Notes: generated by a model not told the origin, from the letters alone. Shown: positions 1 to 64,000, numbered from the stretch's first letter. The stretch is 64,000 nucleotides of DNA from Dehalococcoidia bacterium (GCA_963662615.2 CAXXSR010000001.1:1344001-1408000), one strand, 5' to 3'. A program made the numbers and translations.

Positions 1-713
1 GCCATCCAGGTCGAACGGTTGCCGTTCCGCCTCTGCACGCGACCGTTGACCGCGTAGTCCATCAGCGCCGGCCCGATCGTCGCCGCCACCGATTCGATCT
101 GAGCCAGCTCGATCATCTGGCCCTCGCCCGTCCGCTCCCGATGCCGCAACGCCGCCGCGATCGCCACGACCATGTGGCCGGGGTTGATCCCGTAGTCCGG
201 ATAGTTCGTCCCCACCCCGAACGGCGGCCGCTGTGGGAATCCGCTCAGAAAGCTCAGGCCGCTCGCCGGCGTCAGGAGTGCGCCGAAGCCCAAGAAATCG
301 CGACGCGGGCCGCTCAGCCCCTGCATCGGCGCATACGCCGCGATGATCCGAGGGTTGACGGCGCGCAGCGCCTCGTAGCCGAGGTCCCACTGCGCGATGG
401 CGCGCGGCGTGAAGTTCGTCAGGAAGACGTCGCTGCGCTCAATCAGTCGCAGCGCTACGGCTCGCCCCCCCGGCGCTCGCACGTTCAGCAGGAACGACAG
501 CTTGTCCGCGTTAAAGTTGTTGAAGAAGCCGCTGACGTTGTAGCCCTCCTTGCCGGCCGGCACCGGCTGCGTCATGCGCAATCCATCTACGCGCGCCTCG
601 CTCTCCACCCGCACCACTTCCGCCCCGAACGCGGCCAGCGTGCGCCCGGCGATCGGCCCGGTCCCGAACCAGGAGAAGTCGGCGACACGAATCCCTTCCA
701 GCGGTCCGCTCAC
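1..713 (-). CDS. CaiB/BaiF family (class III) CoA-transferase, runs off window start
   Basis: Read manually: GTG at 713 gives VSGPLEGIRVADFSWFGTGP; GTGA overlap with the stop of the upstream CoA-transferase. Confidence 0.88.
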   Translation of the reverse strand, partial: MSGPLEGIRVADFSWFGTGPIAGRTLAAFGAEVVRVESEARVDGLRMTQPVPAGKEGYNVSGFFNNFNADKLSFLLNVRAPGGRAVALRLIERSDVFLTNFTPRAIAQWDLGYEALRAVNPRIIAAYAPMQGLSGPRRDFLGFGALLTPASGLSFLSGFPQRPPFGVGTNYPDYGINPGHMVVAIAAALRHRERTGEGQMIELAQIESVAATIGPALMDYAVNGRVQRRNGNRSTWM

Positions 714-1987
714 AGCGCCCCCTCCGACGCGTAGACCGGCAAGTCCTCGGGGGGGATGCCTACCTCCTGGACCCAGACCTCCAGGTTGTGCTCCCCCACC
801 GCTGGCGGCGGCCGCCGGTACGCCACCGGCGTCGCTGAGAGCCGGTAGGGCGGCCCCGGGTACCGCACGGCCTCGCCCCGTTGCTGCAGCGTCACGAACC
901 AGTCCCGTGCAATCAGCTGCGGATCCTCCACCAGCTCCTTCGGCGACGCCACAATGCCAATGAGCAGCCGTCGGCGCTGGCCCTCCTCGTAGCACTCTGC
1001 GCAGCTCTTCCCTGCGAAGAACCGGCCGATCACCTCCTGCGCCCGATCCATGATCGGCCGTAACGCCGTCAGCGCCTCCGGGTTGCCAATGGCCGCGGTC
1101 AGCGTCCGCAGGTCCAGCGTCCCCAGCTTCTCCGCGTACTGCGGCTCCGTCAGCTCCTCCGCTTTCCCCTCTTCCGCCATCCAGTCGCGTAGCGCGCTCC
1201 ACGGCGCGCCGAAGCCTGGGACCCCCACCATCGCGCAGATGTAGCCGTCCTGCGTCTTGTACGTGCCCATACCCGGCATGCGGATGAAATCGCCTCGACG
1301 CTCGCGGGCAACCTTCGTGAAATCCCACGTCTGCATCGCCGTCTCCTGGCAGATAGCCAGCGCCTCCTGCATCGACACCTCGACCAGCTGGCCCTGCCCG
1401 CCCCGCTCCTTGTGGAAGAGCGCCAGCGTGGCGCCCTGCGCCGCTGCGATCGACGCCGCAATGTAGCCCTGATTCCCGTAGATCTGGTTGGGCGGATCGG
1501 CGGGGTCGCCCGCCAGCGTCATCACTCCGGACATCGCCAGGCCCACAATGTCGGTTGCGCGCCAGCGCGCGTGCGGCCCTTCCAGGCCGAACCCGGTGAC
1601 GCTCACGTAGACCAGATCCGGCTTCGCCGCCCGCAGCGCCTCATAGCCAATGCCGCGGGCCTCCATATGTCCCGGCCCGAACGTCTCCAGGACCACATCC
1701 GCCGTTTTGGCCAGCTCCCGCAAGAGATGCTGCCCGTCGTGCTGGTCAATGTCGCACGTCACCGAGCGCTTGTTGGCATTGAAGTACCAGTACGACAGGC
1801 TCGTTTCCCGCCCCACCTCGTCGCGGAAGAACGGGCCCATCCCGCGCGCCGGATCGCCCCCCGGCAGCTCCACCTTGATCACGTCGGCGCCAAGATCGGC
1901 CAGCAGCTTGCCGCAGTAGTGCCCCATCTCCGATGTGAGATCCAGGACTCGAATGCCGTCCAGCGCGCCCGCGGGCGAGTTCGCCAT
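710..1987 (-). CDS. CaiB/BaiF family CoA-transferase
   Basis: LDGIRVLDLT...[12 protein letters not shown]...NANKRS and C-terminal PPPAVGEHN motifs. Confidence 0.92.
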   Translation of the reverse strand: MANSPAGALDGIRVLDLTSEMGHYCGKLLADLGADVIKVELPGGDPARGMGPFFRDEVGRETSLSYWYFNANKRSVTCDIDQHDGQHLLRELAKTADVVLETFGPGHMEARGIGYEALRAAKPDLVYVSVTGFGLEGPHARWRATDIVGLAMSGVMTLAGDPADPPNQIYGNQGYIAASIAAAQGATLALFHKERGGQGQLVEVSMQEALAICQETAMQTWDFTKVARERRGDFIRMPGMGTYKTQDGYICAMVGVPGFGAPWSALRDWMAEEGKAEELTEPQYAEKLGTLDLRTLTAAIGNPEALTALRPIMDRAQEVIGRFFAGKSCAECYEEGQRRRLLIGIVASPKELVEDPQLIARDWFVTLQQRGEAVRYPGPPYRLSATPVAYRRPPPAVGEHNLEVWVQEVGIPPEDLPVYASEGAL

Positions 1988-2180
1988 CCCTCACCGCTCC
2001 GCCGGCATCGTCGCCTGCCGGCTCAATGCGTGCATACGGCCGTAGCGCTCCCCGCGCCCGCGGAGTGGAACGACATCCCCATGGCAGCGGCGTGCGGTCC
2101 TCAGTATGTCCCATCCCGCCGCCACCGGGGCGCTGCACCATCCCATCGAAGAGCGCTGCGACCGTTGCTACACTGGACGT

Positions 2181-2327
2181 ATGCGGTGGCGGCGCAGGCT
2201 TGGCTTCGCGATGGGCGGGTTGCTCCTCCTTCTCATCGTGATCATCCTGATCAACAGCGGCTTGGGCGTGGACAGCGACGAAACGATCACGGACCGCAAT
2301 CGGCCCGAGATCGTCGGTGAGCGGTAG
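2181..2327 (+). CDS. small single-pass membrane protein
   Basis: MRWRRR followed by a hydrophobic run (LGFAMGGLLLLLIVIILI); fills the gap before the ferredoxin. Confidence 0.55.
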   Translation: MRWRRRLGFAMGGLLLLLIVIILINSGLGVDSDETITDRNRPEIVGER

Positions 2328-2330
2328 TCG

Positions 2331-2353
2331 GGGCCCCACGATCTGAGGGGCCC
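2331..2353 (+). terminator. GC hairpin after small ORF
   Basis: GGGCCCC...GGGGCCC inverted repeat, no U-tract. Confidence 0.3.
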
Positions 2354-2369
2354 GTCAGGGGGCGGAACG

Positions 2370-2678
2370 ATGCCCACAGTGACCGTTCAGCCGGCCGGCA
2401 TCCCCTTCGAGGTGCCCGTTGGCCGCACCGTCATGGAAGTCGCCCGCGAGCAGGGCTACTACTGGCCCACGCAGTGCAACATGGCCTGCCAGTGCGCCAC
2501 CTGCTTCTTCATCGTCGTGGAAGGCGCGGAGAACCTCTCGCCCATGGGTCGCGCCGAAAGGGCGGCCCTGATCGAACAGCGCGGCCGCCACGCCCTGGCA
2601 CAGCCCGTCCGCCTGGCCTGCCAAGCGCGCGTCCACGGCGATGTCGTCGTCCGCAAGCACGGCGTGAGGCGGGACTAA
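2370..2678 (+). CDS. 2Fe-2S ferredoxin
   Basis: C-x4-C-x2-C (CNMACQCATC) plus RLACQ. Confidence 0.88.
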   Translation: MPTVTVQPAGIPFEVPVGRTVMEVAREQGYYWPTQCNMACQCATCFFIVVEGAENLSPMGRAERAALIEQRGRHALAQPVRLACQARVHGDVVVRKHGVRRD

Positions 2679-2720
2679 GCGGGCGCGATATCGGCACTGC
2701 TCGCCCTTCCCTTCTCAGCC

Positions 2721-2735
2721 ATAGAACCAGTCGAT
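2721..2735. promoter_or_regulatory. putative LysR autoregulatory box (T-N11-A)
   Basis: ATAG-aaccagt-CGAT about 80 bp upstream of the LysR start. Confidence 0.45.
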
Positions 2736-2812
2736 ATACTCAGCCCCCAACCTTGGACTCCATGGGCGTCGACCTCGGTCCTGAGGGCCCGCGACGCGGC
2801 GACGGCAACTCA

Positions 2813-3775
2813 ATGGAACTCGGTCGCTTGGAAGCGTTCGTTCAGGTTGCGAACCTGCTCTCCTTCTCCAGGGCCGCGGACGCGCTCTTCCTCACCCAAC
2901 CCACCGTCACCGCGCGCATTCAGGCGCTGGAACGCGAGCTGGGCGAGCCGCTCTTTGAGCGCACCGGCCGTGCCGTCCGCCTCACCGACGCCGGCAGGGA
3001 GTTCCTCCCGCATGTCCAACGCGCTCTCCAGGCCGTCAAAGACGGCAACGATGCCATCGCCAGCGCGCGCGACGTCGAGCGCGGAACGCTCTCCGTCGGC
3101 ACAGCTCCCACCATCGGTGCCTACGTCCTGCCGGCGCTGCTGCAGCAGTTCGCCGCACGCTACCCCGGCGTGGAGATCTCGATCCGCACCGGTCGCTCCG
3201 ACGAGATTCTGGAAATGCTCCTCGCGGACGAGGTCCAAGTCGGCATCGAGCGCCATCGCACCCATGCCGACATCACGACCGTCGCCCTCTATGAGGACGA
3301 CATCTACCTCGTCGCGAGCTCGGATCACCCCATTGTGCAGCCGGGCGCCGTCACGGTGCCGCGGATCGGGCGCGAAGCCGTCATCTTTTTCGACGTCGGC
3401 TCCTCCTATCACGCCATCAGCCAGGCCATCTTCCACGACGCCGGCGTGACCCCTCGCCATACCCTGGAGGTCGATAGCCTGGAGATGGCCAAGCACTTGG
3501 TGCTGAAGGGGCTGGGACTGGCGTTCCTGCCGCGCGTCGCCGTGGAGCACGACCTAGCCGAGGGCAGTCTGGTCCGCGTGGAAATCGAAGGCCGTCCGCC
3601 CCTGCGCCGGCAGATCGCGCTGATGTACCGCCAGCGACGGCTTCAGAGCCGCTCCATGCTGGCCTTCTTTGATCTGCTCAATGAGATCTATCGTGTCGCT
3701 TCCCCCGACTCCGCGGACGGTGCAGCGCCGGCGGCAGAGCCGGCCCGGCCGCTCGCCCCCGTCCGACGCGACTAA
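2813..3775 (+). CDS. LysR family transcriptional regulator
   Basis: HTH LEAFVQVANLLSFSRAADALFLTQPTVTARIQALERELGEPLFER plus substrate-binding domain. Confidence 0.95.
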   Translation: MELGRLEAFVQVANLLSFSRAADALFLTQPTVTARIQALERELGEPLFERTGRAVRLTDAGREFLPHVQRALQAVKDGNDAIASARDVERGTLSVGTAPTIGAYVLPALLQQFAARYPGVEISIRTGRSDEILEMLLADEVQVGIERHRTHADITTVALYEDDIYLVASSDHPIVQPGAVTVPRIGREAVIFFDVGSSYHAISQAIFHDAGVTPRHTLEVDSLEMAKHLVLKGLGLAFLPRVAVEHDLAEGSLVRVEIEGRPPLRRQIALMYRQRRLQSRSMLAFFDLLNEIYRVASPDSADGAAPAAEPARPLAPVRRD

Positions 3776-3843
3776 CCCTGGCGGGGCACGGCCAATCCCT
3801 GTCCATCCGCGCAGAGCGCCGGCACTCCCTCGTGCCCGCTTCG

Positions 3844-4815
3844 CTAGCCGGAGCCCGAGCGCGCCTTCTTCCCGGCCGCCTTCTTGGCCGCCCCCGTCGC
3901 AGCATCCTTCGCCTTCGGGATCCGCGGCATTCGCGTCCCGTCGCGCAGAGCCTGCAGGATCTTCACGTTGAGCGCGTCCGGCCCTTTCCCTTCGAACCCA
4001 GGCACCTCAAGGAGCCAGGGAACGCGGGCGAAGGCCGGATGGCGGATCACGCCCTCGAATCCGCTCAGGCCAATCGATCCTCGGCCAATGTTCTCGTGCC
4101 GGTCCTTGCCGGATTGAAACGGCGTCTTGGAATCGTTCGCGTGCACGGCGACAAGCTGGTCCAGCCCAATCTCCCTCTCGAACTCCGTCATCGCCAGCTC
4201 AAACAATTCCTTCTCCACCAGGTTGTACCCGGCGGAATGGGCATGGCACGTGTCCAGGCAGACCTTGACCTGCTTGTCGCCAACGCCGTCCATGATCGCA
4301 CCGATCTCGGCAAAGCTGGAGCCCACGCTGTTGCCGGTGCCGGCGTTATTCTCAATGCAGAGCCACACGTCGTCCGGCGACTCCGCCAGCACGCGCTTCA
4401 TCGCCTCCACCATCGGCGCCAGCACGGCCTCGAAGCCCAGGCCCTTGTGGCTGCCCACGTGAAAGATGACCCCGGCGATGCCCAGCGCCGATCCCAGCCG
4501 CATGTCGGCGATGAGGGCATCGACGCCCTTCTCCACCAACTCCGCGTCGGCGCTGGCCAGGTTGACCAGATAGACCCCGTGAATGAAGTTGGGCCCAATC
4601 TCCGCCGCCGCCATCCCCTCGCGGAACGCCGCGATCTCCTCCTCCTTGTGCGTCTTGCGCCGCCATTGCTGCGGCGCCGCCCCGAAGATCTGCACCGCCT
4701 CCGCCCCCACGTCGCGCGCGTTCTCCACCGCGACGTCAATATGCCCCGCCGTGGACACGTGCGCGCCGATTCGCGGCCCCTTCGTCTTCCTCCCCGCGGC
4801 CCCTGTGCCCGGCAT
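3844..4815 (-). CDS. nfo: endonuclease IV (AP endonuclease 2)
   Basis: IGAHVS, HGVYLVNL, ENNAG, CLDTCH, HANDSK, DRHENIG motifs; GGAGG before ATG 4815. Confidence 0.95.
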   Translation of the reverse strand: MPGTGAAGRKTKGPRIGAHVSTAGHIDVAVENARDVGAEAVQIFGAAPQQWRRKTHKEEEIAAFREGMAAAEIGPNFIHGVYLVNLASADAELVEKGVDALIADMRLGSALGIAGVIFHVGSHKGLGFEAVLAPMVEAMKRVLAESPDDVWLCIENNAGTGNSVGSSFAEIGAIMDGVGDKQVKVCLDTCHAHSAGYNLVEKELFELAMTEFEREIGLDQLVAVHANDSKTPFQSGKDRHENIGRGSIGLSGFEGVIRHPAFARVPWLLEVPGFEGKGPDALNVKILQALRDGTRMPRIPKAKDAATGAAKKAAGKKARSGSG

Positions 4816-4962
4816 GTCCCTACCTCCACGCGGGCGCCACCTGCTCGCCCGCCCACCACGCACGTCGCAGTGGTAGCCTCTCGGCGCGACGCGCGTTTCG
4901 ACGTCGCAATAGCACCGGCGAGTCTAGCAACTCGTCCACGGGCATGGAGAAATGAGGGCCCC

Positions 4963-5658
4963 GTGAACGACTCCCCGAGCACGCAGGCAGCGCTCCAGGT
5001 CACGATCCCCAGCGACCGGGGCCCCATCGCCGCGCTCTTCCACGACTGCGAACCGGCGCACGGGACCGTCCTGACGGTCGCCGGCCTCAGCGGCGGCTTC
5101 GACGGCCCCGCCAACGGCCTCTACGGCGATCTCGCCGACGCGCTCTCACAGCGCAACATCGCCCTGCTCCGCCTCGACTACCGCATCAAGCGCACGGGTC
5201 CCATTGACGACGGCACCTCCGACGTCCTCGCCGGCATCCATTGGCTGCAGCAACGCGACCGCGGCCCCGTCCTCCTCGTTGGCCACTCGTACGGCGGCGC
5301 CATCGTCGTCCGCGCCGGTCTGCGCTCGTCGGCGGTCGCCGGTGTGGCGGCGCTGGCCACGCAGACGGCCGGCATTGAGGACGTCGCCCAGCTCAGTCCG
5401 CGATCGCTGCTGCTCATCCACGGCCTGGCGGACGACCGCCTGCCCCCCGGCCTTTCCCATGCGGTCCATGCACGGGCGCGCGAACCGAAGTCGCTGCACC
5501 TGCTCGAAGGCGTCGGACATTCCCTGCGCGAGCAGCCCGACGCCGTCCGCTCTCTCCTGCTGAACTGGTGCGACGAGACGCTGCCGGCGCTGGAGCCCCC
5601 TCCCCCATCCACTGGGGGCATGACAGAGGGCACGGCCTCCCCGGCCCCACCCACCTAG
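4963..5658 (+). CDS. alpha/beta fold hydrolase
   Basis: GHSYGG nucleophile elbow, IHGLADD, GVGH. Confidence 0.88.
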   Translation: MNDSPSTQAALQVTIPSDRGPIAALFHDCEPAHGTVLTVAGLSGGFDGPANGLYGDLADALSQRNIALLRLDYRIKRTGPIDDGTSDVLAGIHWLQQRDRGPVLLVGHSYGGAIVVRAGLRSSAVAGVAALATQTAGIEDVAQLSPRSLLLIHGLADDRLPPGLSHAVHARAREPKSLHLLEGVGHSLREQPDAVRSLLLNWCDETLPALEPPPPSTGGMTEGTASPAPPT

Positions 5659-5734
5659 CGATCGCCTCCATCGCCACCAGCGTCGCCTCCATCGCCAGCG
5701 CCTCCACTAGCATCGCCGCTATCGCGAAAGACCC

Positions 5735-5959
5735 TCAATCGCGAAAGACGATGTCGGCGTCCTCTTCCACGTAGACCCGGTCGCCAATCCGGACCGGCAG
5801 CGGCCCGTGTAGATCCAGGAGGACGCGGGCCTCCAGCTGATCGACGCCGTTCAACCGCACCAGTGGAAACCCGGGCTGCCCCCGTCCCAGCCCCACGATC
5901 TCAATGCGGTCGCGCCGCCCCTCTTCGCGGGCACCCAGAGACGGCGGATCGTTGGTCAC
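5735..5959 (-). CDS. hypothetical protein
   Basis: Protein-like beta-rich sequence (RIEIVGLG...VRIGDRVYVEED) filling the gap; start uncertain. Confidence 0.45.
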   Translation of the reverse strand: MTNDPPSLGAREEGRRDRIEIVGLGRGQPGFPLVRLNGVDQLEARVLLDLHGPLPVRIGDRVYVEEDADIVFRD

Positions 5960-6011
5960 AGCGGGAGTGTGCGCTACCCTCCCCAGGCCGTCAACGTAAA
6001 CCGCGATGCGC

Positions 6012-6470
6012 ATGGCCGTCATCGAAACCGTCCCCTCCCGCGAAGTACAACTGGCGCTCGAGCCCAGCGTTTCCGCTGCGGCCCGCGCCGCCCTTCGCGC
6101 CGGCGCGACGCTGTTCGACGCCCGTCGCTTCTGGGACGCGCACGAGGCCTGGGAAGAGATCTGGCAAGCCGAGAGCAGACCCATCCGCTCCTTCTACCAA
6201 GGGCTCATCCAGATCGCCGCGGGATATCACCACTGGACCGTCACCCGCCGCCCCAACGGCGTCCAGATCCTCCTCGCAGCGGCGACCGGCAAGCTCTCCT
6301 GGTACCGCCCCGCCTACCTCGATGTGGACGTCGACGCGATCGTCGCCGACGCCGAGCGGATGCGGGGCCGGGCCCGCGGCAAGGACGCCGCCTGGCTGAC
6401 GGCGCTCCCCTCTGACGAGATGCCGCCCTTCCGCTGGCTGCCGACCGCGCCCCCAGCGGCGACGGCCTGA
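6012..6470 (+). CDS. DUF309 domain protein
   Basis: FWDAHEAWEEIW...FYQGLIQIAAGYHH signature. Confidence 0.88.
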   Translation: MAVIETVPSREVQLALEPSVSAAARAALRAGATLFDARRFWDAHEAWEEIWQAESRPIRSFYQGLIQIAAGYHHWTVTRRPNGVQILLAAATGKLSWYRPAYLDVDVDAIVADAERMRGRARGKDAAWLTALPSDEMPPFRWLPTAPPAATA

Positions 6471-6929
6471 GTGCCCTCCATGCCCGCTCAGCCATCCCTG
6501 CGCGTCAAACGTCTCCGCCCCACCGCCAGCCTCCCCCAACGCGCGACCCCACACAGCTCGGGGCTGGACGTCTACGCCGACTTGGGCCAGACGGACGCGA
6601 TGCTGGAGCTGACCGCCACGCCCACCCTGGTTCCCACCGGCATCGCCTTGGAGGTGCCGCCGGGCTACGAGGTGCAGGTACGCCCCCGCTCGGGCCTCTC
6701 CCGGCTGGGCGTTGACGTCGCCTTCGGCACGGTCGATGCCGACTACCGCGGTGAGCTCAAGGTGAACATGGCGCTGCGCGGGGACGCCCGCCGGCGCTTC
6801 GTCATCCGTCACGGCCAACGCATCGCGCAGATCGTCGTCGCTCCCCTGCTCCTCACCGACGTGGAGGAGGTGGACCACCTCACCCCCACCGAGCGCGGCG
6901 CTGGCGGGTTCGGCTCCAGCGGCCGCTAG
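6471..6929 (+). CDS. dut: dUTP diphosphatase
   Basis: SGLD, RPRSGL, GTVDADYRGE, RIAQ, RGAGGFGSSG motifs. Confidence 0.96.
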   Translation: MPSMPAQPSLRVKRLRPTASLPQRATPHSSGLDVYADLGQTDAMLELTATPTLVPTGIALEVPPGYEVQVRPRSGLSRLGVDVAFGTVDADYRGELKVNMALRGDARRRFVIRHGQRIAQIVVAPLLLTDVEEVDHLTPTERGAGGFGSSGR

Positions 6930-7149
6930 CCCGCGCCCAGCGCTGTGACGTCGCGCAGCTACGCGGATCGTCGCCGCAACGCCCGCCCCGCTGACGATGC
7001 CGGAACCTTTCGCCGCCGGCCATCGTTTGATCGGGTGAAGCCCGCTGATCGGCTGACGAGATGGTCGACGCGCCCGTGCCCGCCCCGGCGCTGAAGGCCA
7101 AAGCGCGCTAAGGTGGCTGGTGGTGGCAGGGGTCGGCGCGGAGGCAGTA

Positions 7150-8850
7150 ATGCCCCATCGCTTCCTGCTGCTTCCAGCGCTCGCGCTCGTGATCGCGATG
7201 CTGGCCGCGGCCTGCGGCGGTGACGGCGACGACGAAACGGAGCCGTTTCGCGGCGAATCCGCCGCCACGGATGAGCCCGCTCGGCGTCCCGTCCCTCCCG
7301 ACGACATCCCCCCAGCACAGCAGGGCGAGGGCGACGAAGCCGAGGCCGACGCCGAGCCTGCGGTGGCCGAGCGCCCCGCGGCGTCAACCGAGACGCTCCG
7401 GCCCCCCGACCCCGCCGCCACCCCGGAATCGGCGACGGATTACACCGTCCAGGCCGGCGACACCCTCTTAGACATCGCGATACGCTTCGGCGCCACCGTC
7501 GATGAACTCGTCGCGCTCAACGGGCTCGCCAACCCGGATTCCTTGTTCGTCGGGCAGGTCATCGCCTTACCCTCGCCCGACGGCGCCGAGGCGGAAGCGG
7601 ACGCCGAAGCGGAGGAGCCCGCCGCGCCCGCGGACGATGCCGCCGGCGGCGGCGACTCAGAAGCGGTGGCCGACCCGGCCGATGTCCCTGACGCCCCGCC
7701 GGAGGTCACCGAGACGGGCGAGGGAACCAGTCCCGACACCATTCCCCAGCCCGGCCCCGACGTCACAGTGGCAGAGCTGCCCGAGCGGCCGGACGACTTC
7801 GCGACGTATAGCACCGCGGTCCTGCCCTGGCTGCAGACGCGCACTGAAATCGCTGACATCCTCCCCCTCTTTGAGCAGTGGTCCATGCCGCCCGTCGCGG
7901 ACGGCGACCGCTTCCACCTGGTCGATACGGACAGCAATGGCCTCTCCAGCCTCATCATTGTCTACACCGATCCTGGCACCCCGGAGGACTTTCCCACCGT
8001 CACCAGCAACCTGATCATCTACGACCCCCTCCCCGACCAACCGGACCGCTACCGCATCGCCTACGACCACCAGTTGCACACGGGCATAGACGGGTCGGAT
8101 ATCGCGGTGATGATGGTCGTGGACATCACCGGCGACAGGCGCCGCGACGTCACCTTCCGCGAGCAGTTCTGCGGTGCGCACACCTGCACCACCACGGTCC
8201 ACGTCCTTGTCCGTGACGGCGAGGGCTACCGCGACGCCGTCGTCGCGCCCATCAACATCCCCACCGCCGGCCCCTTCGACCTCTCGGACCAGACCGGTGA
8301 CGGCCTGCCCGACATCGGGGTGGAGGGCGGCACCTTCGGCTCCGTCGGCGCCGGCCCCCCGCGTCCTTTCCGCTACCTCTTCAGTGGCGCCGGCGGCGCC
8401 GTCCAGCAAGTCGCCGCAACCGGCCTCCCCACCGACTGGCTCGTCTGGGTCATCGTCGACGGCAACCGCGCCTTCGACGCCGGCGACTACGCAACGGCGC
8501 TCGGCCATTACGACCGCGCCACCTCCGACAACGCCTTGCAAGAGTGGGTGTCGGGAGAATCCGCGGATCTCGTGCCCCTGGCACACCTGCGTCGCACCCT
8601 CGCCCTCGCGCTGACGGCGCAGCCCGTCACAGCCGTGGCGGCGGCGCAGGCGGCGGCGGCAGGCAGCGGCCTCGTCGCTGACCTCAGCCAGGCATTCTTG
8701 GGCGCCTTCGCCCTGGAGACTGACCTCACCGCCGGCTGCTCCGCTCTCAACGACGCGCTCGCCCTCCGCGTGGACGAGTGGGACGCGCTCTGGGACCAGT
8801 TCGGCTACGCCGTCCCCCAGTTTCGGGCCGAGGCTATCTGCCCCCTCTAG
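7150..8850 (+). CDS. LysM-domain lipoprotein
   Basis: Signal peptide with lipobox LAAAC; LysM YTVQAGDTLLDIA...NGLANPDSLFVGQVI; acidic linkers. Confidence 0.85.
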   Translation: MPHRFLLLPALALVIAMLAAACGGDGDDETEPFRGESAATDEPARRPVPPDDIPPAQQGEGDEAEADAEPAVAERPAASTETLRPPDPAATPESATDYTVQAGDTLLDIAIRFGATVDELVALNGLANPDSLFVGQVIALPSPDGAEAEADAEAEEPAAPADDAAGGGDSEAVADPADVPDAPPEVTETGEGTSPDTIPQPGPDVTVAELPERPDDFATYSTAVLPWLQTRTEIADILPLFEQWSMPPVADGDRFHLVDTDSNGLSSLIIVYTDPGTPEDFPTVTSNLIIYDPLPDQPDRYRIAYDHQLHTGIDGSDIAVMMVVDITGDRRRDVTFREQFCGAHTCTTTVHVLVRDGEGYRDAVVAPINIPTAGPFDLSDQTGDGLPDIGVEGGTFGSVGAGPPRPFRYLFSGAGGAVQQVAATGLPTDWLVWVIVDGNRAFDAGDYATALGHYDRATSDNALQEWVSGESADLVPLAHLRRTLALALTAQPVTAVAAAQAAAAGSGLVADLSQAFLGAFALETDLTAGCSALNDALALRVDEWDALWDQFGYAVPQFRAEAICPL

Positions 8851-8940
8851 GCGGCCCGACAGCGCGGAGGCGATGATTTCGGCTCACCGCGCCACAGCTC
8901 CTTCAACCACAGCTCTTCAATCGGCCCCGCGTCGCCTACA

Positions 8941-9396
8941 ATGTCGGCCACCGCGCCCGTCCAACGCCAACAGATACGAACTATGCAGGAGCGCATCTTC
9001 ACCCTGGCCGAGGCGCGCGAGATGCTCCCCCGCATCGAGCAGCTCTTGCTCGATATCCAGCGCAGCAAGCGCAAGTTCGACCAAGTGCAGGCGCTCCGCG
9101 ACTCCATTCGCCGCTCCACCGGCGCCGACGGCGGCGCCGTCGACACCAACGCCCCCGCCCTCACCGAGCGCGCCCGCGCCCTCGCGAACGATATTCGTCA
9201 ACAGATCGAGGAGCTGAACGCCGCGGGCGTCCAGGTCAAGGACGTCGACCGCGGACTCGTGGACTGGGTCGCCATGCGCGAGGGCCGGCAGGTGTACCTC
9301 TGCTGGCAGCGGGGCGAGCCCACGGTGGACTGGTGGCACGAGATCGCGGACGGCTTCCCTGGCCGCCGGCGTGTCCAACCGCAAGAGTGGGACTGA
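8941..9396 (+). CDS. DUF2203 domain protein
   Basis: FTLAEA...VKDVDRGLVDW...LCWQRGE...WWHE...GFPGR. Confidence 0.88.
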   Translation: MSATAPVQRQQIRTMQERIFTLAEAREMLPRIEQLLLDIQRSKRKFDQVQALRDSIRRSTGADGGAVDTNAPALTERARALANDIRQQIEELNAAGVQVKDVDRGLVDWVAMREGRQVYLCWQRGEPTVDWWHEIADGFPGRRRVQPQEWD

Positions 9397-9438
9397 GCGG
9401 CCGCGCCACGGCCACGCCACGGCCACGCCACCGCGCCG

Positions 9439-10293
9439 CTAGGTCACTCGGACCCGTCGCGGCCGCCAGCGAGCGAGGCGTCGCGGCGACAACACGAGCG
9501 CGAGCGTGAAGATCACTACCGCCGTCAGCGCAATGCTGGGGCCCGCCGCCACGTCCAGGTGAAACGAGATGTAGAGCCCGCCCACCAGCGCCACCGTGCC
9601 GACCGCGGCGCCCACCACCATGATCCAGAACAGCCGCCGCACGATCAGCGTCGCCGTCGCCGCCGGCGCCACCAGCATCGCCATCACCAGCAGCACGCCC
9701 ACCAGGCGGAACGCCACCACCGCCGCCAGCGCCACCAGCACCAGCAGCCCCGTCTGCACCAGCGCCACCGGCACCCCGCTCGCGCGCGCCAGCTCGGGAT
9801 CGTATGCCACGTATCGCAGCTCCGCATAGAAGTAGGCCGTCACCACCACGATCACCGCCGTGAGCACACCCATCAGGATCAGGTCCTCCGTGGGCACCCC
9901 CAGAATCACGCCCACCAGCAGCGAATTGAGGTCCAAGGCGTAGTTGCGGGTGCGGCTCATCAGGAGGACGCCCAGCGCAAACAGGCCAATGAAGAGCATG
10001 GCGACGGACGTGTCGAACGAGAAGCGCCCGCGGCGGCTGAGATTCGCGACGCCCACCGCCGTCAGCACCGCCGCGACGATCGCGCCCAAGCTCACGACGG
10101 TGCTGCTCCCCCCGGCCAGAAACGCCACCGCCGCTCCCGCCAGCGACGTGTGCGCCACCGCGTCGCCCAGAAACGCCAGCCCCTTCAAGACCACGAACGC
10201 CCCCACCACCGCGCCCGCCACAGCCACGAAAAAGCCCGCCAGCAGCGCCCGCTGCATGAACTCGAACTGCCAGGGATCCGTCAGCCAGTCCAC
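9439..10293 (-). CDS. Zn/Mn ABC transporter permease (ZnuB-like)
   Basis: FMQRALLAG, GDAVAH, multiple TM segments. Confidence 0.93.
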   Translation of the reverse strand: MDWLTDPWQFEFMQRALLAGFFVAVAGAVVGAFVVLKGLAFLGDAVAHTSLAGAAVAFLAGGSSTVVSLGAIVAAVLTAVGVANLSRRGRFSFDTSVAMLFIGLFALGVLLMSRTRNYALDLNSLLVGVILGVPTEDLILMGVLTAVIVVVTAYFYAELRYVAYDPELARASGVPVALVQTGLLVLVALAAVVAFRLVGVLLVMAMLVAPAATATLIVRRLFWIMVVGAAVGTVALVGGLYISFHLDVAAGPSIALTAVVIFTLALVLSPRRLARWRPRRVRVT

Positions 10294-10316
10294 GTCGATC
10301 CGGTTAGCCCCTGCCG

Positions 10317-11195
10317 CTAGTCATGCTCGTGAACGCCGTGGTGGACGTGCGGCTCCGCCGTGTAGCCGTGCTCGCCGCGGTGGAAGACCAAGAGATGGCG
10401 GCCGAAGGTGCGCACCAGGACATCCTCGGTGAGCGCCTCCCGAGGCGGCCCGTACGCCAGCATGTGCCGGTTGATGCAGAGGCTGGCCGAGTAGAACTCG
10501 TACACCGACGTGAGGTCATGCGTCGCGACGATCATCGTCTTGCCCTGCCGCGCCAGCTCCACCAGCACCTCCATCAAGTCGTGCTCCACCGCCACGTCCA
10601 GCCCGGCCGCCGGCTCGTCCAGCAGCAGCACTTGTGGATCCTTCACCAGCGTCCGCGCCAGCAGGACGCGACGCTGCTGGCCCAGGCTCAATTCGCCGGT
10701 CTGTCGCGCCGCCAGATGGCCGATCCCCAGGCGCTCCATGGCGCCCTCCACCGCGGGCCGGCTGGCGTCACGAAATCCGCGCAGGCGCGCCCAGCCCCAG
10801 CGCGGTCGGTACAGGCCCATCGCCACCACCTCGCGTACGGTGATGGGAAAGGCCCAGTCCACGCTCTCCACCTGCGGCATGTAGCCAATTCGTCCTCGCG
10901 ACTGTGCGGGCGTGCCGCCCAGCACCTCTACCAGCCCGCGCCACGGCGGCCGCAGGCCGATCAGCGTCTTGATCAGTGTGCTCTTGCCGGACCCATTGGG
11001 ACCCACAAGACCCACGAGTTCACCTTGCCCCACCGCGAACGTGATCCCCTCCAGGGCCACACGCCGCCCATAGCCCGCGGTCAGCCCCTCCACCCGAATC
11101 ACCGGCGCCTGCCTCGCCTGTTGGGTTCGGCTCCCATCGCCGGCGCCCTGAATTGACTGCGGCAAGTGAGACGGACTCTCAATCTGCAATGGCAT
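10317..11195 (-). CDS. Zn/Mn ABC transporter ATP-binding protein (ZnuC-like)
   Basis: GPNGSGKST, LSLGQQRR, LLLDEP, His-rich C-terminus; start may lie nearer 11102. Confidence 0.93.
   Translation of the reverse strand: MPLQIESPSHLPQSIQGAGDGSRTQQARQAPVIRVEGLTAGYGRRVALEGITFAVGQGELVGLVGPNGSGKSTLIKTLIGLRPPWRGLVEVLGGTPAQSRGRIGYMPQVESVDWAFPITVREVVAMGLYRPRWGWARLRGFRDASRPAVEGAMERLGIGHLAARQTGELSLGQQRRVLLARTLVKDPQVLLLDEPAAGLDVAVEHDLMEVLVELARQGKTMIVATHDLTSVYEFYSASLCINRHMLAYGPPREALTEDVLVRTFGRHLLVFHRGEHGYTAEPHVHHGVHEHD
11167..11181. promoter_or_regulatory. candidate Zur/Fur-type operator
   Basis: TGAGACGGACTCTCA, a perfect TGAGA-N5-TCTCA. Confidence 0.45.
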
Positions 11196-12162
11196 GGGCG
11201 TTTGCTCGCATCATCTCTACGTAGGTGGGCGCCGCCTCGGACAGGCTCCCCGAATGCAGGTTGCGGACCTCCGCCTTCGTCTCCCTCGCGATCTGGTCCA
11301 GCACGCTCGCTTGGTGCTGCGGCTCCGCGAAGATCAGCCGAACGTCGAGTTCCCACATCCGTTCAATCGTCGCCGCGACGTCTCGCGCGCTCGGCTCCTC
11401 CTCGGACCCCTCCACGACGAAGCCCTCCACGGTCAACCCGTAGCGCCGCGCAAAGTAGCCGAAGGCGTCATGGAACGTGAAGAGAGAGCGACGCTCCGCC
11501 GGCAGCCCGCTCAGCAGGGCGCGGATTTCGCGGTCCAGGGCGCGCAGCTCGCCGATGTAGGCGTCGGCGCGGGCGGAATACACAGCGCGCGCCGCCGGTC
11601 GCAGCTCGGCCAGTGCGCCCCTAATCCGCTCGACGCTGGCGATAACGAAGTCGATCTCCATCCAGAAGTGCGGATCCACTGCATTGTGCCCGGGCTCGTA
11701 GCGCCCCGCCTCTTCCGTCCCTGAGGCGCGCGCAGCCAGCGGCAGCCCCTCTGCCAGCCGCACCACCATCCCCCTCGCGTTCTCCTCGACGGCGTCCTCG
11801 AACGACGCTTCCAGGCCGGCGCCCCCCAGCACCACCAATTCGGCGTCACGGAGGGCGCGAACATCCCCTGGCGAGAGCGTGAATGTGTGGGCGTCGGCGT
11901 TGGCCGGCGCCAGCGAGCGCACCCGCACGCTGGCGCCTCCCACCTGCTCCACCAGATCGACAAAGATGGTCGTGGAGGCGACGACCGAGACCGGACGCGC
12001 ACCGCCGGCCGCTCCCACCGCGGAGCCCCCGCGCGTCTCTCCCTCGCCGTCCGCCGTCGCAGCCGACCCCGAGCACGCGCTCAGCAGCATGCCCAAAGCG
12101 AGCGCCGCCGCCAGCGGCGGCACCACTTGTCGGCAGCCCCCACGGCCCTTCAGCACCGCCAA
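11179..12162 (-). CDS. Zn/Mn ABC transporter substrate-binding lipoprotein (ZnuA-like)
   Basis: Lipobox LSAC, DAHTF, DPHFW, FHDAFGYF. Confidence 0.93.
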   Translation of the reverse strand: MAVLKGRGGCRQVVPPLAAALALGMLLSACSGSAATADGEGETRGGSAVGAAGGARPVSVVASTTIFVDLVEQVGGASVRVRSLAPANADAHTFTLSPGDVRALRDAELVVLGGAGLEASFEDAVEENARGMVVRLAEGLPLAARASGTEEAGRYEPGHNAVDPHFWMEIDFVIASVERIRGALAELRPAARAVYSARADAYIGELRALDREIRALLSGLPAERRSLFTFHDAFGYFARRYGLTVEGFVVEGSEEEPSARDVAATIERMWELDVRLIFAEPQHQASVLDQIARETKAEVRNLHSGSLSEAAPTYVEMMRANAHAIAD

Positions 12163-12279
12163 CGCCTCCCCCCGTGCGCCGTCCGCATTCGAGTCAACGG
12201 GCCCTCTCAGATCCCCTTGGCCAAACGTCAGCGTGCGCGTGCAAGCGCCTCCTCTGTCGTGCCAGCTGTGGCCATCTAC

Positions 12280-12294
12280 CGATATCTCGTCTCA
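12280..12294. promoter_or_regulatory. candidate Zur/Fur-type operator upstream of the znuA-like gene
   Basis: Minus strand reads TGAGACGAGATATCG. Confidence 0.4.
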
Positions 12295-12381
12295 TTCCTC
12301 TCCGTGAGATTCCTCTCTCCACTGCCAACCTGATCGCTTGTTGATCCGTTATGGTAAGACGGCGTCCCGCGAACGCCCCGC

Positions 12382-12828
12382 TCAGGCCGACTCCGGCTCC
12401 GCCGCATAGCTCCCTGCGTCAACGCGGCACTGGTCGCAGCGCCCGTACGCCTCCAGCCAGTGCCCCTCCAAGCTGAAGCCCAGCGCCGCCACGGCTTCCG
12501 CCAGAAGCCCCTCCACGCCGCAGCCGCTCAAGTCGCGTACCGTTCCGCACGATTTGCAAACCAGATGGTGGTGGTGTCCGCGCCGGCTCCAGTAGTAGCT
12601 CCTGCGTCCGTCATCCATCAGGACCCGGCAGAGCACCCCCTCATCGACGAGCAGCTTGATCGTCCGAAACACGGTCGCGCGGCCGATGCGGGGCAGGTTG
12701 CGGTGAATCTCTTCCGCCGAAAATTGGTCGGGCTGCGTGTAGACGTCGGACAGCACCGACAGTCGCGAGGCCGTCAGGCGATGGCCCTTCGCCTCCAGCT
12801 CGTTGATGATGCGGGCAAGCTCGGACAT
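12382..12828 (-). CDS. Fur family regulator, probably Zur
   Basis: RLTASR, ATVFRT, HHHHLVCxxC, YGRCxxC; adjacent to metal ABC operon. Confidence 0.92.
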   Translation of the reverse strand: MSELARIINELEAKGHRLTASRLSVLSDVYTQPDQFSAEEIHRNLPRIGRATVFRTIKLLVDEGVLCRVLMDDGRRSYYWSRRGHHHHLVCKSCGTVRDLSGCGVEGLLAEAVAALGFSLEGHWLEAYGRCDQCRVDAGSYAAEPESA

Positions 12829-12881
12829 GTTCGGCTATCCCCGTCCCGGCTGCTCCGCCGGCCCGGGCGACAAGCTAATGG

Positions 12882-12902
12882 TGAGACGATGTCTCCGTCA
12901 AC
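12882..12902 (-). promoter_or_regulatory. promoter -35 (TTGACG) with adjoining palindromic operator
   Basis: TGAGACGATGTCTCC (12882-12896) lies directly 3' of TTGACG on the minus strand. Confidence 0.55.
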
Positions 12903-12977
12903 GTCGGCGTACGCACATCGCGGCCACTCGACGCCTCCGCGGCGCTCTCAAGATCCGCCGGAAGATTGAGGTTGGAA

Positions 12978-13913
12978 CTACTGGGCCAGGACCAGGACTG
13001 GGGCGCCGCTCGGCGCCTCGATCTCCAGATCGTCTTCGTGGCCCACGCTGATCACCATGCCCCCGCTCAAGGAATGCTTGAAGTATCCCGAGACCATCCC
13101 CCGCCCTGATTCATCCACGTAGAAGTGGCCCACCTTCTCGGGGCCGTCCGGCGTATCGACCCACATCACGTAGGCGCCCCCGCCCGCCGTCGAGCGGAGC
13201 CCGCTGGCGATCATCACGAACACGCCGCTCTCCGGCTCCCACATCATCTGGGCACTAGCGGTCGGCGCCGCGTTGGTCCCCGTCAGGCTCACCGTCCGCG
13301 TCGACGGAGCCGACAGCGACACCAGCGCCTCCGTCATCCGCATCTCCACCGTCCGCACCAACTCCAGCGTCTCCACCGAACGCGCCTCGGCAACCCCCAG
13401 CGCCTGCACCGTCTCCGTCTGGTCGTCCTCCATCCGCAGCACGGACCCCTCCAACCGGGAGCTGTCCCCCTCCAGGCCGTCCACCTGCGTCTGCAGAGCG
13501 ATGTTCCACGCCAGCAACCCGCCCACCGCCAGCATTCCAAAGGAGGCGGCCACGGTGGCCCATCTACCCAACCCCGGCCACGACCACAGCCGCACCAGGG
13601 CGGCGCGACCCGCTCCTCGCTCGGCGCGCTCGTCCTGCACGGCGGCCGGCGGATCGCCGACCGTCTTGCTGAAGATCCGTTGCCGGAGAGCGGCCCCCGT
13701 CTCTCGCAGTGGCGTCGCCAGCGCCATCACGCCGGCCACCCGGCGGAGCACCCCCACCTCGTCCTCGCACCCGTCACACCCCTCCTCCAGGTGTTCCGCC
13801 ACCAAAGCCGTCTCCTCCGGCTCCAGCGCGTCCAGGACGTAGGCCTCCAGAAGCTGTGAAGCCCGCTCGTGGCGGGATCCGCCGGCGCTGCTCATCGGCG
13901 TCTCGTCGGCCAT
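12978..13913 (-). CDS. anti-sigma factor, RskA-like
   Basis: LLEAYVLDAL...HLEEGCDGC zinc-finger-like N-terminus, one TM, YVMW motif; coupled to ECF sigma. Confidence 0.85.
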   Translation of the reverse strand: MADETPMSSAGGSRHERASQLLEAYVLDALEPEETALVAEHLEEGCDGCEDEVGVLRRVAGVMALATPLRETGAALRQRIFSKTVGDPPAAVQDERAERGAGRAALVRLWSWPGLGRWATVAASFGMLAVGGLLAWNIALQTQVDGLEGDSSRLEGSVLRMEDDQTETVQALGVAEARSVETLELVRTVEMRMTEALVSLSAPSTRTVSLTGTNAAPTASAQMMWEPESGVFVMIASGLRSTAGGGAYVMWVDTPDGPEKVGHFYVDESGRGMVSGYFKHSLSGGMVISVGHEDDLEIEAPSGAPVLVLAQ

Positions 13914-14566
13914 TACTGCCCCCCGGCCTCAGACGCGCGCTTCCCCACGACCGCCGCCGACGCTCCTTCTGGCTTTCCTGGCCCCACCCGACCTTCCAAC
14001 GAGACTCGCAGCTTCTGCATCCCCAGACGGATCCGCGTCTTTACAGTTCCTAACGGTGTTTGCAGCGCCTTCGCGATCTCCGCCTGAGTGAGCCCGTGGT
14101 AGTAGGCCAGCTCAATCGCCCGGCGCTGCTCCGCGGGAATCTCCGCCAGCGCCCGCTGGACCAGCGCCCGCTGGTCCGTCAGCTCCGCCGTGGCCAAGGC
14201 GACCGCCGCCGCCTCGCTGGGCGCGTCTGCGATGACCGAGCTCGACTCATCCGCGCCGCGAAGTTGGCTCTCGTTAAGCGGCCGTCGCCGCCGGGCGCGC
14301 ACCTCGTCGATCGCCCGATTCCGCGTCACGCTCAAGACCCAACCCACGAAACTGCCGCGCTCCTCCACGTAGCGGTCCGGATTACGCCACAGCCGCACGA
14401 AGACGTCCTGCACGACGTCCTCCGCTCCCTGTACGTCCCCAAGCACGCGATACGCGGTTGAAAAGACGACCCGCGAGAAGCGGTAGTAGAGGACCTCGAA
14501 CGCCCCAGCTTCCTTCCGGCCGATCGCACGCAGCAGATCCGGATCGGAGCACTCTTCCCACTTCAC
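13913..14566 (-). CDS. ECF sigma-70 factor (SigK-like)
   Basis: AEDVVQDVF, RNRAID, LAYYHGLTQAEIA...PLGTVKTRIRLG. Confidence 0.94.
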   Translation of the reverse strand: MKWEECSDPDLLRAIGRKEAGAFEVLYYRFSRVVFSTAYRVLGDVQGAEDVVQDVFVRLWRNPDRYVEERGSFVGWVLSVTRNRAIDEVRARRRRPLNESQLRGADESSSVIADAPSEAAAVALATAELTDQRALVQRALAEIPAEQRRAIELAYYHGLTQAEIAKALQTPLGTVKTRIRLGMQKLRVSLEGRVGPGKPEGASAAVVGKRASEAGGQ

Positions 14567-14796
14567 CGCCCAAGCCTACCGGACCCTCGGCCCGGCCGCG
14601 CTCATCTTCCATACGATCGACACGACCATTCGGTTGTGGGTCGCCGCTATACTCGGCCCCTGCCAGCGGGCGCCATCGAGCGCCCTGAGCCTGACCCACG
14701 CCCCCCAGGTGCTGACTGTCAATGAGCTTGGGCTGCACTAGCGGGGCTTGCGTCAGCGGCACACCGGCGACCGGCGGGCCGTTCGTACACAGCAAT

Positions 14797-14988
14797 GCCC
14801 ACCGCCACCGCGACGAGATCATGGCGCTGCCCGGCCTCACCGCCGCGCGAAATGAGCACGTCTTCCTCGTCGACGGCCGCTGGCTCACCTGGTACGGCCC
14901 CCGCATCGTGACCGCCCTGCCCGCACTGGAAGGGATGCTGGACCGGGCCCGGCCTGAGTGGAGGGCGCCCCCGGACGACGGCGCCTAG
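14797..14988 (+). pseudogene. 5'-truncated remnant of a BtuF-like helical-backbone metal receptor
   Basis: AARNEHVFLVDGRWLTWYGPR resembles the family C-terminus; no N-terminal part upstream. Confidence 0.6.
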
Positions 14989-15076
14989 CACCGACGGACC
15001 ACGCATCCGGCCCCGCCGGGAGCGCCACGCTCGCACCCTCGCTCGATTGACGGAGCCCCAATCCGCCGATTGGACC

Positions 15077-15683
15077 TCAGTCCACCCGCTCGCCCTCCAA
15101 CCCGATCGCCCCCGCGATCCCCTGCATCGCCGCGATCACTTCGCCGATGTGGTCGTCCAGATCGACGCCCAGTCCCGCCGCACCGTCCACGATGTCGTCG
15201 CGGTTGACGGCGCGGGCGAACCCCTTGTCCTTCATCTTCTTCCGCACCGACTTGACCGCCACGTCGTGAACCGACTTGCTCGGCCGCACCAGTGCAACGG
15301 CGCTCACGAATCCCACCAGCTCGTCCACCGCGTAGAGCGTGCGCTCCATCGGCCGAGTCCCGTGTCACCCCCGTGGCGGCGTTGTGCGACTCCACGGCGC
15401 GCGCGAGCGCCTCCGGCCAGCCGCGCTGGCGCATGACCCGCGCACCTTCCCGGGCGTGCTCCTCGGGATCCGGGAAGCGCTCATAGTCATAGTCGTGCAG
15501 CATCCCCACGATCCCCCACGCGCCCTCGTCCTCGCCCGCCCGGCCAGCGAAGGCGCGCATCACGCCCTCCACGGCCAGCGCATGTTTCCGCAGCGACTTG
15601 GACTCGGTGAACTCGCAAAGGAGCGCCCACGCGGCATCGCGATCGAACGGTGCGCTCTTTGCGGCCTCGACTCCGCTCGGCAT
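15077..15683 (-). pseudogene. HD-domain hydrolase with a single-base frameshift near 15350
   Basis: LRKHALAVE...LHDYDYE in one frame and MERTLYAVDEL...KKMKDKGFARAVNR in another; GAC TCG G CCG ATG has one extra base. Confidence 0.8.
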
Positions 15684-15713
15684 GACGTCTTCCTCCGCCC
15701 CGGGCTACCCGAC

Positions 15714-16538
15714 TCAGATAGGCCGGGCGCTGTCGAACAGCAGCGCCCTCGCGCCGATCTCGCCCGCCAGCACCGTCGCCGTGACGAGATACAGCAGCCC
15801 CGTCGCCGCCATCATCGATCGGATCCGCGACGACGACCACGCCATCCACCCGAAGACGAAGGGCAGCGCCAGCCCCACCACGATGCGCAGCCAGAAGGTC
15901 ACGTCGTCCGCCAGGGCAATGTCGCGGCCTCCCATCGGCAATTCGTCCACCGGCAGCGCCATCGCCAGCCCCAACAGCACCGCTTGCACGGTCACCACCA
16001 GCAGGAAGAGGAACGTGATCTCGTTCAGCGGTCGCGACGGCAACCGCGGCGTCACCAGGTACCCGTGACCCAGTGTCAGCCCCACGACTGCCAGCCCCAC
16101 CGCCAGGCTGCCGAAGAGCAGGCTCAAAAAGACCAGCCCCATCCCCCAGGCGGGCAGCCGCAGCATGATCGCGATGAGCAGCAGCACGGCCACGGCGAGC
16201 ACCGCCAGAGCGCCGCCCAACAACCGCCCCGCACGAACCCGGTCCGCGCGGATCACGACGTTGTGCACCACGCTGATCGCGGTCATCCCCGCCATCAGCC
16301 CCACGATCGCGTCGCGCGGCCCCGTATCCAGCCGGTAGCCCTCCACCACCTCCCCGTCCAGCGTCAGCGCCACCCACATCGCCAGCCCCAACAGCGGCGG
16401 CAGGAAGATCGTCGTCGCCTTGATGTAGCCGCGCGTCACTTCGCCGCGCATGTCCACGGCCTGCATCACCAGCACGCCACCGAGCCCAATTTCGGCCAGG
16501 ATCAGGAACAGTGTGTAGGGGAGTGCGTCGGATTCCAT
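15714..16538 (-). CDS. polytopic membrane protein of unknown function
   Basis: About 8 TM segments; GHGYLVTPRL and AATGLLYL...GE motifs. Confidence 0.8.
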   Translation of the reverse strand: MESDALPYTLFLILAEIGLGGVLVMQAVDMRGEVTRGYIKATTIFLPPLLGLAMWVALTLDGEVVEGYRLDTGPRDAIVGLMAGMTAISVVHNVVIRADRVRAGRLLGGALAVLAVAVLLLIAIMLRLPAWGMGLVFLSLLFGSLAVGLAVVGLTLGHGYLVTPRLPSRPLNEITFLFLLVVTVQAVLLGLAMALPVDELPMGGRDIALADDVTFWLRIVVGLALPFVFGWMAWSSSRIRSMMAATGLLYLVTATVLAGEIGARALLFDSARPI

Positions 16539-16559
16539 GCGCTTGCCGCCGGCGCGCTG

Positions 16560-17210
16560 TCAGACCGGCGCCGGCGGCGCGGCGACCACGCGACGGCTCA
16601 GCCAGCGCGCCACCGAGCGATAGTCCTCCTCCTGCTGCAACCGTGACCGCCGCCCCAACGTCTGCCCGGAGGGGTGGTACAGCGCCATCAGGTCCCGCCC
16701 CAACCACGGTTCCGCCACCGCCACGTCCTCACCGAACCGCAGCCCGTGCGGCGCAATCCCTGCCGCGGCGAGCAGTGCGACACGGCCCAGCGTCACTACC
16801 AATAACGGGGCCACCAGCTCAACAATCTCCCGCAGGAAACTGTTGCAATTCCGCACCTCGCTCGTCAACGGCGTGCGATTTCCACCCTCCCTGCCGGGTG
16901 GGTGACACAGGACTGCGTTGGTCAGGAAAGCCTGACGCAGGTCCACCCCCGCCTGGGCGCAGTAGGCGCGGAAATTGATGCCCGTCTGATCGCCCCACAA
17001 CGGCACGCCGTACCGAACCCCGCCGCGATAGCCCGGCGCCTCCGCCACGAAGAGCAGCGGCGCCGGAGTCGGTCCGTTCCGGTGTCCCAGCACCGCGCTT
17101 CCCGGCGCCACGCTCCCGCAGCGTCGGCAGCTGCGCGCACGCCGCGATAGCCGCCGCATCGCCGTCGACGGCACCAACGACGCTCCCTCATTTGACCCGC
17201 ACGCGCTCAT
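16560..17210 (-). CDS. uracil-DNA glycosylase, Fe-S type (family 4/5-like)
   Basis: CRRC, FVAEAPG, TNAVLCHPP, NRTP, TLGR, YHPS; alternative start 17159. Confidence 0.9.
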   Translation of the reverse strand: MSACGSNEGASLVPSTAMRRLSRRARSCRRCGSVAPGSAVLGHRNGPTPAPLLFVAEAPGYRGGVRYGVPLWGDQTGINFRAYCAQAGVDLRQAFLTNAVLCHPPGREGGNRTPLTSEVRNCNSFLREIVELVAPLLVVTLGRVALLAAAGIAPHGLRFGEDVAVAEPWLGRDLMALYHPSGQTLGRRSRLQQEEDYRSVARWLSRRVVAAPPAPV

Positions 17211-17416
17211 TTGACCCGCAAAGCCAGGATCGCGCGCTTGAGCCCCTCATCGCCAATCTCTACCTGAACTTGGATCACGCGGAAGCGATCGTGCGCCCCC
17301 CCACGGCTGAATAAGAAGGTATCGCCCTTGCTCCAGCGGTAGTCGGTGTCCAGCGCGTCGATGATCGATAGCCGCTTTTCGGTGAACGCGTCGGACTCCC
17401 AGATCTCGGTCAGCAC
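17207..17416 (-). CDS. hypothetical protein
   Basis: GTG with GAGGGG upstream; stop overlaps the UDG start (ATGA). Confidence 0.6.
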   Translation of the reverse strand: MLTEIWESDAFTEKRLSIIDALDTDYRWSKGDTFLFSRGGAHDRFRVIQVQVEIGDEGLKRAILALRVK

Positions 17417-17511
17417 AGCCCCCCTCGCTTTCCTGCGCCGCCATGCTAGCGCCGCCCGCGCCGGCCCCCGCGCCACACCGTGTGCCACAATGCAGCCAGA
17501 GGGCCAACGCT

Positions 17512-18006
17512 GTGTCCAGTCGCACGGAATGGTTGCTCAAAGCGCTCTACGAGGCTGCCGGCGAGCTGCAGTCGCAACTGCTCGACGTCGGCGAGTCCGT
17601 CGCCTCGCTGCGCCCCCAGCCGGACGACCTCTCCCCCCTGCAACTGGCCGGCAGCATCCGCGATCACGAACTCGTGACCGCCGCCCACCTGCAGCAGATC
17701 ATCTTCGCGCGCGCCACCACCCTCAAACGCCACGACCTTGAGTGGCTTGAGCCCGAGCCCAATTATCACATGCTCTCGCTTGACCGGCTCGCCGCGGAGT
17801 ACATGGCGCTCCGACGGCAAACGTGCGGCCTCCTCTGGAGCCTGACGCCGCGCCAATGGCGGCTCCAGGCCGATCATCCCTTCAAGGGCACGGTGAGCGT
17901 GGAGCAGTTGGCCGTCGCGCTCCATGAGCACGACTTGGAGCACATCTGGCGCACGAAACGCTCGGCCCAGGCGCCGCTCACGCCGCAGCCCGGCGGCGGG
18001 CGCTAG
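17512..18006 (+). CDS. DinB-like family protein
   Basis: Helical pattern with HPFKG...HEHDLEH C-terminal His motif; start uncertain. Confidence 0.75.
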   Translation: MSSRTEWLLKALYEAAGELQSQLLDVGESVASLRPQPDDLSPLQLAGSIRDHELVTAAHLQQIIFARATTLKRHDLEWLEPEPNYHMLSLDRLAAEYMALRRQTCGLLWSLTPRQWRLQADHPFKGTVSVEQLAVALHEHDLEHIWRTKRSAQAPLTPQPGGGR

Positions 18007-18016
18007 GAGAACAAAT

Positions 18017-18040
18017 ACGGCCCGCCGTACGGCGGGCCGT
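18017..18040. terminator. perfect 24-bp palindrome between convergent genes
   Basis: ACGGCCCGCCGTACGGCGGGCCGT. Confidence 0.65.
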
Positions 18041-18073
18041 CCCACGATCTGCCCTCTGCGAGTGACCCGCCGG

Positions 18074-18457
18074 CTAGCAGCAGGAGCGCGCCTGCGATGC
18101 CCCGGAGCTGTCCGCCGTGTCAAACGACGTGCCGCAGGCGCAGCTCTTCACCGCGTTGGGGTTGCTGATGCTGAACCCCTGCTTCATCACGTCGTCCACA
18201 TAGTCCACACGGGCGCCGTTCAGCATGGGCGCGCTCTCCGCGTCCACCAGGAAGCGAACGCCCCCCTGCTCAATGACCGTGTCACCGTCCTCAGGCTCGG
18301 TCGCCAGCGCCATCCCGTACTGGTAGCCGCTACAGCCGCCTCCCACCACGAAAACGCGCAGCGCCCCCTCTTGGACGCCCCGATCCGTCAAGAGGGCGCC
18401 GGCCTTCTCGGCGGCCAGATCCGTAATCTCCAGCAGACTGCTGATTTCCATAGCCAT
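18074..18457 (-). CDS. iscA: A-type Fe-S cluster carrier (IscA/ErpA/HesB)
   Basis: GGGCSGYQY and NPNAVKSCACGTSF. Confidence 0.93.
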   Translation of the reverse strand: MAMEISSLLEITDLAAEKAGALLTDRGVQEGALRVFVVGGGCSGYQYGMALATEPEDGDTVIEQGGVRFLVDAESAPMLNGARVDYVDDVMKQGFSISNPNAVKSCACGTSFDTADSSGASQARSCC

Positions 18458-18696
18458 CGACGTGCTCCTCTACTGCGGCTCGCCCGGACGGGAGCCGCCA
18501 AAGCCGTTGCTGTCGTCGCCCCCTCAGTCTACCGACTTCCGGCTCAGAGCGTCTATCCACGCCGCGCCTTACGCTCTGACCCGTGGACCGCCTCTGGCCC
18601 GCCCCCGCAGCCCTGACACGCCCGGCAGCCTTAACACGATAGCTTTGATAGAGGATCGACGGCTTTCCCTCTGACAACACCATCACCTCGGAGCCA

Positions 18697-18736
18697 AGCC
18701 GGGCCCTTAGCCGGGCCCTTAGCCGGGCCCTTAGCC
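18697..18736. repeat. 12-bp tandem repeat x3.3
   Basis: (AGCCGGGCCCTT)x3 + AGCC. Confidence 0.9.
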
Positions 18737-18837
18737 CCGCCCTCTCCCGCGCGTATCGAGGGGCGAGCAGATGTATGCTGATCCTCACGATGCGTCCATC
18801 GCGCCGCGGCCGCTGAACCGCCCGCACCGGGAAACGC

Positions 18838-20007
18838 ATGTCTGACCGCATCTACCTCGATCACGCCGCCACGACGCCCCTGGACCCGCGGGTCGTCGAG
18901 GCCATGCTGCCCTACTACAACGAGTTCTGGGGCAACCCTTCTGGCATCTATCAGGAGGCGCAGGCCGCTCGCAAGGGGCTCGACGCCGCCCACGAACGGG
19001 TCGCCGCCGTCCTCGAATGCACTCCCAATGAGATCCTCTTCACCTCCGGCGGCACCGAGTCGGATAACGCTGCCATCCGCGGCGTCGCGGCGGCCCGCTC
19101 CCACGCCGGACGGCACATCGTCAGCACCACCATCGAGCACCACGCCGTCCTCCACACCCTGGAGGCGCTGCGAGAGGAGGGCTACGAAGTCACCCTCCTC
19201 CCCGTCGATTCGGAGGGCTTCGTCGACCCGGCCGCCGTGCAGGACGCCGTCCGCGAAGACACCGTCCTGGTCACCATCATGACCGCCAACAATGAGGTCG
19301 GCGCCATTGAGCCCATCCCGGACATCGCCCGCGCCGTCAAGGAGAAGAACCGCAAGACCCTGATCCACACCGACGCCGTTCAGGGCGTCGGCGCCGCCGA
19401 CGTCCGCCCCGACGTCTTGGGCGTGGACCTCCTCTCCCTCACGGCGCACAAGCTCTACGGGCCCAAGGGGATCGGCGCGCTCTTCGTGCGACGCCGCACC
19501 CCCTTCGTGCCTCTCATCGTGGGCGGCAGCCAGGAGCGGGAGCGACGCGCCGGCACCGAGAACGTGGCCGGTGCCGTGGGCCTGGCGACAGCCCTGGACC
19601 TCGCCTACCGCGACTTCGACGCCCGCAACGCCGACTTCCGCTCCCTCCGCGACCAGCTCTGGCGCGACCTCCGCGAGCGCGTCGACCGCGTCGTCCTCAA
19701 CGGCCCCGCGGACATGGACCGGCGGCTGCCCAACAACCTCAGCGTCTGCTTCCCCGGCGTGGAGGGTGAGAGCATCCTCCTCCAGCTTGACCTCGAAGGC
19801 GTCGCCGCCAGCAGCGGCTCCGCCTGCACCACCGGCTCCAGCGAGCCCAGTCACGTCCTCACCGCCATGGGCGTCGACGCCGATCTCGCCCACTCGGCCC
19901 TCCGCCTCACCGTGGGCACCGACAACGACGCCGATCAGCTCGCCCGGGTCAGCCGCCTCCTGCCCGAGATCATCGAACGGCTCCGCGCCCTGTCCCCCGT
20001 CCCCTAG
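18838..20007 (+). CDS. iscS: cysteine desulfurase
   Basis: YLDHAATTP, TSGGTES, TAHKLYGPKG, SSGSAC. Confidence 0.95.
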   Translation: MSDRIYLDHAATTPLDPRVVEAMLPYYNEFWGNPSGIYQEAQAARKGLDAAHERVAAVLECTPNEILFTSGGTESDNAAIRGVAAARSHAGRHIVSTTIEHHAVLHTLEALREEGYEVTLLPVDSEGFVDPAAVQDAVREDTVLVTIMTANNEVGAIEPIPDIARAVKEKNRKTLIHTDAVQGVGAADVRPDVLGVDLLSLTAHKLYGPKGIGALFVRRRTPFVPLIVGGSQERERRAGTENVAGAVGLATALDLAYRDFDARNADFRSLRDQLWRDLRERVDRVVLNGPADMDRRLPNNLSVCFPGVEGESILLQLDLEGVAASSGSACTTGSSEPSHVLTAMGVDADLAHSALRLTVGTDNDADQLARVSRLLPEIIERLRALSPVP

Positions 20008-20144
20008 CCTCCCCAGCCCTCACGGCTCCACGCCCTTTGGCGGCGACGCGCCCCGCTGCTATGATCGTGCCGCGCTTCACAACGTGACCCGTCGCTGAGC
20101 GCCCGGCCGCCGGACTCGGCCCAACGGTCGAAAGGTGTGTCACC

Positions 20145-20855
20145 GTGGTGGTTGGTGAGCAAGGCGCCGCCGTTCCCGTGCTCCCCCTGGAGCCGGTCCC
20201 CGGCGTTGAGTCCGACCTGCGCAGCCAGCTCCTCCTCGGCAAGGTCGATCACCTCCTCACCTGGGCCCGACGCTCCTCCCTCTGGCCGGCGATGTTCGGC
20301 CTCGCCTGCTGCGCCATCGAGATGATCGCCACGGTCAACGCGCGCTACGACATGGCGCGCTTCGGCGCCGAGATCTTCCGGGCCTCGCCCCGCCAAGCGG
20401 ACTTGATGATCGTGGCGGGCACCGTCACCTGGAAGATGGCCCCCTCCGTGCGCCGCATCTACCTGCAGATGCCGGAGCCCAAATGGGTCATCTCCATGGG
20501 CTCGTGCAGCAACATCGGCGGCCCCTTCGCGCACGGCTACAGCACCTTGCCGGGGGTGAACAACGTCATCCCCGTCGATGTCTACGTGCCCGGCTGCCCG
20601 CCCCGTCCGGAGTCGTTGCTGGCCGGGCTCATGCTTTTGCAAGACGTCATCAAGGAGGAAGGGCTCAAAGGCGAACGCCGCCGGCCCGAGCCCACCGGCG
20701 ACTTCTCCCAGATGCTGCCCGAGGGCGACCCCATCCGCCGCGATCTCGAATCGCTCTTCCCGCCCTATCTCAGTAAGGACGGCGAGCCGCGCGATCCGCT
20801 GACCGGCGCCCTCCCCCAGGACCGCAACTTCCTCTCCACACGCGAGGGCCGCTGA
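20145..20855 (+). CDS. nuoB: NADH-quinone oxidoreductase subunit B
   Basis: [36 protein letters not shown]. Confidence 0.95.
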
Positions 20856-21340
20856 TGACCTACGGCGTCGGCATTGGCAAAGGGCTCCTCACCACCCTCA
20901 AGCACTTGGGCCGCACGCCCGTCACGGTGCAGTTCCCCGACGAAGGACGCACCATCCCCAAGCGCGCCCGCACCAACCTGGTCTGGTTTGTGGAACGCTG
21001 CACCGGCTGCAGCACCTGCGCGCAGGCCTGCCCCGACGGCTGCATCTTGGTTGAGACCGAGCCCCGACACGACGGCTCCTACCTCGTCAACCGCTACGAG
21101 ATCGACTTCCGCCTCTGCATGTACTGCGCCCTCTGCGTGGAGGCCTGCCCCTATGAGGCGATCCAGGTCGGCGGCCCCTACACCGACGTCGTCACCAACC
21201 CGGACGATCTCTATAAGGACAAGGACGCCCTCATCGGGCTGGCCAACGACTACCTGGAGAAGAACGACTGGGTTTATCCCAACGGCCAGCCGGCTGTACG
21301 GCAAGAGGTCCACGCCGCCGAGCAGCGTCAGCACCACTAG
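20855..21340 (+). CDS. nuoI: NADH-quinone oxidoreductase subunit I
   Basis: Two CxxCxxCxxxCP motifs and VTVQFP. Confidence 0.9.
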   Translation: MTYGVGIGKGLLTTLKHLGRTPVTVQFPDEGRTIPKRARTNLVWFVERCTGCSTCAQACPDGCILVETEPRHDGSYLVNRYEIDFRLCMYCALCVEACPYEAIQVGGPYTDVVTNPDDLYKDKDALIGLANDYLEKNDWVYPNGQPAVRQEVHAAEQRQHH

Positions 21341-21367
21341 TCGGCTCGGTGCGGCACGGAGCAGCGC

Positions 21368-23947
21368 ATGGCCACGATCACCATCAACGACCGCCAGTTC
21401 GAGATCGACGCCGGACGGCCCCTGGTCGAAGTCGTCAAGGAGTCCGGCTTCTACATCTCCAACCTCTGCTACATCGACGGCCTCCCCCCCTACGCCGGCT
21501 GCCGCACCTGCGCCGTCGAGGTCGAGGGCGTGCGTGGCCTTCCCCTCGCCTGCACCACCACGGTGCAGGACGGCATGGTCGTCCGCACCGACACTGCCGC
21601 CGTCCTCCAGATGCGCCAGGAGGTGATGGCCTTCATCCTGGCCAACCACAGCGACCGCTGCCTCACCTGCCACCGTGTGGAGCACTGCCGCACCGGCGAG
21701 ATCTGTCTCCGCGACAACGAGGTCACGCACCGCTGCGTCACCTGCTCCAAGAACTACCGCTGTGAGCTCCAGACCGCCTCCGACCTCGCCGACGTCGGCC
21801 GCGCCAACGTGGAGCCCTACCTGGACGAAGACCGCACCTACTACCAGTGGCAGCAGCCCCAGCCCGACCGCGCCAACCCCTTCTTGGAGTTCGACCCCCA
21901 GATGTGCATCCTCTGCACTCGCTGTGAGCGCGCCTGCGACGACCTTCGCCACACCACCGCCATCACCCTCGCCGGCCGCGGCTTCTCGACCCGCATCGCC
22001 TTCGGTTCCGGCGGCGCCATTGACGACTCCAACTGTGACTTCTGCGGCGCCTGCATCGACGTCTGTCCCACCGCCACTCTGATGGAGACACCCAACAAGT
22101 GGGTCGCCCGGCCCGACCGCTGGGTCCAGACCGTCTGCACCGAGTGCTCGCTCGGTTGCTCCATCCAGTTGGGCGTCAAGAACGGCCGCGGCGTCATCGT
22201 CCGCCCCGGGACCGGCAACGACGTCAGCCGCGACCAGATCTGTGTCCGCGGCCGTTACGGCTACGACCAGATCCGGGACAAGCACCGCCTGAAGCTCGGT
22301 CGCCTCGGCCGCGGCGAAGACGCCCTCGACGCCGAGCCCGCCGCCGTGCTCCAGGACGCCGTGCCAAAGCTGAGCGCCGTCATCCAGCAGCACGGTCCCC
22401 AGGCCGTCGGGCTGCTCGGCTCGGGCCAGGCCACCAACGAGGACAATTACCTCGTCCGTCGCCTGGCGGAAGTCATCGGCACCCCCAACCTCGACGCCAG
22501 CGTGGGCTGGGTCTGGGGCGCGGTCACGGAGACGTTGGTGGCCGCCTTCGGCGACGAACACCTCCCCAGCCGGCTCACCGACGTCGAAACGGCCGACACC
22601 CTCGTCGTCATCGCCGACGACCTCAGCGCCAGCAACAACGTCCTCGGCGTCCGCGTCAAGGACGCCGTCGTCAAGCGCGGCGCTCGCCTCGTCAGCGTCA
22701 GCGCCCGCCGCAACCCCATCGACGATTTCGCCACCGTCGAAATGCGTCCGCACGGCGGCGATACCGCGGCCACCGTCCAAGCCATCGTCACCGAACTGCT
22801 CAAAGATCAGGGGCTGCGCGATCGACTCGCGGACGTCGATGGCCTGGACGCCATGCCTCCGCTGGATGCACCGGGTGCGGCGGACGCCGCCGCAACATTG
22901 ATCGCCGGCAAGGACGGACGCCTTGCCATCGTTGTGGCCCCGTCGCGGCACAGCGCCCCGGCCGCGGCTGCCCAGACCCGCGCCGCCGGCAATCTGGCCA
23001 TCGCGCTCTGCGGACCGGACGCCGCCCCCTCCTGCCTGCACGTGCTATCCCCGGAGAACAACGCGGTGGGCCTGAGCGACATGGGCGTCTTCCCCGGCGA
23101 GGGCGGCCTTGGCGTCATGGACATGCTCGCCGCCGCCCGCGACGGCCGCCTCAAGGCGATGATCATCGCCAAGGACAACCCCGTCCTCAACCTTCCCAAC
23201 CGCCGCGACGTCAACGCCGCGCTGCAGGCCCTCGACCTCCTCCTCGTCATCGATCACGTCCCCACCGACACCGTGCAAGCGGCGACCCACGTCCTGCCGG
23301 ATGTGGCGCTGCAAGCCAAGGACGGCACTATCACCAACGCCGACCGCCAGATGCTGCGCCTTCGCCCTGCCTTCCGTCCCCAAGGCTCCGCGCGCCCCGC
23401 CTGGCAGCACCTCCAGGAATTGGCGCAGGCGCTTGCCGCAGCTCTCGGCGCTGACGCGCCCCCGGCCTACGACAGCGCCGCGGCCGTCATGGAAGAGATC
23501 GGCGCCGCCAACCCCAACTACGCGGAGGCCCGCTACGCCCGACTCCTACGCGGCGCCCGGCAGCCGAGCAACGGCTCGTCTCCGGCGGGGCGATCCTTCC
23601 AGCCCGTGCAGCCGCTGCCCACCGCCGGCGACGGGCTCACGCTTCTCACTGGCCGCGACCTCTACACCGACCGCGAATCGGCCGCCATCCACCTGCCCGA
23701 CGCCGATCGCCTCCATCGCGGCGAGTTCCTCGAGATCCACCCCCGCGACGCTGCCGCCCGCAACATCGCCGACGGCGCCACCGTCAGCGCCCGCGCCAAC
23801 GGCGCGGCCGTCTCTATTACCGCCAAAGTCTCGGAAGATATCTCGGAGGGCGCCGTCTTCGTGCCCATCCTCTGGAACGGCGGCGCCGTTCAGGAGCTGC
23901 TCGGATCGGACTCCGCCGTCCCCACCGTGGACGTGCGAGTGGAGTAG
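21368..23947 (+). CDS. NuoG / formate dehydrogenase alpha-like molybdopterin-fold Fe-S protein
   Basis: 2Fe-2S domain, HxxxCxxC, two 4Fe-4S motifs, CTECSLGC...CVRG, C-terminal dinucleotide-binding domain. Confidence 0.88.
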   Translation: MATITINDRQFEIDAGRPLVEVVKESGFYISNLCYIDGLPPYAGCRTCAVEVEGVRGLPLACTTTVQDGMVVRTDTAAVLQMRQEVMAFILANHSDRCLTCHRVEHCRTGEICLRDNEVTHRCVTCSKNYRCELQTASDLADVGRANVEPYLDEDRTYYQWQQPQPDRANPFLEFDPQMCILCTRCERACDDLRHTTAITLAGRGFSTRIAFGSGGAIDDSNCDFCGACIDVCPTATLMETPNKWVARPDRWVQTVCTECSLGCSIQLGVKNGRGVIVRPGTGNDVSRDQICVRGRYGYDQIRDKHRLKLGRLGRGEDALDAEPAAVLQDAVPKLSAVIQQHGPQAVGLLGSGQATNEDNYLVRRLAEVIGTPNLDASVGWVWGAVTETLVAAFGDEHLPSRLTDVETADTLVVIADDLSASNNVLGVRVKDAVVKRGARLVSVSARRNPIDDFATVEMRPHGGDTAATVQAIVTELLKDQGLRDRLADVDGLDAMPPLDAPGAADAAATLIAGKDGRLAIVVAPSRHSAPAAAAQTRAAGNLAIALCGPDAAPSCLHVLSPENNAVGLSDMGVFPGEGGLGVMDMLAAARDGRLKAMIIAKDNPVLNLPNRRDVNAALQALDLLLVIDHVPTDTVQAATHVLPDVALQAKDGTITNADRQMLRLRPAFRPQGSARPAWQHLQELAQALAAALGADAPPAYDSAAAVMEEIGAANPNYAEARYARLLRGARQPSNGSSPAGRSFQPVQPLPTAGDGLTLLTGRDLYTDRESAAIHLPDADRLHRGEFLEIHPRDAAARNIADGATVSARANGAAVSITAKVSEDISEGAVFVPILWNGGAVQELLGSDSAVPTVDVRVE

Positions 23948-23957
23948 CCGCCGCTGC

Positions 23958-25067
23958 TCACAAATCCACGGGGATCGCCGAGCCAATGCCGAACGTGATC
24001 CCCGTCGCCGCCAGCCCAATGAGCACCATCCGCCCCCCGGCGTAGAGCGGGTGCCGCCCCGTCAACAGCGACGTCAGCATGCCCGCCAGCCCCAGCATCA
24101 CCGCGCCTGCAATGATGGCGGCCGCCAGCGCCCAGTAGCCCCCGCCCACGATGAACGGCACCACCGGCACGATCGCCCCCAGCGTGAAGGCGAAAAATGA
24201 GCCAATGGCCGCGGCCCACGGCGAGCCCAGGTCATCCGGGTCCAGCCCCAGCTCCTCGCGCGCGTGCGTGTCCAGGGCCAGCTCGGGGTCCTTCATGATC
24301 TCGTCCACCAGCTCGCGCGCCAGCGGCTCGGAGACCCCCTTGCGCCGGTAGATCGTCAGCAGCTCGTCCCGCTCCTCGTCCGGGACCAGCTCCAGCTCCA
24401 GCCGCTCCTTGGCAAGCTGGTTCTCGAACAGCTCCGTCTGGCTGCGCACCGAGACGTACTCGCCCGCCGCCATGGAGAAGGCCCCCGCCAGCCAGCCGGC
24501 CAGCCCGGCAATCAGCACCGCGTCGCTGTGGATGGCGGCGCCCGCCACCCCCGCCACCAAGCTCAGATTGGAAACCAGCCCGTCGTTGAGGCCAAACAGC
24601 GCCGCCCGGAACGTGCTCGCCGCCCCGGCGGAGGCGAAACCGTGCTCCCCCTCCCGCCGCCCCCCGGTAACGTCCAGTTGCGCCAGCGCCTCCCGATGCG
24701 CTCGCTCTTCAGCCGCCAGATCGCCGGCCTCCGGCTCCGCCTCGTAGCGACGGATCTCGGCCAGCTCCGACGCCCGCAGGCGCGGCAGCACCGCGGAGAC
24801 GCCCGCAACCCGGGCCAGCAGCGCCAGCAACCGCACCCGCAGCGACGGGCGCACCGCGCGCTCCACAAGGGAGGGATCGCCCAGCCGCTCGGCCCAGTGC
24901 CCGGCGTGGCGGCGCTCCCCTTCGGCCAGCTCCTTCAGCGCCGCACTGGTATGTGCGTCGCCGCAGATCTCCGCCAGGCGATCGTAGAGCCAGGCCCCTT
25001 CAAGCTCCTCGGCCAGCATCCAGCGCAGGCGCTCGTCACGCGCGCGATCCGTCAGGGGTGCGCTCAC
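23958..25067 (-). CDS. VIT1/CCC1 iron transporter with N-terminal ferritin/rubrerythrin-like domain
   Basis: ExxH pairs; FGLNDGLVSN, AFSMAAGEYVSV. Confidence 0.92.
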   Translation of the reverse strand: MSAPLTDRARDERLRWMLAEELEGAWLYDRLAEICGDAHTSAALKELAEGERRHAGHWAERLGDPSLVERAVRPSLRVRLLALLARVAGVSAVLPRLRASELAEIRRYEAEPEAGDLAAEERAHREALAQLDVTGGRREGEHGFASAGAASTFRAALFGLNDGLVSNLSLVAGVAGAAIHSDAVLIAGLAGWLAGAFSMAAGEYVSVRSQTELFENQLAKERLELELVPDEERDELLTIYRRKGVSEPLARELVDEIMKDPELALDTHAREELGLDPDDLGSPWAAAIGSFFAFTLGAIVPVVPFIVGGGYWALAAAIIAGAVMLGLAGMLTSLLTGRHPLYAGGRMVLIGLAATGITFGIGSAIPVDL

Positions 25068-25256
25068 GTTCGTAGGATACCGGAGGCGCGCGCAACGGCA
25101 TCCTCACACGAGCGCTTCGGCTCCCGACCGGATACCCGCTGCCGCGGCCTCCCCACCTGGCACGGAGCACAGCACCCCGACGCGCTCGCCAAAAGAACCC
25201 GCCGCCGCATCAACGCCGAAGGAAAGTCGCCGGACCCGCTGGGGCGGCCCCGGCTC

Positions 25257-25550
25257 CTAGCTGGCCCGCCGCGCCGCCACTGCGTCGTCGAAGCGAGGCG
25301 CCGACTTCTCGCCCTGCACCGACATCTCCTCGTCGGGGGACCGCATTGCCGCCATCCCGCCGCGCCGCATCGCTTCCACGGCCACCTGAGTGCGGTTGGC
25401 GCAGTTCCACTTGATCATGATGTTGTTCAGATGCCGCTTCGCGGTCGCCAGGGAGACGCCCAGGATCTCGGCGATCTCACTGTTCGTCCGCCCCTGCCCT
25501 ACCAACGCCGCCACCGCCGTTTCTCGCGCTGTCAGCTCTCGACGATTCAT
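25257..25550 (-). CDS. stand-alone LuxR-type HTH regulator
   Basis: LTARE...GRTNSEIAEILGVSLATAKRHLNNIMIK...NRTQ. Confidence 0.88.
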   Translation of the reverse strand: MNRRELTARETAVAALVGQGRTNSEIAEILGVSLATAKRHLNNIMIKWNCANRTQVAVEAMRRGGMAAMRSPDEEMSVQGEKSAPRFDDAVAARRAS

Positions 25551-25740
25551 GCCACGCTTCTCCCCTTCACATCCGCGAACCTTGCGCCACACTCAATCTG
25601 GTTCCACTGAGACGATCCGTTCGGCGTACGACGAAACGCCACGACAACAAACCTAGTCGCCCGTTCGACCGCTCCACATCGCCTACACAGCCTGACCTTC
25701 CGGACCAACTCTTCGTCCCAAATAGCGCTCAGTCTGCGAT

Positions 25741-25776
25741 TGTCAATTAAGATTCAATCAAGATTTCGCAAAGATT
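25741..25776 (-). promoter_or_regulatory. TTGACA -35 with three upstream direct repeats at 11-bp period
   Basis: AAGATT at 25749, 25760 and 25771; TGTCAA at 25741. Confidence 0.6.
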
Positions 25777-26045
25777 TGGCCCAGGCCCGATTCTTGGGAT
25801 CACGAAGGCACACCACCCCAACGGTGATCGAACGGACTGCAACCATGCGCGGCTGCGCCGCCATGACGAGCGCACGCGTACGCACTCCCGCAGCGCGGTC
25901 GCTACTGCCACGGCGCCGCTGCCACAGCGTCGCAGCCACGACGCCTCCCCAGACGACGCCTGTCGCGTCGATTCGCGGACTGTGCGAAAGTGCAGACAGC
26001 GCCCTGGCGCGGGAATACCGGCCGGAAAGCTTGAGACGTCAACGT

Positions 26046-26924
26046 ATGGGCACCCTGATAAAGCTCGGTCTGCCCAAGGGCTCGCTGCAGGATTCCACCA
26101 TCGATCTCCTGCAACGGGCCGGCTATCACATCGACCTGTCGGACCGCTCCTATTTCCCCTCCATCGACGACCCCGACATCAGCTGCGTCATGTTCCGCGC
26201 CCAGGAGATGGCGCGCTACACCGACGACGGCGTCCTCGACTGCGGCATCACCGGCCACGACTGGGTGTTGGAAACCGGCGCGGACGTCCACGAGGTGAGC
26301 GAACTCCTCTACAGCAAGGCCACCGACCGGCCCGCCCGCTGGGTGCTGGCCGTTCCCAACGACAGCGCGGTGCGAGAGACGTCCGATCTGGCCGGCGGAA
26401 TCGTGGCCACGGAGCTGGTCCGGGTCACGCGTGACTTCTTTGCGGCGCGAAACGTTGACCTCAAGGTCGAGTTCAGTTGGGGCGCCACCGAGGTCAAAGC
26501 CGGCATCGTCGACGGCATCGTGGACGTCACCGAGACCGGCTCCAGTCTGCGCGCCCACAACCTCCGCATCGTCGACGAGGTGCTGGTCAGCACCACCCGC
26601 TTCATCGCCAATCGCCAAGCCTGGGCCAATCCCGACAAGCGCCAGAAGATCGAGGCCTTGAACACCCTCCTCCAGGGCGCCCTTGCCGCCCGCGCCATGG
26701 TCGGCCTGAAGCTCAACGTGCCCCGCGCCAAGCTGGAGCAGGTGCTGGCCGTCATTGGCTCCTTCGGCGAGCACGCCCCCACCCTCTCCCCCCTCGTCGA
26801 TGACAGCTGGGTCGCCCTCGAAATCATTCTCGACGAGCGCAGCGAGCGCGAGATCATCCCCGCCGTGCGCCGGGCGGGCGCCAGCGGCCTGGTCTCCTAC
26901 CCGTTGAATAAGGTCATCTCCTAG
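26046..26924 (+). CDS. hisG: ATP phosphoribosyltransferase, long form
   Basis: LGLPKGSL, GITGHDW, SWGATEVK, DVTETGSSL, C-terminal regulatory domain. Confidence 0.96.
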   Translation: MGTLIKLGLPKGSLQDSTIDLLQRAGYHIDLSDRSYFPSIDDPDISCVMFRAQEMARYTDDGVLDCGITGHDWVLETGADVHEVSELLYSKATDRPARWVLAVPNDSAVRETSDLAGGIVATELVRVTRDFFAARNVDLKVEFSWGATEVKAGIVDGIVDVTETGSSLRAHNLRIVDEVLVSTTRFIANRQAWANPDKRQKIEALNTLLQGALAARAMVGLKLNVPRAKLEQVLAVIGSFGEHAPTLSPLVDDSWVALEIILDERSEREIIPAVRRAGASGLVSYPLNKVIS

Positions 26925-26960
26925 CGCACGGGACCGCCGCGCTCCGCCGCCCTGGGCGCC

Positions 26961-27161
26961 ATGCCCTATCGCATCAGCCTCAACCGCCACAAGTGCATCC
27001 GGGCCGGCCGCTGCGAGGTGATCGCCGAGGCCATCTTCCGGCTTCCTCCCAACGCCAAAGCGGAGCTGCTCGCCGCCACGGTGGAGGAAGCGGAGCCGGC
27101 CCGCTCCGCCGAGCGCGAATGCCCCTCCGGCGCTATTCGTGTCCACGAAGAATCCGCCTAG
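26961..27161 (+). CDS. small ferredoxin (3Fe-4S type)
   Basis: CIRAGRC...CPSGAI. Confidence 0.78.
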   Translation: MPYRISLNRHKCIRAGRCEVIAEAIFRLPPNAKAELLAATVEEAEPARSAERECPSGAIRVHEESA

Positions 27162-27327
27162 CCCCCACCAACCCCGGCACGCCGCCAACACCGGGTCGCG
27201 GATTGTCCCCGTTCTCGCCCCGCCCTACCATTGCTCCGCCGCCGTCCCTGCCCGCCCGCTTCGCCCCGCGGTGCTAGGCGCTCCCTCAAGGAGCGCTCCC
27301 TCACAGAAAGAGAAAAGAGGCTCTCGC

Positions 27328-28776
27328 ATGGGCTTGATGAGCGCGGAGCAGTATGTCGAATCGCTCCGCGACGGCCGCGAGGTCTGGTTCCGCGGTGAGC
27401 GCGTCCCGGACGTGACCACGCACCCCGTCATCGGCAAGGCCGTCGCCCACGCCAGCATCGACTACGCCATGGCGGAAGATCCCCAATACCGCGATCTCGC
27501 CGTCGTGCGTGAGGACGGCCGCGAATACAGCCGCTACTACAAGATTCCGCGCAACCGCGACGATCTCCTCCAACGCGCACGGCTGATCGAGGCGGCCACC
27601 GCCGCCGCCGACACCCTGGTCCTCCTGATCAAGGAGATTGGCTCGGACGCCCTCTTCGCGCTCCTCACGGTCACCGCCGAGATGGAGCACCGCGACTACC
27701 ATGACCGCGTCCGCGTCTTCTACGAACACTGCCGCGATGGCGACCTCGCCGTGGCGGTCGCCCAAACCGACGTCAAAGGCGACCGCGTCAAGCGGCCCGC
27801 CCAGCAGGCCGACCCGGACCTCTACCTCCGCGTCGTCGCCCGCCGCCCGGACGGCGTCGTCGTGCGCGGCATGAAGATCCACACCTCCGTGTCCCCCAAC
27901 GCGCACGAGATCATCGTCCTGCCCACCCGCGCCATGGCCGACGACGAAGGCGACTGGAGCATCGCCTTCGCCCTCCCCGTCAACACCCCCGGCCTGCGCC
28001 TGCTCGCCAGCCCCTTCGGCGACGGCCCCATGCCCCCCGGCGAGCGGCCCATCGCCTCCAAGCACAAGATGATGGAAACGCTCACCGTCTTTGATGACGT
28101 CTTCGTCCCCAACGAACGCATCTTCCTCAACGGCGAAACGCGCGACGCCGGCAAGCTGGCGCTCACCTTCGTGGAGTATCACCGCTTCACCGCGGTCTCC
28201 TACAAGCTTCCCCTGGTCGACGCCTTGGGCGGCGCCGCCGCCGTCATCGCCGACTTCAACGGCATCCTCGGCGCCGGCCACGTCCGCGAGAAGTTCGTCC
28301 AGCTCATCACCTACGCCGAAACTCTCCGCGCCCTCATCGAGAAGGCCGCGGAGCGCTGCGTCCCCAAGGCCAACGACCAAGTCGCGCCCGACCCCATGAC
28401 CGTGAACATCGCCAAGAGCCACTTCGCCCACGGCTATCACCAGGCCGTCCAGCACGTACAGGATCTGGCCGGCGGCATCCTCGTCACCGGTCCCGGTGAT
28501 GAAGACTGGCAGAATGAAGAGTGGCGCCCGCTCCTCTGCAAGTACCTCGTCGGGCGAGCCGGCGTCGGCGCGGAAGAGCGCATTCGCATGATCAACTTCA
28601 TCCGCGACCTCACCGCCTCCGACTACGGCGCCTACCAAGAAGTGCTCGCCATTCACGCCGAAGGGTCGCTGGAAGCGGAGAAGATGCAGATCGTCCGCGC
28701 CTTCAATGAGAACGGCTCCGCCCAGCGGGTGATCCAACTGGCCTCCCGCATGGCCGGTCTCCGAGCCGGGAGCTGA
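27328..28776 (+). CDS. 4-hydroxyphenylacetate 3-hydroxylase / 4-hydroxybutyryl-CoA dehydratase family flavoprotein
   Basis: YVESLRDGREVWFRGE, AQTDVKGDR, VVRGMKIH, FDDVFVP. Confidence 0.9.
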   Translation: MGLMSAEQYVESLRDGREVWFRGERVPDVTTHPVIGKAVAHASIDYAMAEDPQYRDLAVVREDGREYSRYYKIPRNRDDLLQRARLIEAATAAADTLVLLIKEIGSDALFALLTVTAEMEHRDYHDRVRVFYEHCRDGDLAVAVAQTDVKGDRVKRPAQQADPDLYLRVVARRPDGVVVRGMKIHTSVSPNAHEIIVLPTRAMADDEGDWSIAFALPVNTPGLRLLASPFGDGPMPPGERPIASKHKMMETLTVFDDVFVPNERIFLNGETRDAGKLALTFVEYHRFTAVSYKLPLVDALGGAAAVIADFNGILGAGHVREKFVQLITYAETLRALIEKAAERCVPKANDQVAPDPMTVNIAKSHFAHGYHQAVQHVQDLAGGILVTGPGDEDWQNEEWRPLLCKYLVGRAGVGAEERIRMINFIRDLTASDYGAYQEVLAIHAEGSLEAEKMQIVRAFNENGSAQRVIQLASRMAGLRAGS

Positions 28777-28780
28777 CCCC

Positions 28781-29437
28781 ATGCCGATCCTGCCCGTCTT
28801 CCCGCTCAACTCCGTCGTCTTCCCCGGGCAGCGCCTGCCGCTGCACATCTTTGAGGAGCGCTACCGCCGGCTGGTGCGGGAGGTCATGGACCAGGACGGC
28901 GAGTTCGGCATCGCCCTCATCGTCCGAGGGCGTGAGGTTGGCGGGGACGCCGAACCCGCCGAGGTCGGCTGCGCCGTTCGCATCGCGCAGGCGGAGGAGC
29001 TCGAGGACGGCCGCTTCAACATCGCCTGTGATGGCACCCGCCGCTTCCGCATCCTGGACCTGCTGGGCGAGGATCCCTACTTGCGCGCGCAGGTCGAGTT
29101 CCTCTCTGACCCCAACGACGCCCAATCCAAGCCCGCGCAGGAGCTATCAGCTGAACTCGCTGAGCAGTTCAGCCGCCACCTCCAACTGGTCCTGGCCCTC
29201 CAGAACAGCTGGCAGCGCGGCTTTCGCTTCCCGCGCCCGCCCATTGCCCTCAGCGATCACGTCGCCGGCAACATTGAGATCGCCTCCCGCCTGAAGCAAG
29301 AGGTCCTCCAGGCCGACCGCGTCACGCGGCGACTCGAACTCCTCCTCCGCAGCCTCCGCGTGGAAGATGCGCGCCTGGCCGAACAGGTCAGGCTCCAGCG
29401 CCAGCAGAAGCTCGCCGGGTTGGGCATCCTCAACTAA
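28781..29437 (+). CDS. LON peptidase substrate-binding domain protein
   Basis: LPVFPLNSVVFPG...LHIFEERYR, VGC, GTRRFRI. Confidence 0.92.
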   Translation: MPILPVFPLNSVVFPGQRLPLHIFEERYRRLVREVMDQDGEFGIALIVRGREVGGDAEPAEVGCAVRIAQAEELEDGRFNIACDGTRRFRILDLLGEDPYLRAQVEFLSDPNDAQSKPAQELSAELAEQFSRHLQLVLALQNSWQRGFRFPRPPIALSDHVAGNIEIASRLKQEVLQADRVTRRLELLLRSLRVEDARLAEQVRLQRQQKLAGLGILN

Positions 29438-29563
29438 CCCCACACCCGGGCGAGGTCCGAGGCCCCTCCTGGCCACGGCCATCGTTCCCGCTCCCCCACC
29501 CCTCTGAGCCCGCCGCACGGCTGCTAGACTGCGGGACAGCGGCGGGATCGGGCTGGGGCCGGC

Positions 29564-30004
29564 ATGGGGCGCAAGAACCGCAAGGGCAGACGGCCCGGCG
29601 AGAATCCGCAACGCTTCTATCGCCAGAAGCGCGAGAAGGCCCGCCAGTCTCGCCGCCGCCTTGACGACTCGTACCCCGCCATCCCCGCGACGGGCCCGCC
29701 CGACCCGAATCTCCCCCCGCCGGGCCGCGCCGCCGCCGCCCCCCCTGCCACCGACCCCCCTGCCACCGACCCCCGTAGCGCCGGCGGGGCACGGCCGCTC
29801 GCCGCACCACGGCGGCCCAGCGGGGATTCACGCCGGCCCCAGGCCCGCCCTCGCGTCTGCGGTCGCTGCGCGGAGTGGGTCCCGCGGCACGGTCTCCTGG
29901 GCGGCGCGCTCACCGCTCTCGCCGACCGGGGCGAGTGCCTCCACCCCGGCAGCGGCTTCACCTTCCCCCCCGCCGACATGGACGCCTGCCCCTTCTTTCA
30001 CTAG
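29564..30004 (+). CDS. hypothetical protein with Cys-rich C-terminus
   Basis: Basic N-terminus, Pro-rich linker, CGRC...C...CPFF. Confidence 0.6.
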   Translation: MGRKNRKGRRPGENPQRFYRQKREKARQSRRRLDDSYPAIPATGPPDPNLPPPGRAAAAPPATDPPATDPRSAGGARPLAAPRRPSGDSRRPQARPRVCGRCAEWVPRHGLLGGALTALADRGECLHPGSGFTFPPADMDACPFFH

Positions 30005-30234
30005 CACCGCTATTTCACGGGCACAGCGCTGCCAAGAGCCCGGCCGGCGGGCGACGCTCGTGCCATCCTCATCCCTGCAGATGGAGCTCATGCCGGCGGA
30101 TGGAGTCAAGCGACTCGAACGGCCCTACGCGGCAACCGCACGGCGCAGGCATCGCCCTGCCAATCGCTCGCCGACGCCTGCTGCGTCGACCGCGAACGGT
30201 CATCCCAGAAGTGTAGGAAAAACGCGCGAACGCC

Positions 30235-30918
30235 TCAGCCGATCACGGCGGTGAGAGCGGCGTCCAGGTCGGCGCAGTCGGGCAGGAGCACGTCGGCGCC
30301 CGCCGCTCGCAGCTCCTCCTCACTGCCACTGCCTGTCGCCACGGCCACCACCTTGGCGCCAATGGCGTGCCCCGCCGCAATGTCGTGGATTGTGTCGCCC
30401 ACGACCACCACCTCCGCCTCGCCCTCGCTGCCGCGCAGTCGCCGCACGCCGGCCGCCAGGATGGCGGCGCGTTCGGGGGAGTCCTCGCCAAAGCCGCCGT
30501 CGCGGAAGTGGTGCTGAATCCCGAAGTAATCCAGCTTCGCCATCGCCGTGCGGCGGAAGTTGCCGGTTCCCAGCCCCACCACCACGTCGTGCCCTCCCAA
30601 CGTCTCCAAGAGCGGGGCAATGCCGGGGAGAAGAGAGCCCTGGCACTCCGTCAGCGTCCGCGGCAGCTCCGCCGCGTAGGCCGCCAGGAACTCTCGTCGC
30701 ACCGCGCCGTCGTGCGGCTCGCCGTGTGCCCGCAGCGTCTCCTGGACGATCCAGGCGTCGCTACGCCCGGCGATCTCCAGGCCGTCCAGCGCGTCCTGCC
30801 CGTCAGGCAACGACAAGAGGCGCCCAAACGCCCGATTCATCGCGCGCGTACCCGCCCCGTTCGTGATCAGGAGCGTCCCGTCAATGTCGAACAGCAAAAT
30901 GCGCTGGGATCGGCCCAT
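30235..30918 (-). CDS. HAD superfamily hydrolase
   Basis: LFDIDGTL, TGN, VGDTIHD. Confidence 0.92.
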   Translation of the reverse strand: MGRSQRILLFDIDGTLLITNGAGTRAMNRAFGRLLSLPDGQDALDGLEIAGRSDAWIVQETLRAHGEPHDGAVRREFLAAYAAELPRTLTECQGSLLPGIAPLLETLGGHDVVVGLGTGNFRRTAMAKLDYFGIQHHFRDGGFGEDSPERAAILAAGVRRLRGSEGEAEVVVVGDTIHDIAAGHAIGAKVVAVATGSGSEEELRAAGADVLLPDCADLDAALTAVIG

Positions 30919-31033
30919 GGACTCCATCGTACCGCGATGCTGCGGAAGCCGTAGCGCCCCGCTTGACACGGCCGCACACCCCCCCGACGGCGGCCGCCTC
31001 GGCGGCGTTGCGCGTCGCTACAGAGTGCCTGCT

Positions 31034-31375
31034 CTACTTCTCAACCGGCAGCGCCGCCACGATCCAGGCGTCTGTGCCGCCCTCAATGTTGTAGAGGTCG
31101 TTGAATCCGGCGGCGGCGGCGAACTCGCAGGCCACGGCGCTGCGCTGTCCCTTGGCGCAGATGAACATCAGCGGTTTGTCCTTGCCGCCCGCCACCTCTT
31201 CCACCTCACCGGCGCGCTGGTACACGCTCATGTGCGGGATCAGCGGCGCCCCCGCCACGTGCCCCTGCACATACTCGTCCTCTTCGCGACAGTCGATGAT
31301 CGGCACGCCCTTCCGGCGCAGCGCATCCGCTTCCGCCACCGTGATACGTTTGAACGGCTCTTGTGCTTCCGGCAT
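31034..31375 (-). CDS. rhodanese-like sulfurtransferase
   Basis: IDCRE...GHV, ICAKGQRS, EGGTDAW. Confidence 0.92.
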   Translation of the reverse strand: MPEAQEPFKRITVAEADALRRKGVPIIDCREEDEYVQGHVAGAPLIPHMSVYQRAGEVEEVAGGKDKPLMFICAKGQRSAVACEFAAAAGFNDLYNIEGGTDAWIVAALPVEK

Positions 31376-31454
31376 CGATTTTCCAGTCGCTCGGTCCTGA
31401 CTCGCTTCGGCTCAGCCCCGTGCCGGCCTCAGTGTATCATCGCGCCACGTGCCT

Positions 31455-31680
31455 GAAGCGGCGCCCTGCTCCCAAACGCCCGCCTTCCCGCTGCCGCCGA
31501 CCGCAGCGGGCCTGACACCCCCAGCGGGAAAGAGCACGAAAACGGCGATCTGTTGACCTCCAATTTCATGCTCACGTAGCCTTCCCAATGACGAAGCCGC
31601 GTCCTGCTCCAACACGCGCGCCATTCCGCTGCCACCGACCGCGCGGCGCCTCACGCCCCCTGCGGGAAGGAGCACGAAAA
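31455..31680 (+). repeat. two 88-bp diverged direct repeats (31455-31542, 31593-31680)
   Basis: Ungapped manual alignment gives 72/88 identical. Confidence 0.88.
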
Positions 31681-31685
31681 AACTG

Positions 31686-33653
31686 ATGGCGACGCCCGCA
31701 ACCGCTCTGCCCACCCATGAGGTCTACCCTCCCCCCGCGCGCGTGCGTGACGACGCGCTCGTCTCCAGCCTCCACGACTATCAGCGCCTCTACCAACGCA
31801 GCATCGACGACCCTGACGCCTTTTGGCGGGAGATGGCCGATCAGCACCTCAATTGGATTGAGCCCTTCCGCACCGTCGTCGAGGAGGACCTCCGCACCGG
31901 CAAGATCGGCTGGTTCCTCGGCGGGAAGCTGAACGTCGCTGCCAACTGCCTCGACCGACACCTCGACACGCGCGGCGACAAAGTGGCGATTCTCTGGGAA
32001 GGCGACGAGCCCGGCACGACCCGCGCCCTCACCTACCGCGCCCTCTACGAAGAGGTCTGCCGGCTCGGCAACGAGCTGCGCGCCCGCGGCATCCGTAAGG
32101 GCGACCGGGTCGCCATCTACATGGGCATGGTGCCTGAGCTGGCCGTGGCCATGCTGGCCTGCGCCCGCATCGGCGCCATCCACTCCGTCATCTTCGGCGG
32201 CTTCAGCCCCCAATCCATCGCCGACCGCATCAACGACTCTGCCTGCAAGGCCGTCATCACGCAGGACGAAGGCCGCCGCGGCGGGCGCCCCATCGCGCTC
32301 AAGCGCAACGTTGACGAGGCCCTGGAGCAGACGTCCACGGTGGAGTTCGTCCTCGTCCTCAGCCGCACCGGCGCCGACGTCACGATGCGCGAGGGCCGGG
32401 ACTTCTGGTGGTCCCAAACGGTCGCCACGCAGCCGCCGCAATGCGAACCAGAGGTCATGGACGCCGAGGACCCGCTCTTCATCCTCTACACCTCCGGCTC
32501 CACTGGGCAGCCCAAGGGCGTCCTTCACACCCAGGCCGGCTACCTCCTCTTCGCCCTGGTCAGCCATCGCTACATCTTTGACTTGCGCGAAGACGACATC
32601 TACTGCTGCGCCGCCGATTGCGGCTGGGTCACCGGCCACAGCTACATCGTCTACGGCCCCCTGGCCAACGGCGCCACCAGCGTGATGTTCGAGTCAATCC
32701 CCACCTACCCGGACGCCGGCCGCTACTGGGACATGGTGGACCGCTTGGGCATCACCATCTTCTACACCGCCCCCACCGCCATTCGTGCCATCGCCCGTGA
32801 GGGCGAACGCTTCGTGACCGCGCACAGCCGCCGCACCCTTCGCGTCCTCGGGACCGTGGGAGAGCCGATCAACCCTGAGGCCTGGCGCTGGTATTTCAAC
32901 GTCGTCGGCGAGCGACGCTGCGCCATCGTCGACACCTACTGGCAGACCGAGACCGGCGGCATCATGATCACCGGCCTCCCCGGCGCTATCGACATGAAAC
33001 CCGGCTCCGCCTCCTTCCCCTTCTTCGGCGTCGTGCCCTGCCTCGTCGACGAGCGCGGCAACGAGATCGAAGGCACTGACGTCAGCGGCATCCTCTGCGT
33101 CAAGGCGTCCTGGCCCGGCATGATGCGCACCGTCTACGGCGACCACGATCGCTTCGTGCAGACCTACCTCGTGCAGTATCCCGGCAAGTACTTCACCGGC
33201 GACGGCGCCTACCGCGACGCCGACGGCTACTACTGGCTCACCGGACGCGTCGACGACGTCCTCAACGTCGCCGGCCATCGCATTGGCACCGCGGAGGTGG
33301 AAGGCGCCCTCGTGCAGCACGCCGCCTGCGCCGAGGCGGCGGTCGTCGGCTATCCCCACGAGATCAAAGGCGAGGGAATCTACGCCTACGTCCTCCTCAA
33401 TGAGGGCCACGGCCCCTCCGCTGAACTTGCCGCCGCGCTGCGACTGGGGGTTCGCAAAGCGATCGGCCCCATCGCCTCGCCGGACAAGCTCCAGTTCGTC
33501 GAAGGGCTGCCCAAGACGCGTTCGGGCAAGATCATGCGCCGCATCCTTCGCAAGATCGCCGAGGGCAATCCCGACGACGTAGGCGACGTCACGACCCTCG
33601 CCGAGCCCGCCGTCGTCGAGGCCATCGTCGCGGGCGCGGCCCAGGCACACTGA
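31686..33653 (+). CDS. acs: acetyl-CoA synthetase (AMP-forming)
   Basis: [36 protein letters not shown]. Confidence 0.97.
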
Positions 33654-33688
33654 CCGCCGTCGCCAGAAAGGATCGGAGCGTCCCCTCC

Positions 33689-34108
33689 ATGACCACTGGC
33701 GCCACATTCTGCCTCACCTGCGCAACGGAACTCACCCAGGGCGCGCGCTTTTGCTCGCACTGCGGAGCGGAACAGCACGCCGATCCACGAATGCAGAGAG
33801 TTACCGGCGCGACTGCGATCGCCCTCTCGGCCATGCTGGGCGTCCTGGGGATGATCTTCATCGCCGGGGCTGTCGGCGTCTGGGATGCCGTCTCGGGCAG
33901 CGACGAAAATCAGGACACGGTGGCTGCCATCTTCGCCGCCCTGGCGCTCACGGTGGCGGCCCTGGGCGTTGTCGCCGGCGACGTCGCCTTCGTCAACTAC
34001 CTGCGCAACCGCGGCGCCCACGACTGGGCCTGGTGGTCCCAGTTAGTCATCGTTCCCGTCTGGCTCTTCGTCCTGCTCGCTGTGGCCCTTGGCGTTACCG
34101 GCAATTAG
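33689..34108 (+). CDS. zinc-ribbon membrane protein
   Basis: CxxC...FCSHCG followed by three TM segments. Confidence 0.7.
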   Translation: MTTGATFCLTCATELTQGARFCSHCGAEQHADPRMQRVTGATAIALSAMLGVLGMIFIAGAVGVWDAVSGSDENQDTVAAIFAALALTVAALGVVAGDVAFVNYLRNRGAHDWAWWSQLVIVPVWLFVLLAVALGVTGN

Positions 34109-34277
34109 GACAGCGGCCGACTCCGGCGCAGCCTTCGCCCTGCGCCTGCAAGCCGGCGCTCGCCCAGCCGTCCGCGCCCCCGTGCGGACGATTGCAAGGC
34201 TGCGCCCGCTGTGGCCGTCACGGCCGCGTATAATCGCCGTCCATGTCGTAGCGGATGTCCCCCATGGAAGGCGCGCC

Positions 34278-35243
34278 ATGAAGGTCTACGTCACTCGCAA
34301 GCTCTCCGGCGACAGCCTTGCGCGGCTGCAGAGCGAGCCGGATCTCGAAGTGACCGTCTGGAACCAAGAAGCGCCTCCCCCACCCCACGATTTGCACCGC
34401 GCGGTGCGCGGCCTCCACGGCCTCCTCTGCCTCGTCACGGACCGGATCGACGCCGCCCTCTTGGACGCCGCCGGGCCCCAGCTCAAGGTCGTCTCTCAGA
34501 TGGCCGTCGGCGTCAATAACGTCGACGTGGCCGCCTGTGCCGCACGCGGCGTCGCCGTCGGCAACACCCCCGGCGTCCTCACCGAGACGACCGCCGACCT
34601 CGCCTTCGCCCTCATGCTCGCCGCCGCTCGACGGTTGCTGGAGGCGGCGGACTACGTGCGCAAGGGCGACTGGACCTTCTGGTCGCCCACAACGCTGCTC
34701 GGCGTCGACGTCTACGGCGCCACCCTCGGGATCGTCGGCCTCGGTGCTACCGGCCAGGAGATGGCCCGGCGCGCGGCCGGCTTCGACATGCGCGTGCTCT
34801 ACTGGTCGCGCCGGGAGAAGCCCGAGATCGCGCAAGGGCTGGGCGCCACCTACCGCCCACTCCCCGATCTGCTCGCCACCGCCGACTTCGTCAGCCTCCA
34901 CGTCGCGCTCACCCCGGAGACCCACCATCTCATCGACGCTGCCGCGTTGGCGCGCATGCCCCCCCACGCGATCCTGATCAACACGGCCCGGGGCGACGTA
35001 GTAGATGAGGCCGCGCTGATCGCGGCGCTCCGCAGCGGCCAGATCGCCGCCGCCGGCCTTGACGTCACCGCCGTGGAACCGGTCCCCCTCAACAACCCCC
35101 TACTACTACTGCCCAACGCCATTGTGCTACCGCACATCGGCTCGGCCAGCCGGGCCACACGAACCAAGATGGCGGACATGGCCGTCGCCAACTTGCTCGC
35201 CGGGCTCCACGACCAGCCGCTGCCGCACGCCGTCCGCGCCTAA
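34278..35243 (+). CDS. D-2-hydroxyacid dehydrogenase (glyoxylate/hydroxypyruvate reductase type)
   Basis: NTPGVLTETTAD, GIVGLG, INTARG, GLDV, LPHIGSA. Confidence 0.93.
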   Translation: MKVYVTRKLSGDSLARLQSEPDLEVTVWNQEAPPPPHDLHRAVRGLHGLLCLVTDRIDAALLDAAGPQLKVVSQMAVGVNNVDVAACAARGVAVGNTPGVLTETTADLAFALMLAAARRLLEAADYVRKGDWTFWSPTTLLGVDVYGATLGIVGLGATGQEMARRAAGFDMRVLYWSRREKPEIAQGLGATYRPLPDLLATADFVSLHVALTPETHHLIDAAALARMPPHAILINTARGDVVDEAALIAALRSGQIAAAGLDVTAVEPVPLNNPLLLLPNAIVLPHIGSASRATRTKMADMAVANLLAGLHDQPLPHAVRA

Positions 35244-35381
35244 CCCCTGCGCACTGACACCCCCGCGACGCGCCCGCACGCCCGAGCCCGCGCGTTGACG
35301 CGCTCTTCCCGGCGCTCATAGGATGCGAACCAATAGCGCAGCGCCGCACGCTCCTCTCGTCGCCGCTTCTCGAAAGGGAGA

Positions 35382-36047
35382 ATGAGGCCCCGCGAGATGC
35401 CCTCCGCGGACCCCGACCCCGGCAATCTCTGGCTCGCCCGGGCGCTCTGGGATTGCGGCGCGGTGCGCTTCGGCGATTTCAACATCGGCCAGACCGTGGC
35501 CTCGCCCATCTACATCAATGCGCGCCGCATCGTCAGCAATCCCCGCGCGCTCCGTCGCATTGGCAATCTGCTCACGGAAGAGACCTCGACCCTGGCCGGG
35601 ATGATGCACCCGCACATCGCCCCATTCGAACTGATCGCCGGCGTCCCCGTGGGCGGCCTCCACGTCGCCACCACCTTCTCACTCGCCGCTGACATCCCCC
35701 TGATCTATCCCAACCCCCGCCGGCGTGAGCACGAGGTGTACGAAGAGATTGAGGGCTCCTATTTTCCCGGCCAGACGGTGCTCTTGCTGGACGACCTGAT
35801 CACCGGCGGCACCAGCATCGTGGAGACCGCCGACATGCTGCGCGAGGCCGGCCTCAAGGTGCATGACGCCGTCGTCCTCCTCGACCGGCAGGCGGGCGGC
35901 AGCCGCCGCCTCAAGCAGCACGGAATTACCCTGCACCCGCTCCTCACCCTGGAGACGCTGCTCAATCATCTGGTCCTGCGGGAGTACATCACGCAGGCCC
36001 AGTACGCGCAGTGCCTCGCCTACATCACCGGCTCCGCCGGCGAGTGA
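35382..36047 (+). CDS. orotate phosphoribosyltransferase-like protein
   Basis: FGDF, SPIYIN, LLDDLITGGTS PRPP loop. Confidence 0.8.
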   Translation: MRPREMPSADPDPGNLWLARALWDCGAVRFGDFNIGQTVASPIYINARRIVSNPRALRRIGNLLTEETSTLAGMMHPHIAPFELIAGVPVGGLHVATTFSLAADIPLIYPNPRRREHEVYEEIEGSYFPGQTVLLLDDLITGGTSIVETADMLREAGLKVHDAVVLLDRQAGGSRRLKQHGITLHPLLTLETLLNHLVLREYITQAQYAQCLAYITGSAGE

Positions 36048-36083
36048 GGCCCGGCGCACCCACGGCAACCACGCCGCGAAGCG

Positions 36084-36299
36084 TTAGAGCAATCGCCGGA
36101 TCGGCTTGCGGCCCGGGCGCGGGTCGTAGTTCGCCTTGAACATCTCCAACTTGTCCCGTTCAATCAGGTACTTCCCCGCGAAGATCGTTGCCGGGACTTT
36201 CTTTTGTTTGATCAAGCGGCGCAGGCTTTGCGGATGGATCGAGAGTTCCCGCGCCGCTTCCACCAAGTCCAAAAAGTTGTCGAAGGGACTCTGTACCAT
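36084..36299 (-). CDS. HTH_17 (excisionase/BldC-like) DNA-binding protein
   Basis: LDLVEAARELSIHPQSLRRLIK...GKYLI; AGGAGG RBS. Confidence 0.85.
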   Translation of the reverse strand: MVQSPFDNFLDLVEAARELSIHPQSLRRLIKQKKVPATIFAGKYLIERDKLEMFKANYDPRPGRKPIRRLL

Positions 36300-36473
36300 C
36301 CGCCGACCGCCCTCCTATCGCTAAACTGCATACGCAAATATAACGGCAGCCCTTCGGGCGGTCAAAGCGACCGCTCCCGGCTCGCCCCCATCCGCAATCC
36401 GGGGAACAATGGTCGTGTTGGGGGGCGCGCACTAGGGCCGCCGGTCCCAGTTTAGAGAGAGGAGGGGCCCACT

Positions 36474-37163
36474 CTGCCGCATCCCATCATCGCCACGGCC
36501 CGCTCGCAGGGCCGTTCCCTCCTCACTGAAGTGGAGGCGAATGCCCTCCTGGCGGAGGGGGGCATCCCCGTGATCCCCACGGCGTTGGCGCGGGACCCTG
36601 AGGAGGCGATACACCTCGCCGACACCTTCGGCTACCCGGTGGTCCTGAAGCTGGCGGCCGCGTCCATCACGCACAAGAGCGACGTTGGCGGCGTCGCCCT
36701 GAATCTTGCCAACGCCGACGCCGTGCACGACGCCTTCCACCGCATCCGATCCGCTGCCCTGGCCGCAGCGCCCGACGCAGCCGTCCAGGGAGTCTCCGTC
36801 CAGCCCCTGGCCCGCCCCGGCACGGAGGTGATCATTGGCCTGACCCAGGACCCGCAATTTGGACCCGTCCTCATGTTCGGCCTGGGCGGCGTGCTGGTGG
36901 AAGCGCTCAAAGACGTCGCCTTCCGCATCGTCCCGCTCGACTCGCGTGATGCCCGCCAGATGATCGGCGAGATTCAGGCCTTCCCTCTTTTGCAGGGGTA
37001 CCGCGGCGCCCCGCCCGCCGACCTCGACGCGCTGGAAGCGTTACTGCTCAAGCTCTCGGCCTTCGCCCAGGCGCACCCGGAGATTCGGGAGCTGGACTTG
37101 AACCCCGTCGTCGCCCACGCCCACGGCGCCACCGCCGTCGATGTCAGCATCGTGCTCTCCTAG
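36474..37163 (+). CDS. ADP-forming acyl-CoA synthetase beta (ATP-grasp) subunit, probable CTG start
   Basis: GYPVVLK, HKSDVGGV, DPQFGPVLMFGLGG, ELDLNP; GGAGG 8 nt before CTG 36474. Confidence 0.88.
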   Translation: MPHPIIATARSQGRSLLTEVEANALLAEGGIPVIPTALARDPEEAIHLADTFGYPVVLKLAAASITHKSDVGGVALNLANADAVHDAFHRIRSAALAAAPDAAVQGVSVQPLARPGTEVIIGLTQDPQFGPVLMFGLGGVLVEALKDVAFRIVPLDSRDARQMIGEIQAFPLLQGYRGAPPADLDALEALLLKLSAFAQAHPEIRELDLNPVVAHAHGATAVDVSIVLS

Positions 37164-37241
37164 CGAGGAAACCTAGCCAGGGAGTGGCCGTGCCTCTCGC
37201 CCGAACGCAACGCCTCACCCGTCATCGCGGAGCTGGCCTCC

Positions 37242-38633
37242 ATGCCTGAGCTTCTGCAGCGGCTGCAGCGCCTCCTCAATCCTCGCGTCGTCGCCGTCGT
37301 CGGCGATCAGCGGGCCAGCGGCTATCGCTGGTTGGAGAGTCTCCAGACCTTTCACGGCCGTCTCTACTCCGTGCAGGGGGACGCGGCGGAGATCCCCGGC
37401 ATTCAGGAGCGGGGCATCGAAAACGTCGCTGGCATCGCCGAGATCCCGGAGCCGGTGGACTACGTCGTTTGCGCCGTCCCCCCCGAGACCGCGCCCGCCA
37501 TCGTCAGGGACTGCATTCAGGCCCACGTCGGCGGCGTCGCCCTCTGCACCGCCGGCTTCGCCGAAACGGCCGACGATGTCGGCATCCGTCTCCAGGACGA
37601 GATCGTGGCCCTCGCGCGCCGGGGCGGCCTCCCCCTCCTCGGTCCCAACTGCCTGGGCCTCCACATCCCCCGGCTGGGCCTGCGCTTCTCGCCGCAGCAG
37701 CCCCATGGCCCCAGCGGCAGCGTGGGCTTCATCACGCAGAGCGGATCGCACGGCCTACACTTCAGTCTTGAAGCAGCAGCCGGCGGCGTCTATTGCAGCG
37801 CGCTGATCGCCTACGGCAACGGCGGCGTGTTGGAGGCCGCCGACTTCCTGGACGTCCTCGCCCGCGACGCCGACACGCGCGTCATCGGCCTCTACATCGA
37901 GGGAACCCGCGACGGACGCCGCCTCCTTGCCGCCCTCCGCTCCGCCGCCCAGCGCAAGCCGGTCATCGTCTGGAAGGGTGGCCAGACGGAGGCCGGCGCC
38001 CGCGCCGCGCTCGCGCACACCGCTTCGCCGGCGGGCAACCGGGCGCTTTGGGAGGCGGCGCTCAAGCAGGCCGGCGCCGTCGCCGTGGAGGGCCTGGACG
38101 AAATGCTTGACGTTGTCCAGACCGTCCTGCTCAGCAAGCCCGCGGCCGGCTCTGGCATCGCGCTCCTCGCGCTGTCCGGCGGCGCCGCGGTGGCCATGGC
38201 GGACGCTTTCGCCAAAGCGGGCTGGAACGTCCCCGTCCTCGACGTCCCCGTCCTCGACGCCACCGCTGGATCTCGCCAAAATCCGCTCGACCTCGGCCCC
38301 GTCATCGGCCCCGACCCCACCTCCCTGCCCCGCTTGCTCCACGACCTCGATCGCGACCCTAACGTCCACGCCCTCGCACTCGATCTCTCCCTCGCCGGCA
38401 GGGACCGAACCGGGGCCGGCGCCCCCACGGACCTTGAGGCGCTCCTTGACGCGCTCCAGCGCTTCGCCGCGCGCTCGCCCAAACCACTCGTTGCCATCGT
38501 CCCTCCGGCCCATCTGGACGCCGGCTCCGCCCCCCTGCGCCAAATGCTGCAAGAACGCCGCATCCCCTTCTTTCCCACCGTCGCCCGCGCTGCGACCGCG
38601 CTCGCCAAGGCCACGGCAGCGCGCGCGCCCTGA
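37242..38633 (+). CDS. ADP-forming acyl-CoA synthetase alpha (CoA-binding) subunit
   Basis: GPNCLG, TQSG, KGG...AHTAS phospho-His motif. Confidence 0.9.
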   Translation: MPELLQRLQRLLNPRVVAVVGDQRASGYRWLESLQTFHGRLYSVQGDAAEIPGIQERGIENVAGIAEIPEPVDYVVCAVPPETAPAIVRDCIQAHVGGVALCTAGFAETADDVGIRLQDEIVALARRGGLPLLGPNCLGLHIPRLGLRFSPQQPHGPSGSVGFITQSGSHGLHFSLEAAAGGVYCSALIAYGNGGVLEAADFLDVLARDADTRVIGLYIEGTRDGRRLLAALRSAAQRKPVIVWKGGQTEAGARAALAHTASPAGNRALWEAALKQAGAVAVEGLDEMLDVVQTVLLSKPAAGSGIALLALSGGAAVAMADAFAKAGWNVPVLDVPVLDATAGSRQNPLDLGPVIGPDPTSLPRLLHDLDRDPNVHALALDLSLAGRDRTGAGAPTDLEALLDALQRFAARSPKPLVAIVPPAHLDAGSAPLRQMLQERRIPFFPTVARAATALAKATAARAP

Positions 38634-38748
38634 GCCACCCGTTCTCCCTCCGAGCGCGCCGCATGTGCGACACTGCCCTCCGCGACGCTCCGTCACTTCC
38701 GCGGCATCGCGGACGGTCAACGACGGAGAAGGGCGGGGAGCAGCGGCC

Positions 38749-39945
38749 ATGCGCAACGGCGTGATCTACATGGACCACGCGGCAACCACGCCCGTCCATC
38801 CGGACGTGCTCCGCGCCATGGCGCCGTATCACGCGGATCGCTTCGGCAATCCCAGCAGCCTGCATCGTCTCGGCCGCGAGGCGGAAGCCGCCGTCGATCG
38901 CGCCCGCGAGACCGTGGCCGGCCTCCTCAATGCCCGCGCCAACGAGCTAATCTTCACCAGCGGCGGCTCCGAGTCCATCAACACCGCCCTCAAGGGGGTC
39001 GCCTTCGCGCAGCAGTTCGCCGGCGTCGGCCGCCGCATCGTCTCCACGGCCATGGAACACCACGCCGTCCTCCACTGCCTCGACTACCTCGAACGCTTCG
39101 GCTTCGAGATCGTGCGCATCCCGCCCGACTCCGACGGTGGCATCAACCCCGACGATGTCGCCCAGGCCGTCGACGCCGAGACCGTCCTGGTCAGCGTCAT
39201 GTACGCCAATAACGAGGTCGGCGCCATCCAACCGCTCGCCGCCATCGCCGAGGCGCTGCGACGGCGCGGGGCCGAGCTGGAGCGCCACATCCCCCTCCAC
39301 GCCGATGCCGTCCAGGCGCCCGGCCAGCTCCCCATCGACGTCCAGGAGCTGGAAGTCGATCTCCTCAGCATCTCCGCGCATAAGTTTCGCGGGCCCAAGG
39401 GCAGCGGCGCCCTCTACCTGCGGCGCGGCACCCCCTTCCTGGCCCAGCAGGTCGGCGGCGGCCAGGAGCGCAACCGCCGCGCCGGCACGGAAAATGTCGC
39501 CGGCATCGTCGGCCTTGCGGAAGCGCTCTGGCTGGCCGAGCAACAACGCCAGGCCTTCGCCCTCCACACCCGCGCCCTCCGCGACCGCTTCTTTGAGCGC
39601 CTGCAGCAAGACATCCCCGGCGCCGTCCCCAACGGCCGCCTCTCCGAGCGCCTGCCCAACAACGCCAACGTCCGCTTCGCCGGGGTCAACGGCCAGGACC
39701 TCCTGGAGGCGCTGGATGCGGTCGGCGTCGCCGCCTCCAGCGGCAGCGCCTGCACCACCTCGGCTTGGGAGCCCAGTCATGTGCTGATCGCCATGGGGGC
39801 GGACCAGGACGCCGCCTCCGGCAGCCTCCGTTGCACCTTCGGCCTCGACAACACGGCGGCCGAAGTCGATACCGTCGTCGAGCACCTGCGCGAGATCGTG
39901 CCCCAACTCCGACACCAGGCCTCCCCCGTCGGCAGCCACGCCTAG
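38749..39945 (+). CDS. iscS: cysteine desulfurase (second paralog)
   Basis: YMDHAATTP, SAHKFRGPKG, SSGSAC. Confidence 0.93.
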   Translation: MRNGVIYMDHAATTPVHPDVLRAMAPYHADRFGNPSSLHRLGREAEAAVDRARETVAGLLNARANELIFTSGGSESINTALKGVAFAQQFAGVGRRIVSTAMEHHAVLHCLDYLERFGFEIVRIPPDSDGGINPDDVAQAVDAETVLVSVMYANNEVGAIQPLAAIAEALRRRGAELERHIPLHADAVQAPGQLPIDVQELEVDLLSISAHKFRGPKGSGALYLRRGTPFLAQQVGGGQERNRRAGTENVAGIVGLAEALWLAEQQRQAFALHTRALRDRFFERLQQDIPGAVPNGRLSERLPNNANVRFAGVNGQDLLEALDAVGVAASSGSACTTSAWEPSHVLIAMGADQDAASGSLRCTFGLDNTAAEVDTVVEHLREIVPQLRHQASPVGSHA

Positions 39946-39958
39946 CCCGGCGACGATC

Positions 39959-41053
39959 GTGCCCGCCAACGACCCCCCCACAGAGAACCGCCCCACCGAG
40001 AACCGCCCCCCTGAGAACGACCCCACCGCGAGCCGGCCCTTCCTTGACGAACTGCATGCCGCACTCACTGCCCCACAACAGCGCCCCCAGGACCGCGTTA
40101 GCGATGAGGGAGCGTACCCCCCCGCGCAGCGACGCCTCCGCTCCCTGCTGGAGGAGGTGCGCTCCGCCCGGCCGCAGGCACAGCTTGAGGCCGGCAGCGC
40201 CGCCGCCGTCCGCGACGCCTTGCAGCGCCTCGCCGGCATCGCGATGGCCTACGACGCCGACGGGATCGAGCGGCGTGCGGCCGATACCTACGCCGCCCCC
40301 GCCGCCCTCCGCGCCGACCTCGACCTCTTCTTGGCCCTCACGGCCGCGCCCGACCCCGCCCGCCGGCTCCTGACCATGCAGACGTACGTACGGCGCGCCC
40401 CCGTCCCGGAGACCCCCGAGCGCGTGGACCTGGGCGAACTCGCCATCGATCGGCGCTTGGTGCTACAGCGCCTCGCCATGAACGTCGCGCTCACCGCTCC
40501 GCATCAAATCGACGAACTCAGTGCGAACTTTGACATCTTCCGTCAGCGCTATGAGCGCGCCTGCCGTGAGCACCACCGGCGCTTCCATGCGGACGTCCGC
40601 GCGCTCCGCCGCACCCTCGATTCCCACCGCGCCCATCTCGACGCGCTGGCCCTCCTCAACGCCATCGGCGAACTCGGCGCAGCCGCCGGCAGCGCCTTGC
40701 GCCAGGAGTGGGACGCGCTCCGGCTCTCCCTGACAAGCTGTGACGTCAACGACGCCGATCTCACCACCGCCCTCCAGCACGACCCCGTCTGCCCCGCCTG
40801 CGATCTCACCCTCGGCGACGGCGCGCCCGCCGCCGATGTCGATCGCTGGGTGGACGAATGCCGCGCCGCCATTCGCACCAAACAGCGCCGCTTGGCAGGC
40901 GCAATGGTCGCGCGCGCCATCGCCGAGACGCACCGCCCCACGTTCGACCGCTTCCTCCGCGCCGTGCAGGCCAGTGACATCGCCCCCCTGGTCGAGGTCA
41001 TGGACGATGGCGTCGCCCAACTGATCCGGCAACTCCTTGCGCGGGACGCATAG
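39959..41053 (+). CDS. hypothetical helical protein with C...CPxC motif
   Basis: Fills the operon gap between iscS and pth; N-terminal 15-bp repeats (PTENR). Confidence 0.75.
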   Translation: MPANDPPTENRPTENRPPENDPTASRPFLDELHAALTAPQQRPQDRVSDEGAYPPAQRRLRSLLEEVRSARPQAQLEAGSAAAVRDALQRLAGIAMAYDADGIERRAADTYAAPAALRADLDLFLALTAAPDPARRLLTMQTYVRRAPVPETPERVDLGELAIDRRLVLQRLAMNVALTAPHQIDELSANFDIFRQRYERACREHHRRFHADVRALRRTLDSHRAHLDALALLNAIGELGAAAGSALRQEWDALRLSLTSCDVNDADLTTALQHDPVCPACDLTLGDGAPAADVDRWVDECRAAIRTKQRRLAGAMVARAIAETHRPTFDRFLRAVQASDIAPLVEVMDDGVAQLIRQLLARDA

Positions 41054-41065
41054 GGGCCGGCACGG

Positions 41066-41725
41066 ATGCCAAAACTCCCCTTCTCCCGGCACATCCGTCG
41101 CCGCCCGCCGTCACTGCCCCACGCGCGCATCATTGTGGGCTTAGGCAACCCGGGCGCAAGCTACGCCGGTCATCGCCACAACGTCGGCGCCCGCGCCGTT
41201 GAACAGGTCGGCTCCGTACTCAACCTTCCCCTCAACCAGAAGAGCAAGCTGGCCCTGGTCGGATCAGGCGTCACGGCCTACGGCCCCGTCGTCGTGGCGC
41301 GCCCCCGCACCTTCATGAATGAGAGCGGGCGCGCCCTGCAGTCCCTGCTCAACCGCTACAGCGCCACCCCCCAACGGCTCATTCTCATCGTCGATGACCT
41401 GGATCTGGAGGTCGGCCGCGTCCGCGTGCGCCCCAGCGGAGGCCATGGCGGCCAGAAAGGCATGCGCTCCATCCATGAGATTGTCGGTTCCCTGGACTTC
41501 CCCCGCGTGCGCATCGGCATCGGCCGGCCCTACGTCAACGACGCGCCCTCCTACCACCCGGACGTCGTCGCTGATCATGTCCTCGCCGACCCGATCCCCG
41601 GAGAAGCGGAAGCCCTGCAAGAGGCGGTCCGCCGCGCCGCTGACGCCGTCATCGCCATCCTCCGCGACGGCGTTGAGGCGGCCATGAACGAGTTCAACGC
41701 GGACCAGCCCCAGGCCCCCTCCTGA
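41066..41725 (+). CDS. pth: peptidyl-tRNA hydrolase
   Basis: VGLGNPG...RHNVG, TFMNESG, DDLDL, GGHGG, RIGIGRP. Confidence 0.95.
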   Translation: MPKLPFSRHIRRRPPSLPHARIIVGLGNPGASYAGHRHNVGARAVEQVGSVLNLPLNQKSKLALVGSGVTAYGPVVVARPRTFMNESGRALQSLLNRYSATPQRLILIVDDLDLEVGRVRVRPSGGHGGQKGMRSIHEIVGSLDFPRVRIGIGRPYVNDAPSYHPDVVADHVLADPIPGEAEALQEAVRRAADAVIAILRDGVEAAMNEFNADQPQAPS

Positions 41726-41973
41726 GTCTGATCGCACCGCGCCGACAGCAGCCGCACCTGCCCCTACACTAGATTCAAGGCGTCGCGGCGGCCGCGGACT
41801 TAGCGGCGGGGGAGCGCAACGCGGCACGAACGGCTGGCGCCGCCGCGATCAGGGAAAAAGGGACGGGCCGCAAGGGCCGGTCCCTTCTTGGCGTTGCGCA
41901 GCCGGCCACTGTGCCGCCGGCCATTGTGCAGCCGGACGGGCGCCGCGCCTTGACGGCAGGGGAGGGGACGGGC

Positions 41974-44900
41974 GTGGTCGCGTCGGAGAGCACAGTCGCC
42001 GATGGAATCAAGGCCGGTCTGCTCAGCGGGCTGATGCCCGCCGTGGTCGCCGAAGTGCGTCGCGCCCTCGCCGACGCCGACGCGCCTCCCTTCGGATCCA
42101 GCGCAAGCACGAACGACCAACGCGGGCCCACTTCTCTCGCAGACGATCCGCCGGCCGACGCGCTCGTTAAAAAAACCGACGCGCTTGTTAAAGAATTGGG
42201 TGTCCCAGACGGCGCCAAGGCGGCCGTCATCGCCGCGCTGGCGATGCTCGCGCCGGGACCCGTGCTACTGGTCACGGCCCAGCCCCGGCAGGCCCGCGCC
42301 ATGCTCGACGATCTGCCCGCCTGGCTTCCCTCCCCGCCGCAGCGCCTCGTTCTGCCCTTCCCCGCGCGCGAGTCGCTGCCTTACGAGCAGCGCCGCACCG
42401 ACAGCGCCGCCGCACATGCCCGCCTCCGCGTGCTCGCCGCTCTCGCCGCCGGCGAGCGACCCCTGATCGTCACCGACGTCCAGGCCCTCAGCCAGCGCAC
42501 CCTCCGCCGCGGCGTCGCGCCGCCGGCACTGCGCGCCGGCGCACCCCTCGCGATCGAGCCGTTCCTGACCGCTCTCGATGCCGCTGGCTACCGCGCGGCC
42601 GCTGTCGTCGACGAGCGAGGCGCCTTCGCCCGCCGAGGCGGCATCATTGACATCTTCCCGCCCACTGCCGCGCGGCCCCTCCGCATTGAACTGATCGGCG
42701 ACGAAGTGGAGAGCGTGCGCCACTTCGATCCCGTCACCCAACGCTCCATCGAGCCCGTGGCGGAAGCGACACTGGGCGTCGCCAGCGAAGCCGCAGTCGA
42801 TGAGGAAGCGCGAACGCTCGCCGCCTCCCTGCCCGCCCGCGGCGAGCCTCCCTCTTCATCCCGCACCTGGGACTGGTCCCAAGACCTCGATCAGATCGAA
42901 CGCGGCGCCCTTCCCACCGGCCTCGACTTCTGGACCCCGTTCCTGGCCCGTGGCGCCCTCTGGGACCACCTCCCCCCGACGACGCTCCTCGTCTGGGACG
43001 AACCGGACGATGGCCGGCGCCACCTCAACGAACTCGACGACCTCGCCGTCCGCGCCCGCGAGAGCCTCGAGCGACGCGGGGAGATTCCAGCGGGACTGCC
43101 GCTCCCGCACATGCCCTGCAACGAACTCCTCGCCGGCCTGGGGCCGCTCCGGCCTCGTATCAACCTCAACCGCTTCACCACCCACGTGCCGGACTCACCG
43201 GCCGCCGCGGCCTCCCCACCGGGCACGGAGCACAGCGCCCCAGCGCGTTCATCCACGGAGCCCGCCATCTCTGCGCCTCCGGACGCAAGGCGCGCCAGCG
43301 CGGGCTCCCAACCTGGGGTGGAGCAAACTGACCCATCGCGATGGTTAAAAACACCCCCCGGCTCGACCTCGCCGCAAACCACCCACGCGGCTGCGGCCTC
43401 CGAACCGGGCGCGGAGCAAACTGCCCCGTCGCGATGGTTAAAAACACCCCCCGCCTCTACCTCGCCCGACGCCACCCCCGTCGCCGCGGCCTCCGAACCG
43501 GTCGCGGAGCAAACCGCTCCAGCGCGATGGTTAAAAAAGCGGTTGGGGTTTGCGTCCGTCAACACCTACGGCGGCCGCCTGCACACCCTCATCGACGACC
43601 TCCGCCGCGCACACCAAAGAGCGGATCACATCACCGTCGTGTCGTTGCAGGCGGCGCGCCTCGCCGAACTCTTCGACGAGTACGGCCTGGCGGTCCAACG
43701 TCCCGACACCCTCCCCGCTCCGCCCTCGCCCGGCGCGGTCACCATCCTACGCGGCTCGCTGCCGCAGGGCTGGCGACTGCGGCCCGACAACGGCGGCGGC
43801 GAACAGATCCTCATCACCGACACGGAGATTTTCGGCTTTGCCAAGCAACGCCGTCTCCGCGCCCCCTCACGCTCCAAGCACCCCACGTTTCTGCAAGACC
43901 TGCGACCGGGCGACTTCGTCGTCCACATCGAGCACGGCATCGGCCGCTTCGTCGGCGTCACTCGCGAGCGCATCGGTGAGCGCGAGCGGGAGTACCTCGA
44001 ACTCGAGTATGCGGAAAGCGATCGCCTCCTCGTCCCCACCGACCAGCTCCACCGCCTTCAACGCTACGTCGGTCCCGGCGACGGCACGCCGTCCCTGACG
44101 CGACTCGGCACGCAACACTGGCGGCGGGCCAAAGAGCGCGTCAGCGGCGCGGTCCGTGACCTTGCCGAGCAGCTCCTCCAGCTGCACGCCGCCCGCCAAT
44201 TTCTCCCCGGCATCGCCGCCCCCTCGGACGGCCCCTGGCAGATGGAATTGGAGGCCGCCTTCCCCTACGTGGAGACGGCCGACCAGATCGAGGCCGTGCG
44301 CGCGGCCAAAGCGGACATGGAGCGGCCACGACCCATGGATCGCATCATCGTCGGCGATGTCGGCTACGGCAAAACGGAGGTCGCCGTCCGCGCCGCCTTC
44401 AAGTCCGTCACCGGCGGCTACCAGGTCGCCATGCTCGTCCCCACCACCGTCCTCGCCCAACAGCACTTCAGCACCTTCCGCGAGCGCATGGCCCCCTTCC
44501 CAGTCCGCATTGAGATGCTTTCGCGCTTCCGCTCGCCCGCTGAGCAGAAAGCGATCGTCGCGGGGCTCGACGGCGGCGCCATCGACGTCGTCATCGGCAC
44601 CCACCGGCTCCTCCAAAAAGACGTGCGCTTCAAGTCCCTCGGCCTCGTCATCATCGACGAGGAACAGCGCTTCGGCGTCGCGCACAAAGAGACCCTGAAG
44701 CAGCTGCGCCGTGAGGTGGACGTGCTCACCCTCTCCGCCACCCCCATCCCGCGCACGCTGCACATGGCCCTCAGCGGCATCCGCGACACCTCCACCATCG
44801 AGACCCCGCCCGAAGAGCGACTGCCCATCACCACCTACGTCATGGAGACCGACGACCGCGTCGTGCGCGAAGCGGTCCTCCGCGAGCTGGAACGCGGTGG

Positions 44901-45963
44901 GCAGGTCTACTTCGTCCACAACCGCGTGCAGAGCATTGAGGGCGTCGGCCGCTGGCTGCGCGACCTCGTGCCCGAAGCGCGCATTCTCGTCGGCCACGGG
45001 CAGATGCCGGAAGACCGGCTCCAAAAGGTGATGACCGTGTTCGTCGCCGGCGACGCCGACGTCCTCCTCAGCACCACCATCATCGAGTCGGGCCTCGACA
45101 TCCCCAACGTCAACACCATCATCGTCCACCAGGCGCAACGCTTTGGCCTGGCGCAGCTCTACCAGCTGCGCGGCCGCGTCGGCCGCAGCGCCGCCCAGGC
45201 CTACGCCTACCTCCTTTACGATCGCCACCAACCCCTGACCGAAACCGCCCAGAAGCGCCTCCAGACCGTCTTCGAGGCCACCGAACTCGGCGCCGGCTTC
45301 CAGATCGCCCGGCGCGACCTGGAGATCCGCGGCACCGGCAACATGCTCGGCGCCGAGCAGAGCGGGCACATCGGCGCCGTCGGGTTCGAGTTGTATACGC
45401 AGCTCATGGCCGACGCCGTCGAAGGGCTGCGCGCCCACCGCGAGGGCCGGCCGCCGCAGCCGTCGCGTCGCGGTCCCACCGTCGCCCTGGACCTGCCGCT
45501 CGTCGCCCACATCCCGGACTCCTACATTGAAGACCTCAACCTCCGCCTCTCGATCTATCAGCAGCTCGCGACTTTGGAGACGCCTGAGGAAGCCGACGCC
45601 ATGATCGCCAACCTCCGCGATCGCTTCGGGCCTCCACCCGCCCCCGTCACCACCCTCCTCCGCACCGTCCGCGTGCGCGCCCTCGCCGCCCGTCTCGGCG
45701 CGGATTCCCTCCAGCGCGAGGAGGAGCGGATCGTCCTCCGCCTGCCGGTGGGCCTCGGCTTCAACGACGCCCAGCGCCGTCAGCCACTCCCCGGCGGCGT
45801 CACCATGACTCCCCGCACCCTCCGCATCGACCTCCGCCACCACGGCGAACGCTGGTTGGACGCGCTGGAGCCTCTCCTGGAGCAGCTTGGCGCCGCAGTG
45901 CCTTCCCCGCACAACGCCGTCGCCACTGCCACCGCGACTGCACCCGCAACCGCGCCGCCGTAG
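41974..45963 (+). CDS. mfd: transcription-repair coupling factor
   Basis: [46 protein letters not shown]-terminus; GGAGG before GTG 41974. Confidence 0.96.
43200..43540 (+). repeat. in-frame 93-bp (31-aa) tandem repeat inside mfd
   Basis: GCGATGGTTAAAAA at 43338, 43431 and 43524, plus a degenerate first copy. Confidence 0.9.
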
Positions 45964-46036
45964 CGCTCTCGCCCCCGGCCCCGAGTGCTAGCATCAACTC
46001 CGACCTGGACCCCTACCGCAATGAGCACGACCACGT

Positions 46037-46113
46037 CGGGGCGTAGCGCAGTCCGGTAGCGCACTTGACTGGGGGTCAAGAGGTCGCCGGTTCAAATCCG
46101 GCCGCCCCGACCA
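46037..46113 (+). tRNA. tRNA-Pro(GGG)
   Basis: Acceptor CGGGGCG/CGCCCCG, anticodon arm CTTGA-CTGGGGG-TCAAG, GGTTCAAATCC T-loop, encoded CCA. Confidence 0.97.
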
Positions 46114-46309
46114 TCTCTTTCTGCCACTTCGATCCGCCATCCGCTGCCGAACCCCTGCTGCGACAGGTGAACGGCAGCGTCCCTCCGCCGCCCCACCCCG
46201 CGTAATCCCCGACACCTTCGCCGGCGCCGCGCACCCCACCGGCCCCGTAACGGGCTGCGCTGTCACCTGTCTATCTACGCTGGCCCGAACCCGTCCCGAA
46301 AGCCGCCAC

Positions 46310-46688
46310 GTGATCACGCTCGCGCACTTCTTGATCGTCATCAGCCTCTGGACCGGCGCCAGCGTGACAACCGTGCACGAGCCTGATCCGGCCACCGTCC
46401 TCCGCGTCACGCAGGCGCTCGCCGGCCTGCGCGTATCACGACGAATCGCAGCCGGGCCGGGTCACGCTCTGGGACTGTCGGCCGATCCTCGAGGGCCGCG
46501 AGATCGTCTGGGCCGGCGTCGATCCCTACCGCACGCTCTTGCATGAGGTGGCCCACTGGCAGGACACCCTGCATGACGGCGCCGAGAACGGATCGCTCTG
46601 CGGCATGGAGTCCGATCCCTGGGACGGCAGCTACTGGAGCGACCCGGCCGAACGCTGCGCCCGCGCGCGTGCGGCCGCCGGCGTCTAA
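46310..46688 (+). pseudogene. frameshifted small secreted HExxH metallopeptidase-like protein
   Basis: Signal-like MITLAHFLIVISLW in one frame; RTLLHEVAHWQD...stop 46688 in the +1 frame, which has no usable upstream start. Confidence 0.55.
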
Positions 46689-47078
46689 CGCATTTCTCGG
46701 CCTCTTCGCGCCCGCTCAGCTCCGCCCTACAGCCGCCCGCTTGGCTCCTCGGCCCGACGAAGCGGTCGCCGCTCCAAGGTCCGGAATCTCGAAGGCCACT
46801 CTGAGGTCTCGCTGCACTTAGGGGCAGAAAGCGTCCTCAGAGCGTCACAAACGTGTGCCTAACGTGTCTACTAGGCGTCCCAAGTGGCGGGGTCCGTTTC
46901 GTATTCCGACGGACTCACCAGTCGATGATCGAGCCGACGCCTGTGAGAGTGGCGGACGGGGAGGCCGAGCATGGAGCCGCTCCGCGCTGAGCGAGGCAGC
47001 CGGTCGCCCAAGAATGACGTTCAAACATCGTCTGCGGGAATTTGCGCCCGCCGTTTAGAGATGCCCCGAATTATCCGA

Positions 47079-47150
47079 GCCTTCGATCACATAAGCGCCT
47101 TCGATCACATAAGGGCCTTCGATCACATAAGGGCCTTCGATCACATAAGC
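47079..47150. repeat. 18-bp tandem repeat x4
   Basis: GCCTTCGATCACATAAG[C/G] x4. Confidence 0.95.
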
Positions 47151-47223
47151 GATGGCGCTGTCGGGATCCCCGCCAGCCTCGTTGGACCTGCGCGGGCCGG
47201 CCGTTCATGAGGGAGTGACGACT

Positions 47224-47463
47224 ATGCGACTGTGGAACACTGGTATGCAGATGATGGCGCTGGCCGCGGTCACGCTGACCTTGGCACGGTCATACCTGGA
47301 CCCGACGGGCGGCGGCATCCTCATCTCGCTCCTGCTCGCCGGCACGGCGAGCCCCATCATCATTTGGCGGCTGTTTCTCGGTCGGTTCCGGCTTCGCCGC
47401 GACTCGGATGAAGGGGAAGTGGACACGACCGCCAACGCGACGGATGAAAGCTCAGAGCGTTGA
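47224..47463 (+). CDS. small membrane protein with YLDP-x-G motif
   Basis: GAGGGAG RBS; SYLDPTGGG then hydrophobic helix, basic patch and acidic tail; stop overlaps next start (TTGA). Confidence 0.75.
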   Translation: MRLWNTGMQMMALAAVTLTLARSYLDPTGGGILISLLLAGTASPIIIWRLFLGRFRLRRDSDEGEVDTTANATDESSER

Positions 47464-48890
47464 TCGTGACCGACGTCGACCCGCCGCCCGGGGACGTCGT
47501 GCGGGCGGACCTTGGCTCGTTCCGCGACCCGCGGAACGGCGTCTTCCGGCTGGACGGCAGAGTCCTTCGCTACTTCGATGAGCGCGGCTGGCAGACGTTC
47601 GAGAGCCTCCGTCGCTGCGGTGTACTCGACGCGCTCACCGACGAGAGGCTGATCCTCCCGGCACTGGAGCTCAGCGCCGACGAGTTGCGACGCATTTGCG
47701 AGGCCGCCCCGTCCGCCGTCGGCGCGATCGAGCAGCCCCGCGTGCCCTTTTTCTCCTACTCGTACGAGTGGACTTTCAACATGCTCCGCGACGCCGCCCT
47801 ACTGCAGCTCGAGGTCTTGGACCGGCTCCTAGAGGCGGGGTTCATCCTCAAGGATGGCCAGGCCGACAACGTCCAGTTCATCGGCAGCCGACCTGTCTTC
47901 ATCGACGTTGGCTCGATCGAGCCGTACGAGCCCGGACAGGTCTGGCCTGGCTACGCGCAGTTCTGCGCCACGTACCTCACGCCACTTCTGATCGAGGCGA
48001 AGACAGGTGTGCCCTTCCAGCGGCTCCTGCGCGGGGCCGCGCAGGGCATCAGTGTCGGCGAAGCGGCTCGCCTCCTCCCTTGGCGCACGCGCCTGCGGCG
48101 CGGGCCGTTCATCCATGTCTATCTCCAGGCGTGGCTCCAGCGTCGCTACGCGGACACCGCCGACAGAGCGCGGTCTGCCTTCGGCGGTCGTGTGGTCGAC
48201 GCGGACGGCGTCCGACGCCAGGTGCGTTCGCTGCGCAGTCTCGTGCAGAACCTGCCTGCGCCAAGGGCAACGTCGGTGTGGTCCGGCTACGACCCGGATG
48301 CTTCGTACGCCCCTTCCGCGCGGGAAGTGAAACAGCGTGTCGTCGAGCAGGCGCTGGCCGCCGCCGCCCCCAGCTCGGTCTGGGATGTTGGCTGCAACAC
48401 CGGCGAATACAGCCGTCGTGCGGTTCAGCACAGCCAGTACGTCGTGGCGATGGACTTCGACCCCGCCGCCGTCGACCGGCTCTACCTCGACTGTCGTTCA
48501 AGCGAGTCGATCTTGCCTCTGGTGCAAGACATCGCCGATCCGTCGCCTGACCAGGGCTGGGCGCACGGCGAGCGCCAGGGGCTGCGCTCCCGCGGGCCCG
48601 CCGATTTCGTGCTCTGGCTCGCCCTGAGCCATCACATGGCCTTTGACCGCGCGGTCCCGCCGGCCCGGCAGGCGGCGTGGATTCGTGCCTTGGCGCGAGG
48701 TGGTGTGGTCGAGTTCGTCCCGCCGTCCGATCCGATGGTGCGGCGCATGCTCGCCCTCCGAAATGACCAGACGCCCGACCCGCGTTATACCCGCTCTGCA
48801 TTTGAGGCCGCACTCGCAGAGCGCTTCGGTTCAATGCAAGCGCACGAACTCCCCGACTCGGAGCGCGTGCTCTACACCGTCGCGGCATAG
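47460..48890 (+). CDS. NoeA-like protein: kinase-like N-domain plus class I SAM methyltransferase
   Basis: SFRDP, SYSYEWTF, LKDGQADNVQF, FIDVGS; VWDVGCNTG, MDFD, LALSHH. Confidence 0.82.
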   Translation: MIVTDVDPPPGDVVRADLGSFRDPRNGVFRLDGRVLRYFDERGWQTFESLRRCGVLDALTDERLILPALELSADELRRICEAAPSAVGAIEQPRVPFFSYSYEWTFNMLRDAALLQLEVLDRLLEAGFILKDGQADNVQFIGSRPVFIDVGSIEPYEPGQVWPGYAQFCATYLTPLLIEAKTGVPFQRLLRGAAQGISVGEAARLLPWRTRLRRGPFIHVYLQAWLQRRYADTADRARSAFGGRVVDADGVRRQVRSLRSLVQNLPAPRATSVWSGYDPDASYAPSAREVKQRVVEQALAAAAPSSVWDVGCNTGEYSRRAVQHSQYVVAMDFDPAAVDRLYLDCRSSESILPLVQDIADPSPDQGWAHGERQGLRSRGPADFVLWLALSHHMAFDRAVPPARQAAWIRALARGGVVEFVPPSDPMVRRMLALRNDQTPDPRYTRSAFEAALAERFGSMQAHELPDSERVLYTVAA

Positions 48891-48906
48891 CGGCACGGCG
48901 CCGGAC

Positions 48907-50673
48907 ATGTCCACGCTCGACCACCTACACACGCTCGCTCGGACGCCGCTGGCGTCTGTGGCGCGACGGAGCGTCGTCGTTTTCGGCCTCTTCTACGTGC
49001 TCTGGATGACGTCGTACTTCGACTTCATGAAGGACAGCCTGGCGCTGGTCAATCCGATTGCCGGGGACGGGGACGCGGCGCTGATCGTGATGACCCTCAC
49101 CGGCTACGCGCTCGTCGTCTCGGTCGTGTTCGCGGCGCTGACCCGTCGATGGTCGGAGCGGCGCTTCCTCGCCGCCGTCGTCGGGGTAGGCGGCGCGCTG
49201 ACCGTTTCCAACGCCGTTGCGCTCGGTTTGGACTCCATGCTGTCGTGGGGGTCGTTGGTCCTGCTCGCTTTGGCCGCGATCGCGGTCTGGCGTCTCGGCC
49301 GGCACGACTTGATCTGGGTGAGCACTGCGCTCGGTATCGTGGCGTCGCTGTATGCCTGGGGCGACCATGTCACCTTCGCGATCGACTCGGTGAGCGGGAA
49401 CGATGCGGCGCCGGCGGCCGTCGTGGAAGTGCCTGAGACAGATAACCCGCTGCCCAGCGTCTATGTTCTCCTCTTGGACGAGCTCTCCCTCAGCCTCGTC
49501 AACGCGTACGCCAGCTTCACGGAGCTGCCCAACATCGGCCGGCTCGTGGAGCAAGGCACCTACTTGCCGCGCGCCTACTCGACGACGGATCTCACCATGA
49601 CAAGCGTGCCGTCGGCGCTCACGGGCCTGCTCCCCAGCAGGGAGCGCTTCGCCAGGGGCAACAGCGGCTACGAGACCGACTGGCTGCGCGACGCGAACAA
49701 CCTCATCAGCGACCTGGAACGACTCGGCTACCGCGTCACGATCACGCCCGACATCTTCGGCGCCTGCGCCGTCGTGGCATGTTCGCGCCTGGAGGCCGCC
49801 GACCTGCTGGAGCCCACCCTCAATGAGCGCGACCTCTTCCAGTTCGCGGTCGACCATTTCGTGCACCAGGTCTCGTTCGGGCAACAGCCCGCGCCCGACG
49901 TGGGCGAACTCTTCAGGGGCCAGGCATTCGCGTACCTGGGGGGAGAACAGGTCGATCTGGGACACGACACGGACCAGCCCCAGTTCGTCTTCCTCCACTT
50001 CATGCAGACGCACTACCCGTACACACACGCCCGTGACGGCACGCTGCACGGCAGAGAACCAGTCTCGTTCGACCACGGCACCGACGACAACGCCGCGACG
50101 ATCGCGGCGAACGCGTTCGAGTCCGTCCTCTGGGCCGACCTGGTGCTGGGGCCCATCGTCGACGCGTTGCTGGCGCTGCCGGCGGAGGAGCGCATTGTGC
50201 TCCTCATGTCGGACCACGGTGTGAGCTGGCGCGACGATCCATACTTCCGCCACAGGGGCACCATGCGCACACCCCAGCTGCATGTCCCTGTCGTGCTTCT
50301 GGCGCCGGGGATCGAGCCTGGCGTGGACCCGCAGCTGTTCCCGCTGATCGACACGTACCCGACGCTCGTCGACCTCATCAACGAAGCGGTCGGCGCGACG
50401 GTGCTCACCGCGCCGCGGGGGATCGACGGCCTCAGCCTCTGGGCCAGCACGACGGTGCGCCGTGAGCGTGACCACTTCGCCTTCAGCATGGGCTGCCGCT
50501 TCCAGCTTCGGGGCGACGAATGGCACTTCGTCGAGCTGTACAAGGGCTTCCACCAGCCGCCTTGCGGCACGACCTCGACCCCGGCTGAAGAGCTGGCGCT
50601 CACTCCCCAGGCCGAGACCGAGGCGCTCATCACCGCCGCCGCCGGCAGCGCCGCCGCTTCCCGTTCGCCCTGA
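48907..50673 (+). CDS. membrane-anchored sulfatase/LtaS-like (alkaline phosphatase superfamily) protein
   Basis: About 5 N-terminal TMs; LLLDEL, TMTSVPSALTG, HFMQTHYPY, MSDHG, HVP. Confidence 0.82.
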   Translation: MSTLDHLHTLARTPLASVARRSVVVFGLFYVLWMTSYFDFMKDSLALVNPIAGDGDAALIVMTLTGYALVVSVVFAALTRRWSERRFLAAVVGVGGALTVSNAVALGLDSMLSWGSLVLLALAAIAVWRLGRHDLIWVSTALGIVASLYAWGDHVTFAIDSVSGNDAAPAAVVEVPETDNPLPSVYVLLLDELSLSLVNAYASFTELPNIGRLVEQGTYLPRAYSTTDLTMTSVPSALTGLLPSRERFARGNSGYETDWLRDANNLISDLERLGYRVTITPDIFGACAVVACSRLEAADLLEPTLNERDLFQFAVDHFVHQVSFGQQPAPDVGELFRGQAFAYLGGEQVDLGHDTDQPQFVFLHFMQTHYPYTHARDGTLHGREPVSFDHGTDDNAATIAANAFESVLWADLVLGPIVDALLALPAEERIVLLMSDHGVSWRDDPYFRHRGTMRTPQLHVPVVLLAPGIEPGVDPQLFPLIDTYPTLVDLINEAVGATVLTAPRGIDGLSLWASTTVRRERDHFAFSMGCRFQLRGDEWHFVELYKGFHQPPCGTTSTPAEELALTPQAETEALITAAAGSAAASRSP

Positions 50674-50837
50674 CCTGTCCTTCTTTCTAGGGAAGGAGCC
50701 CGTCGAAGGGTCGAAAGGCGACCGAGTCCTGCACCCCCTCTCCATCGCTCACCGATGGAGAGGGGGCTGGGGAGTGAGGTCATCCCGTCACCCTGACCCG
50801 TTCGCCCTGACCCGTCCTTCCGTCTTAGGAAGGAGCC
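50660..50837. repeat. REP-like palindrome between two 41-bp direct repeats
   Basis: Direct repeats 50660-50700 and 50797-50837; 14-bp perfect stem 50734-50766. Confidence 0.8.
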
Positions 50838-50992
50838 TGCCAAAGGAGCGAACGGCGTCGACGCGGCCGGGCCTGACCTTGACGCCATCCGCTACCCTGC
50901 ACCCTGTTCGGGACGCTGGCGCCGTGGCAGAGCCGCGGCGCCCCTACCCGGCCTGAAGCAACAACGGCAGGAGAGAAAGGACACGGAACACC

Positions 50993-51562
50993 ATGACGCA
51001 AACGACAACCGAGCCGCGGATGCTCAACGGGGTCAACGTCGATACCCTCTACGCGACGCTGGACGCCATCAAGGGTCAGCCGGACCTCGGCAAGTTCCAG
51101 TTCCGCACCAAGAACCGCTGGATCGACGGGGCGCACAACCAGACCACCATCACCGACTTCTACGGCGCCGGCCAGGACCAGCCGCACACCCAATCCTTCA
51201 CGATCGACGCGGGCGAGCCCGCGGTGTTGTTAGGGACCGACACGGGGGCGAACCCAGCAGAGGCTGCCTTGCATGCTCTTGCAGCCTGCCTCACGACAAC
51301 GCTCGTCTACTCCGCGGCCGCGCGCGGCGTGAAATTGTCGGAGGTTGAGTCCACCCTGGAAGGGAACTGCGACGTGCAGGGGGCCCTGGGCCTCTCGGAC
51401 GACGTGCCCAACGGCTTCCAGGACATCACAGTGCCGATCAAGATAAAGGGCGACGCCCCACGCGAGAAACTTCAGGCGATTGTCAAGAATGCTCAGGCTC
51501 GATCGTTCATCTTCGACACCATGAGCAGGGAGATTCCGGTCAGCGTCAAGCTCGTGGACTAG
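50993..51562 (+). CDS. OsmC family protein
   Basis: NGVNV, GEPAVLLGTDTGANPAE...LAACL. Confidence 0.88.
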   Translation: MTQTTTEPRMLNGVNVDTLYATLDAIKGQPDLGKFQFRTKNRWIDGAHNQTTITDFYGAGQDQPHTQSFTIDAGEPAVLLGTDTGANPAEAALHALAACLTTTLVYSAAARGVKLSEVESTLEGNCDVQGALGLSDDVPNGFQDITVPIKIKGDAPREKLQAIVKNAQARSFIFDTMSREIPVSVKLVD

Positions 51563-51744
51563 CCCTCTCTCAGCGCTGTTGATCGAGCAAGGAGCCCGTG
51601 CCATCCCGGAGGAGCTTGCCTCGGGTCCGACTGCACTTCAGAGAGGACGGTCCGACATAGGATCGGAATCTGCGTCCGCGGCCGACGACAGGGGTCCGGC
51701 GCGCGGAAAGATCGTTCGGACCGACGGCGGCTGAGGAAGAACCG

Positions 51745-52161
51745 ATGGCGACGGACGCGAACCCAGCGCAAGCCCTGACGGTCGGCGAGGCATTGTTGGA
51801 GGCGCTCTGTGCCCGCGCCTTCGATCGCGTTGAAGGCATCCTTGCCCCCGACATGCGGATGCGTACGCTCCTGCCAAGTGGGCACCACGACTACGCCGGT
51901 GCGGGCGAAGCCACAGCGGCGTTTACCGATTGGTTTGGCGGGGCGGACGACTTCGAGGTAGTCCAAGCCGGCGCGAATGAGGTCGCAGAGGCTCGCTTGC
52001 ACCTCTCCTATCGCTTCCGCTTGCGACGACCGAGAGCGGTGCATACCGAGGTCGTCGAGCAGCACGCGTTCTGCAAAGTTCTCGACGGGCGGATCGTAAC
52101 GATCGACCTGGTGTGCTCCGGCTTTCGACCTGCCCCGGAGAATGCCGGCGTCGTTCAGTGA
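51745..52161 (+). CDS. SnoaL/NTF2-like protein
   Basis: LAPDMRMR...FTDWF...EQH...DGRI...CSGF pattern. Confidence 0.7.
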   Translation: MATDANPAQALTVGEALLEALCARAFDRVEGILAPDMRMRTLLPSGHHDYAGAGEATAAFTDWFGGADDFEVVQAGANEVAEARLHLSYRFRLRRPRAVHTEVVEQHAFCKVLDGRIVTIDLVCSGFRPAPENAGVVQ

Positions 52162-52336
52162 AACGAAGCTAGCGGCCGAGACGCCCCTGGAGGTGCACAA
52201 TTCCATCCCCGGAGTCGGAGAGAGTGGTGCCCTCCCACATCGAGCCCGCACGGCGTCGGCGCTGGGCCGGCCGCTGTGATGGCCGGCGTGCTCGAACCTC
52301 GCTGAGCCGCCCACAAGAGTTCGGGGGGATCGTGGC

Positions 52337-53536
52337 GTGAAGGGGACGGATTACGACATCGTCGTCGTGGGCGGTGGCGTCTGCGGCGCGAGCCTGGCGA
52401 CAGTGATGGCGCGAGCCGACACGCGCGTCCTGGTGTTCGAACGTGAAACGCAGTTTCGGGACCGAGTGCGTGGGGAGTACGTTGAGCCCTGGGGCGTGGC
52501 GGAACTGCACGCGCTGACCATCTACCGCACCCTCAAAGAGGCAGGGGCACACGAGCTGCTGACATTGACGACCGGCTCTGCCCGCAAGGAGCCCCGCGAC
52601 CTGGTCCGGACCTCGGCGCCTCGGCGGCCCGCTCTGACCTTCTACCATCCCAGCGCGCAAGAGGCCCTGCTGAACAGGGCGGCCGCCGCCGGGGCGGAGG
52701 TCCGGCGCGGTGCATCGGTGCGCAAGGTCCGGCCGGCCTCGCCACCGAGCGTCGTGGTGCATCACGACGGGCGCAGCGAGGAGATCACCGCTCGACTGGT
52801 CGTGGGCGCCGACGGGCGCAGCTCACTGGCGCGCAAAGCACTGGCACCGGCCGATCACACCAACGACCAAGCGCGCCTCATCGCCGGCGTGCTCCTGGAC
52901 GGCGTATCGACGCCCGAGAACAGCGCCCTGATCGCCATGAACCCCAAGGCGAGCCTCGTTGCCTATCTGTTCCCGCAGGGTGGGGGACGCGCTCGGGCCT
53001 ACGTGGCGTTCCGAGCAGGCGCCTGCGAACCCATGCGGGGCGAGGGCGATCTCGATCGCCTGATCGACGCCAGCGTGGAGGCCGGAGCGCCGGCCGAGGC
53101 GTATGCGGGCGTCACCGCGAGCGGGCCACTGGCGACGTTTGCGGGTACGGAACGCTGGGCGGATCATCCCTATCGGGATGGCGTCGTCCTGATCGGCGAT
53201 GCGGCCGGCATCAGCGACCCCACCTGGGGGCAGGGCCTCTCGCTGGGCTTCCGCGACGTGCGCGTGCTGCGCGACCTTCTGCTGGCGAGCCAAGACTGGG
53301 ACGCGGCCGGGCACGCCTATGCGGTCGCGCACGATTGCTACTTCCTCACGACCCTGAAGGTGGTGGGCTGGGTGACCGAGTTCTTCTTGGGCGTGGGTCC
53401 GGAGGCGGACGAGCGGCGGGCGCGGGCGCGGCCCCTCGCGCGCCAAGACCCCACGCGCGTGCCCGATCACATTGTCAGCGGGCCGGATCTTCCGGCGGAC
53501 GAGACCGTGCGGCGCCGCTTCTTCGGCGAGGAGTAG
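52337..53536 (+). CDS. FAD-dependent monooxygenase
   Basis: VVGGGVCG, VGADG, LIGDAA...PTWGQG. Confidence 0.9.
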   Translation: MKGTDYDIVVVGGGVCGASLATVMARADTRVLVFERETQFRDRVRGEYVEPWGVAELHALTIYRTLKEAGAHELLTLTTGSARKEPRDLVRTSAPRRPALTFYHPSAQEALLNRAAAAGAEVRRGASVRKVRPASPPSVVVHHDGRSEEITARLVVGADGRSSLARKALAPADHTNDQARLIAGVLLDGVSTPENSALIAMNPKASLVAYLFPQGGGRARAYVAFRAGACEPMRGEGDLDRLIDASVEAGAPAEAYAGVTASGPLATFAGTERWADHPYRDGVVLIGDAAGISDPTWGQGLSLGFRDVRVLRDLLLASQDWDAAGHAYAVAHDCYFLTTLKVVGWVTEFFLGVGPEADERRARARPLARQDPTRVPDHIVSGPDLPADETVRRRFFGEE

Positions 53537-53804
53537 GGCGATCCCGGTCACCGTGGAGTTGCCCAGCGACTAGCGCACATCGGGTCGGTGGGCAGCGGCA
53601 GCCGGTCGCTGTCGGGCCGGCCCCCTCTTTGCGCCAATGTCTTCGCGCCAATGCCTTCGCCCCAAAAGCGCGCGCGGCGGCGGCATCGCCAACAGCTGCG
53701 ACGCTGGTACCCTCTCCCTCGTCCCGCAGTAGCGCCCCTACAACTGCGGAAGCGACGGGGCGTCTCGCCGCCGGGGAATGCAGATGACGGGGCTCCGCTT
53801 GAAG

Positions 53805-54527
53805 ATGCATCAGCCAACGCTGCGCCTCGCCGCGCTCCTCGCGCTCGCCGCGCTCCTCGGCCTCTCCGGGACGCACGCGCTCCTCGGGGCCCAGGGGGAC
53901 GGCGCCGGAGAAACCCCCGAAGTCGGGGCCTTGCAGCTCCCGCAAGGGTTGAGCCTTGTGGGCTGGTTCGGCGGGCCCACGACCTCTGCGGAGTTGCTCG
54001 CCGCCAATCCCGCCATCCAGCGCATCTGGTCGTTCGATCCCGACCGCCGGCGCTGGATCCTTGACGCGCCGGAACTGCCGGTCGCGCTTCGCCCCACCAT
54101 CGAGATCGTTCGCGGCTCGGGCTTTTTCGTCGTCGCCGCGCACCGCACGACGCTCCTCGTCCCGCTCGCCGGCCCTCCCATCGCCAACGTCTGTCCCCGT
54201 CCCAGCCCCGTCCGCTTCGCCGACCCCACCATCATCGTGCGCGTGCCCACGCCGGGCGCGCTCGTATCGAGCCCGCTCCCTCTCGACGGCACGGCCGGCG
54301 TCTTCAACGCCACCATCCGCATCCGCATCGTCGCTGCCGGCGGCGCCATCCTCGCCGACACCTTCACGACTGCGGCCGCCGCCGGCCCCGCCCGCAGCCC
54401 CTTCGCCGCGGACGTCGCCTACGCCGGAAGCGAACAGCGACCCGGCTGCCTCCAGCTCTTTGAGGAGTCCCCCAACGACGGCAGTCTCATCAATGAAGTG
54501 CAGGTCCCGGTCATCCTCGGTCCCTGA
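53805..54527 (+). CDS. secreted protein with Gmad2 immunoglobulin-like domain
   Basis: Signal peptide; PGALVSSPL...GTAGVFNAT...EESPNDGS. Confidence 0.7.
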   Translation: MHQPTLRLAALLALAALLGLSGTHALLGAQGDGAGETPEVGALQLPQGLSLVGWFGGPTTSAELLAANPAIQRIWSFDPDRRRWILDAPELPVALRPTIEIVRGSGFFVVAAHRTTLLVPLAGPPIANVCPRPSPVRFADPTIIVRVPTPGALVSSPLPLDGTAGVFNATIRIRIVAAGGAILADTFTTAAAAGPARSPFAADVAYAGSEQRPGCLQLFEESPNDGSLINEVQVPVILGP

Positions 54528-54707
54528 CCCCCACGCCGCCTCACCCGCCACCCCAGCGGCACATCATCTCTAGCTGACGACACCAGCGCTCGGGGCGACC
54601 GACGGGGGCAACGCGCACCGCGGCCGAGTTGAGCAGCACCTCTTTGGCGGAGCCCGAATGCGTCAGGCACCCGCCGACCGCTCCACGACCGCTCAGACTG
54701 GCACCGC

Positions 54708-55814
54708 TCAGACGGGCGAAGCCTGTTTCGCAGTCAGGACGCCCAGATGTTCAATGAGCGGGGCGATCTCGGCGCGCGTGTGCTCGGCCATCAGACAGAT
54801 CTGGAAAAGATTGCGCTCCGCCAGGTACTCGCTGCGGTAGCTCAGCAAGAACCCCTTGCGCTCACAGGACGCACCCAGCGCCGTGGAATCCAACTCGGGC
54901 GGCAGCACGACGGTCAGCACGGCGGGGGACGCGACCGACTCAGGCGCCAGGACGCGAAGCCCCAGTCGCCCAAGCTCGGAACGCAACCACCGCGCCAGGT
55001 TCTCCGTCCGCGCAAAAAGCTGGTCGGAGCCCGCCGCCCCATGTTCCGTGTGAAACCGGTCCAGAGCAGCGTCCAGCGCATACACGAGGTTTGAGGATTG
55101 GGAGAACGGGACGCCTTGGCTGCTCGCGTAGATCCCCAGGTCAAGATAGCGCGGGATCTGGGGGGACGGCGAAATCTCATGGTGGTAGAACACCATTGCC
55201 AGCCCCGGGAAGCTGCCCAGACCCTTGCCGCTCACGCCCGACGCCAGGAACACGCCGCCCAGGTCCACCGGCGCCGTGCCGATCGAGCTGACCGCGTCGA
55301 GGCACAAACGCACTCCCTGCTCGCCGCTAATCCCTTTCAACGAGTCCAGGTCGGACAGCACGCCGGTTGACGTCTCACAATGCACGGCCCACAGCCACCG
55401 CACGTCGCGATTCGCCGCCAGCGTTGCGCGGATCTCGCCGTACGGAATCGCTTTGCCCCACGGCGCGGAGATGCTGTCGAACGACAGCGCGAACCGCTTC
55501 GCATGCTCCCGAAGGCGGTCACCGAACTCACCGTTGCTCACGATGAGGCCCCGCTCGCCACGCACCGAGAGTTGAGCGCCGATGGCGTCGTTGGCGAGCG
55601 TGCCCGACCCCAGCAGCAACTCGACCCGCCTGGCGCCTACCAACTCGCACAGCCGCTCTCGGACCTGTTGCGCGTCGTCCAGGAAAGAGCGCGCGCGGTG
55701 CGAGACGGCGCTTCGCATGAACGCCTCTCGCACCCGTGGCTGGATGGTCACAGGTCCCGGGAGCAGGTTGACGATTTCCAGATCCGCTTCAGGGGCCCGA
55801 CTCAAGACTCTCAC
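54708..55814 (-). CDS. class V PLP-dependent aminotransferase-fold enzyme
   Basis: LLPGP, GSGT, NGEFG, HCETSTG, DAVSS, SGKG (PLP Lys). Confidence 0.9.
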   Translation of the reverse strand: MRVLSRAPEADLEIVNLLPGPVTIQPRVREAFMRSAVSHRARSFLDDAQQVRERLCELVGARRVELLLGSGTLANDAIGAQLSVRGERGLIVSNGEFGDRLREHAKRFALSFDSISAPWGKAIPYGEIRATLAANRDVRWLWAVHCETSTGVLSDLDSLKGISGEQGVRLCLDAVSSIGTAPVDLGGVFLASGVSGKGLGSFPGLAMVFYHHEISPSPQIPRYLDLGIYASSQGVPFSQSSNLVYALDAALDRFHTEHGAAGSDQLFARTENLARWLRSELGRLGLRVLAPESVASPAVLTVVLPPELDSTALGASCERKGFLLSYRSEYLAERNLFQICLMAEHTRAEIAPLIEHLGVLTAKQASPV

Positions 55815-56391
55815 CCCCGTCGCCCCCCGGCCCGCCGCGCCTCTGGAGACGGTGAATCGTCTTTTTCAGCGTTGGCCATGTGATGCACATGCCTTGATAG
55901 AGAGCGCCCTCGTCACCCAGCCGCGGGCCGAACGGCTCGAAGCCCAAGCGACCATACATCCTTTCCTGGTCCACGTGGCCGGAGATGACGGCAACGTCAT
56001 AACCCTTCCCCTGGCAGTGCCACATCAGCAGCCGCAGCAGTCCGGCGAACACCGGGCCCCGCCGATACTTCGGTTCTACGGCCAGCAGGCGAATCTCGCA
56101 GGGCTTCGACCGGCCTGCCGGCAGATAGGAGTCAAGCTCGGGCAGCTTGCGGTCCAGGCTGAACGGTCGGCGTCCGCTCATCGCCACCATGCCCACGAGC
56201 CGTCTCGCGTCCAGGCAGATCAGACACGTGCTCCGCTCAAGGTAGGGGTCCGCCAGCCGTCCCCACTCGTTCGACTCGTGCTGCGGGATCTCATCCACGA
56301 AGGTCCGGTAGTTCAGGGCGGAGACTTGTCCGAACTCCTCGGGCTCGCTCGCCACCTTGAAGGTGAGACGCGATTGCAACGCACGCTCCAC
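55789..56391 (-). CDS. GNAT-fold N-acyltransferase
   Basis: LNYRTFVDEIPQH, CEIRLLAVE...YR, MYGRLGFEPFG; AGGAG RBS. Confidence 0.85.
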   Translation of the reverse strand: MERALQSRLTFKVASEPEEFGQVSALNYRTFVDEIPQHESNEWGRLADPYLERSTCLICLDARRLVGMVAMSGRRPFSLDRKLPELDSYLPAGRSKPCEIRLLAVEPKYRRGPVFAGLLRLLMWHCQGKGYDVAVISGHVDQERMYGRLGFEPFGPRLGDEGALYQGMCITWPTLKKTIHRLQRRGGPGGDGGESLESGP

Positions 56392-56399
56392 GACACTCC

Positions 56400-57368
56400 T
56401 CAGCTTGACGCCATCCGCGCCTCGGCCTTCCGCCGGCGTGCGTATCTGCCAATATTCTCTCGGTTCCTACTGAGGGTGATCCCCGCCAGCAGCAGCACCA
56501 CCGCTTCGCGCATGCCAACGCCGTTGCGCAGAATAACCAGGGCGGGTACGAGGGAGGCTGTCACCAGGCCTCGTCCTCCGAACCGCCGCAGCGTAAGAAA
56601 CGTCGGGAAAAAGATGAAGACGATGACGCGCGCCGCGGCCAGATGGTAGACGGTCAGGACCCCGGCGGCTGTGGCCGCCCCCTTCCCACCTCGGAATCCC
56701 AGTTGCGCCGGCCAGATGTGCCCCACCACCACCGCCACGGCGACTGCTCCCAGCGCCGCGCCGTCCAGGCCCGCCGCCTTGGCCAGCTTGACGGCCGCCG
56801 CTCCCTTGGCGCAATCGAACGCGAAGACCCCTGCGAACGCGGCCTTCCCCAAGACGCGCCCGGCGTTGGTCGCGCCGGTGCTCCCCGACCCGATCTCCCG
56901 GACATCTTCGTTGGCGAGCAGACGCACCGTGTAATAGCCGGCGTTGACCGCCCCCAGCGCGTAGCTGCCGAGCACGATCAGAACCTCACGCCCGCGTCCG
57001 CGGACCGGCGGCCCCTCGATGCCCAAGCGGGCCCGGCCGGCCCCGGCGCCGTCCCTGGGACGAGTGGGGCTGCCACCGCGCCTTGCATCAGCCCACCAGA
57101 GCAGGAGGGCGCTGAGGACAACGAAGGCCAACGAGATTGCTGTTTCCCTTCCCACCCCTGTGGACGGCGGTGCCTTCTCTGGACTCAAGGCCTCTGACGC
57201 AACCGTCTCGGGCGGCCCCGTGCATCCTCGCCGACGATCGGGCCCCGAAGCGTCCGCAACGAAACTCCGCCGCCTTGGCCGCGGCTCGCACCGCCCTCCC
57301 TTGGCCTGGAACGTAGCACACGGCGTCGCCCCAACGGCGGCGCACGGCTGGCGGCCTGACCGACGCAC
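56400..57368 (-). CDS. PlsY-like acyl-phosphate acyltransferase (5' end uncertain; conserved domain starts near 56990)
   Basis: SYALGA, GSGSTGATN, DCAKG, GHIWP, FRGGKG, RENI. Confidence 0.8.
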   Translation of the reverse strand: MRRSGRQPCAAVGATPCATFQAKGGRCEPRPRRRSFVADASGPDRRRGCTGPPETVASEALSPEKAPPSTGVGRETAISLAFVVLSALLLWWADARRGGSPTRPRDGAGAGRARLGIEGPPVRGRGREVLIVLGSYALGAVNAGYYTVRLLANEDVREIGSGSTGATNAGRVLGKAAFAGVFAFDCAKGAAAVKLAKAAGLDGAALGAVAVAVVVGHIWPAQLGFRGGKGAATAAGVLTVYHLAAARVIVFIFFPTFLTLRRFGGRGLVTASLVPALVILRNGVGMREAVVLLLAGITLSRNRENIGRYARRRKAEARMASS

Positions 57369-57455
57369 CGACCGGCCACTTCGCCACTTGACGCGCTCCG
57401 CCGCCGGCCTAGGATCGGGAGACGCCGCAAGACCAGGAAAGGGGAGGAGCCCGCC

Positions 57456-57749
57456 ATGCCCAGCTACGTCGTCCTCGGCAACTACACCGACCAGGGCGTC
57501 CGCGCCATGAAGGACCTGGAGAGCCGCCTAGGCGGCGTGAAACAGCAGATGGAGCAGGCCGGCGGGCGCATGATCGCCTGGTACCTCACCATCGGCCCCT
57601 ACGACTTCGTCGCCGTGACGGAGATGCCCGACGCCGAGACCGCCGCCCGCGTCCTGCTCGAGATTGGCGCTCAGGGCAACGTCCGCACCACCACCATGCA
57701 GGCCTTTACCGAAGAGGAAGCGATCGGGATCGCTCGCTCCCTGACCTAA
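57456..57749 (+). CDS. GYD domain protein
   Basis: YTDQG, TIGPYD, GNVRTTT; GGAGG RBS. Confidence 0.9.
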   Translation: MPSYVVLGNYTDQGVRAMKDLESRLGGVKQQMEQAGGRMIAWYLTIGPYDFVAVTEMPDAETAARVLLEIGAQGNVRTTTMQAFTEEEAIGIARSLT

Positions 57750-57795
57750 CCTCGGCCGGGATTCCGGTCACAGGCGCCGCATGGACGGCCGGCCG

Positions 57796-59028
57796 TCAGA
57801 TCGCGCCCTCTGCGCGCGCCTGCGCGATCTCGGCCTCGCCGTAGCCCGCCAGCTCCCGCAGGATCTCCTCCGTGTGCTCCCCCAACGACGGCGACGCCGT
57901 CACCTCCACCGCTGAGTCCGACAGCTTGATCGGACAGCCCACCGTCTTGAACCTGCCCCGTTGAGGGTGCTCCACCTCCACCACCCCACCCCGCGCCGCC
58001 AGCGACTCGTCCTCCAGCAGCTCCTTCATGTCCAGGATCGGCCCGCAGGGCACGTTGACCTCGTTCAGCGCCCTCATCGCCTCGAACTTGGTCAACCCAC
58101 GTGTCCACTCCTCCACCACACCGAACACGTCGTCCAAAAGGGAGAGGCGCGCCTCCGGCGTGGCGTACTCCGGCTGATCGATCAGCTCCGCCCGCCCACA
58201 CAGCTTCATCAGCGGCGCCCAACCCGGCGGTTGGATGATCACGTAGATGTAATCGTTGGGCCCGCCCGGCTTGCAGCGCAGCGCCGCCCCCGGCTGCCCC
58301 CCTCCCGACGCGTTGCCGGCACGCGGCACCGCCTCCCCCAACGTCTCGTTGGGATACTCGTCCAACGGCCCGCTGGCCAGCCGCTGCTGATCGCGAAGCT
58401 TGACGCGGCACAGGTTCAGCACGGCATCCTGCATGGCGACCTCCACACGCTGGCCGCGCCCCGTCTTTTCCCGCTGCAACAGCGCCGCCAAGATGCCCGC
58501 CAGCGTGTGCACGCCCGTCCCGGAGTCTCCGATCTGCGCGGCCGAGCTGGTCGGCGGCCCGTCCTCCCAGCCCGTTGTGCTCATCGCACCGCCCATCGCC
58601 TGCGCAACGGTCTCGTACGCCTTCAACTCCGCGTACGGCCCCGGACCAAACCCCTTGATCGACGCGTAGATGATTCGCGGATTGAGCCGTTCGATCACCT
58701 CCCACGGGAACCCTTGCCGGTCCAGCGCGCCCGGCGCGAAGTTCTCCACGATCACGTCGCAACTCTTCAGCAGGCTCTCGAAGATCGCTTTGCCCGTCCC
58801 GGTCTTGGTGTTGAGGGTGATGCTGCGCTTGTTGCAATTGAGCATCGTGAAGTAGAGGCTGTCCACGTCCGGCAGGTCCCGCAGCTGCCCGCGCGTGATG
58901 TCGCCCCGGCCCGGCAACTCCACCTTGATTACGTCGGCGCCCAGCCAGGCCAACAACTGCGTGCAAGAAGGACCTGCTTGCACGTGGGTCATGTCCAGCA
59001 CGCGGGTCCCGTCCAGAGCTTGTGCCAT
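57796..59028 (-). CDS. frc: formyl-CoA transferase
   Basis: [49 protein letters not shown] glycine loop. Confidence 0.93.
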
Positions 59029-59106
59029 GATCGTCCTCGCTGCGCGTTCGCGCGCTCACCACGCCGACGCCGCCCGCCGCCGTCGCTTCCGCATCGCCCC
59101 GAGCCG

Positions 59107-60825
59107 CTACCGGTACATGGTTTGATTCTTGGTGCCGGGCGCGAACTCGTTCGGGTCCACCCAAACGTTCAGCAGCGCCGACGTCCCCGATTGCACCGCT
59201 TCCCGCCCGCGCTCCAGCGCCGGCCGGATCTGATCCGGCGTCCGCACCGCCTCGCCGTAGCCACCCAGCATCTCCGCGAACCGCTCGAACGGGACGTCGC
59301 CCAGCTTGTTGCCCACGCCGCCACGATCTTCGCCGTACTTCATCGTTTGGCCGAAGCGGATCTGATTCATCGAAGAATTATTGCCAATCACCCCCAGGAA
59401 CGGCAGCTTGAAGCGCTGAGCCGTCTCCAGGTCCCAGCCCGTCAGGGTGAATGCGCCGTCACCGAAGTAGCAGAGCACTTCCTTCTCGGGATGCACGTAC
59501 TTGGCCGCCAGCGCGAACGGCACGCCCACGCCCAGCGTGCCCAGCGGCCCCGGATCCATCCAGTGCCCGGGCGACCTCGGCTGCACCGCTTGAGCGCTGA
59601 TCGTCACCACGTCGCCGCCGTCGCCAATGTAGATCGTGTCCTCGCTGAGAAACTCGTTGATCTCGTAGGCCACCCGATACGGACTGATCGGCGTCGCCTC
59701 TGATCGCAGCTGCGGCAGCAGCTTCTCGTATCGCCTCTCCTCCTCCGCCCGCAGCGTCTGCAGCCAGCCGTCGCGCCTGCCGGCGCCAATGTCCAGCCGC
59801 CCCGTCGCCGCGTTGGTCACCGCCGTGAGGATGCGCCCCACGTCGCCCACCAGTCCCAGCGAGATGTCGCGGTTCTTTCCCACCGTCCGGTGGTCCATGT
59901 CAATCTGTGCCACCGTCGCGTCCGCGCCCAGACGCCTGCCGTAGCCCATGCGAAAGTCGAACGGCGTCCCCACAATGACAATCACGTCCGCCTGGTCGAA
60001 CGCCACCCGCCGCGTGTGCTGGAAAAAGTGCGCATCCCCAGGCGGGAACGTGCCTCGGCCCGCCCCGTTCATGTAGGCGGGAATGTTCAGCGTGCGCGCG
60101 AACGCGCGCGCCGCCTCCGTCGCCCGACAGCTCCACACCTGCGACCCGAACAGCACGCAGGGCCGCTCCGACGCCACCAGCAGGTCCGCCAGCTGCTCAA
60201 TGTCGTCCGGATCCGCAAGCACCTTCGTCGACGCGCGGTACCGCCCGGCCGCCGGGATGCGCGCGCTGCCCAGCGCCACTTTCCCGTCCAGGACGTCACG
60301 CGGGATCTCCAGAAACGACGGGCCCGGCGCGCCGTTGAAGCATTCACGAAACGCCATCGACACCAGATCCGCCACGCGCTCGGTGCGGGGCACGCTGGCC
60401 GCGAACTTCGTGATCGGCCGCAGCATGTCCACGTGCGGCAGCTCCTGCAGCGACCCCATCTGATGTTGCGACAATGCTCCTTGCCCGCCGATCAGCAACA
60501 TCGCGCTCTCGGCCCGGAACGCGTTCGCCACCCCTGTGATCGCGTCGGTCGTGCCCGGCCCGGCCGTCACCACGGCGCAGCCCGGTACTCCCCGCATGCG
60601 CGCGTAGCCGTCGGCCGCGTGCGCCGCCACCTGCTCGTGGCGCACGTCAATGATGTCAATGCCTTCGTCCAGACAGCCGTCGTAAATATCAATGATGTGG
60701 CCGCCGCAGAGGGTAAAGATGACCTCCACCCCCTCGTTCTTGAGCGCCTTCGCCACCAGGTGCCCGCCCGAGATCATCGCCTCCGGCGCCTCCGCCTGGC
60801 CCACCTTCTCTGCCGCTTCCACCAT
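59107..60825 (-). CDS. oxc: ThDP enzyme, oxalyl-CoA decarboxylase / 2-hydroxyacyl-CoA lyase family
   Basis: RHEQ, TAGPG, GTLGVG, GDGAF...NN; directly upstream of frc. Confidence 0.7.
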   Translation of the reverse strand: MVEAAEKVGQAEAPEAMISGGHLVAKALKNEGVEVIFTLCGGHIIDIYDGCLDEGIDIIDVRHEQVAAHAADGYARMRGVPGCAVVTAGPGTTDAITGVANAFRAESAMLLIGGQGALSQHQMGSLQELPHVDMLRPITKFAASVPRTERVADLVSMAFRECFNGAPGPSFLEIPRDVLDGKVALGSARIPAAGRYRASTKVLADPDDIEQLADLLVASERPCVLFGSQVWSCRATEAARAFARTLNIPAYMNGAGRGTFPPGDAHFFQHTRRVAFDQADVIVIVGTPFDFRMGYGRRLGADATVAQIDMDHRTVGKNRDISLGLVGDVGRILTAVTNAATGRLDIGAGRRDGWLQTLRAEEERRYEKLLPQLRSEATPISPYRVAYEINEFLSEDTIYIGDGGDVVTISAQAVQPRSPGHWMDPGPLGTLGVGVPFALAAKYVHPEKEVLCYFGDGAFTLTGWDLETAQRFKLPFLGVIGNNSSMNQIRFGQTMKYGEDRGGVGNKLGDVPFERFAEMLGGYGEAVRTPDQIRPALERGREAVQSGTSALLNVWVDPNEFAPGTKNQTMYR

Positions 60826-60924
60826 GCCCTTGCTCCAATCGTCACGCGCAGGTTAGCGGATGGACCACGTCACTCCCGCGCCGGAGTTGGGTCAGCCCGT
60901 CGCGCCATGCCCGCGCCGTCTTCC

Positions 60925-62556
60925 TCAGCCCCCCAACGACCGCTCCAAGTCGGCGTCTGCGGCGCCTGCAACGTCACCGTCCGCCCTCGCGGCCGCGGCG
61001 ACGGCCTCCTCCTCCACCGCCTGATGCGTGCGCATCTTCCCGGGCACCATCGTCACCGCCACCAGCAGCGCCGCGCCAATAAAGCCCGCGCCTATGTAAA
61101 AGCCTGCGGAGATGGCCTCAACGAAGGCGGTGTTGGCGGCATCCAGCACCACCGTCGCCTGAGCGGCCGGCAAGTCCCGCGCCGTCACCACGGCCACGCC
61201 AATGCCTTCCGACACGTCCTCCACAATCCGCGCGGGCACGGCGCCCGCCAGCGCCTCCTCCACGTTGCTCCGGTACATGCCCGTGACAATGCTGCCCAGG
61301 ATCGCAATGCCCAGCGCCGCGCCGAGTTCGCGGCCGACGTTGTTGATCGCGGAGCCAATGCCGGCGTCATTCACGGGAACGGCCGCCATCACCGTATCCG
61401 TCAGCGGCGCCATCGCCATGCCGGCGCCGAAGCCGAACGTCATCAGCCCAATCGCCACCAGCAGATAGCTGCTGTCCACCTCCAGCTGCGCCAGCCAGAC
61501 CATGCCAAACAGGATCACCGCCGTCGCGACGATCGCCAGGACCCGCGGCCCTACCCGCTTATTGAGGACGCCCGCCAGCGGCGCCGCCACCATCAGCATT
61601 CCCGCCGTGGGCAGGATGAACAGACCGGCCTGGAAGGCGCTCTTGCCCTGCACGAGTTGGAAGTAGAGCGTCAGGAAAAAGAAGACGCCCAGCATCGCGA
61701 AGACGATCAGCGCGATCACCAACACGGAGCCGCTGAAGTCACGCCGCTTGAAGAAGTGCAGCGGCAGCATGGGCGCGGCGCTGCGCCGCTCCACCGCGAC
61801 GAACGCGCCCAAGAGCACCGCTGCGACCGCGAACGCCACCGCGATCTGCGGCTCCGTCCAGCCGGTTGCGCCGCCCTGGATAAGCGCATACACCAGCGCC
61901 AATAGGCCGCCGGTCCCTGCGACGACTCCGGGGAAGTCCAGGGGCAGCCGACGGCTGTCGCGCGACTCCGGGACGATGCGCATGCCCAGCAACGACAGCG
62001 CCACCACCGGCAGGTGCATCCAGAACACCGCTGACCAATTGATGCTGTCCACCAACCAGCCGCCCAGCAGCGGCCCCACGGCGATGCCGATGGCGCCCAC
62101 CCCCGTCCAGATGCCGATCGCCTTCGAGCGCTCCTCCCGCGGGAACACGTGCGTGATGATGGACAGCGTCGCCGGCAGCACGAGAGCGGCGCCGACCCCC
62201 TGAGCCCCGCGCGTGACGATCAACGTCTCCGCGTCGGGGGCGAGAGCGGAGCCCACTGAGGCCGCGCCAAACGTACACATCCCGATCACAAGCAAGCGGC
62301 GCCGGCCGAACCGATCACCCAGCGTGCCACCCATCAACATCAGACCGGCGAGCATGAGGATGTACCCGTCCACGACCCACTGCAGCGTGGACGTGGTCGC
62401 CCGCAAATCCCGCGCAATGGAGGGCAGCGCCGTGTTCACCACGGTGTTGTCCACCATGACCATGGCCAAGCTGAGCGACATCACCCCCAGCACCCACCAC
62501 CGCTTGGCGTAGGGCTGGGAGCGCCCAATCGTTGCCGTCATTGCCCCCTGCTTCAT
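60925..62556 (-). CDS. DHA2 (EmrB/QacA) MFS efflux transporter
   Basis: DNTVVNTALP, GDRFGRRR, GPLLGG, about 14 TMs. Confidence 0.93.
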   Translation of the reverse strand: MKQGAMTATIGRSQPYAKRWWVLGVMSLSLAMVMVDNTVVNTALPSIARDLRATTSTLQWVVDGYILMLAGLMLMGGTLGDRFGRRRLLVIGMCTFGAASVGSALAPDAETLIVTRGAQGVGAALVLPATLSIITHVFPREERSKAIGIWTGVGAIGIAVGPLLGGWLVDSINWSAVFWMHLPVVALSLLGMRIVPESRDSRRLPLDFPGVVAGTGGLLALVYALIQGGATGWTEPQIAVAFAVAAVLLGAFVAVERRSAAPMLPLHFFKRRDFSGSVLVIALIVFAMLGVFFFLTLYFQLVQGKSAFQAGLFILPTAGMLMVAAPLAGVLNKRVGPRVLAIVATAVILFGMVWLAQLEVDSSYLLVAIGLMTFGFGAGMAMAPLTDTVMAAVPVNDAGIGSAINNVGRELGAALGIAILGSIVTGMYRSNVEEALAGAVPARIVEDVSEGIGVAVVTARDLPAAQATVVLDAANTAFVEAISAGFYIGAGFIGAALLVAVTMVPGKMRTHQAVEEEAVAAAARADGDVAGAADADLERSLGG

Positions 62557-62837
62557 TCGACCTATCCACTCACCATCCGTCGCGGCGGCGAGCGAAATCC
62601 CCTCGCCGTTGCCCAGCGCTCATGCCTCAAGTCGTGACGGATCACCGGACCCAAGCCGCCATCCAATTATGCCTCGCTTGCAGCCCCCGTCTATATGCCC
62701 GGTTGCCCTCCGCAATCGCTAGCGGCTCGCCGGTACGCTATCCTCCGCCAGCGCGACCTCCTACTCCCTACAACCGGCCCGGCGACGGCAGGGGCCCCCA
62801 ACGTTGACGGGCGCGCTTTCCCACCTGGAGTGCGGTC

Positions 62838-63449
62838 ATGGCTTCGAACGATGCGCAGCGCTACCCCGTCCGCTTCGATGTGGACTACCCGGAGAGCCTC
62901 GATCGCTTTAGCTCGATCCTCCGCATCCTCTTCGTCATCCCTATCTTCATTGTGCTGGCACTACTGACGGCCAGCTACGGTGGAGACTACGGGGGCGCGG
63001 CAGGCCTCGTCTTCCTGCCCACACTTCTGCTGATCGTTTTTCGCCGCAAGTACCCCCGCTGGTGGTTCAACTGGAACCTCGAGCTCCTCCGCTTCACGAA
63101 CCGCGTTTTCGCCTACCTGTTGCTCCTCACCGACCGCTTCCCTTCCACCGACGAGGAACAGTCCGTCCATCTAACGATCGAGTACCCCGATGCCGAGCGC
63201 AATCTCCATCGCTGGCTCCCATTGGTGAAGTGGCTCCTCGCCCTCCCCCACTACGTCGTTCTGATCTTCCTCCTGCTCGCAACGGTGGTCGCGGTCGTCA
63301 TCGCCTGGTTCGCGATCCTCCTCACAGCTCGCTACCCGCGCGGACTCTTCGATTTCGTCGTCGGAGTCATGCGCTGGGGCAACCGCGTGCAGGCCTACGC
63401 GTTTCTCCTCACCACCGACCGCTACCCTCCCTTCCGTCTCAGCGAGTAG
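62838..63449 (+). CDS. DUF4389 domain membrane protein
   Basis: Two internal repeats, YP...RV.AY..LLTD.YP. Confidence 0.88.
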   Translation: MASNDAQRYPVRFDVDYPESLDRFSSILRILFVIPIFIVLALLTASYGGDYGGAAGLVFLPTLLLIVFRRKYPRWWFNWNLELLRFTNRVFAYLLLLTDRFPSTDEEQSVHLTIEYPDAERNLHRWLPLVKWLLALPHYVVLIFLLLATVVAVVIAWFAILLTARYPRGLFDFVVGVMRWGNRVQAYAFLLTTDRYPPFRLSE

Positions 63450-63468
63450 AGCGCCACCCGAGGCGGCC

Positions 63469-63948
63469 GTGAGCACCTCAGGGACGAACCGCCACACCTC
63501 CCAGTTCTGCTTCCCCCCGCTGGGCCACCTCCTCGCGCTCGCCGCCGGGTTGGCCCTGCACTTCCGTTGCCGAAGGCTGCCTCTTTTCCCCCAGGGCTGG
63601 ATCGGGCAGGCGCTCGGCTGGCCACTCGCGGGCGCTGGCGGCCTCCTCATGCTCTGGGGAGTCAAGACGATGCGCCGGGCGGGCGAGGATCCCGCTTCCG
63701 ACAAGCCCACCGCCGCCATCATCTCCACGGGGCCGTTCGCCTTCAGCCGCAATCCGCTCTATGTCGCGCTCAACCTCGCCTACCTGGGGATCACGCTCAT
63801 CGTCAACACGGTCTGGCCGCTGCCCCTTGTGGCGCCTGCCATCGCCTTTGTGCACTGTGTGGTCATCCCGCGCGAGGAGCGCTACCTCGAGGCCAGCTTC
63901 GGCGACGAGTATCGCGCCTACCAGCGCCGCGTCCCGCGATGGTGCTAG
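63469..63948 (+). CDS. isoprenylcysteine carboxyl methyltransferase/PEMT family protein
   Basis: GPFAFSRNPLY, EERYL...FGDEY...VPRW. Confidence 0.9.
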   Translation: MSTSGTNRHTSQFCFPPLGHLLALAAGLALHFRCRRLPLFPQGWIGQALGWPLAGAGGLLMLWGVKTMRRAGEDPASDKPTAAIISTGPFAFSRNPLYVALNLAYLGITLIVNTVWPLPLVAPAIAFVHCVVIPREERYLEASFGDEYRAYQRRVPRWC

Positions 63949-64000
63949 CCGCCACGCACCGCCGCCGCCCACCCCCCACCCGGCCTGCGGAGCGAGTCGT

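Follow-up and report, generated by a model that had tools for sequence, protein, structure and literature searches.

The question raised by this locus is whether three adjacent genes form an undescribed surface-modification system, as a first-pass annotation had proposed, and what their products may do. The genes lie on the forward strand between positions 47224 and 50673 of the window, the 64,000-nucleotide stretch of Dehalococcoidia bacterium DNA analysed here. Translation and motif reading confirm that every sequence feature claimed for them is present. Gene 1 (47224..47463) encodes a small membrane protein of 79 residues, gene 2 (47460..48890) a two-domain enzyme of the NoeA / Lani_1194 family with 476 residues, and gene 3 (48907..50673, ATG to stop) a NoeB-type membrane enzyme of 588 residues. 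The coordinates bear out the proposed arrangement of three co-oriented genes: the TGA of gene 1 and the TTG start of gene 2 overlap as TTGA (an alternative start, GTG, lies two codons after the TTG), and 16 nt separate the TAG of gene 2 from the ATG of gene 3.

A Shine-Dalgarno-like GAGGGAG run is found 7-8 nt 5' of the gene 1 ATG. Further upstream, 4.1 copies of an 18-bp unit form a tandem repeat (47079..47151; Tandem Repeats Finder score 132, 96% matches) that belongs to repeat family D1 and ends 73 nt 5' of gene 1. This repeat may be a candidate operator or promoter element of the cassette.

The translation of gene 2 carries LKDGQADN, FIDVGS and DVGCNTG, and its resemblance to rhizobial NoeA, proposed in the first-pass annotation, is real. 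In tblastn, residues 19-473 match S. meliloti NoeA with 37.1% identity (E 5e-73), and the matched feature carries the annotation 'nodulation protein NoeA'. The Sinorhizobium matches listed have 37.1-37.5% identity at 96% coverage. Among plasmid records 65 match, 64 of them with one place that covers at least 80% of the query. There are more than 1164 full-length homologues, and the nearest named ones are from Dehalococcoidia/Chloroflexi, not from rhizobia. A hydropathy scan of gene 2 found no hydrophobic segments, and its product is, judging from the sequence, most likely a cytoplasmic enzyme.

The AlphaFold model of gene 2 has a pLDDT of 84.9, and that of the N-domain alone (residues 1-270, 47460..48269) a pLDDT of 89.6. 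A Foldseek search with the N-domain had been set beforehand as a test that could refute the proposed kinase-like fold; all of the 50 matches listed are kinases, with a best E of 7.7e-5. With VIA-align the 50 matches listed are protein-kinase or pseudokinase domains throughout, at Z 8.0-9.8 (best match: Z 9.8, rmsd 4.0, 198 residues aligned), although such scores are middling (TM 0.3-0.4, Z 8-10) and Z 7-8 is common for unrelated models. The case for an atypical protein-kinase-like fold is therefore made by the fact that every listed match is a kinase, together with the positions of the motifs. R37, D132, N137 and D149 are invariant in alignments of 24 and 31 rows. When these residues are mapped onto PKA following the statement made for Lani_1194 (PMC9758233), an Arg takes the place of the kinase beta3 Lys and the catalytic Asp/Asn/Asp are retained.

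The C-domain (about residues 275-476, 48282..48887) is a class I SAM-dependent methyltransferase, as had been proposed. Four Pfam methyltransferase families match residues 289-435, all under their curated cut-offs; for Methyltransf_23 the E-value is 7.3e-5, and the 23 bits fall under the cut-off of 27. With the whole gene 2 model, Foldseek finds methyltransferases at E ~1e-6 and probability 1.00. In motif I, VWDVGCNTG, the residues D309, G311, N313 and G315 are invariant in the alignment.

Gene 1 has no match in Pfam or NCBIfam. Its database relatives number 3068, and the best 120 of the 3068 are all unnamed or 'hypothetical'. The protein starts with a signal-like N-extension (residues 1-23), followed by the motif SYLDPTGGG, one hydrophobic helix (residues 31-47 by hydropathy) and an Arg-rich C-flank. 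Tyr24 and Asp26, the Tyr-x-Asp of YLDPTGGG, are invariant in a 78-row alignment. To study the small protein and its neighbours we used 80 loci with a homologue of gene 2. By profile, a gene 1 homologue is present in 77 of the 80, almost always directly 5' of the NoeA gene, and one of the three loci without it has just 16 nt of upstream sequence. The small ORF is a real gene.

Among these 77 homologues, Ala precedes the Tyr directly in 60, Ser/Thr stands at +5 in 71, and K/R follows immediately behind the helix in 74. The signal-like extension stops just before the Tyr, mostly in Ala. Its occurrence differs between phyla: it is found in Nitrospirota (5/5), Pseudomonadota (4/4), Acidobacteriota (11/14) and Chloroflexota (2/12), but in none of the 30 Actinomycetota. 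The presence of the extension in diderm phyla and its absence from the 30 actinomycetotal loci point to an N-out topology. By the positive-inside rule we infer that the small protein is bitopic, with Tyr-x-Asp at the outer face and the basic tail in the cytoplasm; the Tyr-x-Asp would then most likely be at or near the mature N-terminus. This anatomy appears not to have been described before.

The gene 3 product has about five TM helices near its N-terminus (residues 23-152) and, behind them, a domain of the sulfatase/alkaline-phosphatase superfamily (about residues 180-525). Hydropathy gives four segments above threshold in residues 23-128 and a weaker fifth at 135-152, and Pfam Sulfatase matches residues 186-491 (E 1.9e-20). 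The motif DLTMTS places Thr230 at the nucleophile position, where it aligns with the Cys of sulfatases; the formylglycine motif C/S-x-P-x-R is missing, with T-M-T-S-V at that place. As the earlier reading had it, Thr takes the place of Cys, and the same holds for 74 of the 91 gene 3-family ORFs in the alignment. Another 10 of the 91 have Cys; they are separate paralogues, mostly on the opposite strand, and because such true CxPxR sulfatases are drawn in, the iterated gene 3 profile is broad. In the family, D191, H369 and D436 are invariant, and conservation reaches 90% or more at T230, H364 and H437.

Judged by loop charge, the catalytic domain of gene 3 probably faces outward. LtaS and EptA are membrane enzymes of the alkaline-phosphatase superfamily that use a Thr nucleophile and act on phospho-esters outside the cytoplasm. 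An outward domain with a Thr nucleophile would point to a phospho-ester transferase or hydrolase rather than a sulfatase, and this is our prediction for gene 3. The proposal that gene 3 is LtaS-like holds for its architecture but not for its catalytic domain, for which the sequence profile puts phosphonate monoester hydrolase and sulfatases closer than LtaS. Against PDB these span 3.7e-26 to 1e-20 (phosphonate monoester hydrolase 3.7e-26, choline sulfatase 3.8e-24), while LtaS/LtaP follow at 9e-15 to 7e-13 (LtaP 9.3e-15, LtaS 3e-13) and EptA/MCR are absent among the 60 matches listed.

Co-occurrence beside NoeA homologues had also been set as a refuting test. In 63 of the 80 loci the flanks reach 2 kb or more in either direction, and 49 of these 63 have a sulfatase-family ORF of the Thr type no further than 1 kb from the pair formed by the small ORF and the NoeA gene. 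Together with the small ORF in 77 of 80 loci this is far beyond chance, and the three genes are one conserved cassette. Overlaps of 4 nt occur in many loci. However, 12 of the 63 have no Thr-type ORF in their 6-kb flanks, so the third gene is not obligatory beside the pair. No other gene family near the cassette recurs in over 13 of the 80 loci; those seen in 13 and in 12 are again sulfatase-family ORFs. The cassette occurs widely in free-living phyla.

On pSymA of Sinorhizobium the order is nodL, a 71-residue ORF, noeA and noeB. The 71-residue ORF carries AHA-YLDPGTGS and a TM helix, and NoeB has a Pfam Sulfatase match (2e-10) behind four N-terminal hydrophobic segments. Pairwise BLASTP of gene 3 against S. 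meliloti NoeB is not significant (E 0.047), and it is the Pfam domain, the architecture, the position and the iterated, broad profile that link the two; ORFs in two rhizobial loci (L031 and L068) match this profile at 4.9e-27 and 4.2e-23. We read the trio of the window as the same cassette as the unnamed 71-residue ORF, noeA and noeB of S. meliloti / S. medicae. The host-range nodulation genes noeA and noeB are said to have been known genetically since 1995.

The host genome is GC-rich, 2.66 Mb in size, and has one copy of each cassette gene. Gene 2 was not found in any of 24 genomes from the same family, and it is present in one of 16 genomes from other families of the class. ARAGORN predicts a tRNA-Pro (GGG) on the forward strand (46037..46113), immediately 5' of the cassette region, and synteny with relatives ends at this tRNA. 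In three of five relatives the tRNA-Pro(GGG) is downstream of Mfd, directly after it in two, and not one of the genes that follow the tRNA in the window was found at that place in the five. Further, the GC skew shifts between 46 and 54 kb of the window. The cassette looks horizontally acquired in this genome.

What, then, may the cassette do? With some reserve, we lean towards a conserved NoeA/NoeB-type cassette that works across the membrane to decorate a glycoconjugate or lipid, either exported or belonging to the envelope. At the inner face, NoeA would first phosphorylate and then methylate a substrate associated with the membrane, as WbdD does with the opposite domain order. At the outer face the NoeB-type enzyme would transfer or trim a phospho-ester group, and the small protein would be the integral membrane subunit that links the two enzymes. 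The substrate and both reactions are guesses.

A different division of labour, that of the first-pass annotation and in our view unlikely, would let NoeA make a methyl-phosphate donor from which gene 3 transfers methyl-phospho to a surface acceptor, with the small protein as carrier or acceptor. The fusion of kinase and methyltransferase follows the logic of WbdD, and the Tyr, the Asp and the usual Ser/Thr of the small protein would be on the catalytic side of gene 3. Two Thr-type paralogues stand beside one NoeA gene in 13 of the 80 loci, which fits one donor and several acceptors. However, with the kinase-methyltransferase in the cytoplasm and the motif outside, NoeA could not modify the motif directly. 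Further, the cassette loci have no conserved flippase or transporter, and nothing points to phosphate as the methyl acceptor.

It is also conceivable, and we would not expect it, that the system is built around the small protein, which would be no accessory but a dedicated peptide carrier or primer for surface phospho-modification. Its N-terminal turn, Tyr-x-Asp-Pro/Ala-Gly-Ser/Thr-Gly-Ser, would be exposed at the outer membrane face, in diderms after removal of the signal peptide and in monoderms directly. NoeB-type Thr-nucleophile enzymes would covalently load this turn with a phospho-ester group, possibly methyl-phospho from a donor made by the cytoplasmic NoeA. If true, this would be a protein-anchored intermediate of a kind not known for enzymes of the LtaS/EptA type, and it would supply a biochemical role for NoeA/NoeB in host range.

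It is very improbable that the small ORF is a RiPP-like precursor, tailored by the kinase-methyltransferase in the way of lanthipeptide kinases and processed or exported by gene 3. A short ORF translationally coupled to a kinase-like enzyme, with a leader-like N-extension before a conserved motif that contains Ser/Thr, is what such a precursor would look like. In contrast, the conserved part is the membrane helix with its K/R stop-transfer flank and not a variable core, the 'leader' is missing in all 30 Actinomycetota, the motif and the kinase would be on opposite sides of the membrane, and the loci share no conserved protease, cyclase or ABC exporter.

We give equally little weight to gene 3 as a true sulfatase on sulfated glycans (e.g. 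Nod-factor-like) with NoeA independent of it. Its Pfam Sulfatase match, the phosphonate monoester hydrolase and sulfatases that are its best solved profile relatives, and the true CxPxR sulfatase genes that 7 of the 80 loci have close to the cassette would agree with this. The Thr in place of C/S-x-P-x-R, here and in most of the family, and the tight operon coupling to NoeA, with the 16-nt gap here and the 4-nt overlaps elsewhere, argue against it.

A kinase, a methyltransferase and a protein of alkaline-phosphatase fold also occur together in Pgl/BREX type 2. We find an anti-phage defence system of this kind hardly credible here, in spite of the same three enzyme classes, the patchy distribution and the site beside a tRNA gene: PADLOC defence models have no family for genes 1 and 3 and match gene 2 just weakly (mad2, through the methyltransferase motif, E 4.3e-4, 17 bits), the gene 3 product crosses the membrane several times and has a domain predicted to face outward, an ATPase and a large DNA methyltransferase are missing from the cassette, and the rhizobial members are described as having a nodulation phenotype (PMC4053727).

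The reading of the cassette as one that decorates a glycoconjugate or lipid across the membrane can be set beside several known systems. For gene 2 a comparable logic is that of WbdD, the chain terminator of the E. coli O9a O-antigen, which has methyltransferase and kinase domains, phosphorylates and then methylates the phosphate, and works on the cytoplasmic side of the membrane, where its substrate is a glycan that will be exported. Both combine a kinase fold and a class I methyltransferase in one polypeptide. As had been claimed, the order is opposite: WbdD is built as methyltransferase, kinase and coiled coil, whereas gene 2 has the kinase-like domain first, then the methyltransferase, and ends at residue 476 with no coiled-coil ruler. 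WbdD (4azt) comes 46th in the Foldseek list for the whole model (E 1.7e-5), matched through the methyltransferase, and phmmer with gene 2 did not find it among PDB sequences at E up to 1. We know of no small-protein or alkaline-phosphatase-fold partner of WbdD.

Gene 3 shares with enzymes of the LtaS, EptA (MCR) and PptA type the roughly five N-terminal TM helices, the outward alkaline-phosphatase-superfamily domain, the Thr at the nucleophile position and the Asp/His metal ligands; it differs in its profile scores. The plan of three parts also resembles BcsE-BcsF-BcsG of enterobacterial cellulose modification, an analogy made by description: one small protein that crosses the membrane once, a partner in the cytoplasm and a membrane phosphoethanolamine transferase of the alkaline-phosphatase superfamily. 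To our knowledge, BcsE is neither a kinase nor a methyltransferase.

The pSymA operon has the same three genes in the same order and on the same strand, and its upstream ORF has the motif, helix and tail design of gene 1, with YLDPGTGS where gene 1 has YLDPTGGG. The window cassette differs in that it has no nodL or nod box and stands alone beside tRNA-Pro.

By its published description, the Lani_1194/NoeA kinase-methyltransferase family has two conserved neighbours, found by bioinformatics in 2022 in 65% and 38% of 816 neighbourhoods, one of them with an alkaline-phosphatase fold (NoeB) (PMC9758233). Its passages on the family therefore already hold the kinase-methyltransferase, the NoeA homology and both neighbours, and the system cannot be called undescribed. 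There the proteins are treated as candidate secreted effectors in a survey of the Legionella pan-kinome, whereas nothing suggests secretion of the gene 2 product; the small neighbour gets no description in the main text on the family (PMC9758233). Compared by description, gene 2 shares with Lani_1194 the kinase-like N-domain and class I methyltransferase C-domain, the Arg for the beta3 Lys (R38 for PKA K72), the D/N/D kept in atypical motifs (D166/N171/D184), and conserved neighbours on the same strand, one of alkaline-phosphatase fold (PMC9758233). Lani_1193-1195 of Legionella anisa are most likely a further match to the cassette, with Lani_1193, as we infer, the counterpart of the small protein, and the window trio is a further member of a cassette already in print.

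The window has a G+C of about 0.69, and at 47224-50673 it holds three genes that all have the same orientation. Gene 1 (47224-47463, plus strand) encodes a small protein of 79 aa, MRLW...ARS-YLDPTGGG; a GAGGGAG run lies directly 5' of its ATG, and the hydrophobic helix at residues 31-47 is followed by an Arg-rich stretch and then an acidic tail. The TTG start of gene 2 (47460-48890, plus strand, 476 aa) overlaps the stop of gene 1 as TTGA, and a GTG two codons after this TTG is a possible alternative start. Gene 3 (plus strand, 588 aa) runs from an ATG at 48907, 16 nt after the TAG of gene 2, to 50673. All the motifs that the first-pass annotation had quoted are found in the sequences of these three genes.

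Some repeats are seen close to the genes. In noncoding DNA at 47079-47151, 73 nt 5' of gene 1, an 18-bp unit with the consensus GCCTTCGATCACATAAGC is repeated 4.1 times in tandem (96% matches); the repeats may be a binding array for a regulator. A 61-nt direct repeat (50660-50720 and 50797-50857, 82% identity, 137 nt apart) begins at the end of gene 3; both copies hold a short palindrome (AGGGAAGG / CCTTC...), and the repeat is perhaps a terminator or a REP-like element. In a search for island borders no promoter-like sites were found, and terminator-like sites were no more frequent than chance.

In a database search the full-length relatives of gene 2 number more than 1164; they have about 470 aa each and are unnamed or labelled 'class I SAM-dependent methyltransferase', 'PrmA' and the like. 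Using tblastn against plasmids, 65 records were matched, 57 of them from Sinorhizobium. The Sinorhizobium match has 37% identity across 96% of the protein, and the annotation beneath it reads 'noeA: nodulation protein NoeA'; the likeness to NoeA noted in the first-pass annotation is right.

For the protein of gene 2, Pfam gives weak methyltransferase matches at residues 289-435, every one under the curated cut-off, and no match in the N-terminal half; phmmer against the PDB gives nothing meaningful. When the whole protein is modelled with AlphaFold (pLDDT 84.9), Foldseek finds methyltransferases only, and WbdD, at rank 46 in that list, is matched through its methyltransferase domain. Residues 1-270 were therefore folded separately, using 30 homologues (pLDDT 89.6). 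For this N-terminal domain there are 102 Foldseek matches at E <=0.001, and the best 50 of these 102 are all kinases, with PknG, CK2, AceK, YihE and others among the matches listed. In an independent VIA-align search of 48,161 chains the best 50 are likewise protein-kinase or pseudokinase domains, the top one with Z 9.8 and rmsd 4.0 over 198 aligned residues. The scores of both searches are middling; the domain is called kinase-like because the matches are uniform and because four invariant residues, R37, D132, N137 and D149, stand at the expected kinase places. The kinase-like fold proposed earlier for this domain is seen in every Foldseek match listed, at such middling scores.

To study the neighbourhoods we used 80 loci: 586 of 593 pattern matches were confirmed as gene 2 homologues and the best 80 were kept. 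In 51 of the 80 loci a strict search for Y-[ILVMF]-D-P-x(1-3)-G finds an ORF whose end meets the start of NoeA. A profile built from those motif ORFs finds the small protein in 77 of the 80, so the expectation that the small ORF is conserved beside NoeA homologues holds. In 75 of the 77 it lies immediately 5' of the NoeA gene and shares its strand. It comes after NoeA in one locus (L077:7357-7578) and is divergent from it in another (L035:2260-2451, minus strand), and a third locus has an additional copy 2 kb upstream (L019:3500-3802, minus strand). Among the loci without a match, L025 has only 16 nt of upstream sequence, and inspection of L007 and L009 gave no candidate. These last two loci have in common a conserved stretch just 5' of NoeA (about 5750-5900), with a near-identical minus-strand reading; it may be an RNA element or, since both loci are closely related, plain kinship. 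In the Sinorhizobium plasmid pSymA a 71-aa 'hypothetical protein' ORF with AHA-YLDPGTGS lies between nodL and noeA and overlaps the start of noeA.

Across the 77 homologues the Tyr and the Asp are invariant. Counted from the Tyr, position -1 is Ala in 60 of 77, position +3 is Pro in 59 and Ala in 18, position +5 is Ser, Thr or Ala, Gln is found at +11 in 62 of 77, a Gly-Gly pair at +15/+16, and Lys or Arg at +25 in 74 of 77. There are 3068 database relatives at E <=0.001; the best 120 of these are mostly about 63 aa long, and among these 120 there is no Pfam domain and no name beyond 'hypothetical'. The ESM Atlas returns unnamed clusters only (best score 0.85), and the string 'YLDPG' is absent from the literature searched. 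A predicted complex of the small protein with NoeA scored 0.01 in two runs whose controls did not fold, and so speaks neither for nor against an interaction.

Five longer proteins that contain the small protein were also found. In three of them (P0248-P0250, 251-290 aa) it is N-terminal and the sequence continues into the NoeA gene, read out of frame or partly in frame, and these look like frameshifted or miscalled genes of high-GC metagenome assemblies; in the other two an unrelated or low-complexity stretch comes first and the small protein forms the C-terminus. All five were rejected as real fusions and taken as frameshifts or miscalls, and the small number of fused forms is weak evidence.

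In the small protein basic residues come right after the helix, so by the positive-inside rule the C-tail should be cytoplasmic and the Tyr-x-Asp motif on the outer face. An independent line that agrees with this topology is the distribution over phyla of a signal-like N-extension, here counted as a hydrophobic, signal-like segment with a start codon at least 14 residues before the Tyr. It is found in 0 of 30 Actinomycetota, 2 of 12 Chloroflexota, 11 of 14 Acidobacteriota, 5 of 5 Nitrospirota and 4 of 4 Pseudomonadota. Where it is absent, the distance from the Tyr back to the closest in-frame start codon is 2-7 residues in Actinomycetota and 3-14 in Chloroflexota. The small protein of the window has such an extension, MMALAAVTLTLARS preceding the Tyr, and signal peptidase would probably cut directly before this Tyr.

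Gene 3 matches Pfam Sulfatase at 1.9e-20. Four hydrophobic segments over threshold and a weaker fifth all fall in residues 23-152. Read from the sequence, the loops at residues 1-22, 77-87 and 129-134 are basic, while those at 42-56 and beyond 152 are acidic; this alternation places the catalytic domain outside. In a phmmer alignment Thr230 aligns with the formylglycine Cys of choline sulfatase. An iterated profile gathered 91 ORFs from the 80 loci, the one in the window included, and their nucleophile column has Thr in 74, Cys in 10, Ser in 3 and another residue in 4. D191, H369, D436 and G438 stand in every row of a cleaner 33-row alignment, in which T230, H364 and H437 have a conservation of 90% or more.

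The ten Cys ORFs read C-x-P-S-R; they are additional paralogues in 7 of the 80 loci, most of them encoded on the opposite strand. They lie 2-4 kb from the cassette (L016, L021, L022, L026, L028, L029 and L060), and six of these loci are from Thermoleophilia. For such true sulfatase paralogues, of which L022:10876-12705 on the minus strand is an example, the Pfam Sulfatase match is at 9e-46 and an SGSH_C domain is present.

Against PDB sequences the gene 3 profile matches phosphonate monoester hydrolase (PMH) at 3.7e-26; choline sulfatase and arylsulfatases outrank LtaP and LtaS (9e-15 to 7e-13), and neither EptA nor MCR is among the 60 matches listed. Taken together, the alignment, the architecture and this ranking indicate an enzyme with the build of the LtaS/EptA type and a sequence of the sulfatase/PMH branch. 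The earlier label 'LtaS-like' therefore fits the architecture and the Thr nucleophile, but not the sequence. Compared pairwise with S. meliloti NoeB the similarity is not significant (E 0.047); the link to NoeB is drawn because Pfam domain, architecture, position and profile are in common. Rhizobial ORFs match the gene 3 profile at 4.9e-27 (locus L031) and 4.2e-23 (L068).

How constant is the trio? Among the 63 loci whose flanks reach 2 kb or more on each side, an ORF of the gene 3 type with Thr is present in 51 and lies at most 1 kb from the pair of small ORF and NoeA in 49, while 12 have none; the predicted conservation of the putative transferase beside NoeA homologues holds to this extent. 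Over all 80 loci at least one Thr-type ORF is found in 60, and two in 13. Of the 62 ORFs directly 3', that of the window included, 39 match Pfam Sulfatase. By crude gene calling every other gene family occurs in at most 13 of the 80 loci, and the families in 13 and 12 loci are again sulfatase-family ORFs; GT4, GT2, acyltransferase, PHP and biotin carboxylase families are each found in only 4-8. From these counts the conserved unit is therefore the pair of small protein and NoeA, usually joined by one or two genes of the NoeB type, in a context that is loosely glycan or envelope; the cassette occurs in no fewer than 10 named phyla. NoeA has as its tightest partner not NoeB but a membrane protein of about 60 aa; therefore genetic or biochemical studies of noeA and noeB should include this small ORF, which is unnamed in annotation.

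In the 2.66-Mb assembly genes 1-3 are present in one copy each. Gene 2 was not found in any of 24 genomes of the same family; among 16 genomes that represent other families within the class, one carries it (44% identity). A tRNA-Pro(GGG) at 46037-46113 precedes the cassette by 1.1 kb. The GC skew, about -0.15 elsewhere, is near 0 (about -0.04 or above) at 46-54 kb. This low-skew region (46000-54000) begins at the tRNA-Pro. Two further ORFs in it were named by eye from their translations: one is OsmC-like (50993-51562), and the other (52337-53536, 399 aa) bears a GxGxxG-type motif at its N-terminus. In three of five relatives a tRNA-Pro(GGG) is found downstream of Mfd, within 700 nt in two and at about 5 kb in the third. 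Synteny with the five relatives stops at the tRNA-Pro: none of the window genes beyond it occurs in the 12 kb downstream of Mfd. In the window the 3' end of the tRNA-Pro is not repeated, no direct repeat convincingly flanks a putative island, and no att-like repeat or integrase was seen. The practical result for the window is an annotation and the note of a probably horizontally acquired accessory trait. The Mfd-like ORF itself (41911-45963, 1350 aa) has a low-complexity insert with a threefold repeated segment at about residues 450-560, which may be specific to this lineage, as the frames of the relatives are shorter (1190-1236 aa).

With the domain folds, the conserved catalytic residues of both enzymes, the operon coupling and the co-occurrence established, the most economical reading is a pathway that works on two sides of the membrane to decorate an exported glycoconjugate or lipid. 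NoeA probably acts in the cytoplasm, the catalytic domain of gene 3 and the motif of the small protein are probably outside, and the small protein would span the membrane between them. Inside, NoeA would phosphorylate and then methylate, by analogy with the logic of WbdD but with the domain order swapped; outside, the Thr-nucleophile enzyme would transfer or trim a phospho-ester, and the small protein would be a membrane subunit of the pathway. This is a concrete, testable topology: kinase-methyltransferase inside, Thr-phosphoesterase outside, small protein across the membrane.

A sharper form of the first-pass proposal has a methyl-phospho donor and the peptide as carrier or acceptor. This is possible, given that the motif and the gene 3 domain would share a compartment and that some loci have several NoeB paralogues per NoeA; however, NoeA would have no direct reach to the motif, and no flippase is conserved. 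The idea that the small ORF is a RiPP precursor fits poorly, since its conserved part is the membrane anchor and the 'leader' is absent in Actinomycetota. A BREX/Pgl-like defence system finds no support from PADLOC, and a true sulfatase appears excluded for gene 3 by its sequence, which does not have the C/S-x-P-x-R motif.

To our knowledge noeA and noeB have been host-range nodulation genes since 1995, and a biochemical function was never assigned to them. In a 2013 comparative-genomics paper noeA is a host-specific nodulation gene, whose natural truncation is linked to failure on some Medicago genotypes (PMC4053727). A 2022 survey of the Legionella pan-kinome (PMC9758233) ascribes to the family of the L. 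anisa protein Lani_1194 a kinase-like and a class I methyltransferase domain, both kept in 94% of about 2000 homologues, as well as homology to NoeA. There Arg38 stands in for Lys72 of PKA, and the equivalents of D166, N171 and D184 are retained. Lani_1193 and Lani_1195 are given as conserved same-strand neighbours in 65% and 38% of 816 neighbourhoods, and an alkaline-phosphatase fold is predicted for Lani_1195 and NoeB; the nature of Lani_1193 is not stated in the main text (PMC9758233). The literature searched has no mention of Lani_1194 later than this survey and nothing relevant on NoeB together with sulfatase.

As the family, its NoeA homology and two neighbours are printed in PMC9758233, the claim of an undescribed system is untenable, while 'biochemically uncharacterised' holds. 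What appears to be new is the anatomy of the small protein, its near-universal presence and its phylum-dependent signal-like extension. The cassette itself is already known, genetically as noeA/noeB and bioinformatically, most likely, as Lani_1193-1195, so that its novelty is below the first estimate. In relation to other enzymes, gene 3 has the architecture and the nucleophile of the LtaS/EptA type, but by sequence it falls in the sulfatase/PMH branch.
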